Positions 1 through 60,000 of a DNA stretch of 60,000 bases are shown here, piece after piece; position 1 is the stretch's first letter, and each line of letters begins with the position of its first letter. Position numbers and translations under genes: made by a program. The DNA is from Lytechinus pictus. Its lineage: Eukaryota. The notes under the pieces are model-generated. The model searched no databases and was not told the DNA's origin. It saw only the letters and a list, made by a program, of their open reading frames with translations. Location of the stretch: the NCBI RefSeq assembly GCF_037042905.1, contig NC_087251.1, positions 4,280,001 to 4,340,000 of the forward strand, read 5' to 3'.

Positions 1-3000
1 TCTTTTCCAACTGGTGAATCAGCCTACAAGATTTAGAGACGGCCAGCTGGCAAACATTCTTGACCTGATACTAACAAATTCTGAAGATTCGGTGGATAAT
101 GTGTCATATAAAGCCGCACTAGGAAAAAGTGACCACATTGTGATTCAGTTCAATTTGAGTCTGGAGTTCAAGCAGGCTATGTCACACCCTCGATATGCTT
201 ATTTCAGAGGAAGATACAATGATATGAGAAACTTTGTTCAGGACCATCAGATTTTCGACTTTGAAGAGGATCAAGATGTGGATGACAAATATAACTCGTT
301 TAAGGACATTATTGACAAATTAACCGAGGAGTTTGTACCCAAGTCAACTGCATCTTCAACTACTAAAGCAGAACAAGGCATGGAATGTTCATCAAAGTCA
401 AAGGTCGGCTCAATCTAGATGTGTTTTCAATTGTATCAGAAATGAGACTACAAGAGTTATCAATCAAGCCAAAAGGAAGTTTGAGTCCAAGTTAATCTCC
501 GTATTGAAGACTAATTCCAAGAGTTTCTGGAAATATGTTCAAAGTAAACTCAAAATAAAGCACGACATCAGTCTTCTTTCAAGACCTGATGGATCTTTGA
601 CGTCTGATGATGAGGAGAAGGCAGTACTTTTGAACAATTTTTTCAGCTCTGTGTTTACGAAGGAGGATTTGATGAGCTTGCCAGATATTTCTGACAGAAG
701 TTATGCCGAACCTTTGACATCTATCAACATTGACACTGAAAATGTCCTTAAAGTGTTACAATCACTGGACCAATCCAAATCTCCAGGCCCAGATAGGGTA
801 CACGTCAAAGTACTCAAGGAACTCGGTGAACATGTCACCCCAACACTCTCAAATGTGTTCAATGCATCTCTAGATGAAGGAAAAGTTCCATCTAAGTGGA
901 AGCTAGCAGATGTAGTTCCATTGCACAAGAAGGGAGACAAGACAGCTCCAGGAAATTACCGTCCAGTTAGTTTGACAAGTGTGGTGAGCAAAATAATGGA
1001 AACCATGGTGAGGGAAGAAATAGTGCAGCATATGGATGAAAATAGTCTGTGGTCAGAGCACCAACACGGTTTTCGCAAAGGAAGATCTTGTTCATCTCAA
1101 CTTCTCAAAGTGATTGAAGATTGGAGTAATATTCTGGATAATGGTGGTAATGTGTACTGCATTTACCTCGACTACCAAAAGGCTTTTGACAGTTCCGCAT
1201 GAAAGACTGCTGGAGAAACTGCATGCTTATGGTATCAAAGGGAAGATTTTGCATTGGATTAAAGCATTTATATCAAATAGGAGCCAGAGAGTAAATGTCA
1301 ATGGATCCTTTTCACATCATGTACCTGTTACCAGTGGAATTCCTCAAGGGAGCGTGCTTGGCCCCGTTCTCTTCATTATTTTTATTAATGATCTCCCCGA
1401 GGTTATATCTGGTAACTCATCGACAGTCAAAATGTTTGCGGATGATACTAAACTCTACTCTTCTGTCAAAAATGATAATGATGGTGAGATGTTGCAGCAA
1501 GACTTGGACAGTCTTTCAAATTGGTCCAAAACATGGCAACTCCCGTTTAATACATCAAAATGTAAAGTGATGCACCTAGGTAGGAAAAGTTCAGACGGGA
1601 TTTATAAAGTGCAGAAAGATGGTATGATTTCCGACATTGCATCAGTATCGGAAGAGAAGGACTTGGGAGTTACTTTCGATGATAAGCTCAAGTTTAATCA
1701 GCAAGTCGGAAGAGTTGTCGCTGCAGCAAATAGGAAACTAGGAATGATCAGACGTACCTTTTAATCTTTTGATCAAGAAGGATTCCTACCAACCAAAAAA
1801 TTACTTTTTTTCTTTCCAGGGCTCTTTTTGGAGAAACTTAAAAATTTTCCAGGGCTACTTTTTCATTTTCCAGGGCTCTTTTTCCACTTTCCAGGGCTAC
1901 AATTTCTGGAGCTATTTCGCGGCTTTTTTGCGTTTGTGTGTGTGACTGTGTGTGTGTCTGTGTGTGTGTGCCACATTGAAGGGATGCTGGTCAGCAGTGC
2001 AGGGCTGCTCTGCTGCAGGCTCTGCTTTAACAAGATGTACTGTACATGCGGTGCGTTCAACGCTAGCGGGCGTGTATATTTTGCTTATTACATGACGTCA
2101 TCCAGCCACTGCCGAGAGCCAATTTATGAATGAAAATATAGTAAGCATGCGCAGTGCAAGCCTTCCATAGCCCCACACAGTATTCCACCAAAACAAGTGT
2201 GCAATACTCTATCACCTCGTACCAAAATCGACCTAGAATTTCACTTTCCTATAATTTATATGAATTATGAAAGGTGTTCTCGGAGGATCTATTTTCTCAC
2301 CGATACCTAACAGGTAAGTGAATTTCGATTACTTCTTGATTTTCGGTCAAAATCTTACGAATTAGCGTTGATATAGCATCGTGTTCGTTGGAGTTTGTAG
2401 AGTCTATCGCAACGTGTACAAAGTCAATTGATTTCCGGGTTTCGGAGCGTCGCGTGAATATGCATGAAATTGCAGAGTGTCGATAGTTTTCGATCGATAC
2501 TGGAGCAATCCGATCACGAACCAAGACCATTTCCCGCGTAGACAATGTGACCGGATATCGTAATCGCTATCGATACTTTTGCACGCAGTCCGAAGGAATT
2601 ATTTTGGCGACCACGTAGTCATGACGTGATCTGCGCGATTGGCCAATCAGCGGTCTCCGATTCGCTGAGCCGAGACGGTCTATTCGTTGTACACAGTCTA
2701 TGGACAATTTGCCACTGTGAAATATACAGTGTTGACGGGGGCGATTATGAGTTTTGCAGTCGCCCTCGTGTGAATGTTTTTAGCCCTTTTCCGGGGCTCT
2801 TTTTGGACTTTCCGGGGCGAATTCGCCCGCCGCCCCCGTGTAATTTTTTGGTTGATTCCTACTTCTGTACAAGTCACTAATAAGGCCTGTCTTAGAATAT
2901 TCCTCATGTGTATGGCATCCTATCTACAAAAAAGATATTGAGAAGCTTGAAAAGGTTCAACGAAGAGCCACCAAACTTCTGACTTCATTAAGGGACCTCA

Positions 3001-3472
3001 GCTACCCTGCACGCCTCCAAAGCATGAAACTGCCTTCACTTGCCTATAGGAGACACCGATCAGTCATGTTGCAGATCTCCAAATTAGTGACTGGTATTGA
3101 TGACTTTTGTGCAGACCAATTCTTTACACTGTCTAGATCAGAGAGAACACGTGGACACAATTTGAAAATTCTGAAGAATCGGGTTTGTTCAAAGCTGAGA
3201 CAAGGTGTATTCTCTCAGAGAGTTGTCACACAATGGAACAATCTACCAGATGAAGTTGTGAACAGTCGAACTGTCAACATGTTCAAATCACGTTTGGAAA
3301 AGGTGTGGAAAAGGTCCCTGAACATGTACAATCCAGATGAAAATTTTCTTTGTCCATGCTCTACCCATGCCACTCAACGCCAAATAAGTGTTAGGTACCA
3401 ACGTTTGGATACAGAGGGGCAAATAAGTTGTGTATAACTTTATGCCTACTTCCAAGGTAAATCCAAGGTAAA
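1..3472 (+). mobile_element. Decayed CR1-clade LINE (ORF2: APE C-terminus plus reverse transcriptase); 5' part lies outside the window; interrupted at 1790-2854
   Basis: Overlapping ORFs 14-418, 333-1202, 1114-1764 and 3024-3437 carry LDLILTN..LGKSDH, PGPD, NYRPVSLTS, QHGFRKGRSC, YLDYQKAFD, GIPQGSVLGP and MFADD. Removing the insert and one TSD copy restores EGFLLLYKSLIRPVLEYSSCVWHP..LEKVQRRATK. Frameshifts and a TAA at 1762-1764 inactivate it. The 3' tail is (TCCAAGGTAAA)x2 at 3451-3472. Confidence 0.93.
1790..2854. mobile_element. Non-autonomous TIR DNA transposon with 8-bp TSD (hAT, P or other 8-bp superfamily; unresolved)
   Basis: Perfect 15-bp TIRs CAACCAAAAAATTAC (1790-1804) and GTAATTTTTTGGTTG (2840-2854). 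TSD ATTCCTAC at 1782-1789 and 2855-2862. It splits the CR1 reading frame exactly. No transposase ORF. Confidence 0.92.
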
Positions 3473-3785
3473 TAACCAGAAATATTGTGATTTGCGAGGG
3501 TACGCAACAGATTTGTATCGAAACTTCATTGTGAAATGACTGGGATGGAATAATACTTGTCATAAGAGCCTTGCACGTAAACTTGAATGTTGACCTGAAA
3601 ATGACCTTTGACCTTACCATGTGACCTCTGACTGCAGCACAACATGCAGGTCCCCCAAGTCCATATACCATCCAAGTTTGGTTGAAAAGAGACTTACGGA
3701 TGTGGAGTTATGTGTCATAAGGTTTGTAACGGACGACATTTGGATCCCTAAGTCTCGCCTTCACCTCTGGTGGGCGAGACAAAAA
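3473..3785 (-). mobile_element. Truncated Helentron-associated (HINE/DINE/pearl-like) element
   Basis: TGACCTTTGACC-type core. Terminal hairpin GTCTCGCC (3752-3759)/GGCGAGAC (3773-3780) followed by an A-run; same end structure as the element at 25961-26959. Confidence 0.6.
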
Positions 3786-4460
3786 GGAGAACGAAAGAAG
3801 GGGGTTTGGATAATTTTTCAAAATTAGTGGAGGGGACATAAGGAAGTCTTTCCGTAATTAGTGAGTGGAGCCAACGGAGTTCAGCGGAACAACCAATATA
3901 ACAGAGACCGAAACTTTTGGTCTAGATCTGGCCTAGTAGAAATGTCGGAAGTTTTATCCCATGTACATGATCTATGTAACATAGATCATATTCCTCTCTC
4001 AGAGGCTGAGAACTTGCTGTCTTCATTTTCTGATTTCATGGTCCCTTACTCTGTGAATCTGCCACACACCCTCCCAAATGGGAAGAAGAAAGGGAAGGCA
4101 GAATGGAATGCTGAGGTTAGTCAGGCTTATAAGCTGGCTAAGGAGTCTCGGAAGACCTGGCTACTGACCGAAACCACCAACAAGGACCAGGCCAATGAAG
4201 ACCGCATCATCGCAAAGAAGTCCTTCAAAAGTGCTTACGACAGTCCAGAGCGCATTTGAGGAACAATCTTCTCTCTGAAATTGAATCTGCCTCTGCGTCA
4301 AACAGCAAGCTATTTTATCGTCTTGTCAAAATGAATCTTGGCTCGGACTCTTTGCATCGTGAAGTTGATCATCTCTCCTACGGCGACCATGATTACAAAG
4401 ATGATGAAATGCTTCTTGGCTGGCAACTTTATTTCACTGCCCTTTCCTCTGATGGCTCCA

Positions 4461-7400
4461 GGGTCATTCTCAGGAAAACGTATCAATTGATGGGGAGAAA
4501 AATCGAAAAAATGAAGTCAACAGAATGGTTTAAAAGATACATTTTGTGAAAGCACTATAGATGAGAAAGTGGCAACAAAAAAGGGGCAAGTCGATGATGG
4601 GCCAATTTGAAGTACTGACCTGATTAATTCAAGCAAAGAATATCAACGTTACGGAAGTTAATCATTAACATTGTCCACTATGTGACTCAATTATATCACT
4701 TTTGGAATGAATAAAATAGAAATGCACACAATGTAGCTGAAGAGTGGTTAAAAGAATTATATTTCATGAAATAAAAATGCTTGCAAGATAGAAAAATATA
4801 CAGTATTCCTCTTAAGATGCAATATGTTACCAAATAAGATAAAAGAAAATATTACACAATAATCATTGCACATCTTTCATTCAGCACACTGTTCGCAATT
4901 TGAATGAGGCAACCACCAAATAACTTTGAATCTATAATTTGGATCCTAAGCAATGCAAGACCAATTATGGGAATCTCACGATACTTCATAATCTAACCCC
5001 TTAGTGGCATTTGCACTTGTTAATCTTTTGTTACGGAAGTTAAATCAAGTCACTAACTGAAATACGTATTGTGTTAGCTTGGCAAAAATCCTATTCTCGG
5101 AAATCGCATCACTTTTTTTCTAATAAAGCAAAAATAAATATTCAAGACATGGCTCAATTTATTTTTCGAGTGGAATAGTTTGCCCATCCCTTCTCAAAAA
5201 AAGGTTTAACACGAGCAACTTTCATTACTTTTGTTGTTCTTGTTCTTAGTTGAAATGAGAAAACAAAATAACCGGGACACATAATTGTTGTACATCTTAA
5301 AAGTGTCGGTCCCTCAACAAAAAAATATTCTCAGAAATTATAGAAGCCAGGATCTTACCAAGTCATACTCTGGCAAGTCGATTCTCCATTATAGAAATCG
5401 AATAAATGAAATAAGAAAAACGATTATTTTGGTAGTGACTTACTTCTTAAAAGAATGTGAGAAATAAACTATTTGAGTAATGTCTATTCACAACAAATCT
5501 ATCATTCTTGGTCCCATGAGTTGATGGAGAGTCATAAAATCACAATGAGAGACCAAACTTGTCAAAGCTTAAAAAAAAAAAGTTTAAACAAACCACTTAC
5601 TAATAAACCTGGAAACCATGGATATATCCCTGCTGGAACTTTGAGTAGGCACAAAACAGATGACAGTCAGTACATGCCCCCTCCCCTCATTTCTTATTAA
5701 TCGAAATTGCATACATTTTTTTCATATTTTTATATTCCGTTTGTAAATCGATGACTGAAAAAAGCTACTCTGTTCGACTTGTTAAAATCAAGATTGAATA
5801 TCAGGGCAATTGTATGTTGGACTTTGTTGCCGTTATGGAAGTTAAGTTGAATAAAGTAATATAAATATATTATGTTTTGCTTGAACCTTTTAATCTTCAA
5901 GACATGCTACGATAGTTATGATATAGGTCGATTATGTCGGGGGCAGTTGTATGGACATAAATGAACACAGTTCTTCTTGGGGAGGTTACACCTGGTGATG
6001 AGTTTGTTTTGATAAAAGCATAAAATAGATGAAATATTGATGAAATTTTGATGTGAAGTCAGAAATGAGCAGCTCTTCCATATGTCATGTGACATTGATA
6101 AAAAGATCAAATTTGTGAAAAAAAAATACTTGTGGAGCATAATTATGTAATACGCAGGTTATGTCACATCCCTTCGATACGAAGAATATTCTATTCATGT
6201 CACCATGAGGATGAATACATGAAAGAGCTGCTCGCATAAGACATCACAGATTTATTCTCACATGGATTTTATACTATTTCTCACCAACATACATGTATTT
6301 TCTACTTTTATTAAAACCAAGTAGGATTCATTATGAACTTCATTGATTTCCACATCAACCATGTTTTATGTGCGTATAGCTGGTATGTTTTCAGGTAGAT
6401 ATGTTCTTCATTCCGTTTCAAAAGCCATGAACACATGCTCTTCCACAAAAAACAGGCATTTGTTCTTCTTTGTGGGTGATGGAGACGGAACATTTTGCAG
6501 AATGTCTTTGTTGTCTACCCAGATCTTATCCTTGCGTTTTGGCCACTTCAGAAACCGATTACCTTCACCTGTGAATTCCATGAAGTTGATCTCGGCATCT
6601 TCCTCGTCAACCTTGATAATCTGACCAATGTAGCGTTTGCCATCATATCGGGCTACCACCCAGTCACCAACAGTACGGTGGATCTGAGAAGATTCATCAG
6701 GCGTTGCAGATTTTCCAGTGTACTCATCTTGACCTTGTACTGAACAGTTTTGAAGAGCTTCAATTGAAACATTTGATCTTGTATTGTCAAGTAACGAGTG
6801 GACTTTCCAGCCACTGCATGGTGATGTACAAGGGTCGCTTCTGCACATGTCGCAGTAGCAACTCGTTTCTCTCACGGCCACACTATGTTTCCCGACGGGT
6901 TTCACCGCATGCAACTTGAATGTGCCCGGAATTGGTTTGATAGCCTGGTTTTCTGATAGGATATCTGAACATCTGTTGATGTCATCCTGTGTGTAGGAGA
7001 AGAACACAACCTTACTTGACTGTTCAGATTCTGTCCAGCGAATGAAGTCTGAGGCATCTTGGATAGCAAACTTCCCCCTCTTTACCGCCATGTCTGCAGA
7101 GCGTTTAACGCTTCCACCAAGACCATCGCATGGACCTTTCCCATGCCCACTCTCAAGAAAGTTCCATTCGCCTTCAACACCGAAATGTTCCTTGTGATTA
7201 CACAACATCTGGAAGATGGTCTTGTTTCGGTACTGGCTTGTTGGGGAGTCAGTCAAATAGTGGATCTTCTGTAGCAATGGATACTCTTTCTTCAGCAGGG
7301 GGATGAACGCCTTGAGAATCGTAAACACTGTTTTGGCATTGTGGGATGTGTTTTGAGAAACACCTACATAGCTCTGACATTCTTTATTTTTCTTTTGAGG

Positions 7401-10046
7401 GAAATATGTAACCATGGTGTGTAGGCTTACTGACTGAGCATTCCAGTACGCTGATTGGACTTCTTCCATGGCAGAACATGTATAATTTTCTGCAAAATCC
7501 ATCCACACCAGTACTTCTCCTTCCTTTAGGTTCTCTCGAAGTTTCCTCAGTTCTTTGTACTGCTTTGCAATTCTTCCAACATGAGCACGGAAGTCTGGAA
7601 GTGAGGCACGAAGTAAGTTGAGAAACTCCCTCCTTGTCACTTCAGTCTGAACCTCCTTCCACCTAAATTTGCCCTTGTCGCATACCCTTTTCCATTCCTT
7701 GAAAATCATAGTTGCGATTGAAGTAGGAAGTTGGGCATCGATGTTCTCGATCATTCCTTCATCAGACTGATTCTGAGAGATGAAGTTGTCCGGATTTAAG
7801 GTGCACTTAATCCCGTTCCTTCGGAGGCATTTGAGTTTAAGGAGTAGGTTTTGGTGGCGACTACATAGGCATGTCTTTCTCGTCGCAAATGATGCCAAAA
7901 TAAGATGAGGTGGACGAAGTCTACAGAAAGAAGCTCTGGAAATGGTGCATCTTGGATTCTCTGTCAGGAATTTCAAGTGGAGATTTTTCATGTAATCATG
8001 AAGAACACGTTTCTGCTTGATTACAGAATTTTCCTTGTGGGAATCCTTCTTTCCGGGTAGAGGTGAAGAATTGTCTTCCCTTTCCAAAAAGTCAACAACT
8101 GTTCCTTTCATATTCCTTGTCTTGGATGCATTCTCCTTTCTATCCCTACCCATCTTTATGATCTTACTTCTTGAATTCCTAGTCGCTTTGCTGAAGGCTG
8201 AAATCAAACGATACTTCTTAAGCAGCTTTGACACCGCTTCCATTGCCGGCTTTGCATTCCGTTTTGCCTTCCTTTTCCAGGATTTCAGGTCTACCTTAAA
8301 AGGATGCAGTACAGAGTTAGCTATAAGCATTCTCTTTCCAAACTTGGTGTGAATTTTTTGACCCACAGATTGGCAGTCCAGGCGGGTTTGAGCCCTCGGA
8401 GACGCTGGAACATCTGTAGTGCTGGTATGGTTGATGACCTGTTCCCGCGTGGATTCTGTGAGTTTCTTCTGACGATCCAATCTCTTCTTCAATTTCTGTC
8501 TTTGTTTCAAAAGCTCTCTGTTTCTCTTCCTCAAGTTAGCAACCTCAACAGAAGCCCTGCGACATACAGACCGTTGTTTCATCAGTTTCTTTGCAGTTTT
8601 CTCATTCTCCAACTTGCGTCTAGACAAGGCAGGTAGTTTAACTATCAGACGTCTTGTTGTTATTGTTTCTGTACGCTCTATCTGGCGTTTTTTATGCTTG
8701 TTCACTCGGTTCAAAACCGCCCTTCTCCTTACTTTTAGCTCTTTCTTGGAAAGCATGCCGACTGGTATGTATGAGCGGCGTTTTCTCTCCCTTTCCTTGG
8801 CCATGAAGGCTTTTTTGTTTCTCCTCTTCTGCCTTTCTCTCCACAGTTTCTGCCGTTCAGCATTAGACAATGCCATGACACCTGTTTTGGAAGGAAAACA
8901 AACTATCAGCCTCAGCAAAGTACAGCAGTGTAGTGTATTAACTTCCGTAACGATTATTGAAAGAACTACGTAGCAAAGGAAAATAGACATTTTAAGTTCT
9001 AAGAAAGATGCAAATGCTTTCCATTTTATTATATGAATTATTGAAACTTTAAAAAACATTGAATATCGAATATAATTACCAGGAAATTATTTTGATTGGC
9101 AATTGTCCAACTGTATAAAGTGATAGTGAAAATAAGTTGTGTAATAATTATTTGACAGGGATGAATGCCCAGGATTTTTATCGGTACCTAGGTTGAGGGT
9201 ACCTTATATGATTTATTTCTGTATGATCCGGAGTCATTCAGTTTAGCACAAATTTCTGGCATATTAAATAAAAAATGTTACGGAAGTTAATGCGTTACGG
9301 AAGTTAGTGTCTTTATGCTTCATTAGCCGACCCAGTCCTTACTTAGAACCCACGTTTTGTAAAACTGTATTTTTTATGAAAGATGTCCCTTATCTAATAG
9401 AACCCTGAAACCTCAACAGCACTGACAAAGTGATCATTTCAATAAAGTGCGTTACGGATGTTAAGCCTGTTCAGTCATACATTTAATTTTCTAAAATAAT
9501 CCTTCATTTCCGCAAAATACATGAAACGTAACTTCTTATTCCCTATCAATTATTAATTAATGAATATTACTCTACTTGCAGACTCAAATTCACATAATAT
9601 CAATCAGTTTGAAAGGAAGAAAAAAATCATTGCAATATTCGTTACGGAGGTTAAAATTAATTTGGGACAATGTTAAAAGTGAAAATACTCACCAATTGAT
9701 CGCTAAATACTAGAATGAACGCAAAATGTCGGATGACCACACCAACATGCCCACGCCTGACAACAGTGTAGGAAAGAAATAAAGGCTACATAGGAAAGAG
9801 AATGATAGCAAATTCTAAAACTGACCAGAGACAGTGTCGATTTTAACAAAAGACAGAAACAAAAGGCTTCTAAAATCAATGGAATACTTTACTAGCCACT
9901 GGTTGCAGATGATTTGAAGAGCTTGTCTATTCATGTCATTGTCTTGATAAAATGTCTTAGAAAATGTTCAGGAGTGTAGAGCTAGGGGCCATAATATAGT
10001 TGGGACACATTTTTTGTGAATTGTAACGTTTTTTTGAGAATGACCC
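4461..10046 (-). mobile_element. Full-length Sola2-type DNA transposon (5,586 bp), candidate autonomous element
   Basis: TIRs GGGTCATTCTCAGGAAAACGTATCAATT and (reverse complement) GGGTCATTCTCAAAAAAACGTTACAATT: first 12 bp perfect, 24/28 overall. 4-bp TSD TCCA at 4457-4460 and 10047-10050. GRG termini plus a 4-bp TSD are Sola2 features. Contains an intact transposase ORF. Confidence 0.88.
6408..8876 (-). CDS. Sola2-type DDD transposase, 822 aa from the ATG at 8876 (MALSNAERQKLWRERQK...)
   Basis: Uninterrupted ORF with VWMDFAENY, EVQSAYW, YLTDSPTSQYRNK and ESGHGKGPCDGLGGSVKR. Basic coiled N-terminus, CLCSRH and CYCDMC Cys clusters, C-terminal Tudor-like VGDWVVARYDGKRYIGQI. A splice acceptor ends at 8882, 5 nt upstream of the ATG, and a GTGAGT donor lies at 9692, suggesting a 5'UTR intron. 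AATAAA near 6307-6312. Confidence 0.88.
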   Translation of the reverse strand: MALSNAERQKLWRERQKRRNKKAFMAKERERKRRSYIPVGMLSKKELKVRRRAVLNRVNKHKKRQIERTETITTRRLIVKLPALSRRKLENEKTAKKLMKQRSVCRRASVEVANLRKRNRELLKQRQKLKKRLDRQKKLTESTREQVINHTSTTDVPASPRAQTRLDCQSVGQKIHTKFGKRMLIANSVLHPFKVDLKSWKRKAKRNAKPAMEAVSKLLKKYRLISAFSKATRNSRSKIIKMGRDRKENASKTRNMKGTVVDFLEREDNSSPLPGKKDSHKENSVIKQKRVLHDYMKNLHLKFLTENPRCTISRASFCRLRPPHLILASFATRKTCLCSRHQNLLLKLKCLRRNGIKCTLNPDNFISQNQSDEGMIENIDAQLPTSIATMIFKEWKRVCDKGKFRWKEVQTEVTRREFLNLLRASLPDFRAHVGRIAKQYKELRKLRENLKEGEVLVWMDFAENYTCSAMEEVQSAYWNAQSVSLHTMVTYFPQKKNKECQSYVGVSQNTSHNAKTVFTILKAFIPLLKKEYPLLQKIHYLTDSPTSQYRNKTIFQMLCNHKEHFGVEGEWNFLESGHGKGPCDGLGGSVKRSADMAVKRGKFAIQDASDFIRWTESEQSSKVVFFSYTQDDINRCSDILSENQAIKPIPGTFKLHAVKPVGKHSVAVRETSCYCDMCRSDPCTSPCSGWKVHSLLDNTRSNVSIEALQNCSVQGQDEYTGKSATPDESSQIHRTVGDWVVARYDGKRYIGQIIKVDEEDAEINFMEFTGEGNRFLKWPKRKDKIWVDNKDILQNVPSPSPTKKNKCLFFVEEHVFMAFETE

Positions 10047-12722
10047 TCCAACACCTCTCACATAAGCTCCGCTCAAGGACAATCTCCGGCAGTTTTCCTG
10101 CCCCATGAGGATTCCTCTGCTCCTGAGTTAAGACATGGTATCCAACTTACATCACAAGACCTGGATGAAGCTATCAAGCACCTAAAGTTGGGCAAGGCTG
10201 CTGGCGAGGACAATGTTTCTCCTGAACACCTGAAGCACCTGGGTGACACAGCTCGTCGTCTTCTACTTGCCCTGTTCAACACCTTCCTACATCATGCCCA
10301 CTGCCCGAAAATCTTCAAGCAAGGCCTCATTCTCCCTCTTCACAAGGGTAAAGGGAAGGATCCACATGACCCAAGGAACTACAGAGGCATTACTCTTACA
10401 TCTGTCCTATGCAAACTTCTAAAACTCTGCCTCAAACCACAACTGATACGTCAGCTCTACATCAGCGACACACCCGATGAACTCCAGTTTGGTTTCAGAA
10501 AGGGATTCTCATGTTCCCTCACATCCATCTCACTTGAGTTGATCATCGAACTGAACACTGCACATAAATTCCCTACATATCTTGCTCTCTTGGATGCAGA
10601 GAAGGCCTTTGACACTGTGTGGCATAGAGGGCTCTTCGAGAAGCTTAAGTCATCTCATCTAGACCCCAGTATTCAAGACATGTTGGAATCAATGTACCAT
10701 GGGATTGAAAGCAAGGTCTTCTGGAAGGGTGCAGCCAGTAACCCAATCCCCATCACCCAAGGCGTACGTCAAGGAGGGGTCCTGTCTCCTTTACTCTACA
10801 CAGCTTTTGTGGACGGTCTGATCAAGGAGCTGCGAGAGAAGAACCTCGGCAGCTCAATAGATGGCCGATTCTCTGGTGTTGTTCTTGCGGATGATGCCAC
10901 ATTCAACTATGCAGGGCTCTGGCACTATAAAATCAACCCTTCCAAAAGTGCAGTGATTGTCTTCAACAACACCAAACATCCCACAAGATCCTCTTGGACA
11001 GTCAATGGAAGTATTGTTGATGTAAAAACCAGTCATCCCCACCTTGGGATCTCAAAATCCAGTTCTCGGTCCGACCCGACAGACAGCATCATCGGAACTG
11101 GCCTTCGAATATTCTACTCCCTGTCTGGCTCTGGGGCATATACTGGCAGCCTCACCCCCATGTTGGTCACACACCTTTGGCGAACCTTCTGTATTCCAAG
11201 GATGCTGCATGGCTCTTCTATTATTACCAAACTCACTAAATCCATGCTACAGAAGCTCGACAAAGCCCAAACGCACCTATTCAAGAGGGTTCTTGGAGTC
11301 CCAATAACAGCTGCAGACGAGATAGTACATCTTCTCACCGACCTCTTGCCTCTCTCCATCCAGATAGATCTCGATAGATTGCTCCTCTTCGGCCAACTCT
11401 CCAATTTGGATCACAACCGTTTTGAATACCGGACATTTCTAGCAGCTCTCGGAGCATGGACTCCAACTATCCAAATCATCCAGGACACGTTGAGAAAGTA
11501 TGACCTTCCTGATCTTCACACCAATATCTCGAAACCATTTCCTTACTCCACCTTTAAGAAACTGGTTAAGTACAAGATATATACTGCCGTCAATAATCTC
11601 GTTGCACAGGGCACTCGTGCAAAGTCTTCTCTCAAGTTCTGGATCGATCACATCCCACCCTCCACCAATCTCCTTTATCCGAAGACCACACATTCGCCTG
11701 TCATCCGATATATGCGCTCATTGTCAGAGCCCAATTACTTTCGTCCACGTACCCAACTCAATGTCGCCTCTACACATTAGGAAAGTCCTCCACCCGTATT
11801 TGCCCTCTTTGTGACTCTTAATGATGAGACAGTAGAACACTTTGTCGGATCATGCTCCTCTCTTGGTCACCTCCGCCAAGACTTCATATGCAGAGTCGAG
11901 GAGTGTCTCACCGACCACCCAGATTACATGGACTTGTATACAGTTGAGTTGTTGATCCACACCAATTTTCCTGTGCTACCCTATAACCCATCAACCTGGT
12001 CTCCCTTCCGAAGTGAATAATAGTCTGCTCCTCAAATCTCTCTTTTTTCTACATAAAATTCATGACCACCGCTCCAACCTGATGTTGAATCCCTAACTTA
12101 TCGGACTGGAATTGATATACTTGTTTCTGAGAATCTCCAAAACAGTGGAGGGATCACCTAAGAGTAAGAGAGAGAGAGATTTAGGGCTAGATCTTTTAGA
12201 AGTAGAAATCTCGGAGGCGAAAGTTTCAGGTTTTTCAACGGTACGTGGAGATGAATGGGAAGGAATACCTGGCTTTGTTGAGAGTAAGCATATGTTAGTA
12301 AATGATTTTTACTCTCTAGAAGCCTCCTGGCTAAGTGGGCCTTCGTTCAAGATAATCATTTAAAAAAAATTAAAATCTAACAACTTAGACAAAACCCAGT
12401 CATGCCAGTCGCCCGAATTGGATTACACATGCAGGCTTGCACTAACAACACACTAACGTCGGTGAATGGGGATGATTGATAGTAAAATGTCAGGCCGCCA
12501 AATGACAGAAATTGTAAAATAAATCCCCAGAAACGACGGTTATTCCTGTCTAATGTTTGACTAGCATTAATACACGGACGGCTCCTGCTCCTGGCCTGGG
12601 CTCCGGCCCGCTCGCCTTCGGCTTCGCGGGCCGGAGCACCCTGGCATGCCTGGGTTAAGTTTAGAATTAGATCAGGGAAATTATTAATATTACTTGGGCT
12701 TGTATTGCAAGGATGAACTTAC

Positions 12723-12764
12723 CTTGAATGCGGTATAAGCTGAAATCCTCTTCCCATCTTCCAT
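12723..12764 (-). CDS. Putative first coding exon (MEDGKRISAYTAFK) of an unidentified gene divergent from CRYZ
   Basis: GCCAAAATGG start context, 14 codons, then a consensus AAG|GTAAGT donor; next to a CpG-richer region. No homolog recognised. Confidence 0.4.
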
Positions 12765-14681
12765 TTTGGCTTTAGTTTAGCAGTAGCACTTTTACTTTTT
12801 AGGCAGTAGGTAACTTTTAGTTTTAGTGAGTGGGCCGCGACGTAGACTGTGCATATGTGGGCATGTTCAGTACAGTGGATATAGCGCTAGTCGCAGTGCA
12901 TGTATGCTAGCTCGAAGCACACGTGGTACCGGTATGTATACCGTACGTAAACCACAGTCTGGGAAATTTATTGTTCTAGATAAAATTGTTCTTCCTGACA
13001 ATTTTTATCCGCTAATTTCATCTAAAATACCGGTCAATATCAGAAATAGATTATCGAATTCGTGTATATGTAAGTGTATGTAAAATTAATGACCAATTAC
13101 TTATAAAAACAATTTGAGTAGAAAATGATTGGAAAAAATAATATTTTTTAATGACTGGTTTAAAGAATATACATAAAGCCAAAGTGAGAAAAAACAACAA
13201 AAAAAGTAGAAAAGGGAAATCCCCATCCGACTTCAGTGAGTACGGTACACAACCAAGTTAGGTTTGAGATTTTTAAAGTTCAGATCATCTTAAGACTCTT
13301 TCCGGATTTCAGAAGTAAGTACCTTCTTCTTCTGTTGACTTCCTCTAGTCCTGGAGAACTGCGGGATCCAGTGGATACGCAGAAAAAGTGATTTGTTTAA
13401 AATGTAGGCCTATACTATAGAAACAGAGACTCTCAGGAGCTAGGACAGGAGCCCGGACTTTGAAGGGCCGGAGGAGGGAAGTGTATCACAAGACTGCCTA
13501 GTTGTTGTTCACCAACAGAGAACGTTTGACATGAAGTTCATGCAAGATATTAGATAATGAAGTTGCATGGGGAGTTGAAGCAATACTAGTTGCATTTGCC
13601 ATTAGTGTCCAATCCAAGAAGTACAACATTAGAATACATGCCGCGAATTGTGACATGGGATTGGGAGTTATGGCAAGATCATGTTGGAGATGGGAAGGAA
13701 GGTTCGCGAGGAACTGGGCGGTAGCCAGGTTGTCGTCGTGTGGCTTTGCCTTTGCTCAACCCCAACCCTGGAACATAAACAAACGTTGCACACCTCAGTC
13801 ATGTCAGTCCTCACGTTCGGCGAGGAGCGATATGCGCACTGCGGTTAAGTTCTTGCTGGTGAGAGGGGGTAGGGATCTGTGTTGACGCCGTTGTTGATTT
13901 CCAAATACTAGATTTAGACAAGAATAACCATTTTTTTTATGGGGGGGGAAGGCTATTAACAATTTCCTACATTTTACTGTTATCCCCAGACACATGGCCA
14001 ACATATAATTCGTAAATCAGCAGAACAACCACAAAATTGTACAGAGCCATTCTTTAATTTAATCTTACTAACAAAAGAAAATTAGGTTTCCAATACAGCA
14101 ACGACAACGTCTTGTGTGTTTTTTCATTTGCTTGTTTTGCGAGCTAGAAGGCATGCATGTCCACACACAGCCAGATCAGACTTTGAACTTATGAGTCCCG
14201 AAATGAGTTTACTTTAGTTAGCTTAGTCTCTTGACTTTGACTTGACTCAGACTTGACTGTTGCCTCCTCGACGACCTAGGTAGCTTCTGACTCTCTAAGC
14301 AATATTAATCAGGGAGTTGGGAGTAGAATAAAGTGTAAAGAAATATATCTGCTAGAAACTTGAAGTGGTCTTGAAGGAGGCGGATCAACCCAGAAAAAAA
14401 AGGTAGAAGTAGAAGAAGAACAGTGAAGAAAGATTTGAAAGTTAGATACATGAACATATGCATTTAGTGTAGATGTGACTTACATGGAGATTTTACATAA
14501 TGTTTTCCTGGACTACATGTAATGAGAATCAGTCACAATAAATATGAGATAATACAAGAATTCGGCTAGCTTACTTCATTGTACTAGATCTAGACTAATA
14601 CAAATTTAGGCTAGCTGTGTTTATGAAAGTCTATATTTCTACTTTTATAATCATTAGCTTCTCTCTATTTTTTTCTGTAGC

Positions 14682-17600
14682 ATGAGTGGTGGAAGAGCAG
14701 CAGCAAGTGTCATGAGGGCAATTAGAGTAAGCAAATTTGGTGCACCAGAGGTTATGAAGGTGGAAGGTGGATTAGCGATTCCTGAGCCAAAATCTAGCCA
14801 GGTGTGTATTACAGAATCAGAATTGTTTCATTTGTATAAAATTGTAATGTGATATTTTCACTTTGGCATTTTTACTGCCCATCATCATTATCATGCGGTT
14901 TAGTTACCCATATTAAAATTATGTCCTTATCTCATCACCATCTAAAAGATGAACAAATTGAAGGCCTGCTCGCGCTCGATGGATGCATGTTTAAGGAGAT
15001 TCCGACCCAAATGAAAAAGCAGAGGAACAGGTTGAAAGTTTGGACAAATGATAAATGTGGGCCCCATCTTACAAAGAGTTATGATTGATGCGATCAATTG
15101 CAACTATGGACGGCCATCGTCATCATCCATTATGCATGTTTCTTCAAAATATTTTCTAGCTGTGATGTATATTCATTGTTTTCTTGAAAATTCACTTCGC
15201 TTCTCTTTGCATACAAAGGACATTGCGCAAATTTTCGTGGAAGAGAATTATGACACTGATGGATTTCCATAGAGTTACGATTGATCGGATCAATCGTAAC
15301 TCTTTGTAAGACGGGGCCCTGTTATAAAATACTATAACTTGTATTTTCTAATTGACCATGAATGTTATAATCTTTTAGTGAAATTGTAAATTTGATATTT
15401 TCGTCTCATTTTTCAGATGGTAAAAAATTTCATTTTTTGTCTGATTTCTTTCACTCTTTGACCCTTCAATTTGTATCCTTTTTTACACTTGTCATTTAAT
15501 ACCAAGGTTGTATTCCGCTTCAAGCTGAATCAAAAGTACTCAGTATTGCATGTTTCAGTGAAAAAATACTGCAAACTTGAATTTTAAACAAATGGAAGCT
15601 CCCATTACAACTCGACCAACATTGAACATTTAGAAGATATTTATATGCAGTCATGTCCACACACAATTATTATGTTCCATAATCCAGTCCAGTGGATGAA
15701 AGATGTCTGTATATCTGTTAATACAGGGAACAATTTTTTCTGGTATCGCATCGTGATTTGTGCCACAGTGTTTTATTACTGCTTCACCCAATTTCTTTTG
15801 TGTAGCAATTATATTACATTGGACTATAAAGGCCTACAGAACATTATTGAAAGCGTTTCCCTTGCAACCAGAAATGCTAAGTACACTTATTCTTTGTATT
15901 ATATAGTTATTATTGTGAACATTATACCATTTATGACTGTAATCATCATGATACCACCACCACCAACACCAACACCACCATTATCATCATCATCATTATA
16001 ATCATTATCATCATCATTATAATCATCATCATTTTTATCACCCTATAGTATCATAACCGGCAGCATATTGACAATGATAATTTCTGTTGCTGCTCATTCA
16101 GCCTACACACCAAGGAATGATAATTTTTTTTGTCTTTCTCAGGTGTTGATAAAGGTTGGTGCAGCAGGGATTAACCCGGTGGATACCTATATTAGATCTG
16201 GTAATAGAGCAACCTTACCTCCTCTCCCATACACCCCTGGAGCAGACGCAGCAGGAACAGTGGAAGGAATAGGACCCAATGTCAAAAAATATAAAGTAAG
16301 ATGGACACATTTAATATACCTTATGCAGGGTGCTACATAACTTTTTAGAAGTGCTTGCCTGGTTGGGCAAGAACATTTTTAAATAGTTTGAATATACTTG
16401 CCCAGAAATTTATTTCACTTGCCCGAAAAAATCCTTGAAAAAAAAAGTTAAACCTCTTCAAAAGAAAGTTTTGCGGTTTTATAAACCATTGACCTTTTTC
16501 TCTCTTTTATATGAACTGATCTACCTTGTTATTGCATTTCTTTTTCCAAAGTGATTTTATCTTGCCTGCCATGACCAAAATTAGGGTCAATCATATCGAC
16601 CCTAATTTTGGTCAGTCTACTGTGAGAATTTTGCTTTTTCCTGTGTGAATTTTGCTTGCCCAATTCAGGCAAGTAGTTTTGGTCTTTACTTCAAAATACT
16701 TGCCCGACTCTAAAATTTACTTTCCCCGGGCAATCGGGCAAGTGCTTTTGTAGCACCCTGCCTTATGTATATGACATCATAATCATGGGGCCCTCCCTCA
16801 GATGATAGAAATTTGTTTAAATAGAGATGTGCCAGCTGCATCCAAGGCAAAGGCTTCATCTTCAAAGATGGCGGCATGATGACATAAAAACATATGTCTG
16901 TGGCTGGGATCAAGGAGATCTTACATTTTTGCGGAAGGGGGGTGGGGATGGTCAGAAGTATAAAAAAAAGCTATGATGTTCTTCTGCCTGAGTAAGATTT
17001 ATGAGAAAGCTCTTGTTTAATCCCAAATTATCATAGGAGCATTTGATGTTTGTGAGGATTTTTACAATTTTGGCAAGTGAACATTATGTGTGGAATTGCC
17101 TAGAATGTGTTGTAACTTTTCCTTTGAACTGTGTGTGTCTGTCATGGTTTGCACATCATAATAATATGACAACCATTCATCGGGAACATTATATCATCTT
17201 GTTTTGATACTGATGATAATAATCAAATACCCTGGTGTAATATTGTATAGTCCTAGTTATGGAAATCCTTTTCTTTTATTTTCATTTTATATTGACTTTA
17301 CAGCCTGGTGATAGGGTTTATGTCTGTAAATCTCCAGGCCTCCCAGGAACCTATGCAGAATATACACTTGCAGAAGAAAAGGATGTTTTTTGTCTTCCTG
17401 CTAATCTTGACTTCAAACAAGGAGCCACATTAGGGATACCATACTTCACTGCTTATCGAGCTCTCTTCCAACAGTAAGATTTAACTTGATGTTTGAAATT
17501 GCCAGATTTAAAAGAATATTTTTATGAAGAAAATGTCTATTGTCTCTTTGCAGCCATAAATGATAATATTAAATAAATTTACAAATTTGAAAATCTACTT

Positions 17601-20600
17601 CCTAATTTTTAAAACATAATGATACTAATCATATTTATTTGTTGAGTAAGAGAGAGAGAAAAAAAATGAAACGGGTATATTCAAGTATATCAATTGAAAA
17701 ATTTTATGCTATTGCTAACAACATTTAAACTTTGAAATTTATACAGAAAATATTATATATGGCTAACTAACATGCAATATCAATTGCATTAGACATAAAA
17801 TATTTGCAATAAATTTTGATATTACACACAGATGCAACACACATCCCAGACATACTGTTCTTATACATGGAGCAAGTGGATCAGTAAGTACATGTAATCC
17901 TTAAAGTTTAAATAAATATTTCTGGTTATTTTGTCATAATTTCTTCCCTATTAGAAATTCCCTTTCCTTTGCTCTCTTCTCATATTTTTAGTAGCCATCC
18001 TTTTTATTTATTTTTCTCTCTACATGGCTCTCTCTCTCTCTTCCAGATTTCTCTTTCTCTATTTCCTGTATACATCTGAACACTTTCTTATATTTCTGCA
18101 TTTGGAATGACTTTTTAAAACTTGGAAAAAAGGTCAAATCATGTTTTCTATAATTTGTGCATAGTCATTCTCCCTGTGTACAAGGTAAAATCTTATTTCC
18201 ACTTTACAAAGTTCAAAGGTCATTTTCTGTTGACTCATATTTTAATGAATGTATTATAATCATATAGATGCCATCGGTACAGAATGAATTTGACCTGATA
18301 GGCAATAAGTGTTTGAAGGGTTATCAGTTTTACAAGTGTCATAAAGAAAGACAAATTGTTGAAGGGGTCGATATGCAGCTAATGACCAGTAAACTCGTGG
18401 AGTATTACTTCAGTAATACAGTATAAATTGGCTGTACTATGAAACCTAATTGATTCGCTATATCTCTGACTCAATGCTAATGCTAGCATAAAAACTTGTG
18501 CTCATTGAAAAGACTAAACTCTAATGTTTAATACGTTTTTAATTGTTCAAAACATATTTCATAATATTTCAATTAATTAATTTCAACCCTAGGCCTTAAG
18601 TTATACCCCAAGAGATTGTAGCCTACAGCTAACTAAAAGGAAATCTCTTCATTCATGTCGTTAAAGTATTATTTTAAGGGTCTCATATATCTCTCCCTTT
18701 TTTGTTGCATGTCTTTCGTTTTATATACCTTTGTTTACATATCATTGTGTGATGTGAATACAATGTGTATCTTATTTAAGGGATTAAGCTTTGACATGTA
18801 TTCCTTAGGCCTTTGCTGGTCTTCACATTCAACAATTGCCATTGTTAATTCTTGCTTTTTGTATTTTACCCATTTGACTCCTAATAGTTAATGTATTTCA
18901 AATAATGATTTACAATGTTATACTTTAGTCTGATTGTAATGATAGGCCCTATGAGCCAATTGATCAGTGTACACCATTTACCATTATTATGGAAAGTTAA
19001 AAGAAACCTAACTGCGCGAATTCATCCAAGATTCTGTTCATCCTTTCAGCTCTCATTTGGAGGGTTGCCACCTTCTAAAAAATAAGTATCAACCTCTACT
19101 TATATATATATCCAACCACAGAAAACACAGTTTAAAAAAAAAAGGTCTTGTTCTTTCTCGATAATTTTCCTACACTAAATCTCTTGCCTTTCTGCCTATT
19201 TCTTTCTCTCTTGATGCATTTAGGTTGGAATAGCTGCTTTACAGTTTTGTCGTCAGTATGGTGTGAAGGCTTTAGGAACAGCTGGCTCGGCTCCCGGTCT
19301 TGAACTAATCAAGAGAGAAGGCGCTCATCAAGTCTTTAATCATAGGGAGGAAGATTACACACAGAAAATCATGGTAATGATCTTGTTTCATTTTCAATTT
19401 GAATGCTTATCACTCCTGAATTATGTACCAGTAGACATTGTTTTCTTATACAGATTTAAATGATGTCTTAATTTTCGGATTTGTGAGATGTGATATGCAA
19501 CTCCATGGGCCTGTTGCATCAAATTTTTGGCATAAAATATACTCTGGCAAACAAAATTATATCCTACATAAATTAAATCCTGTATGCTGATTGGTTTAAA
19601 TAGCATCATGTGACCAAACGCCCACCGAAGAAAATGTGCTATTCCGTGACATCAATGATGGAATAGTCGACTATTCCATCATTGAAGTCACAGATCATGA
19701 TGGCGCAAGCACTAATACGCCTTTCGCGCACTGAGCGCGTAGCTAAGTGCTTCAGGAAAACTAGGTCAGTCAGCGCAGCTGGTTTGGTTCAGATTGAAAA
19801 AAAAGAATGAACTAAGAGTACAAGAACTAGATTATCAAGATTTATTGCTCTAACTTATCAAAGTAGGATATAAAACAAATATACCAGGCCTTTATTTAGA
19901 AAGTATAGAGGGAATTATTCATCCTCGGTTTTACTGGCAAAATCACTATTTTTCCCTCGGGGCTTCGCCCCTCGGGAAAAAATAGTAATGCCAGTCCAAC
20001 CTCGGATGAATAATACCCACTTACTCAAAGCCTGGTATATTTGTATACTACATGTATGCCATTGACAATAAGAGTAAAAACACTCGCAAAAAAAAAATCG
20101 CCAGAGTTTTTCTCTTATGCAACAGGCCCTATGTATTAATTGGCCAAAATACCTTTCACAAAAAATCACAAATATGATCAATTTGTTCCTCAAAACAAGT
20201 TTCTAGTGACAGAGGCAACAATAGTGAAATTTTATCAGTTTGTGATGTATCCTTTTTAAATACATACATTTTTCTGCTTATTGTAGAAGGGGTGCATTGG
20301 ATTATCTGTCAGAGTTTGTTAAAACAAATCTATATTGAGAACAGTCTTCACTACATTACTGGTTTATTAAACAACAATGCAACCTTGTTGTGTCTGATAT
20401 AAACTTGAAAAAAAGAGAGATTACTCAAATTCACTCTTTAATTTGTATTTTTTTCTTACAAGGATGCCACTGATGGTAGAGGAGTGGATGTCATTGTGGA
20501 GATGCTTGCTAATATCAATCTTCAGAAAGACTTAGAGATGTTGGCCCAAGGAGGTTCCATTGCAGTGAGTGCTTAATACTTTCCTACATGCAACATTGAA

Positions 20601-21785
20601 TTGTTTAAAACCTGAAATCTATATTATCCTACACTTCTGTGAATGATATGTAATTAAAACTAAGGAAGCCAGACACCTTCCAGTGTTTTGTAGACAGCTG
20701 TTTGATATTTGAATATCGCTGTCATCATTATGGATGTATTTTCTATGTGATCTAACCATTCATAAAAATTGGGGTCTATGTACTCCCCCTCCCCCTTTTT
20801 TTTTTGGGGGGGGGAAGGGGTCATTGACACTCAGTAGTACACTATGGACTTAAAAATCATCCTCAGAGTACCCTAAACAAGTGTTATGTCATATGAAAAA
20901 TGTACTTTACAAGTTCAAGCTGTTGAAAAGTAAACCTTTTTTTTTCCCCGGTTGTGGCAATTTTGATTTCCTTTTCATTGTACGTTCCTTTTCTCCTTTT
21001 TTCTTTATACTTCTTCTATTTTATTGTCTTATTTTCCAGGATCCTGTGTTATCAGAGTTGTGATTTTAAAAAATGTCTTTAAAAAAAATACACCATATCT
21101 TGTGTGATGCTCTTCCTTAATTCACATGTAAGTTATTAGTGCATGATCATAAAGATATTGGTTTGTTTATTTGTGCAGATTGTTGGTAGCCGTGGAAATA
21201 TTGAGATTTCCCCTCGCTTATTGATGGCCAAAGAGACCACTGTAACGGGAGTAATGTTGATGTTATCATCCCAAGTAAGTAACTTTGTGCGTCATTTCAT
21301 ATCATATTGCAGATATTGATTGATATTGAAATTTGTAATAGTGATTATGCTTTATTAGTAGTAATAATATTCATGGTAATAATATTTATGCTAATAGGCA
21401 TAGATATAATAATGATGGTTATGATAATATCATGATAATAATTATATTAATTATAAAGATACATACAACTAAAATACAGACAATAACAGTGTAATAATTT
21501 TTATTGGTCATTTTTTTTTTTGGGGGGGGGGAAGAAAAAGGAGCCAAATATGTATTCCTTCTTTATGACAAGAAATTATATCATGCAAAACTTAGTAACT
21601 TTCTTTGATGTTTATCATTTTAGGAGGAAAGAGAGAAGCAAACTGCTGCTGTTCATACTGGTATTGAAGGTGGATGGATTAAACCGGTAGTATACCAAGA
21701 GTATTCATTGGATGATGCACCGGCAGCACACCATGAAGTCATTGAAACCAAGTCAGCACAAGGTAGGATCGTCCTGGTGCCATAA
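14682..21785 (+). CDS. CRYZ: Quinone oxidoreductase / zeta-crystallin (MDR family), 334 aa, 8 coding exons
   Basis: join(14682-14801,16143-16295,17304-17473,17832-17883,19224-19373,20463-20564,21179-21274,21624-21785) = 1005 nt; all introns GT-AG and in phase. Peptides [77 protein letters not shown] and VGSRG match vertebrate CRYZ as recalled. Confidence 0.96.
15059..15319. mobile_element. PIF/Harbinger-like MITE in a CRYZ intron
   Basis: Imperfect ~45-bp TIRs beginning GGGCCCCRTCTTACAAAGAGTTAYGATTGAT; 3-bp TSD TGT on both sides. Confidence 0.8.
16326..16760. mobile_element. hAT-like MITE
   Basis: 12-bp TIRs CAGGGTGCTACA/TGTAGCACCCTG; flanking direct repeat CCTTATG (7 bp); repeated subterminal CTTGCC motifs. 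Confidence 0.78.
19507..20129. mobile_element. Harbinger-like MITE with a nested double-hairpin element
   Basis: TIRs GGGCCTGTTGCAT/ATGCAACAGGCCC; flanks CAT/TAT. Confidence 0.6.
19557..20047 (+). mobile_element. Double-inverted-repeat (Crypton-like) non-autonomous element, copy 1
   Basis: TTATATCCTAC (19557) pairs with GTAGGATATAA (19863). Then a long hairpin ACAAATATACCAGGC (19875)...GGGGC-TTC-GCCCC...GCCTGGTATATTTGT (20044). Confidence 0.6.
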
Positions 21786-22414
21786 TCACTCAAACAAAAA
21801 CATCAAACCCATCATTATGTTATTATCATGTTTGTGATTGATTGATTTGAATATGTGGATTAGATGAAATAATGAGATGCTTCAAAGATTGAATTTCTTG
21901 CATTCACTGCCCAAGCTGTTAAGTATTTGTTAGTGGCTACGAATGGCCCCTCTTCAAGAGAACATGCTCTAGGAAAAGGGAATACCTTTTGCGAGGGGAA
22001 GACTAATTAAGCCTTTGAAGAAAAGGAAATATAATGTAGGATTATAAAATGACATTCATGAATGTATGATCTATCATATAATTCAGTAAGATAACAGCTA
22101 ACAATCTGGAAGAATGTAATGATTCACTTACAATCTGTCGAGCATGAGTCAAAATAGCCACTGGTTGACTTTATCCCTTTGAGACAGTTCTGAGTAGAGA
22201 TGTCTCCAATAATCATGAATGATCATTTCATGATATGGTTTTATGCTGCAAGATATGATTCGTATGTAATTCCATGGGCATTATGTGTCATTGTTTGATG
22301 TATGTTTGTGTGACATGGATAATGTTGAATTCATGAATTATGCAGGATACGGGAAATATATGATGTTATATCATACTGGGTTTTTTTTCTTGCTCAAATT
22401 ACAATTAATAAGTA

Positions 22415-22861
22415 TTATAGGACACCTAGAAAAATCCTTGTCATTTGATTGGTTGTTTGATATCAATCATTCAGCCTGTTTTACAATTACGTCATCAACC
22501 GTGCAATTTTGGATCCGTACGATTTTGTCCATTGCACGCACTCACTGAGACTGCAGGCAGCACAATTTGCACCACAAGTTCAAGCACTCGTGTTTTCAGC
22601 GTGCATGATGTATGTACGGGACAATCATTAGACCGAGCTCACACTGCATGAGCATATTTTGCATCGAAATTCATAAATTTCAGATGAAAAAGAATCTACT
22701 TTAGGTGTCATATAAACCAAATAGTTAATGTTATTTTCATTCGTGCAATTGGTGAAAGATGAAATGAATGATCCATTCAACGAGGCGTAAACGGATCTTT
22801 TCATCTTTCACCTCATGAAGTATTCTGTCCATTGCACTCATAAACATTCATTATTTGTATA
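22415..22861 (+). mobile_element. Double-inverted-repeat (Crypton-like) element, copy 2, in the probable CRYZ 3'UTR
   Basis: TTATAGGACACCTA (22415) pairs with TAGGTGTCATATAA (22702); a long imperfect hairpin follows and ends TATTTGTATA. Confidence 0.55.
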
Positions 22862-23227
22862 TTACACTCTCATTCAGTTTCATTTGTTACTAAATCTGTG
22901 ATCTTTCTATATTTAAAAGAAATTTGCAATCAATGAATGATAACATTAAACTGTCAGTTTGAATCACTTTAAGACAGAAATAGAACACGAAAACAGTATA
23001 CATACTCAGTTTACTATAAGCTATATTCAAAGTACATAGAGCTGACTTGTCCATTTTACCTACATAATATATCTTGTATACATATGATAAGCTTGCACAT
23101 ATACATGTAGATCCTAGAGTTCCAATTCAGTCTTGTACATTATTGTGTGAATCCATCAGGATTTAATCATACCCTTGGATATGCTGAAACATCAAATAAT
23201 TTAGTGGAAACAACATGTTTTTATTAA

Positions 23228-24092
23228 AGACCCAGACCGGAGCTAAAAGTGAAATTGACAAATGGAAAATATATGTCACATAGTACAACAATGTAAGTTT
23301 TATTTGTATTCACGCTTGGCAGCTGAGTATTTTGCTGGAGAAAAACTCAAACAGGTGTTTCGACAATAGGCTTTCTTTTGCTTTTGATTCGACTTAAGAT
23401 TGTGGCGTCAGGTCGTGACGTCATGTGTTAAAAGCGTTGTGATTTCATAGGTTTTTACACAAAAATACTGGGTGACTTTTATGCTGTTTGGATAATGTAT
23501 CTGATTCTTCATTTCAGTTTGCAGAAGAAAATGGCACAGATGATTATTCTGTGATCAAATGGATGGAAACCTACATGTACATTTACAACTTGTCACTAGA
23601 TTTTTTTGTGATTATTTCGTTTGGCTCTTATTGGGCCTAAATTGCTATGTCAGGAAAAGTTATTACACATCATGTGAATGCAGAAAGAAATGGAAAGCGG
23701 GAAATGAAATGTGGCAAAAACTAGTTCAAAGCTTTAGATTTCATCAATTTAAGCTTGTATGAAAATATATTTATGACATGTCATTGTGATAGAAGTGAAG
23801 AAAATAAAATGTATAATCTGAAAAGCAGAAAACCACCCAGTTTTTCTGTGTTCAAACCTATGGAAGTACAACGCATCTAGCACAACATGACATCACGGTT
23901 TTGAGGTCAGTAATAAGCACAAGAAAGCCAATTTTCAAAAGCCCGATAATTGGAGATATTCATAAGCACAATACTCAGCTAGTAAGCAGTGAAAATGCAT
24001 AAAACTTGCATTATTGTGTTTAGTAGTTCATAAGCTTTTGGTTGGTATATGATTTGTCGATTTCAATTTTGGGTCCAATCCGGTCTGGTTCT
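23228..24092. mobile_element. Kolobok-like MITE with long imperfect TIRs
   Basis: TTAA at 23224-23227 and 24093-24096; ends AGACCCAGACCGGA/TCCGGTCTGGTTCT; inverted similarity continues for about 250-300 bp. Confidence 0.75.
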
Positions 24093-24792
24093 TTAAGTGC
24101 TGTAATTTGTTAAGACAGCATGTTTTGCCTCAATAATATTGGCATATAATAACCATTTCCCTGTTTGTGATATGAGTCTGACCTATTTTATATTTGCTTG
24201 ACATTGTTATTTTGTAAAACTCAAAAATAATTATATAGGAGAACAAAGTGTTACTTCAGTTGCCAATTATGTTTGATTTACTGCTACTTAAAAAAATATC
24301 CTTATTATTTTTTATCATACCGGTAATTAAGAATTGAACACTCTTTGACCTGGATAATTTTTCTGCTTCATTAAACATAATTCATCCAACTTTTTTGTTG
24401 GGGTTGATTTGGCCCTTGGTCATTAAATATGGTGTAAGCAGTATTGTGGCAAAGTTTGTGATTTCCGAATTGAAAGTAAAATGTAAATTTGATATGCTGT
24501 TTGAAATCGGCTTCATTATGCATACAGAATGGTTTGAAATGAAATGTGGACAAATATTTTTTAATAAATAAAGTATATATTCTTTATATCCGTTGAAAAA
24601 AATATCTTTGCCAGTCTAATTTGTTTCATGAGATTTTGAATATGATAATTGTATCAAAAGAATCAAATGAATGTGAGCAGATATCTCTATTAATTTCAGG
24701 AGGTATGCATAGTCTGCTACCCTTTAAGACAGAATGTTTATTTGTATATTTGTTTTACCTTTTTTCTCTTTCAGTCCTCTCTTCCTCGTAAT

Positions 24793-27700
24793 CTACATGT
24801 GTTTGACAAAGTCACACTCAGAGTGGGCATCTCGTGAGCCTGTATTTAGCAAACACTTCAATCTCCCAGCGGTGTTGCGAATAAGATCATACCCTTGACA
24901 AGTATGATCTGTTGCTCCTAAGCAAGCAGAAGCACACTGAAGAGCAGATCGGACTGGAAAGCCATCTCCCAAACCACATGTACCACCTTGCTTCTGTGAA
25001 ACATTCCTCTTGAAGATGGCTGACATTGTGTTTGACGGTCCATTTGATAATGTAGTTGACCTGGGCAGATTTTCCGATCCACGAGTGTTGGTTGACATCC
25101 CTTCTGTAGTTGCTGTTGAACTGATGGTATTTTCTGATCCATGAGCATTGGGTGACATCCCTTCTGTAGTAGCTGTTGAACTGATGGTATTTTCTGATCC
25201 TTGAGCATTGGTTGACATCCCTTCTGTAGTAGCTGTTGATCTGATGGTATTTTCTGATCCATGAGTGTTGTTGGTTGACATCCCTGTTGTGGTAGCTGTC
25301 GATCTGATGGTGGCTGTTCTTGGGACGGTGATAGTTGAAGATCCTTCACTTCTGTCCTCTGTGCTTCTTGCAGAGCTTTCTTCAGACACCATCGTAGCAG
25401 TTACTGACTCAGTTGATTCAAATATTGGGTTCGCAGTTGACAATTCCTCCGAAGCAACATCTGTTGTTAATTCCTCCGAAGCAATTTCTGTTGCTAAACC
25501 TTTAATAACAAGATAAAAGAAAATTTCATGTTAGGCTTTGTTATGAGTGTACTTTGTTGTTGAGTGCTAGTGAGGTTGTTCACTTATCATCAAGGATGAT
25601 GAGTGTTGTGTCTTGTGTGATGATAAGACTGTCTTTGTTGATCCTTGGAGAGTAGGTGTAGTAGTGACTTGCATTGGTTGGTGTGACTCCTGGATGGATG
25701 TGGTTGGTGATTCAGTGCTAGACTCTATCAGGTATCGGCCGTTGCGAAATGTGAAAGAACATGAAGGTTTATTTTTTCAGGTAGTTCTGGTAAAATCATT
25801 GACTACAATCTTCTACTGTAATTCATAAAGATAACCTATCGCCTTTTATTTTGTGTTTTTAAATTGGTTCGTAAGTAACAAAGGCTATATTTGAGATTTT
25901 TGGAACAGAGTACAAGATATTGTGCGATATTATAAAACGTTAGAAGTATTGGTTATTAATAAAAAGTGGAGCGCCTCTGGCAGTCTCACCTGCATCACAT
26001 GATTCGATATAGCAGCAGTGCTGACTTTGAAAACTACTATAACATAATTATTCACAAAAACACAATTCATATAATGATACAATACTATGTTCAATGACAA
26101 TAAATGACAGTTGACTTTGATCATGCGACCTAAGACTTGTCAGTGACCTAAGACTTGTCAGTGATACTTGATTACTCCTATATCCAAATTTCATAAACTA
26201 TATAAACTTTGAAAGTTATGACAGCAATCTAATAAATACCTCCAAAATGGCCAAAGTTCATTGACCTTAAATGACCTTTGACTTTGGTCATGTGACCTAA
26301 AATTCTCATGAGATGTTCAGTGATACTTGATTACTCTTATGTCCAAGTTTTGTGAACTAGATCCAAACACTTTCGGAGTTATGATGGTTGAATTCAACAA
26401 TTCCCCACAACATGGCCAAAGTTCTTTGACCTTGGTCATGTGACCATCATGAGATGTTCAGCGATACTTGATTACTCTTATGTCTAGGTTTTGTGAATCA
26501 GATCCATAAACTTTCGAAGTTATGATGGTAATTCAACAAATACCCCCAACTTGGCCAAAGTTTATTGACCTTAAATGACTCCCACAGGAAGTTCAGTGAT
26601 ACTTGATTACCCTTATGGCCAAGTTTCATGAACTAGGTCCATATAATTTCAAAGTTATGATGAAATTTCAAAAACTTAACCTTAGGTTAAGATTGTGATG
26701 TTGATTCCCCAACATGGTCTAAGTTCATTTACCCTAAATGACCTTTGACCTTGGTCATGTGACCTGAAACTCATGCAGGATATTCAGTAATACTTGATTA
26801 ATCTTATGTTCAAGTTTCATGAACTAGGTCCATGCACTTTTTAAGTTATGCTGTCATTTCAAAAACTTAACCTTCGGTTAAGATTTGATGTTGACGACGC
26901 CGCCGCCGTCGGAAAAGCGGCGCCTATAGTCTCACTCTGCTATGCAGGTGAGACAAAAATGGATTTGAAGGTGGTCAGAAATAGAGAGAGCGAGAGGTGG
27001 GGAATAAATAAAGTAAAAGTGGGCTGGTAAAAGCATCAGGGGCCTGTTTCATAAAGGACTTGCAACTGTTGTAACTTTGCCATTATGGCAACTACCATGG
27101 TAATCTTGATTCTGATTGGCTGCTGAGCCCTGTTGCCGTGGTAGTTGCCATTATGGCAAAATTACAACAGTTGCAAGTCCTTTATGAAACGGGTCCCTGA
27201 TTTGTTTCAGGATTACGTGATATGTCATAGATGAGAGAAGAGAAATATTGTCAAATATTACTTGAAATCGAAAGAAAGAATACTTTATTATCTATACATA
27301 CCAGATAAACACACAACAACTCCAGTATCCGAGCAGTTTTTCAATGTCAATCCACCAGTGTCTCCTTTATCATAGGCCAAACATGAATAATTCTCCTGAT
27401 TATTATCTACATCCAGATCAGTATAGAAATAAATGAAACTGAAAAATGTCAGACAGTATTGATTGACTGATTGTATTTGTTCTTATCAATTTCAACTTCA
27501 ACAAAATTTACAACTAAAAGCAAAATAAAAAATACAGAAATGAAAAAAAATGAACTCATTGGAAATCAGAGCATATTCCCTTCAATAAATAACTGATCAA
27601 AAGATATTATTCTTCAATGAAATTCAAATCGTATCTAACAAGTTTCAATAGAATAATTAAAAGAATACTATAATGAGGTCAAGGTTTTTATGCCTATACA

Positions 27701-30700
27701 CCAAGTAAAATTTAAAACAATCACTTTATATCACACACTTGGTATATATAATTATACAAACTTAAGGAAAATGCAAATAGAAAATCAACTGGACAAGAGC
27801 TAAAATTTTTGGAGATTTTAGGCACTTTTGTAATCATGAGGAAATAAAGGCTTATTAAAGGAGAATGAAACTCTTGGAGCAAGTTAGCTTTTGTGAAAGC
27901 AGAAAAATCAAAGAATAAGATCAACAAAAGTTTGAGTAAAATAGGACTAGCAATAGAAGAGTTATGAGCATTTGAATGTCTAGATCACTAATGCTATGGA
28001 GATCCTCCCATTGGCAATGCGACCAAGATCTATGATGTCACAGATGAACAACTCTCCCCTTTTGGACGCTGAAAATATACCCCAAAACATCTCTTTTTGC
28101 TCATTCTAAAGTATACATCTCTATGTTCTAATCATATGACAAACGATTCATCAATGATATAATGTTGTGAAACCTCTGTACTTGTCCTCTCATAAAGAGA
28201 ACACATCACCTTGTGATAGACTCTATAAAAGTGAGAATATAAGTGAAATAAGTACTAAAGTAATGAGGGAGTTGTACGTGTGTGACATCACAGATCTTGG
28301 TCGCATTGCCAATGGGAGGATCTACATGGCATTAGTGATCTCAATATTCAAATGCTCATAACTTTCTTATAATTCATTCAATCTTCCTCAAACTTTCAAC
28401 AATATGTTTCTTTGATTTTTCTCTTTGATATGGATTCAGCTAGTTTCAAGGGTTTCATTCTCCTTTAACAGTTAATGAGATGGCGATGCATGAGCTAAAG
28501 ATTTTGATATAGTGACATGCAAAAGGAATATTTCAAGGACTATTTCTAGGAATTCATGAAGAGGATACATATCTCACTAATTGAAATCGAGCTCGAAACG
28601 CGAGATGAAATTTTAATATTCAGACCTGAAAAGAATGTTTTAAGTCTTTTTTGGGGGTCGCCATATTTTGTTGCTAACGAATACCCTTTTTTCTTGTCAA
28701 AAATGCCTGAGAATTTTTTTTTTTCTAACCCCGCCCCATTTCTGCTAAATGTGATATTGATTCTAATCTGCGTATGAACTACAACCCGGGATTGGTTTAA
28801 AATTGATAATTAAAGAAGGTGAAACGTTCCCCCGGAAAGATTTACGTATAGATAAAAAGAGAATAACATATTATAAAGCCCGAAAATGGGGGAGTAATAT
28901 TTACTTCGTAATAGCATCTTATTTCACTGAATGTCAGTGAGCGCTTCTGAGTCGGTGTGTAGATGTATATACAATAATTATTTCAGATCATTTATTTCTA
29001 TTTTTTTCTGCGCTCAACTGTCAAAGGAAATTCCCCAGTGAATGCTAGGAACTGAATTATTGATCTCTTTATCGTCGTATATTGGTTTCAGTGTATGCAC
29101 AGGATGATTTTGAAAAATGTGATGAGACGTGATAAGTGAAGATAATCATTTAAATGTGCAACTTGATCAGTAGCGGAAATGAAATGTTTACAAATTGAGA
29201 AAACTGTGACATTAGATTAAATGAGTTTGATATAGTGTCAAGCCATTGAATTGGGGATGCGGAAATGAGCATCACATCATACAAAGATTTGAAGGTAATT
29301 ACAATCCCATTACAGTCTGGTGATACCCAAAGAAGTGTTAAGCACAGAACAATTATACCAGTCAGGCAAATCATCATATCAAAGGCTGTCAAATTTATGA
29401 GTTTCACGATGGTCTAAAACGAAATTTTAAAAAAGTGATGACTGGGGAAATTAAAACATTATATCGAGTAGAATTAAAAGATATGAAGATATAAATTGAG
29501 AATGAATGATTGAAGCAAGTAGCTCGATGTGGAAGAAAATGGATGGGGAACATGACAGCCACTTATGGTGTCCAAGTTATAATTATTATTGTAAATGTCG
29601 TGTACATGCTTAAAGGTAGGTTTGGTACTCGGTCCGTGGCGTAATGAACCAACATTGTCAGGGGCCAAATATGGTGTATGGAGCAATATTCTAACAAGTC
29701 CCAAATGAGTTAAACGAAATTTACCCTCTCAATTCGGTAAGCTGATTTTGTTATAGATATTGACAATATGTTCAGAAAATAGTATTCATCTCCTTTACTT
29801 TCGTTTTTTTCTTTTTCAGCTATTTTTTTCTAGATGGTGGAACTTGTGGGGGGCATGGCTGCCATATATTCACAATTGGACTCTGTTACTCTCCACCCTC
29901 ATTTGTTGACGATCTATAATTGACTTTGATGCATGTATGATCATTATTCCAAAACTTACAAGATATTAATATTCCCGTAGTGTCGTAGACCTCGGAATTT
30001 GACCCATTAGTCCAACAAGTGATGTTTCCCAAGTTGACCGAAGAATTTTGTACCAGATGACACCCAAACCAGATGAATTCTGATTGATTTCCTCTGCAAA
30101 ATTCATGAAAACAACAGAGAAATTCCAGCAGAAGGGTTAATTTATTTTGTTGAATCAAACAGATTAGATCAGATTGGAGTTTTTAGCCGTGCTATTTTTT
30201 TTCCCAAATGCGTCCTTTGACGCCATCTGCCAATTTTCGTTTATAGATTTTACCTAATATAATCATCAGTCATTTGGAAACCGGTATTGCTAATTCATGC
30301 GTAAATTAGGATAATTGTCTTAGTACAATGGCGTATCTAGGCATAATGACGAATAAAGCAATTTGTTTATTGTTTAAGGTATATTTCCGTGATATTTAGC
30401 AAATGATGTAGCTACCAAGCGTGGAAATGCAATTCAAATTATAATCGCAATTCCTTTAGAATTTTGCCTATAAAACATACAAAAAATACTCTGAAATGAA
30501 ATGGCAGAGACGATCAACAACTTGATATAAACAAACATTTATCTGTTTTATTTAGTTTATTGATTGTGATTGAAATTAGCTAAACCCTCGACAAATATTC
30601 AGTGACAAGTAACGGTATCGAATTCATAACCTTTACGAGACATGTAAAATGTTATGATATCCTGAAAGGATTGAAAACAAATTGAGCTGGAGAAAAGCGA

Positions 30701-31424
30701 CCGAGCTCCAGAAAATTTTGATATTTTTAATCCTATAAAAAATACTTATTTTTCTTAATTTCGCCCTTTCCCCTGTTCTCCCCTCTGTTGCTTGTGCTCT
30801 CTCAAATTACCGACCCAGTGGCGTACCTTGGGTCACGGCATTGGGGGGCACCAATTGCCCATCATACTGATCTAATCGAGATCAAATAATGCGAGCGCGT
30901 ATCGCTAGCTGAAGGTTCTTTAATATTCAGACCTAAAAAAGGGACATTATAATCTTTGTAATCATGATAGTACCTGTCTCACTAAAGAAACAATGCGGGG
31001 AAATTTTATGTATATATTGAGCCCAAACAGGGACATTCTAAGGACTATTTTCAAGAATTCGTGTAGAGCATATACATATCTCACTATATGTATCCAATGC
31101 GAACGCCAAACGCTTGCTGATTTTGTTAGAATTACATGTAAACACAGCAACACTTTTTGTAGTCATTGTACTCATCAACATTATACGTATCTCACTAATC
31201 AACATTGCGAGTGCGAAGCGCAAGCTGAAAATTTTTGAAATCCAGACCTGGAGTTGTGCATTCTAAGGCTTGTTTGTAGGAATTCACTAAGACTATACGT
31301 ATTTCACTAACCACACGATGCAAGCGCGTAGCGCGAGCTGAAAACGGGATTTTTTTTGTACAACAGAATTGTATATCTCATTAGGAATGATGAACACATT
31401 GCTCCAAGCAATATTCCTTATGTA

Positions 31425-31497
<73 letters not shown>

Positions 31498-34400
31498 GTA
31501 TATATATATATAATAAATTATATTACAATACAATATAATATATGATAATTCGTTCTTCCCCCACTATGTTTCTCTTTCTTTTTCCCCGTTTTTTTTTTTT
31601 TTTTTTTTTTTTTGGGGGGGGGGGGGGGGCGGGGGCAGCCGATGGGGGACACATACCCCCCGTGTCCCCCCCCCCGTAGTTACGCTTCTGTACCGACCTC
31701 ATTATTACATTTCTTTCAAATTAATATATTTAATCTCTTCAAAATTTTGGCTGCAAACACTAAACCCCAATCATTGCCAATAGGGGGCCTAGGTTGGTTT
31801 CAGAACTAAAATACGGCCTCGGTCATAATCATGTGATTCTGAATTCAATGCGAGAAAGATAATCGACTGATCTTTAAAATCATGTTTCCTTTTAAAGGTC
31901 AAGTCCACCCCTGAAAAATGTTGATTTGAATCAAGAGATAAAATCAAACAAGCATAATGCTGAACATTTCATCGAAATCGGCTGTAAAATAAGAAAGTTA
32001 TGACATCTTAAAATTTGGTGGTTTTTTTTTCGCAAAATAATTCCTACGCACAACTCAGTGACATGCAAATGAGAGAGTCGATGACCATTACCTTTTGCCA
32101 TCACTCATTTTTCTTTTGTTTTCTTGTTTGAATTATACAATATTTCATGTTTTACATAACTGAACCATTTAATGTTATAAGAATGGTAATACAACTTGTT
32201 CAGGGAGGAATAAAACTTTTGTTTCACAGGACAATGACGAAATAATTAGTATATTTCATATTTCATACAATGAAATAAATAGTGAGTGGGTGATGTCATC
32301 AGTCCTCTTATTTGCAAACCAACAGGATGTACATATACAAGTAACTGTTTTGTGAAATCAAGCAAAAGTTGAAAATGTAACTTTCTTATTTTACATCCGA
32401 TTTTGATGAAATTTTCAGTGCCATGCTTTTTTTATTTTTCTCTTTGCATTCAAATCAACTTTTTGTTGGGGTGAACTTGTCCTTTAAAGTTAAACAAAAA
32501 CTAGTTTTAGTGAGTGCACCTTCAAATTTGGTGGGGCGAAAATATCTGAACAGATTATTGTTATTTAAAAAAAAATTGTCCATTCTCCTGTTTTTTTGTT
32601 TTTTTTTTCGTCTTTTTTGGTCCAGGCCGGGGCACGTGATTTCTGCACCCCCACAATATTGCCAAAACTCAGTGCATACATTTTTGTTTTCTTTCAAATT
32701 GATTTTAACCAAACTTTTCATGTTATTCTTGACCCCAGTGAATAAGGTCCATATAAAGAGGAAATTTTAGAACAAAAATAGGGGCGCAAAATCATTCAAT
32801 TCAATTCTGAGAGGAATCACGCGAGAAAGCACAGCGACCGATTTTTACACAGAAAATGGCCCTTCAAAACCTCTATATTTTGATGCATGCATCGTAGAAT
32901 TCGTTTAGAAAATGGAAGAAAATAATGAGATAAATTATCTGTTTTGGAAGGACAATATAGAAATAAAATATGTTTAGAGAATTTCGCCCCCACCCAATTT
33001 GAGGTGCATGCATAAAAACTAGTATTTTATAAACTTTAAAAGGGCAACATGTTTGCAAAGATTGGTCAATTTTCTCTCTCGCATAATAATTTAATGCAAT
33101 GGTTGCTTGTATCATCAATTTATCTGCCACGATTTATTGGACATTGATCTGTTTATAAATTGTACTTAATAAACAGAACAAATGAAGATTTTAGAATTTT
33201 ACATACGTATTAGCGAAGTTCTTTATTCGATTGCCAGTATAATCGTTGATTTCGACGAGATGATAATTGCCAGCCAACGTAGTGCAGTAAGCCATGGCAT
33301 CTTTCCAAGTCTGACTAAAGTTGGTAGTTTTAATTCCTCCTGATAGAAGAATTTCCCGTAGAGTAGGCCTATCCACCGACGATACTTGAAGCCATAAAAC
33401 TATTCTCAAATTAAAGCAATTAACAAACACCATTTCATATAACTTTCAACTGTAGCTGAAGTTATGAGGATGATGATTGACGATTTTAATAAATGAATTG
33501 GTATTCAACTATATTTATTTGATGGCGAGACATTTCGTAAGTTTTTCCATTTAATTAGTTTATTTTTAGTATATATTTATTTATTCATTTAAATACATTT
33601 TGACACGAAAACAAGATCAGAATGGGATACCGTTTTTCATCTTGGTCCTATATAAAAGGATGAATTATGGATATAAAGTATTTTTGTAAACACATATACT
33701 TGCATAGATGTGAATTAAGATTTCATGTATCTTATCGTAGATAATTAGTGAATTGTATATAATATGAATAGAAGCAATGAAACAATCATAACTACGATCA
33801 TTACAATTAGAGGAATATAAAAGTTAACAAGACATTCAACTAAATGTTATGTTGACAAAATATGGAACTACTATAATAGAGGAGTTATGGTAGTATGAAA
33901 GGGAAGGTTATTCGAGCATTCAGATAACAGGATAGTGTTAAGAATTATTTTTAAAATGTTAATTCTTATTTGTAATTTAACCAGAATGATTTTTTCAATG
34001 GAATTTGAATTTCTCAAATAATTGGTAAGTTTGTTTTAAACTTTCATGCCGGCATATTTGAACGAATGTTTAATTTTTAGTTGAAACAGGGGCGCCGTGA
34101 AAAAAGGGGGGCGTCCCAATGATGATTTAATTGGAAAAAAATAAACAGAGAAATAAAAGTAACATAAAAAGGAGAGAACAGAGAAGTAAGATCATAAAAA
34201 AGAGGGGTTTGGGGTGTATTTTTCACCTTTGTTATCTTTCGGTCGTCTTGTTCCCTATCAAAATACCCTGGAACCATCCCTCGGTCAAGATGAGCATATT
34301 TTCATATTGGCAAGTAGGTATTTTTTGTTCAATAAATGAATTTTAATTTACTTATGTATTAAGATGAAGATTCCCAATAGACAAAAGTAGGCCTATATTT

Positions 34401-34517
34401 CTTTGGAGTAAAACCTGAACAGTGATACAATTGACGAAATATAGAAAACAAAATTTCATATTTACCTGCCAGCGAAATCAAGATCAGCGATAAGTTAAAA
34501 ACGCGAAAATTGTACAT
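24793..34517 (-). CDS. Secreted protein: signal peptide, divergent C-type lectin domain, Ser/Thr-rich mucin-like repeats, C-terminal PAN/apple-like Cys domain (~376 aa; ~423 aa with the optional exon)
   Basis: complement join(34466-34517,33207-33339,29960-30093,27302-27406,[25584-25724 optional],24793-25499); phases 1,2,1,1 are consistent and introns are GT-AG. MYNFRVFNLSLILISLAG signal; CTLD pattern TWKDAMAYC..LVEI..FIWFG..WTNGS..C..NC..VVC; C-terminal CASAC..C.GY...C.L. TATATAA about 80 bp upstream; AATAAA near 24737-24742. Confidence 0.72.
25080..25310 (-). repeat. Coding tandem repeat of ~60 bp (~3.5 copies) encoding GSENTISSTATTEGMSxNAx
   Basis: Near-identical units on consecutive 60-bp lines at 25081, 25141, 25201 and 25261. 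Confidence 0.9.
25961..26959 (-). mobile_element. Helentron-associated non-autonomous element (HINE/DINE-1/pearl/Tsp-like) with an internal tandem array
   Basis: Subterminal IRs GTCTCACCTGCAT (25983-25995)/ATGCAGGTGAGAC (26942-26954); partial IR GTCTCAC at 26929; short (GCC)n tract; several internal units containing TGACCTTTGACC..GGTCATGTGACC; A-runs at both ends. Confidence 0.75.
27039..27197. mobile_element. Palindromic MITE (Harbinger-like)
   Basis: Arms GGGGCCTGTTTCATAAAGGACTTGCAACTGTTGTAA.. are near-perfect inverted repeats over about 65 bp; flanks TCA/TGA. Confidence 0.75.
27859..28464. mobile_element. Kolobok-like MITE
   Basis: TTAA TSD at 27855-27858 and 28465-28468; TIR AGGAGAATGAAAC/GTTTCATTCTCCT; inner inverted block ATCACTAATGC..CTCCCATTGGCAATGCGACCAAGATC. 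Confidence 0.85.
30816..31690. mobile_element. hAT-like non-autonomous element with internal GCGAGCGCGAAGCGCGAGCTGA-type repeats and (TA)n
   Basis: Ends CAGTGGCGTA/TACGCTTCTG; perfect 8-bp TSD TACCGACC at 30808-30815 and 31691-31698. Confidence 0.82.
31896..32483. mobile_element. Kolobok-like MITE
   Basis: TTAA TSD at 31892-31895 and 32484-32487; TIR AGGTCAAGTCCACCCC/GGGGTGAACTTGTCCT with extended inverted arms. Confidence 0.82.
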
Positions 34518-35092
34518 GATGATGGGCAATTTATAATCGGGAGCGAAGCCAATCCAAAATAAAGTTCAAACCCTTGATGATTTAATCATAAAGAATTATA
34601 TACATGCCACTGCTGTGCTATCGCTCGAGAAATTAAGCGATTGCATGACTTCTCTCTACCACTTTCTATTTTAAATCATTTTGAACCTGATCTCTACCGT
34701 CGCTATCTGTGCAGTGTCCCCGTGTTTGATAATGAAGTAGGACGGTTAGTAGATTGATAGGGAAAGGGGCAGGATATTACCTGCATACCCCCCCCCCTAT
34801 ACTTTCATCTACCAATCACTTATCTGTACCGCTGCCATTGTCAGGGCTTATTCATATATCATTGGATTATGTTTAATTAAGAAAGATCTCCCTTCTTCTT
34901 CAGTAAATTTTCATGGAAGGATAGGGATATAACCACGAAAATGATGTTGTCATGAAAATAGATTATGTACCCGCTGCATAACACAAATAAGGGACTCAAT
35001 TGTAATTTACGCCAAATAAAAACTATTATTATCATAATCAATTAAACCTACATGTGGGAGAGGGAGAAGAAAAAAAAAGTTAAAAGTATGAT

Positions 35093-35164
35093 CTCCTTGG
35101 CGGGGAATCGAACCCCGGTCTTCCGCGTGACAGGCGGAGATACTCACCACTATACTACCAAGGA
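35093..35164 (-). tRNA. tRNA-Asp (anticodon GTC)
   Basis: TCCTTGGTAGTATAGTGGTGAGTATCTCCGCCTGTCACGCGGAAGACCGGGGTTCGATTCCCCGCCAAGGAG: 72 nt, paired cloverleaf stems, A and B boxes, downstream oligo-T terminator. Confidence 0.97.
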
Positions 35165-38100
35165 CTGATTATACATTACCGTAAAACAGCGTACTACAAA
35201 GCTACGTATAGTGAGTTTCGGACTAGTAGAGATAATCTTTTCCATTCAAAAATGCTTATAGAGCGTACATAACGCCATAATAATCTTAAGCTCTATAAAA
35301 ACGGTCTGTATTGAAACCTATTATACACAGGCCGTTTGTATGCACTATTATAGAGATTAACCTGTTTTTTTTAAATAGACCTATTTTCAAGGAAGGGAAT
35401 GGTGTGTATAAGCATGTATCCTCATCTTAAAAAAAAAAATTAAGGAAAAAAAATATTAACTGCATTTTTGGAAATTAAATCTTAGAAGACTGCGTTTATT
35501 CCCCAGTTTATTCAATAAGTGCTTTGGTATCGATTTGTTTTGGGTCTCGATCCAATCTTTCTCTTCATTCTCTGATAATTTGTTGTGACGTCTCTATTTT
35601 CTTATTGCCCCAAATATTTTTATTGGTTTCCATGTATTTAGCCCAGCCTTTTCTGGCTGCTATGAGTTCAAGTATTTTGCTTACAATAGTTAATGACCAC
35701 TGCATTTTTTTAAATTATTATTACTATAGGCCCTACCTTGGATAAATTCTATATCTGCTTTCTTATAAAATTGTCACATTGTAATGTATTTCATTGTGTC
35801 TATAATGCGATTTAAATGCAAAAACTCCTAGGGGGAAAACAGAGAGAATCTCTCACTTTAACAAAATGCAGATTTGGGCTTCATTTACGTAATAAGAACT
35901 TTGATTCCATAATTATGCATAGTCTTACGTAATTATTTCGGAGAAAATGAATTTAAAGTTTTGCATATTATTGCCATGGGTGACGTGTGTACAAATTTTC
36001 AGTGGCGAACGCACGGTGGAACGGCCGATTTTTTTCCATTCTTTTTTTTATTTTTTCCCCATTTTTGTGGGGGAGAGTGCACAATCCGATGCTACTTCAA
36101 TTCATATAATTATGGCTTTATAAAACAAGAAAATAAAATGCATTTTAAAAGAACGAATCATGGAGAAGATGTTCATTATAAATAATAAAAAGTTCGATAT
36201 TAATTGAAATGGCTGAATAAATTTTTATTTTGCTTATTTCCAACAAACATATACAATTTAATCAATAGATTTAACAATTATAGTATTTCACAATTATATC
36301 CCGTTTTCTCGAGTTAAAATGAAAACAAAAGATGAACAAGATACTTATAATTAATGAACAAAACTGACATCTACCTGCTAAACTAGGTAGGCCTACAGGG
36401 GACAGTGCTTGTAATACCATGAAGGTAAAATGGGCAAGATGGCACTGTTTTAAATATACGCTAAACTAATTTTAATAAAACCAACATTAAAAGAAACACA
36501 GAGTGACGGTTCTAATTAGGATGATTACATCCCGCCTGAAACGCGGAGTTCATTATTAATTTTCAAACGGTATTATTTTTGTATCTGTTACCTTCTAACT
36601 ATACAGTTGATTTTCAACGTTTTAACTAGAGATGGTGCTATAAAACTTAGGAATTTGTTCACAATGATTATACTAGAGTGGAAGACTGTACGATGAAGAG
36701 GAATGTGGTTCAAATAGGTGGATCGAAAAAAAGTAATAACAAATAGATAGACAACGATGGGATGCTACAAAACTATAAATCACTCAATTAATAACTAATT
36801 CTCGCCTCTGTTCACATAACAAATCAGTTCAGTTTCAGAACTTTTCAAATATTTTCCCCTACAAATATATATAATCCTAGCAATAAATTTAACAATTAAA
36901 GTAAACATTGCTTGCAGTATCAAATTTCAATGATAAATTTCAATCGAAATTAACAATACCCATTGCAATAAAAAAACATATATGGATTAACATGTAACGG
37001 AATTCTGATGATAAACCAAATGTTTGATGAATGCAAATAATTCATGATAATAAAAATGTATTAAACTATCGTACGCATTCTATACCTTTACAATATCTGT
37101 ATAAAAAGGGACATAATTGAGAGTAGATCAATTTTTTAATTTTTAAAAGTTTTAATTATATATGTTTTCTTTTACTTTTCGCTCTATATGATTATATTCC
37201 TTTATCAGATAAAATTATTTGATTTTAGCTCAATTATGTTTCAAAAATGTTCTGCAATAAATTTTTCGAAAAACAAACAAATACATTAAAAAAAAACAAT
37301 AAAATACATGAGAAATAACCGTTTTTCAAGCACAATATAAAAAATGAAATACATAAGATCTAACCGTTTTTTGCAAGCACAATATCGTTAGGAATGCTCC
37401 ATAGAATGTTTACGCCAAAAATATCATTTAAAGAGTTTAATCTAGAGCAAAATTATAGAGCAAAATGTAAAATGTATGCATAAATCAACATAATTAATTC
37501 ATACACAAAAATCTAATTATTAACTATACAGACTTGCAGATTTCCGGGGGGGGGGGGGGGGGGCCTGATTAAACCTATTTATGATATTATTTTTAATGTT
37601 GTTATTATTATTATTATTATTATTATTTATTTCTATTGATGTTATCAGTAGTTCAATCCGAAAGAAGTATAGCACCATCTGTAGTTGAAAACGTTGTAAG
37701 GTCGACCGTAATGCTGGTGAGCGTTTCACAAAATGACTTGTCAGATGTTTTATCTGACAAGTCTTTTATTATCAGACATTTACCATAGAAACAGTGTTTC
37801 TCAACAAATAAAAACCATGGAAAGTTGTAAGATCTGACAACTTTTTGTCAGACACAAACATTATTGAATAAAAAAATGACTGAAAATAAAAAGAACAGTA
37901 AATAATCATGATTACGTAATATTGAACTGTACTTTATACTCTATTGTTTGATTTATACCTTGAATTTTTTTAATAATTATGAATATACCTGTATTCCTCA
38001 TTACCTGCCCTGCTTATATGCATTAGTTTTGACTTTTCCGAAAAAACTTTTCTTGGTTTATTATTCTTCCACAACTCCTCCTCTTTTTTGTTCTTAGAAT

Positions 38101-38862
38101 TTATATTTTCTTATTGAATAAATGTTTTTTCTAGATAATTAAGCAAATTAATTTGAGTATTAAGTAAATTATGTCCGTAGAAAAAAGTAGATATATCAGA
38201 TATTTCAAAACACTTTGATATTTCATCCACATCACACAAGACATGCCAAGTATGGTTATGTCCTCCGTTAAAATATTATATTACTTCTTATGATATTCAA
38301 ACCCTGCCTGTGAAAGACCAATTGCATGTCCTGGTTCCCCCAATTTTTTGTATATAATCATATTCATATTTTTTCATATCTGAATGTATTTCTTAAAAGA
38401 GAATTGTAAATACATGATCATTATCATCTCCATCATCATCATCATCATCACCACCATCATCATCGTCATCATCATCATCATCATTATCATCATTATCATA
38501 ACAGACACGACAACATCTTGTGCGTTTTCCTAGTTATATTCTTTGCCTGAATTGTGATCTGATTAGACTTCGGACCCTTCGGTTATTATTAAGTTTTACT
38601 TATTATAGGCCTTTCTTTTTCATGGCTTAAAAACTAGAAGAAGAATCTGATGCTAAGAATATTCATACGATTTTTTTTTGTGAAAAGTGTATTTTCTGCT
38701 TGGAATGTTTGATATCATAATTATTTTACCTTTATTAAGTGCCCTTTTCATTCACCTTTAGACCTGATGGAAAACCCTAGGCCTGTGTTTATTAAAAACA
38801 AATGAGAGTATAGCATCATAAGAAAATAAGAAAGTTAAAAACTAGTTCTGCAGTATTTCAAT

Positions 38863-38983
38863 CAGTAGCGTACCGTGACTCGGAGGAGACAAAGCATTGG
38901 GGGGGCAAAGCATTGTTCACAGACAATTAATGCACTGCCCCCCCCCCAATGCTTTGTCTCCTGCGGTTCACGGTACGCTACTG
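38863..38983. mobile_element. 121-bp hAT-like MITE
   Basis: TIRs of about 40 bp (CAGTAGCGTACCGTGA..GGAGACAAAGCATTGGGGGGG); perfect 8-bp TSD ATTTCAAT at 38855-38862 and 38984-38991. Confidence 0.88.
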
Positions 38984-39039
38984 ATTTCAATCCATATCAA
39001 TGGGGCAAATATTTAAGAATCAAAGCAGATTAGAGACCA

Positions 39040-39215
39040 AAAAGAAAGCATGCATGTGCTGAAGCAACGAGAGGACCGACGGCTTAAGGTCCTCACCGAG
39101 GGACCTTGTAATGAGGACTAATGCCTTACCAAAGTGCACTAGCGCACCAAGTGAAAATTGAACCCGGGTCACCGGAATCCGACCCCCCCCCCCTATACCG
39201 ACTGAGCTATTGCAC
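39040..39215 (-). mobile_element. tRNA-derived SINE
   Basis: Minus strand has an A box TAGCTCAGTCGG and a B-box-like GGTTCAATT, then a body containing TAAGCCGTCGGTCC that resembles conserved invertebrate SINE cores; no complete cloverleaf. Confidence 0.7.
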
Positions 39216-39299
39216 AATAATATTCAATTTTTGTATGAATCCATTGGTCATTATAATTTCGTAAACTGGCTATGAACATAAAATTATGATACTATTATA

Positions 39300-40198
39300 G
39301 TCACGTATTGTATTACCGGACACTATTGTGATTCCGGACGCGCATATAAATGCGTTCGAAAACAATTTCATACCGTAAGACTTCCGCAATTCATTTTCAC
39401 AGATCAACATAGAACAAGATTGCAAAAACAAGGCGAAAAAAAATCAAATTTCTACCTTATTTATCTCTAAAATGACAGAAAATGCTTAAAATATCATATA
39501 ACATAGTTTTGCATTAACAATTGAATGAATTGATATATTTTCTAACGAAAATATGGGCCTGATTTGCCGAATTTCAATCTCGTCGGCTCCTTCAATCGAA
39601 TGATGAGGTGAGGTGTATTGTGGGTGATCGTCGACGGCTAGTTCTCAAGGTACCGTGCGCGAGGTTTACCGTGAGTAGAGCCGTCGACGATCGGCTGCGC
39701 ATATGCGCATCGATAGAACTTGATGAGCGTCACGATACGAACGCGCACTGGAAAGTGTTATGAAACATGCAGCTAACCAAAAAATAAAAAATAAATTAAG
39801 TTATCAAACAAGAATTTATTACCAACATTTGATCAGATTCGATATAAAAAAAGCAACAAAAAGTTAGAATTTATTCATGATATGCATGATATAAGAAGAA
39901 AAAAAATCACAGAAATTTATTCTTACATCATTATAATCAAAGGATATCTTTACCCGTCCGGCGCGCGTCCGGAATCATGATGTAATTTGTCGCGCACGAA
40001 AATAATTGTTTTTCGTGGAGGGGTATGCGGCAAGTGCGATGCAAAGAAAATGGTTGGTAAATATAAAATAATTTTATCATATTAATAATTTTCATAATAT
40101 TTGGAAAAGCAAGTGCGAATTTTTCTTGATTGTATTTCCTCTAGTTGTCATTTTTAAAGCACTGAAATAAAGGTGTCCGGCAATAGGATACACTGCCA
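39300..40198. mobile_element. Probable degraded TIR DNA element
   Basis: Imperfect inverted ends GTATTGTATTACCGGACAC/GTGTCCGGCAATAGGATAC; inner inverted pair GATTCCGGACGCGC (~39330)/GCGCGTCCGGAATC (~39963). No clear TSD. Confidence 0.5.
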
Positions 40199-40462
40199 TA
40201 CTAACATTATTGTAAATGTGTAACTAAATTCGAAACTGTATGTTATAATTCGACTGGGCGTATGATATTGTTCCCCATTATATTAGAATCCTAGATCATT
40301 GCTTATCCCGGCTCTTTATATCGAAAAAGGACCTTATTGAGATACAAAAAGCTTCAGTGTCTCTTAGTTGCTTTTGCTTTTAAAATGCGTCAAAAAGAGA
40401 AAAAAAATCCACAATAAGATTAGTGGACCCATCTGAGGACTGGGCGAGGTGGTAGGTGTAAC

Positions 40463-40642
40463 CATAGGCGGCGGAAGCAGGGGGGGGGGGGTCCTGTCCC
40501 CCCTAAATTTGAGGTGGGGGGACGGACTCCCTCCTAAAATTTCTGTTGATAACTTTTTTTTTGCTCGTCCAATTTTTTTTACCTGTGACCATCCAAAAAT
40601 TTTAGGTGGACCCCCTAAATTTGTTGGCTTCCGCCGCCAATA
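40463..40642. mobile_element. hAT-like MITE upstream of PLEKHH
   Basis: TIRs CATAGGCGGCGGAAGC/GCTTCCGCCGCCAATA; 8-bp TSD GGTGTAAC/GGCGTAAC with one mismatch. Confidence 0.8.
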
Positions 40643-41223
40643 GGCGTAACGCATGCACACAGTCAGTGACGAATTGAGTCAAAGTGGGAAAGAGATGGCA
40701 TAATATTGGGGCAAAGAATTTCAAAAAGTTGCAAGCAAGCAAAGCGGGTGAGAAAAATGAATAATATTGGGGGGGGGGGATCCGTGGCTCATTTGCACGC
40801 CAGTTCACAAACTTAAGAAATGAGACCATTGTACATGTATTTATACAACTCATTTTTGAAAAGGTTGAAAGGCGAACTGATATTAGCAGTCGTAGTTTTA
40901 GCATTCATTTTCGGTGCCCTCAATGGACGGACGTCTTCAAGTTCAGGGCTCAATCATGCTAGCACAGACTCCTTTTGTACACGAATGAGTCATCAATCTT
41001 TACGCATGCACTGCACTGGGTACTGCTGCACAAGTGTGCTGGCACTAGCGCTGTAACTGGATCGCGGAGTGAAGTCTAGAGAGGCTTCGAACAAAAACGG
41101 TAGCAGACGAAATTTTTGCGAATAGGTTGTGCGGCTCTGCTTATGAGCGCCGTATTCCTAGGATTCTGTCGCCTATATCGGTTATTATTTCCAATTATGC
41201 TCCAAGGTTATACTTGTAATTAG

Positions 41224-41502
<279 letters not shown>

Positions 41503-41744
41503 TAATGATTTTAGATTTTGAATTTAAATTATTTGAATTAAAAAACTCACTTAAAAAAAATTCAGAGATTTTAAATGGCCACGAATGGAAGCAAATGCAC
41601 TGGAAATTTTGGAATAAATATCGCACCTCATCTTTTAATTAAATTTTCACCCTGATAAGGATATTTTATTGTCATTGCTTTACTTTAAATTTCAGTCTAG
41701 CTGCCTTGGATGAAAATTACAATAGTGTTGAAATTGTATCTGCC

Positions 41745-42680
41745 TGACATCACCACCATTATCTTCATCATCATCACCATAATTTACCACCGTTATAATT
41801 GTTATCACCACAACCATCCTCATCACCATCACTACCACCACCAATATCACCATCACCAATATCACCATCACCATCATCATCACCACATCATCATCACCAC
41901 ATCATCATCACCACCATCATCATCATCACCATCATCATCATCACCTTCATCATTATCACCTTCATCATTATCATCATCATTACCACCACCATCATCATCA
42001 CGATTATCATCATCATCATCACCTTTATCAATATTGTTATCAATATCACCAAATCATCATCATCATCATCATCACCATCACCACCATTATCTTAATCACC
42101 ACCACCATCATCATTACCATCATCATTACCATCATCATCATCATCACCTTCACCATCATCAACACCGTCATCATCACCTTCATCATCATCATCACCACTA
42201 TGATCTTCATCATCACCCCCACCATCCTCATCTTCATCATCATCCTCATCACCATTCACCACCATCATCTTCATCACCATGCACCATCACCACCACCACC
42301 ACTATAATTATCATCACCACCATCATTATCACCACCACCATCCTCATAGCCACCACTCTCATCATCATCATCCTCATCAGCAGTTTCTTAATCATTACCG
42401 TCTTCACCATTTTCATCATATCTATCGATCATTGCCCCCATAATCATCATCACTGATACCATCACTCCCGCTACCATCCTCATCTTTGTCATCATCACCA
42501 CCATCATCATCGCCACCATTATCGCCAACACCACCATCATCATCTTTAATATCATCATCATCATCACCTTCATATTCATATCATCATGATCATGATCATC
42601 ATTATCATCATTATGGCCATCCTCATCCTGGTTATCATCATCATCATCTTCATCAACATGATATTTATCAGCATCATTAT
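41745..42680. repeat. ~0.9-kb degenerate (CAT/CAC)n trinucleotide tract
   Basis: Continuous CAT/CAC/TAT triplets; produces spurious His-, Ser- and Ile-rich ORFs in all frames. Confidence 0.95.
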
Positions 42681-43018
42681 GATATTTTGACATTAGCTTT
42701 TATTTCAACACATTTTACTGAAATTGATGTAGGGTAAATGATATAATAATAAGAAAGAAATGGACATGTAGATTTATTTCACTAAGTTTGTTCAATATTG
42801 TTTATATTAATTGTGATGCAACCATTGTATTAATCATTTGTCTCATGATGTAATTGGAATCATGAGATGTTCATGGAAACATTTTCATCTCTTTTGCATT
42901 TATTTATTAAGAACTAAACAGTAAAATGAAGAAGTGATAACCTGCTGTTGGAACTTGAGAGAGGTAGAGGGGAGAAAGAGATAAGAAAACAAAGAGAGAG
43001 CAAGAGGGGGTGGAGGAG

Positions 43019-43021
<3 letters not shown>

Positions 43022-43057
<36 letters not shown>
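43022..43057. repeat. (GA)n microsatellite
   Basis: Pure AG run seen directly. Confidence 0.9.
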
Positions 43058-43062
<5 letters not shown>

Positions 43063-43453
43063 AGTCGGGATGGGGAGGAGTCAAAATGGGGGGTCCTAAT
43101 CTCCTAATCAAGTGCATTAAATTACTATTTCGTTCTCAATCAATTTTTGACTATGACAGTGAAATGATTTTGAATAATGCAACATGATGTAATTGAAATG
43201 AACAGAGAGGAAGATTGCATTAGGTCAGGACGAAGGCTGGTTGGTGGAAGGTGAAAAAATGATGTCATGGGTTAGTAATGAGGCCAAGGCATGTTATGAA
43301 AACCTGGCTACAGGCCATTCTCTGTCAACATCTCTCTGACCTTCTCAAGTATTCCTCATCTCCACCATCAAGAAGGAGTGAGTGGAAGGGAAAGGTCGCA
43401 TCTCTAGTCTACCTCCAGTTTCTGATTAGCCTGCATCCAGTGTGGATGGAGAG

Positions 43454-43645
43454 TAGTCTGCAGGTACAGACCCTTGGTTTTCACAATTCACACAGTGCAT
43501 AATGCAGAGTCTGGATTAGTGAGACTAGATTCACTATGTACTGTGGCTGGCTATTTGGCACAGACAAAGTCTTTTGAGTCTAATCTTTACTGTCTAGACC
43601 TGTTATTGGTTGAAGTGTCAAATACGAGTCTGTGCCTGTAGACTA
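43454..43645. mobile_element. Small TIR element with TAGTCT termini and a 9-bp TSD (unclassified)
   Basis: TIRs TAGTCTGCAGGTACAGAC/GTCTGTGCCTGTAGACTA; flanks GATGGAGAG/GGTGGAGAG. Confidence 0.6.
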
Positions 43646-43957
43646 GGTGGAGAGAGGGGACAAGAGCCACATGCTCTATACCTATCCATACCTTGAAGAT
43701 TGGAGAAAGAAAGCAGAAAATGAAGTTTACAAAAAATTCTTGGAAGTTTTATCATCTTCACATTGTACAGCCAAATGATCTGAAGAACATCCATGTTCAA
43801 TAAATTGAAGGGGGGTTGATTTTTACACTTCGCCTGCAGATTGTTTTCCCTTGTTACTTTATTGTTGAATATTTTCTGACAAATTGCCTTGAGTTGCCTA
43901 GTTCAAGTATCTTGAGTGTAACCCTGCCCTTCATTCCTTCAAACACAATGATGATGG

Positions 43958-43996
<39 letters not shown>

Positions 43997-46505
43997 ATTT
44001 AACAATTTATGCTCTGAAATATTTGTTGTTAGTTAAATTCTTTCTAGCATTTTATTCAATTATATTAAAAATACACTGGTTTAATTATCTTAAGATTTAG
44101 GACAAGAAATCATCTCAAAAGTTGATGTACTAGCTGCACACTGGATTTATATTGACAAATTGAAATTATGCATTCATTTTTAAAATCAAAAGTGAGGAAA
44201 ATGCTTTTAATTTTGACAAAGGGTTCTCATTCATTTTCCTTGTCAAAATCTGATTTTAGAACGGTTATTCTTTGACACAGGAAGCAGGAAATTGGTAATT
44301 GTCCAAATGGTGTTCCCAGGTCTCTGATAAGAATAAACTATGGAATATGGGACACTTTTCTACCATCGCTTTGTAATTTTTTAAATAATTGTTTTAGACA
44401 CAAATTGATATCACTGCGAAAACAATCTTTTATAAAAATTAGAAAAGAAAAATATCAACTTTAATGTAAAAGCCCATCTATCTCCATGTCAAAGGGAAGC
44501 ATTGGGCAGGCTCTCAGTTTGTTTATTGCGTATAAAGTGTTGATTAAAAGGGGCATCTTAAGATAAAAGAATGATTCGGTATATTTATCAGTAAAGCCTA
44601 AAGTGTTTGATATTCAATCAGAAATGCAATAGATTTTATGAGCTTTATTTTTTGTAGTTGCTAGCCAATAAGTCAGAAGAGATGTTTGACTAGTACTTAA
44701 GTACATAATAAGCTATAATTGCCCTCCTTTCTCAACCGTCTTAGGAACATTTGATCATTATTGTACGTCAAGACAGTTTGTTGTTACTAATCTCTCAAAT
44801 CCTCTTTTATTCTTCATAAATTCACTGATGCAAGACTGTCAATATTTGATTGTCTGGTCTTTGGTACCTATAAATGGCCATATTAGAGTGGGTTGGTCCA
44901 TCCTTACAAAGTAATACAGTCCCTGTAATAAGGGCTATAGATAGTTGCCAAGCATGTGTCATCATGTATGTGATGTAGACTCTCTATTGTGAAGCCATCT
45001 GCCCCCATACAACAGTCACCCATCGTCAGACTATTACTGTGAATTACTGTGGAAAGGGGATCCCCTTTGTTATGAACTCCATCCGTAGAGTGCATTGTCT
45101 CTTGCGTGTCGCCATATTGTACATGTAGGCTGTAGAGATGGGAGGGAAACTGCTGATGCTTTCCGCTGCACACGCTCACACTCACAAATGCCCACCCTCT
45201 TGCACAGTTAGGAAAGCTTGAGTGGCAGAAGCATAATTTAGTTATTGTGAGGTCATATGGCGGACACAATGTGTTACTATGTGTATTGGGAACTGCCAGC
45301 TTAGCTTCGGAGTATATCGGAAACATTTTAAATGTATAGGCCCTGGTAGACTGCAGATATGAATGAAATTTTCAATCTCATATTAATAATTAATCTACAC
45401 AAATTATACACATGTGATATAAGTCTTTTTCTTTTAAAAACAATCTCCAGTTTTGCATACATGTACAAGTATAGATCATTAATTTCTTTTGTGTACATTT
45501 CTTTTCTAGTAAAAAATAGATTATTTCTCTCTAGATGGGGATGGGGGGGGGCATACAATATGATAAAATGAACAGGTACCCATTCATTGGGTCCTTCATT
45601 TCAAAGAGAAATTTGAGCATTATTACTTTATTACTCAAAAAAGGCTACCAGCATATTTTGATGGTATGTTTCGGGAGCTCTTTGTACTTAATCTTTTGAT
45701 TGAAAAGATTTAAAGATCCTATTTTTTTTTATTTAGCCCTATTTTCTTTGAATTCTTTCTTTAGTTGTGTTTCTAAGAGCCCTGAAATGCAGCACCACAT
45801 CCTTACGGATCTGATTTTCTTTTGTGACAATTACTTAGGGTTTGCTTTTAAACCAAATTGAAAAAAAAGAAATCTTGTGCAAACTTTAGGAACTGCGCTG
45901 TTAGTATTGAATTGGGATCCTTTTTACGTTAGCTGCTCATTTGGCAAATGGTCGTGGTGTTAAATCTGTCTTTTTGCAGGACCAGCAAGTACAGCATTAA
46001 AAGAGAAAGAATGGTCCAATGCAATTTTGGGGGCCAGGGGCCAATGCCATTTAAGCCCCACTAAAAGTACGACTAAGCAAGAATTTGTCAATTGTAAAAA
46101 AAAACCTTCAGTGTGTGGACCTACCATGTTCTATGATAGTATCTGTTCTGAAGATGTTGGGATATTGCAAAGTGATTGCCCCAGCTGTTGGGATACTTGA
46201 AATTCAAATGAATCAGGAAGTTATACTTTGACTTGGCTTCTGCAAAGTTCTGTTTCTATCTGATAAGGGATTGACCATCATAAACGTGTCCTACATCTCA
46301 ATTTATTTTTTATTTTGAGGGATGTTGGCCTGATTCAACTGTCAATATATAACCCCCCTTATTTGTGCAAGAAAAAAGGGAGAGAGAGGGCAATGAAGGG
46401 AGAGAGAGAAAAAAAGATGAAAATAAAAAAAGGAAATAGAAAAAAGTGGAAGAATAAATTAACAAGAGAGGGAGCTTCAGCTTGGAATGGAAGATTAGGA
46501 AAATA

Positions 46506-46971
46506 AGAGGCCGTTCTCATTACGCTTTCTAAAACTAGTCTACTGGAAACCGATTCAGGAAACCACTTTGGAAGATCGCTTTGCTAGCGTTCTCACTTGA
46601 TCACACGAAAGTGGTTTTCAAAATCACTTCACGTAAAGCGCTCTTGTTGCTATGGAAACGCTCTCAGTGGGGTGACACGTTTCGCGCGAAATTCGAAACC
46701 GCAGCATAGGCATTCTACACCTGTCGTGTGGAGTAGCGCACTCAAAATGTGCGAAGATCGCTTCCCGAAGAACGGTTGTGTCCTCACTTACGCTAAAACC
46801 ACTTTAACGAGGCAAAGCGATCTTGAAAACTACATCGCGAGGTGGTCTTCCAAACTGGTTTGGAAGAGCGCTTCCAAGAGCGCTTCGACCGTTCTCACTT
46901 AGCGTTAAACTAGTTTCCACTAAACTAGTTTCCACTAAACTAGTTTAAGGAACTGAGTGAGAACAGCCTCT
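46506..46971. mobile_element. MITE, probably Harbinger-like (TA/TWA target)
   Basis: TIRs AGAGGCCGTTCTCA/TGAGAACAGCCTCT flanked by TA; internal repeated GTTCTCAC, AAGATCGCTT and AAACTAGT motifs. Confidence 0.72.
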
Positions 46972-47563
46972 TAGAGAGAGGAAGAGCACGAAATCATATG
47001 CAAATGCATTTTGCGAAGCACTGAATGTGAAGCATTAAACCCTCATTCTGAGTAGGCATGGTCTTTAAGCTCCATGATTTTTACGATATTCATGTAAGTC
47101 AATACACGTTTTTGCATGAAAAACTTTTTAAAAAGATAATTTAGAAATGAGTCAGACCAATGATGTCCAAATATGGATGGTCAGACTCTGAGCTTAATCA
47201 ACCCACCAAGTTCCCTTAGACCCAACCCATCATTATATATCTGATCTTTGTTTGAGTCGAGTATAAAGGGATCTAGCCCAATCTTGTATGTGCGCCATAC
47301 ATCATTACATCAGTGCCTATCTTCAGCATTTGTTGTTAAAAATAAAGCATACTACAGAACTTATTCAATATTTATCATTAGGTGGTCTGTCTCTGACCGA
47401 TCACCTCTTTATTTAATCAGAATTTTCTTTATTATTCATTTTTTGCACCAATGTTTGTCGCCAACTTTTCTCTGAATTGGCTATATCAATTTTCTGAATT
47501 TTTCGTCATATATAGAGTCTATCATAGAGACGCGTTACTAAGCTTTTCAAGGTCATCTGGTCA

Positions 47564-48552
47564 TTTTGTTTGTTTTGTTTGTTTGTTTTATTTTTATTTC
47601 TGCGTTCACAATACATTTTCATAAATATTTACATTGTTTGTAATATACAAAATAATTCATAATGCATACAATATAAACATAATACATAATTTGAAGAAAA
47701 AAAATGGTGTGGGCATATACTTCACATTTTGATAATAAAAAGGAACATTAACAAAATTTAATGAACGCAGGAGACCGCCATCGTGAGCGGTTAAGCTTGT
47801 AATTGATGGCGGCCTCATAAAAAGGGTTTGTGACTATGATTGGTATAATTAATGAACAAGTGGGTGCAATGCAGGTGCAGGTGCGGGTGCAGAAGATAGC
47901 TGTAGAATTTATATTTTTCATTTAATTTATAGTGGTAAATGTGGATTAATTTGAAGGTTGGGATGAATAAGATCGAATGATATTTCTTTTAACAGTTGAT
48001 TTTAAAGAGTATAAAGTGGAACAAGATTTAATATTTTCTGCAAGATTATTCCAAATGTCTGGACCATGATGTCGAATTGATTTAGAGGTAATTAACAGTC
48101 TGGGGTTTGTGAGATGAAAGTTTCCAGATGTACGAGTTGGGTAGGTATGGACAGAACTATTGAACTTAAACATATCATCAAAAGACGAAGGGAGTAGGTT
48201 ATTAATATACTTAAACATAATGATAGCTACTTGAAGAGTATACAAGTCGGCAACTTTTAGTGTTTTCTGTTTGAAAAATAATGGATCAGTGTGAGCCAAG
48301 TAATGAGATCCTGTACAAATGCGAATAACTCTCTTTTGTAATTTGAAAATAGAAGTCAGCTTTGTTGAGCCACAATTAGCCCAAACAACGTTACAATAAG
48401 TAATATACGGGAGTACTAAGGAATTGTACAATAGGAATAAAGTTTTAAGAGGCAAAATAAATTTTAACTTAGAAATAATTCCAATGCTTCTCGAAATACA
48501 CATTGTAATATGGTGCAGATGCTCATTCCAAGATAAAGCTTCATCTATGATA
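47564..48552 (-). mobile_element. 5'-truncated CR1/L2-group LINE (Crack/Daphne-like): ORF2 C-terminus and 3'UTR
   Basis: ORF 47946-48503 LYNSLVLPYITYCNVVW..KLQKRVIR..HTDPLF..GPDIWNNL is a typical post-RT region; AATAAA and an (AAAC)n tail near 47564-47598. Confidence 0.85.
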
Positions 48553-49769
48553 ACATGATGACGTCATCGAGGTGCCATTTTGTAAAATTCTTTATTTGAT
48601 CATATCTACATAACAGATTATCAATAATCAATCTTATTTTCATCAAATAAACTTTAGGTCAAAGGTCGACTGTCAATATCATCAAAGGTCATGTAGAGGT
48701 CATGACGCGCGCGTATGTGCGCGTCAAAATTTAAAAATCCTCAAAATGACCTATAATTAATTTTGGGTACGTTTCAAGTCATTTTAAGCATTTCAACATT
48801 TTGCGTGCGGGCACGTATGTGCGTGCGTTTTCGTGCGTAACGGCGTTTATTCATTGATGTTATAACTCTGATCAAATTGAAACTTCGATCAGCTCTCTAT
48901 GATCATTTATAAGGGAATGAGCACCCACTAAAGTTTGCAGCACACGTGCACGCGACCTCATTCCATAGGCTCTATATCATGGGCAAAAACATGCCTATTA
49001 AAAATTCACTGTAGCTCTTCAGAACGAACGGGACCCCCGATTTTTTTTTAATATTTCGATAGATTATGAATCATAGATATGATTTCATGTCTCATTAGAC
49101 CCTCAATTATATTATGACGTCATCAAAATGGTGTCGGAACTCAAAATATCAGTTGTGGGTGTTAAGACGTCACAATAAATATGCAAATTTGACTTTAACT
49201 CCGTGAATATTGGTCAATTTTCGCCCAATTTTGGATATGTTGTAGCTTAGGACTTACTCTTTCTGGATTATTGCCTTTATTTTTAAAAAGATCATCCTAA
49301 AAAATGGCAAATTATAACGGCATGTCATTTTTGCTCATTTTGTGTGTAATCTCTATGGGACATGACTTTGTCTCAAAACCAGATTCTACATTCCTCTATA
49401 TCGTGAGCCATATCTCCATTTTTTCTCGTCAGTTTTCCCTGAGCTTTTAGTATGTTGTAGCTGAAATTCTAAGCTTTTGCAATGTTGCCTTCTTTTTCTG
49501 ATCGGATGCCGGAATCATGCCCGTATTGCACTTGCAAAATTGGATTTCAGATTATCGTATTTGCATACATGTAAAGTCTATGGGAAATATTGTAGCTCAA
49601 TCGGTAAGGCGTCTGACTTGCATCTCGTTCAGTCATGCGGGCAGGGGGTTGAGTCCGAGGGTGAACATTATTTTTTTTACTATCTTGCACACGATCATTT
49701 ATAAGAATTCCAATGAATAATAGTTAGAATATTACAAAATAAAACAGATTATAATTTCTTTCTTCATAT

Positions 49770-51555
<1,786 letters not shown>

Positions 51556-52760
51556 ACGAACAACCACCTCATTCGTCCGCATGACAAATTAAAATCTAGT
51601 TTTGATTATTTTGATGTAATTTTTGTGTTGACAATTTAATTCTGACAGCATGCTTTCGTTTGTTTTTTAGTGTGGTTCTGGCTGAATTGAAAGTCTACTA
51701 AATCTGTCAGCCGGTATCCATGACCATAGTGAATACTGAATAATACTGTTCAAAATTTGTAAACAAACTAACTAATAGAAATTGATCAAGAAGTTTATTC
51801 AAAGAGAGACAGAATATTAGTGGAATTAAACAATGAATGGATTGATTAAAAGTGATTGAAATAATCATTGATTATTTGCATACTACTTGCATACTACTAA
51901 ATGATGAATTAATAAAGTAGATAGAAATGTAGATTAGATCAAAATGGTAAATTACTGTTTACATCTAGCTGAATCATTCGAAGATATAAAATCTATTTTA
52001 GAAATGCCATCTTCTCATTCAGTTCTGGTATTTACATTGTACGCTGCATACATATTTGCAAATGTAGTAAATGTACATAGGAACAGTAGTCTTCCATAAA
52101 AAATAAAAAAATAATGTTCCTGAAAAGCTGTAATTCTGTTTCAAACGAGTTTCAACGAGTTGCTGACACAAGTTTGGCAGCTACATACGTGTATTTCTAT
52201 GGGTAATACTCATTAAATTTCTATGGGTAATATTCATGGGTAATACTTATTAAAGACAACTGATGAGATTTTTTTTCTCTTGAATATCATGAAGTGACTG
52301 AAGTCCGTATCAGACTTGAAACATTTTGAGTGAAGGTAGTTTTTCTGACTGAAAATCAATGCATATTGAATGATAAAATAATACCTCTTTGTTGTAAAAT
52401 GTCAGTGTCTTGTAATATGCTATGAGGGAATGAACTGTGTTGAGATTTGATGCAGTGTGTAATTAGCAAAGTCCCTTCACTTCCTGTTCTAATGAAAATC
52501 CTCTTTGTTTCACACTTATCCAGTCAGATTAGGCTGATAATGCCGGCTTGTGGAGAAAATCATTACCATATGTACCAGAAGATAGCAAACTGGAAGGTAT
52601 GGTGGTATTGGGTTGGTCATCACCAATACTATCATTACCATGGTCATATACAATAATCATTAGAGATTATACAGTAATTGTATTGCTTAAAATATATATG
52701 CTTTGTGTTGCCTACATCAAGCAATCAATGTCCTTACATGTAGCTGTGTTGTGACAGAAG

Positions 52761-53265
52761 GTAGTGTACAACGCCTACTTAGCTTGTTGTACGCGGGCAA
52801 ATGAGAGGCTGAATGTCAAACATTCGTACCGTTGCACACAAGACGTACCATCCAAAATTTACCGTTGCACAGCTTTAGGAGGTGACGTCACAATACGAAT
52901 TAATTCATTGCGCTCAGTAAAATGAAGGTGCAATACGCATATAAGCCTGCTGGCTAAATGCACAATGCTGCCCAAGGTCATGTGCGCTTGTGGGATTTTG
53001 CTTTTTGCTTTCAAATTTTTGTGCTCCCTTTTCATAGATTACTGCAGGGAAAAACTCTTGGTTTTTTTTTCATAGCTAAATTCCGAGGCATTGTACAACA
53101 CAAATAGCGAATATTCTTATTCGTGCAATGGTGCGAGATTTTGCATTCGGTGAAAGAAACAGACGCTCTATTCAACTCTGCTAATGCCTCGTTGAATAGA
53201 GCACTTTCTTTCACCTCATGCGAAATCTCGCACCATCGCACTCTTGCCTATTTGCTATTTGTATA
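52761..53265 (+). mobile_element. Double-inverted-repeat (Crypton-like) element, copy 3
   Basis: GTAGTGTACAACGCCT (52761) pairs with AGGCATTGTACAACAC (53086); then a ~165-bp hairpin CAAATAGCGAATA..CTCTATTCAAC..GTTGAATAGAG..TATTTGCTATTTGTATA. Confidence 0.6.
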
Positions 53266-56200
53266 CTGTAATGAAGCTATGGTTCATCTGAAAACATTGA
53301 TTTAATTACTTACAGCTTTCTGCTTGATGTATGGTAGATGCTATTGGTCAGAATATTTTGAAATTCATGAAAATTTAATTTTAATGGTTGAAGAAATTGA
53401 AATTGAGTATTGAAATTTACTTCATCCCTTTCTTGCATATTGGCATGATAAAAGTTTTAATACGCAAACGGCAAAGGCCTATATTTATCCCCAACAAATG
53501 TTAAGATAAACAGTTATCATTTGGGAATCATTATGGCTCCAATATGGTCTGCCCTCTCCCTGCCACCCCCCAAAAAAAAATCTCTACGAACTGAGATCCT
53601 ATAAGAAAATCTTGACATATTTTTGTAGCCCATTTAATATTTGCCTTTTGTGGTTAAACTGGTTGGGTCAACCCTCTAAAATTTGATATTTTGTTAGATA
53701 ATTTAGTTTTTATGCTTTCAATTAATGTTTCGTAAATTAAAAGTGAATCATCAAATGTGTTTTAATTCTGTTATTAATAGAGCTCCAAAAGGAAATAAAT
53801 AAGTTACGTAAATGTATTTGGCTTGTTATTCATCTGATCACATTCCTGAGAGTACACATCTGTAATTGTTATGGTCGGATTTCCATCTCAGAACTGTATG
53901 TGTTCTTCCATTGATTTTATAACTAGACGTTTGTCGATGTGAGCGGCTAGGACCTAATCGAGCGTATGGCAAAGATATCAGTGCAGGGGATACGTCAGAG
54001 TGATTTCCTTCTAGAACTGGAGAAGCGCTTACACCCGAAGTTCATTACGAAAAGAGGGGGAATTTGGAGGTCAACATGATCATCATCGTCATCGTTGGCA
54101 TATTTCTGATTTCAGGCGAAATATCAGTGAGATGGGAGAATCGGTAGGGTTGTTGCCGTTTGGTAAAAGCATTTAACAAGCAGGAGAATCACTTCACTGT
54201 TTGACTCTTGAAATGCAAGATTGTAGGACATACAAGAGAGCATATAGAGAAGAGGATATTCAGATTTTTCTTTCCTCAGATGAAGGATGTGTGATAGATA
54301 ATGATAATGTGCAGGTGAACAAGAGTACATACACCTGTAATGTTTTCAAGTAATCTGAAAGAGGGTTGTCAACCTCCTCCGTCAATCATCATGAAGCTGA
54401 TTAGTTTCAGAATCTTCTAATAGACAAGAGGTTGTACTCCAGAACCAAAGTTCAAGAATGCAACAGATAATCTATGTACAGAAATAAATATGATCTGGTT
54501 ATACTGAATTTCATGGAATATTCTCTATTGTTTTCTTCAAATTATGGGTTCAGAAATTCCACCTTTTTGTATTTTTTTTTTTAATTTTCTATGAGAGAAC
54601 TTTTGCTCATATGGTGCCATGAGCCATTATGTGCGCAATCATTAAGTTGAGATTGTTAGTATTATAAAACAAGAAAAATGCAGTGATTGTAACTATTTTA
54701 TACTGACATAATGGACATTAACTCAGATTTAGGTCTCATATACAGTATCTGTTGCAATCATTATCATAATTAAATTTAGATCCTCATCTAAAGTGACTTC
54801 CATCTACTAGTACTATGAGTGTATACATTCCAAAATACCATTCTATTTAATATCCAGGAATGACATTTGGTAGAGGTATGTCAGTATGACTATTACCCAA
54901 AGTGTAAAAGCAGAAGTATATGATTGAAGAAACATTTGTAATAAGAAATACAATTTATCAAATTACAGTTCTGGATATTTCACACCCAGGAGGTATAACT
55001 GTATTTAATAAATTTACTTGGTAACGTCACTATCAGACAAGTTACATTTAGGAACAAAGAATACACCACTCTTACCATTATTTTTTTTGCAGGGAAATAA
55101 ACTTTTCTTGTAAGAAGTATCACTATTATTATTAAGTTTATTGTTCCTCATTATTTTAGTATAGAGTCTGGTGTGTACATTTAAATTCATTTTGCAATAT
55201 CCAAAAGGAGATTTTTTTTTTATATTAACCAAGTAGAATGATTTTGTTTTGGAGTAGGCTTATGTCGTTTGACTCTAGTCTCTGCTGTAAGAATTCCAGC
55301 TATGAAATATAAGTGGATAACTTCTCTAAATTAAATGCCTTTATTTATTTTGAGTACTCTACCAAATGTTCTACTAGGTCTGCCACTGCCCTCTTTAGTT
55401 TATTTTAAATGAACTTCTTGAACCATGTCTGACCATCTGACCCACATGATGATACTCATTTGAGAGTTGTATGATTGCAAAAGCAATCTGTTCTAACTTT
55501 TCCCTGTCCAAAGAATTTACCTGGGTAATAAATCCAACTCAAGATAAAATGGTTCAATCGGATAAACACACACAAACATGAAAGATGCTCCCATCTCCAT
55601 CTTTTAAGAAAAACAAATTAATAAGCAAAATCTCCTCTTTTTGCAGTGCCACCCCCCCCCCCCCGACATAAACTTACTAAGAATACTCCTTGAATTTTGT
55701 TTACCCGGTATGACATTCATTTTACAAAGTTTATTGTTCAGAATAAAATTTTTAATACTCTTTTTCATAGTTCTAGATGATGAGATGCAACCACAGTTAC
55801 TTCTTTTGGTAATGATATTGTTTACAGGATCAGGGAATTTACATTGAATATATGTTTGCTTGATTTGAAAGTATTACATCCCATTCATTGAGATGTAATC
55901 TTTCTTTGGGATTTGACATTCACATTCATCCATATTTTATAATTATGTGGAAAAGTAATTTGAATCTGTTATTCACTCTTTTTAAAATTCCATTGCCAGT
56001 CCCACAGTTGTTAAATACACAATTTATATTCTGCATGCCTTGGCAGTAAATAGTCAACTGTGGGAATTTCAAATCAAGTGTGCTCTTATAAATCCTGGTT
56101 AGAATTATGGATTCGTGTAGGCTATTTAGCATTCTGCCCCAACTGCTTTGGTGTTCCATGTGTATCTAATGGGTGCATGAGTAAGGCAGGCATCAGCTCA

Positions 56201-59200
56201 TCATTGACTCATTTTATATCTACCTGAGGTGATGATGGGGAGATACTTGCAGGTGAATTAGTGAAGGCCTGCCTTCTTGCTTCCTTTGCTTGCCTAGCCT
56301 GCTGGGGAGTTTATCCATCCCATGTCTCATTATTTATCAATATATTCAGGCCTTGGTGGGTAATTTCCTGGCACAGAAAATATGACTTGAGCTCACGAAA
56401 TCAAGGAATCAGGATGAGAGCTTGGCAGGCATAAAAGGTACCATTTGATTGGCTAACCTGCTTCTCGTATGATGTTGATAGAGATCTATGTAAATACATA
56501 TGGTAGCCCCTCATGGCCACATTGATTATGTCTTGAAGGAATATTTTGAGTTGTGGAAATTATGGGTGTTTGGAAAGGAAGAGAAGGGAGAGAAATAGAG
56601 ATCTGGGATGATTGATGTAAGGAAAAAATAGCAGGTGAGAAGAGCTATCCAGAAGACATTTAAAAAGGAAGTTCATCTCAGATAGAGACAATCAAAGATA
56701 GAAACACGAAAGAAAGAATGAGTGTTATAAAGATAGGATGAGAATGAGGTGTTTACAAAGCCCAGTTGTAGTAATGGTTGAAAAACGAATTATAACATAA
56801 TCTAATACAATGACCTCAAAAATATATATGAATAAACAGATGATTCTGATAGAAAATTAGTAATTGATCTGTAATTAGCACAATAAATGTTGCATTCTGT
56901 AAATAGAGTTTTATTTAATACAAATGCCTACATGTGCTTCTCTGTTTTGGCGATTTTCAAAATTTTCAGCACCCTTCAATTTCAGCAATAGTTTCATAAT
57001 AGTTTTGCCTGCTTTAAATATATTAGATTTAGATCTTCGATGAGAAGCAATTCACCTGGTTTGAAAGACTTAGCATTGCTCATTGTGACCACTCCAGTTT
57101 GGCCTTACAAAAGGTGAATTTATGGTCAGGGTGAAAAGGACAGTGCTAGCAAGAGATGAACCAGAATACACAGATCAGAGACAGAAATAGAATGATCAAA
57201 AGTAGACGTAGATAGAGGAAAATAAGAATGAATATTGAGAGGGAGAAACTTGACAGGGACTAATAGTAGCTCTCAAGAAGATGAACAGGGATGCAAGTCT
57301 GTAGAAGTTGTTGACATCTCACCAACGTTCCATGGTTGGTGCTATCAGCATAACAAGTTTGTAATGCTGGGGTCACCAAGCATGTGGTCCATTGGAGCCA
57401 TTCCAATTCATTGCCATGAATCCAAGACGAATGTAAACACTCAATGACACATTCAATGTATCTCATTCTCTCTACTCATCTTCCATCTAGTAGATCTCCT
57501 TAGATTTAATGCAATTGAAAGCAACCAAAGCTGACGTAAGTATGCTTCTGTCTATGCAATGGGGCTTGATTTCATTATTGCAGCAGAGACAGATGATAAG
57601 CAACAGTGATAAGCTAATGTTTTGTTAGAGTAAATGTGTTATTGCTGCAGTCTGGCATGGCTTATGCAAGACCACCACATGAAGCTTAATCTTCAAATAC
57701 CATACCTCACATCTCTGATCAGATACAAATAGTTTTTTTACTCTTGAAACATGAAACAAATTACTAATAAGAAGTGAGATAATACAAGTAAAATCTTCTG
57801 ACAGAGTGTGCTGTTAGCCAGTCGTATTAGCACCATTTCAGAAGCTATTACTGTAGTATTTATATTTAAACTAGCACTGGACTTGTAAATAACTAGCTAT
57901 ACATGAAAGAGGTAGTCTAAATGGACATGTAGGTGTCAGGTAATGAGATTAATGGCAGAGGAGGGATCTTTTCATTGTGAAAAATATCCAACAACAAACA
58001 AGAAAAGTAACAGTTTTCTACACTTATTGCACAGTGTATTTCTATCTCCACATACATGTATAATGTGAAAAGTAACAAACATAATTCATCTTTTATTGAA
58101 GATCATCTTTAAGAGTTGAATGAGGATAGAGAAATATAAACTAATGCTACAATGTATTCTTGATGGAAAAATAATTTACACTCACCCATTGCAACTGAGA
58201 TTTTTTTATGAACCAAAATGTATTCAATATTTAATAATGTATTTCAATACTTCAAAAAAAAAAACTTGTTCTCTTCTCAAATTCATGCTTGTTTCACAAT
58301 ATGGACTCTCTAGCTTTATGACTTTGGCTAATCAAACAATTTTCCTTGGTAATAGCATTATGACTCAGGCTTGGTAGTCCACCAATCCTTAAAACTCTTC
58401 ATCTGAGAGTAATAATGGGTTTGGATAGCCTAGCTGATGTCGGCGGTGTATTAGACAGAATGTGAGCGGGCTGATTCTTGGTAATCATTGGTTGGTGTCG
58501 TAGACATGACTCATACATCTGAGAGGCTGACTATTTCTGGCTATTTGACACAATGCAAGCTAGACAATGTAATCATGGAGATGAATCGATAGATATCCTC
58601 AATCCAGCCGGCCCTGGTATCAATCGTTCTCAGCTTTTTTTCTTTATCATCATTAAGAATTCATACCTATAATGACCTTGAACACATTGTGATGAAAATG
58701 GCAGAATATTTTCCACCTTTTTAGTGGATTGTACTGTTGCATTTATTCCAAGTTTTTTCTTTTGTTATGCGATTGTGATTTACTGCTTGTTTGCAAGATA
58801 AACGAAGATGGATCGCTCCATCTCTGAAAAATTACCGCAGTTATAATCTCAGTGTATGAGTCAGTAGTCTGAGTAATGAGGGACTTTTTATTGGCTTTGG
58901 AACTACTTGATGATAAATTGATAATGGTTGCACAGGGTGGAAAATTTATGAGAAATTGGTAGATCAGGAGGAAAGATTAAAGTTTTTGAAAAATGAGAAG
59001 TAAAAGCACAAAATGTGAATATGATTGAACAGGGAGAGAAATTTATGAATGAAATAAATCATGTGACTGGTATCGGGTGATAAGACCTATTAATCTCGCA
59101 GATGTTCTGTATTTAGACATATTTTTTTATCCGGAGTCTTATAATGCTGTGATTTGAGAGCCAGTAGAAAACGAAAAAGAAAACTTGCTTTAGGCCTGTG

Positions 59201-60000
59201 TTGCATGAAACTTGCAAAGAAATATCAGTTTTATGATTGATAAATTGGTTTTAAATCTGGCAAATAGACCTACATTATCTATTGCAAAATGCAAAGTTAA
59301 CATTCGATTGTAAAACATATGATTAATTGTAAGCCCTTAGAATAACTTATCTAAGGTAGATGATAACATGTTGTACTTCCTTTCATTACCGTGTTTGCTA
59401 TCATTCTTTAAAGGAATATTGAATAGGCCTACATCGTAGTTTCAAGCTCCCATGTGTAAAGGTAGAAAATTACAACCTTGTAATTAATACTATTGATTGT
59501 TGATGGTAGGAATTGCCTTACAGATTAGGATGGACAATCATTTAACTTCCACTATGTACTCTTTCCAATGAGTAATTTTGCATCTCTTATTGATTGATTG
59601 TAAATGTTTCATCTAATGAGGAAGCAAGAGTTTGTTGTGCTATTTTCATTAAGATGAAGTGGCTGACAGTGTAGGTGATACAATCTCTACTTGCAATTCC
59701 CAATAGAAATGCATTACATACATTTGTAGATGTTTTGGTAACAGTAATTATTCCACCGAGTGATTGGAAAGATTCAGTTCCAAAGTGGGTGTTATACTTA
59801 ATAGTCAGGTAGATAACACTTGAAGCTTCATGTTATATTGAAAGAAATTGGAATTCTTTGATAGGCGTACAATGTATTCCCACATGCAGTGAAGGTGCTT
59901 TTATAGGGAATAATTTATGCTTCCACTGTTCCTTTGTGCCTTGAAGAAGTCTTTGGAATCGGTTGAGATGAAGAGGTATAGGGAGAGATGGAGAGAGAAA

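Follow-up and report, generated by a model that had tools for sequence, protein, structure and literature searches.

The eight copies of a 14-mer dispersed through the non-coding arms of a Sola2 transposon are likely to be bound by the element's own transposase. They probably fall in linkers that separate positioned nucleosomes, and there would help to gather both ends of the element for excision. The balance of probability tilts slightly towards this reading, which is drawn from sequence comparisons of the element with its relatives. The element lies in the window, i.e. the whole 60-kb stretch of DNA that was analysed.

The complete transposon, of the little-studied Sola2 type, measures 5586 bp and lies on the minus strand (4461..10046). 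Its GGG..CCC termini agree with the 5'-GRG ... CYC-3' rule for Sola2, reportedly stated by Bao in 2009, and belong to imperfect TIRs of 28 bp, one at the 3' end of the gene (4461..4488, plus strand) and one at its 5' end (10019..10046, minus strand), the latter containing the half-word CGTTAC at TIR bases 19-24. Both element ends are adjoined by the target-site duplication TCCA (4457..4460 and 10047..10050, plus strand), a 4-bp duplication being given as a Sola2 feature in the available part of PMC3627910. The insertion splits the frame of a host LINE reverse transcriptase (10047..11780, plus strand; RVT_1, E 1.5e-22), and the empty site was seen in contigs from two runs, which join 4455 to 10046 and skip 5590 bases, the 5586 of the element plus 4. 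No relatives were found among viral contigs.

The transposase gene is an intact coding sequence of 822 amino acids (6408..8876, minus strand). Residues D460, D543 and E575 are invariant across 44 homologues and D584 is nearly so, which makes them sequence-based candidates for the DDD/E residues of an RNase H-like domain. The Sola2 motif series is present (R-D-S-PG-K, QKR, RP, C-C-H-N, DFAENY, QS-W, TLH, HN, SD-QY-N, WNF-HGKGPCDG-KR); it was matched by eye to the published Sola2 alignment, in which the nearest rows by the same comparison were Sola2-1_BM and Sola2-1_Hrobusta, since Pfam holds no Sola model and so yields no profile score. A Pfam scan of the whole transposase gave no match. The C-terminal region (about residues 733-790; 6507..6680, minus strand) resembles a Tudor/Agenet domain: a profile of 31 relatives matched Agenet chains of the PDB at E 0.002-0.08 and the PHF19 Tudor at E 0.05-0.09, the Pfam matches to Chromo_MORC2, Tudor_4 and Agenet were weak and all under the curated cut-offs, and Tyr and Phe columns are kept in the alignment of the relatives, from which the fold is predicted. 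Searches of the ESM Atlas with residues 1-75 and 728-822 gave uninformative best scores of 0.79 and 0.76, respectively.

Upstream of the gene, the pyrimidine tract and the AG at 8883-8882 mark 8882..8900 (minus strand) as the likely acceptor of a 5'UTR intron. One contig, from a run of unknown library type, is identical to 5156-8883 and then departs from the genome over 27 letters. The break at 8883 implies that the upstream exon ends in AG, which fits donors at 9202 and 9187 and not the G at 9692 (TTG|GT), otherwise a strong donor candidate. As the 9692 donor disagrees with the contig break, the placement of five of the copies in this intron by the original prediction is only tentative. In 6% of one raw RNA run, 78 reads were found, none on the coding sequence, and 69 of them were less than 95% alike, so that they carry no information about the intron.

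A scan of the window allowing up to two mismatches returned exactly the eight copies first reported and none with two mismatches; a single copy with three mismatches lies elsewhere, at 53727. As 100 dinucleotide shuffles of the window gave a mean of 0.43 and at most 3 copies, a chance origin was rejected; the background for this word is the rest of the 60-kb window. All eight lie inside 4461-10046 and none in the coding sequence, so the confinement to the non-coding arms holds. The downstream arm contains exact copies at 4648..4661 (plus strand, centre 194 bp from the element end) and 5030..5043 (plus strand, 382 bp further on, i.e. two steps of the lattice described below), and a copy at 5832..5845 (plus strand), another 802 bp on and off the lattice, with one mismatch through which the CG is lost. 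In the upstream arm, an exact inverted copy (8938..8951, minus strand) is 339 bp from the exact copy at 9277..9290 (plus strand), which forms a close pair, 17 bp apart, with 9294..9307; the latter and the two copies following at 157 bp (9451..9464) and a further 190 bp (9641..9654, centre 399 bp from the element end) are on the plus strand with one mismatch each. The close pair recurs at 14-17 bp in most relatives, and in high-copy relatives an inverted partner stands 5-6 bp beside the counterpart of the 8938..8951 copy. The common direction of the copies in both arms is true of the window and not general, the last downstream copy being mirrored in 14 of 26 families and same-directed in 12, which include the window and of which some probably have truncated arms.

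Of 63 related families whose arm DNA sufficed for the search, 37 carry a family-specific 14-mer, with the consensus GTAACG-N4-TTAC. Families were counted as positive at four or more clusters, the maximum in 315 shuffles being 3; many of the 26 families below this threshold have short arms, and L053/L059/L062 and L069/L075 have other architectures. The CG at motif positions 5-6 was fixed by the search rule and is no evidence, and an unconstrained search gave CG-containing words in most families. The 37 families hold 284 sites in 101.5 kb of arms versus 2 in 87.6 kb of coding sequence, with up to 14 sites per element, in mixed orientation and reaching 1-1.5 kb into unrelated arms. The word is kept about sevenfold better than the spacers (3/252 versus 171/2061 substitutions), and all its copies within an element change together between families. 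An uncharacterised cis architecture for Sola2 is supported across the clade, and the idea of transposase-bound sites far from the ends is favoured by words that are family-specific, absent from coding DNA, better kept than their spacers and covarying with the transposase N-terminus.

The word changes in step with the N-terminal basic segments of the transposase. For motif base 3, the top three of 712 protein columns in 32 families were residues 8, 12 and 5. All 9 families whose third base is not A have Arg8, against 0 of the 23 with A, which makes this the only error-free column; the switch took place in three separate places on the tree, base 3 itself changing only three times. At residue 51, Arg goes with A13 in 14 of 17 cases, and Asn with T13 in 13 of 14. 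Overall, residues 5, 8 and 12 pair with the left half of the 14-mer and residues 51, 54, 57 and 58 with the right half; for positions 1, 2, 4, 9, 11 and 14 the strongest covariation is with a column that is not in the N-terminus. Residues 1-62 (8691..8876, minus strand) comprise three short basic segments, which we infer to be helices, and are the likely reader of the 14-mer; the segment had no match in Pfam, the PDB or the Atlas.

The original prediction did not contain what proved to be the main feature, a lattice of about 179 bp on which the sites are spaced. The 164 gaps between sites in the 37 families, which are not independent because the families share ancestry and the backbone may amount to about ten ancestral intervals, fall at 150-205 bp (76) and 325-400 bp (74), with a single one at 210-310 bp. 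The gap periodogram peaks at 178-180 bp (0.676, null maximum 0.215 in 300 trials), and 231 of 270 sites lie within 20 bp of a 179-bp grid fitted to each arm. The tandem-like arrays of L053 and L057 entered the gap count and were left out of the grid fit and of the spacer, start-codon-distance, AA/TT and covariation analyses. Extra sites divide double gaps into singles (177+186 in L081, 178+190 in L032, 172+179 in L020). The outer sites are 399/194 bp from the ends in the window element, 402/198 in L032, 380/194 in L060 and 540/548 in L052; relatives in which both ends could be matched up are few, since the majority of contigs stop within an arm. An unconstrained distance, that from the last site to the start codon, drifts between 26 and 768 bp across relatives. 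Other gaps off the lattice are 444 bp in L052, 493 bp in L020 and a 120-bp allele in L001-L008. Spacers from different families cannot be aligned (z>5 in 1 of 78 pairs), the 184-196-bp filter having served to choose homologous spacers, so that it says nothing on their length.

A repeat of 178-180 bp with gaps of one or two units corresponds to a core plus linker at typical nucleosome repeat lengths. The AA/TT autocorrelation at 10.4 bp reached z 5.8 in the spacers, versus -0.1 in host flanks and -1.0 in motif-free arms, and the pooled AA/TT signal keeps phase with the sites at a period of 10.15-10.2 bp (p 0.0005-0.002). This rhythm is modest and uneven, with z>0 in 24 of 35 families and z 2.7 without the five strongest; it is absent in the window spacers (-0.2), L081 (-0.1) and L030 (0.0), and a GC-matched window control reaches z 1.9. 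The G+C and A-tract profiles across the spacers are flat.

The transposase sites could instead be spaced by the geometry of DNA loops between oligomers on histone-free DNA, on a scaffold like the Mu enhancer or IR/DR, with bendable A/T-phased spacers and a coincidental likeness to nucleosomes. All the evidence for transposase binding applies equally here, phased AA/TT bends naked DNA too, and a gap of 186-193 bp, tightly fixed in most upstream arms, suggests a protein ruler more than a nucleosome array. Moreover, a gap of 155-157 bp leaves 141-143 free bases, slightly fewer than the 147 bp of a nucleosome core. However, the gaps measure either one unit or two and hardly ever an intermediate length, which is explained by a bead of fixed size and not by free looping, and the phase-locked period is closer to that of nucleosomal than of free DNA; we regard this explanation as unlikely. 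Because the sites stand at one or two nucleosome lengths over dissimilar spacers, a shift by 90 bp as against 180 bp would separate nucleosome phasing from site number.

Still less likely is a mainly self-regulatory role, by which nucleosomes positioned or locked over promoter, intron and 3'UTR would repress the element and no excision complex would be built. Five of the eight copies are upstream of the coding sequence, the nearest to the start codon at a distance of 69 bp; in many relatives, too, a site precedes the ATG by 26-110 bp, and the Tudor-like domain could read silent chromatin. On the other hand, the lattice is preserved just as well beyond the stop codon and is tied to the two ends of the element, and high-copy relatives without a coding sequence retain arms and word.

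Sites for host transcription factors, serving germ-line expression or nucleosome positioning, are very improbable. The window word contains CGGAAGT, which had suggested ETS sites; the left half, GTAACG, hardly varies from family to family, as a host site should be, and some words resemble bZIP sites, with ACG/TTAC halves. Yet CGGAAG occurs in 3 of the 37 family consensuses and any GGA(A/T) in 7 of 37 and in 56 of 281 sites, and an ETS array was rejected as the core is not kept across copies and relatives. Furthermore, 13 families from one metagenome assembly carry 12 different 14-mers and four elements of another carry four (an assembly may hold several hosts), and every change in the left half coincides with one at residue 8 of the transposase. 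That the arms descend from tandem arrays of a unit of about 180 bp, since decayed, with words and spacing as passive remnants, is barely conceivable and largely refuted. Recent internal duplications of about 360 bp occur in L013, L015 and L021, but 245 of 249 spacer pairs within elements are without similarity (4 alike; 0 of 10 in the window), no TRF array was found within the element, orientations are mixed, and the words change together by family and are far better conserved than the spacers.

According to the preferred reading, that of transposase sites in nucleosome linkers, the N-terminal basic segments would very probably form helices reading the two halves of the pseudo-palindrome GTAAC-N4-GTTAC. 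Each gap of 150-205 bp would probably hold one nucleosome and each of 325-400 bp two, the element ends lying one or two steps from the outermost sites. It is fairly probable, as against a purely regulatory role, that transposase distributed along both chromatinised arms, perhaps also held by the Tudor-like domain, would oligomerise and pair the ends, in the manner of the inner sites in IR/DR elements. One may speculate further, as a possibility somewhat short of probable, that a clade of animal transposons encodes its own chromatin architecture: a private 14-bp address in the linkers of self-positioned arrays, a three-helix reader with a simple code open to re-programming, in which residue 8 specifies base 3 and residue 51 base 13, and a Tudor domain reading the neighbouring nucleosomes, the transpososome being built on nucleosomes. 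However, families that lack the lattice (L069, L074, L075) have the Tudor-like domain as well.

As to the way in which cut-and-paste transposases locate their ends within chromatin and bring them together, the best hint so far, in the available part of PMC3680223, is the help that IR/DR elements receive from condensed chromatin. The present data define likely cis requirements of Sola2, namely arms of over 1 kb beyond the 28-bp TIRs, single out some 60 residues as a candidate DNA-binding domain, for which 32 families offer matched variants of protein and DNA, and suggest that Sola2 transposases bear a candidate chromatin reader of Tudor-like type.

The subterminal repeats of hAT and CACTA elements, the transpositional enhancer of phage Mu and the internal site of Tc3 likewise provide multiple short sites for the transposase, in either orientation and at a distance from where the DNA is cut. 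Such sites form a single block or gather no more than a few hundred bases from the ends, and we know of no nucleosome-length lattice among them. Sola2 DNA transposons were reportedly described by Bao, Jurka and Kapitonov in 2009. The window element shares the 4-bp duplication, the short imperfect TIRs and the transposase motif series with published Sola2 elements (PMC3627910, Bao and Jurka 2013, available part), and the accessible portions of the Sola2 literature mentioned neither internal sites dispersed along the element nor a rule for their spacing, and neither a DNA-binding nor a Tudor-like domain. The STPR domain of FMBP-1 (PMC4856987, available part) is an analogy only, as no STPR family was matched in Pfam and the N-terminal profile found nothing in the PDB below E 2.8.

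A close comparison is with the IR/DR elements of the Tc1/mariner group (Sleeping Beauty, Frog Prince, Minos), in which, according to the available parts of PMC7827188 and PMC3680223, inner transposase sites about 200 bp inside the ends are needed for ordered assembly of the synaptic complex and condensed chromatin enhances transposition. The window element likewise has internal candidate transposase sites away from its ends. A nucleosome between the DRs was reportedly proposed by Yusa et al. in 2004; the word 'nucleosome' was not found in the available text of PMC3680223. IR/DR elements have two sites per end, in the same direction, which repeat the terminal site inside TIRs of over 200 bp. 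In contrast, the arms of the window element are not inverted repeats of each other, its terminal repeat holds at most a half-word, its transposase has no match to a paired-like domain, its TIRs measure 28 bp, and in its clade up to 14 sites of mixed orientation stand on a 179-bp lattice of single and double steps.

A motif scan of the window at up to two mismatches returned exactly eight matches to the 14-mer GTTACGGAAGTTAA, the same eight that the original prediction had placed outside the coding sequence (CDS), and in 100 shuffles of the window the matches averaged 0.43 and never exceeded 3, so that this claim is borne out. No copy was found inside the transposase CDS, none in the 60-kb window had two mismatches, and a single three-mismatch copy was located at 53727. 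The Sola2 element itself (4461-10046) has GGG..CCC ends, imperfect terminal inverted repeats (TIRs) of 28 bp and TCCA on either side. Its empty site was recovered in contigs of two sequencing runs, X1 and X2, in which 4455 is followed directly by 10046; the 5590 bases left out correspond to the element and one target-site duplication (TSD). A LINE reverse-transcriptase frame is broken by the insertion. Since Pfam contains no Sola model, membership was assigned from the match, by eye, of the 822-aa transposase with the Sola2 alignment of PMC3627910 (supplementary file S10) and from the 4-bp TSD, given as a Sola2 feature in the same paper. Of 3775 candidates, 576 proved homologous to the 822-aa frame; those that are named come from molluscs and a sea cucumber. 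A near-full copy of the element is present in a related organism. Read depth reached about 4900 in the arms versus 32 in the interior, which implies high-copy relatives without the CDS, likely MITEs; by this measure the arm stretches common to very high-copy relatives are 4451-5053 and 8873-10078. In these relatives the word occurs as two inverted copies separated by 5-6 bases; the window copy has no partner at 8952-8975. The predicted 5'UTR intron, in which the original prediction placed five copies, is half supported: one contig, from a run of unknown type, parts from the genome right at the expected acceptor, but its break suits candidate donors at 9202 or 9187 better than the one at 9692.

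A second, older LINE reverse-transcriptase frame (324-3437) consists of parts at 324-1764 and 2856-3437; the roughly 1.1 kb of other sequence between them contains 21-bp repeats at 1836-1900 and is possibly another insertion. Elsewhere, an exon-sized frame at 16023-16340 appears similar to a zeta-crystallin/quinone-reductase segment, and a minus-strand frame at 24793-25530 is Ser/Thr-rich, with four 60-bp tandem repeats and then a Cys-rich stretch. Tandem-repeat fields at 26307-26662, 41748-42677 and 49772-51456 comprise a 141-bp repeat (2.6 copies) and long ATC and TATC microsatellites.

Relatives were taken from a profile scan, as the best 80 of 210 confirmed metagenome loci and five further loci from one pair of bacterial bins; the scan gave none in viral contigs. 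Together with the window these 86 sequences formed 72 families at 80% DNA identity. The five bin loci (L081-L085) are Sola2 elements whose contigs belong to two bins labelled Sedimenticola sp., and the annotation of one transposase makes it a hypothetical protein of bacterial origin (P0015); they are evidently animal contamination, likely of GTDB genomes by an animal host. L081, with a protein 40% identical, holds 11 copies of a word differing by one base from GTTACGGAAGTTAA. An unconstrained search found a dispersed word of their own in most relatives. In this set of the best 80 of 210 metagenome loci, the bin loci and the window, 63 families have 600 or more bases of arm; under a uniform rule 37 of them showed at least four dispersed clusters, 315 Markov shuffles never giving more than three. 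The consensus over the 37 families is (G/A)T(A/C/T/G)ACG-N-A-N-N-TT(A/T)C, the most regular form being the palindrome GTAAC-N4-GTTAC, and 284 sites were counted in 101.5 kb of arms versus 2 in 87.6 kb of CDS. Between sister copies 3 of 252 word bases and 171 of 2061 spacer bases were substituted (p 3e-6), a comparison biased toward conservation by its design, because a site had to match within two mismatches in each copy and sites in common were counted twice.

The word covaries with the transposase. At each motif position we ranked 712 alignment columns, drawing on the 32 families that have an N-terminus and three clusters or more. The three top columns for base 3 were residues 8, 12 and 5, which are predicted to lie on one face of a helix and have the same spacing as the residues with which a bZIP basic region reads bases. 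Arg8 accompanies a non-A base 3 in 9/9 families and occurs in 0/23 of those with A; residue 8 is the sole error-free column, the next best having one error. Arg8 families occupy three places in the tree (L078; the window with L030; the clade of L017, L018, L066, L038, L043 and L052), and L081, sister of the window and L030, has Ile8 and A at base 3. Top columns for the right half of the word include residues 58, 57 and 54, and at residue 51 Arg goes with A13 in 14/17 and Asn with T13 in 13/14, L079 being a nested reversal of this pairing. Against such a match stand the small number of changes of base 3 on the tree (three), six other motif positions whose first-ranked column lies outside the N-terminus, and frameshifts close to the word-linked N-terminal residues in four of the proteins. 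The N-terminal region had no match in Pfam, PDB or Atlas. Family-specific words and covariation thus support the original suggestion of transposase sites.

Among 164 inter-cluster gaps in the 37 families, 76 fell at 150-205 bp, 74 at 325-400 bp and one in 210-310; eight were shorter (seven in two tandem-like loci) and five longer. The periodogram peaked at 178-180 bp (0.676 versus a null maximum of 0.215), with independent intervals nearer ten than 164 because the families have common ancestry. Read in the direction of the gene, the series in the window is end, 399, 190, 157, 17, 339, CDS, 802, 382, 194, end; the gaps of L081 are 189, 155, 16, 345, 177, 186, CDS, 359, 365, 371, and those of L083 186, 155, 15, 331, 19, 370, 21, 190, 21, CDS, 368, 356, 379. 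In elements with both ends found, the outermost sites are 194-198, 380-402 or 540-548 bases from the ends; the spacing next to the CDS, between the last site and the start codon or between the CDS and the first site, varies freely. Only 1 of 78 between-family spacer pairs was alignable; lengths persisting over unalignable DNA, and lineage-specific sites falling on the grid, lend the lattice extra weight. Recent internal arm duplications (L013:5355-6061, L015:1473-2196, L021:3102-3990) have units of 358-370 bp, two lattice steps, so that the grid is kept. Off-lattice single copies are the 802 gap in the window, 444 in L052 and a 120-bp allele in L001-L008, where a 34-bp deletion segregating in the upstream arm of one family shortens a 154-bp gap; this allele offers a natural off-lattice test case. 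The lattice is not universal among the relatives, L053, L059, L062, L069 and L075 being built otherwise: the first three have dense clusters of a short AATTGTCC-type repeat, the last two long TIRs at their ends.

A length of about 180 bp is a usual one for the nucleosome repeat. AA/TT autocorrelation in 151 pooled spacers (37 kb) peaked at 10.4 bp with z 5.8. Comparison sequences gave z -0.1 (host flanks), 0.8 (remainder of the window), 2.0 (CDS), -1.0 (motif-free arms) and 1.9 (a GC-matched control from the window). Relative to the sites the rhythm held a fixed phase, at a period of 10.15-10.2 bp (p 0.0005, all spacers, either side; 4 of 20 tests in all gave p >0.05). By family, z was positive in 24 of 35 and 2.7 after removal of the five strongest; the rhythm is nil in spacers of the window, L081 and L030. 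The last 90 transposase residues form a conserved Tudor/Agenet-like domain, seen at 6507-6680 of the window (minus strand), at L010:2408-2644 and in 29 further loci; Tyr, Gly, Pro and Asp positions in it are invariant. Its profile matches PDB Agenet chains (E 0.002-0.08), PHF19 Tudor chains (E 0.05-0.09) and, weakly, chromo/Tudor models in Pfam; the domain occurs in families with and without the lattice.

From the observed identity, spacing and covariation of the sites we infer transposase binding, nucleosome occupancy and a role in pairing. Most likely each 14-mer would be bound by N-terminal basic segments, one per half, close pairs 14-22 bp apart being occupied by two transposase molecules. 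Sites placed in linkers, one or two nucleosomes apart, would let the transposase coat both chromatinised arms, which would be drawn into a paired complex, the catalytic domains thereby being brought to the 28-bp ends.

Looping on naked DNA could also set a regular spacing and is the least improbable alternative, though still an unlikely one. Autoregulation by the transposase through the sites is somewhat more doubtful. That a host factor binds the words is improbable. The proposed ETS sites were not borne out, CGGAAG being present in only 3/37 family consensuses and GGA(A/T) in 7/37; assembly Ga0224511 has 13 families with twelve different words and JBEVXV01 four elements with four, either of which may hold several hosts. 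That words and spacing are a repeat remnant is very improbable, the spacers within 16 elements being similar in 4/249 pairs.

The larger finding is a lattice of nucleosome length that holds across the clade; its sites are specific to each family and are matched by a code in the protein. For Sola2, the parts of the full-text literature available, including PMC3627910, PMC7827188 and PMC3680223, yielded no account of internal sites or of how they are spaced, and none of a DNA-binding or Tudor domain; nor was the C-terminal Tudor/Agenet-like domain of Sola2 mentioned in that full text. Such repeats may be mentioned in Bao 2009, Yusa 2004, Repbase reports or bioRxiv supplements. The available parts of PMC4856987, PMC5751038 and bioRxiv 10.1101/2021.09.26.461848, among other full texts, likewise described no nucleosome-length lattice of transposase sites. 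In the IR/DR elements Sleeping Beauty, Frog Prince and Minos, according to sections of PMC7827188 and PMC3680223, assembly of the synaptic complex starts from an inner site at each end, about 200 bp in, and activity is higher in condensed chromatin. The proposed working of the Sola2 sites would resemble this arrangement; however, with its short TIRs, unrelated arms and many sites, the element of the window is not a member of that group.
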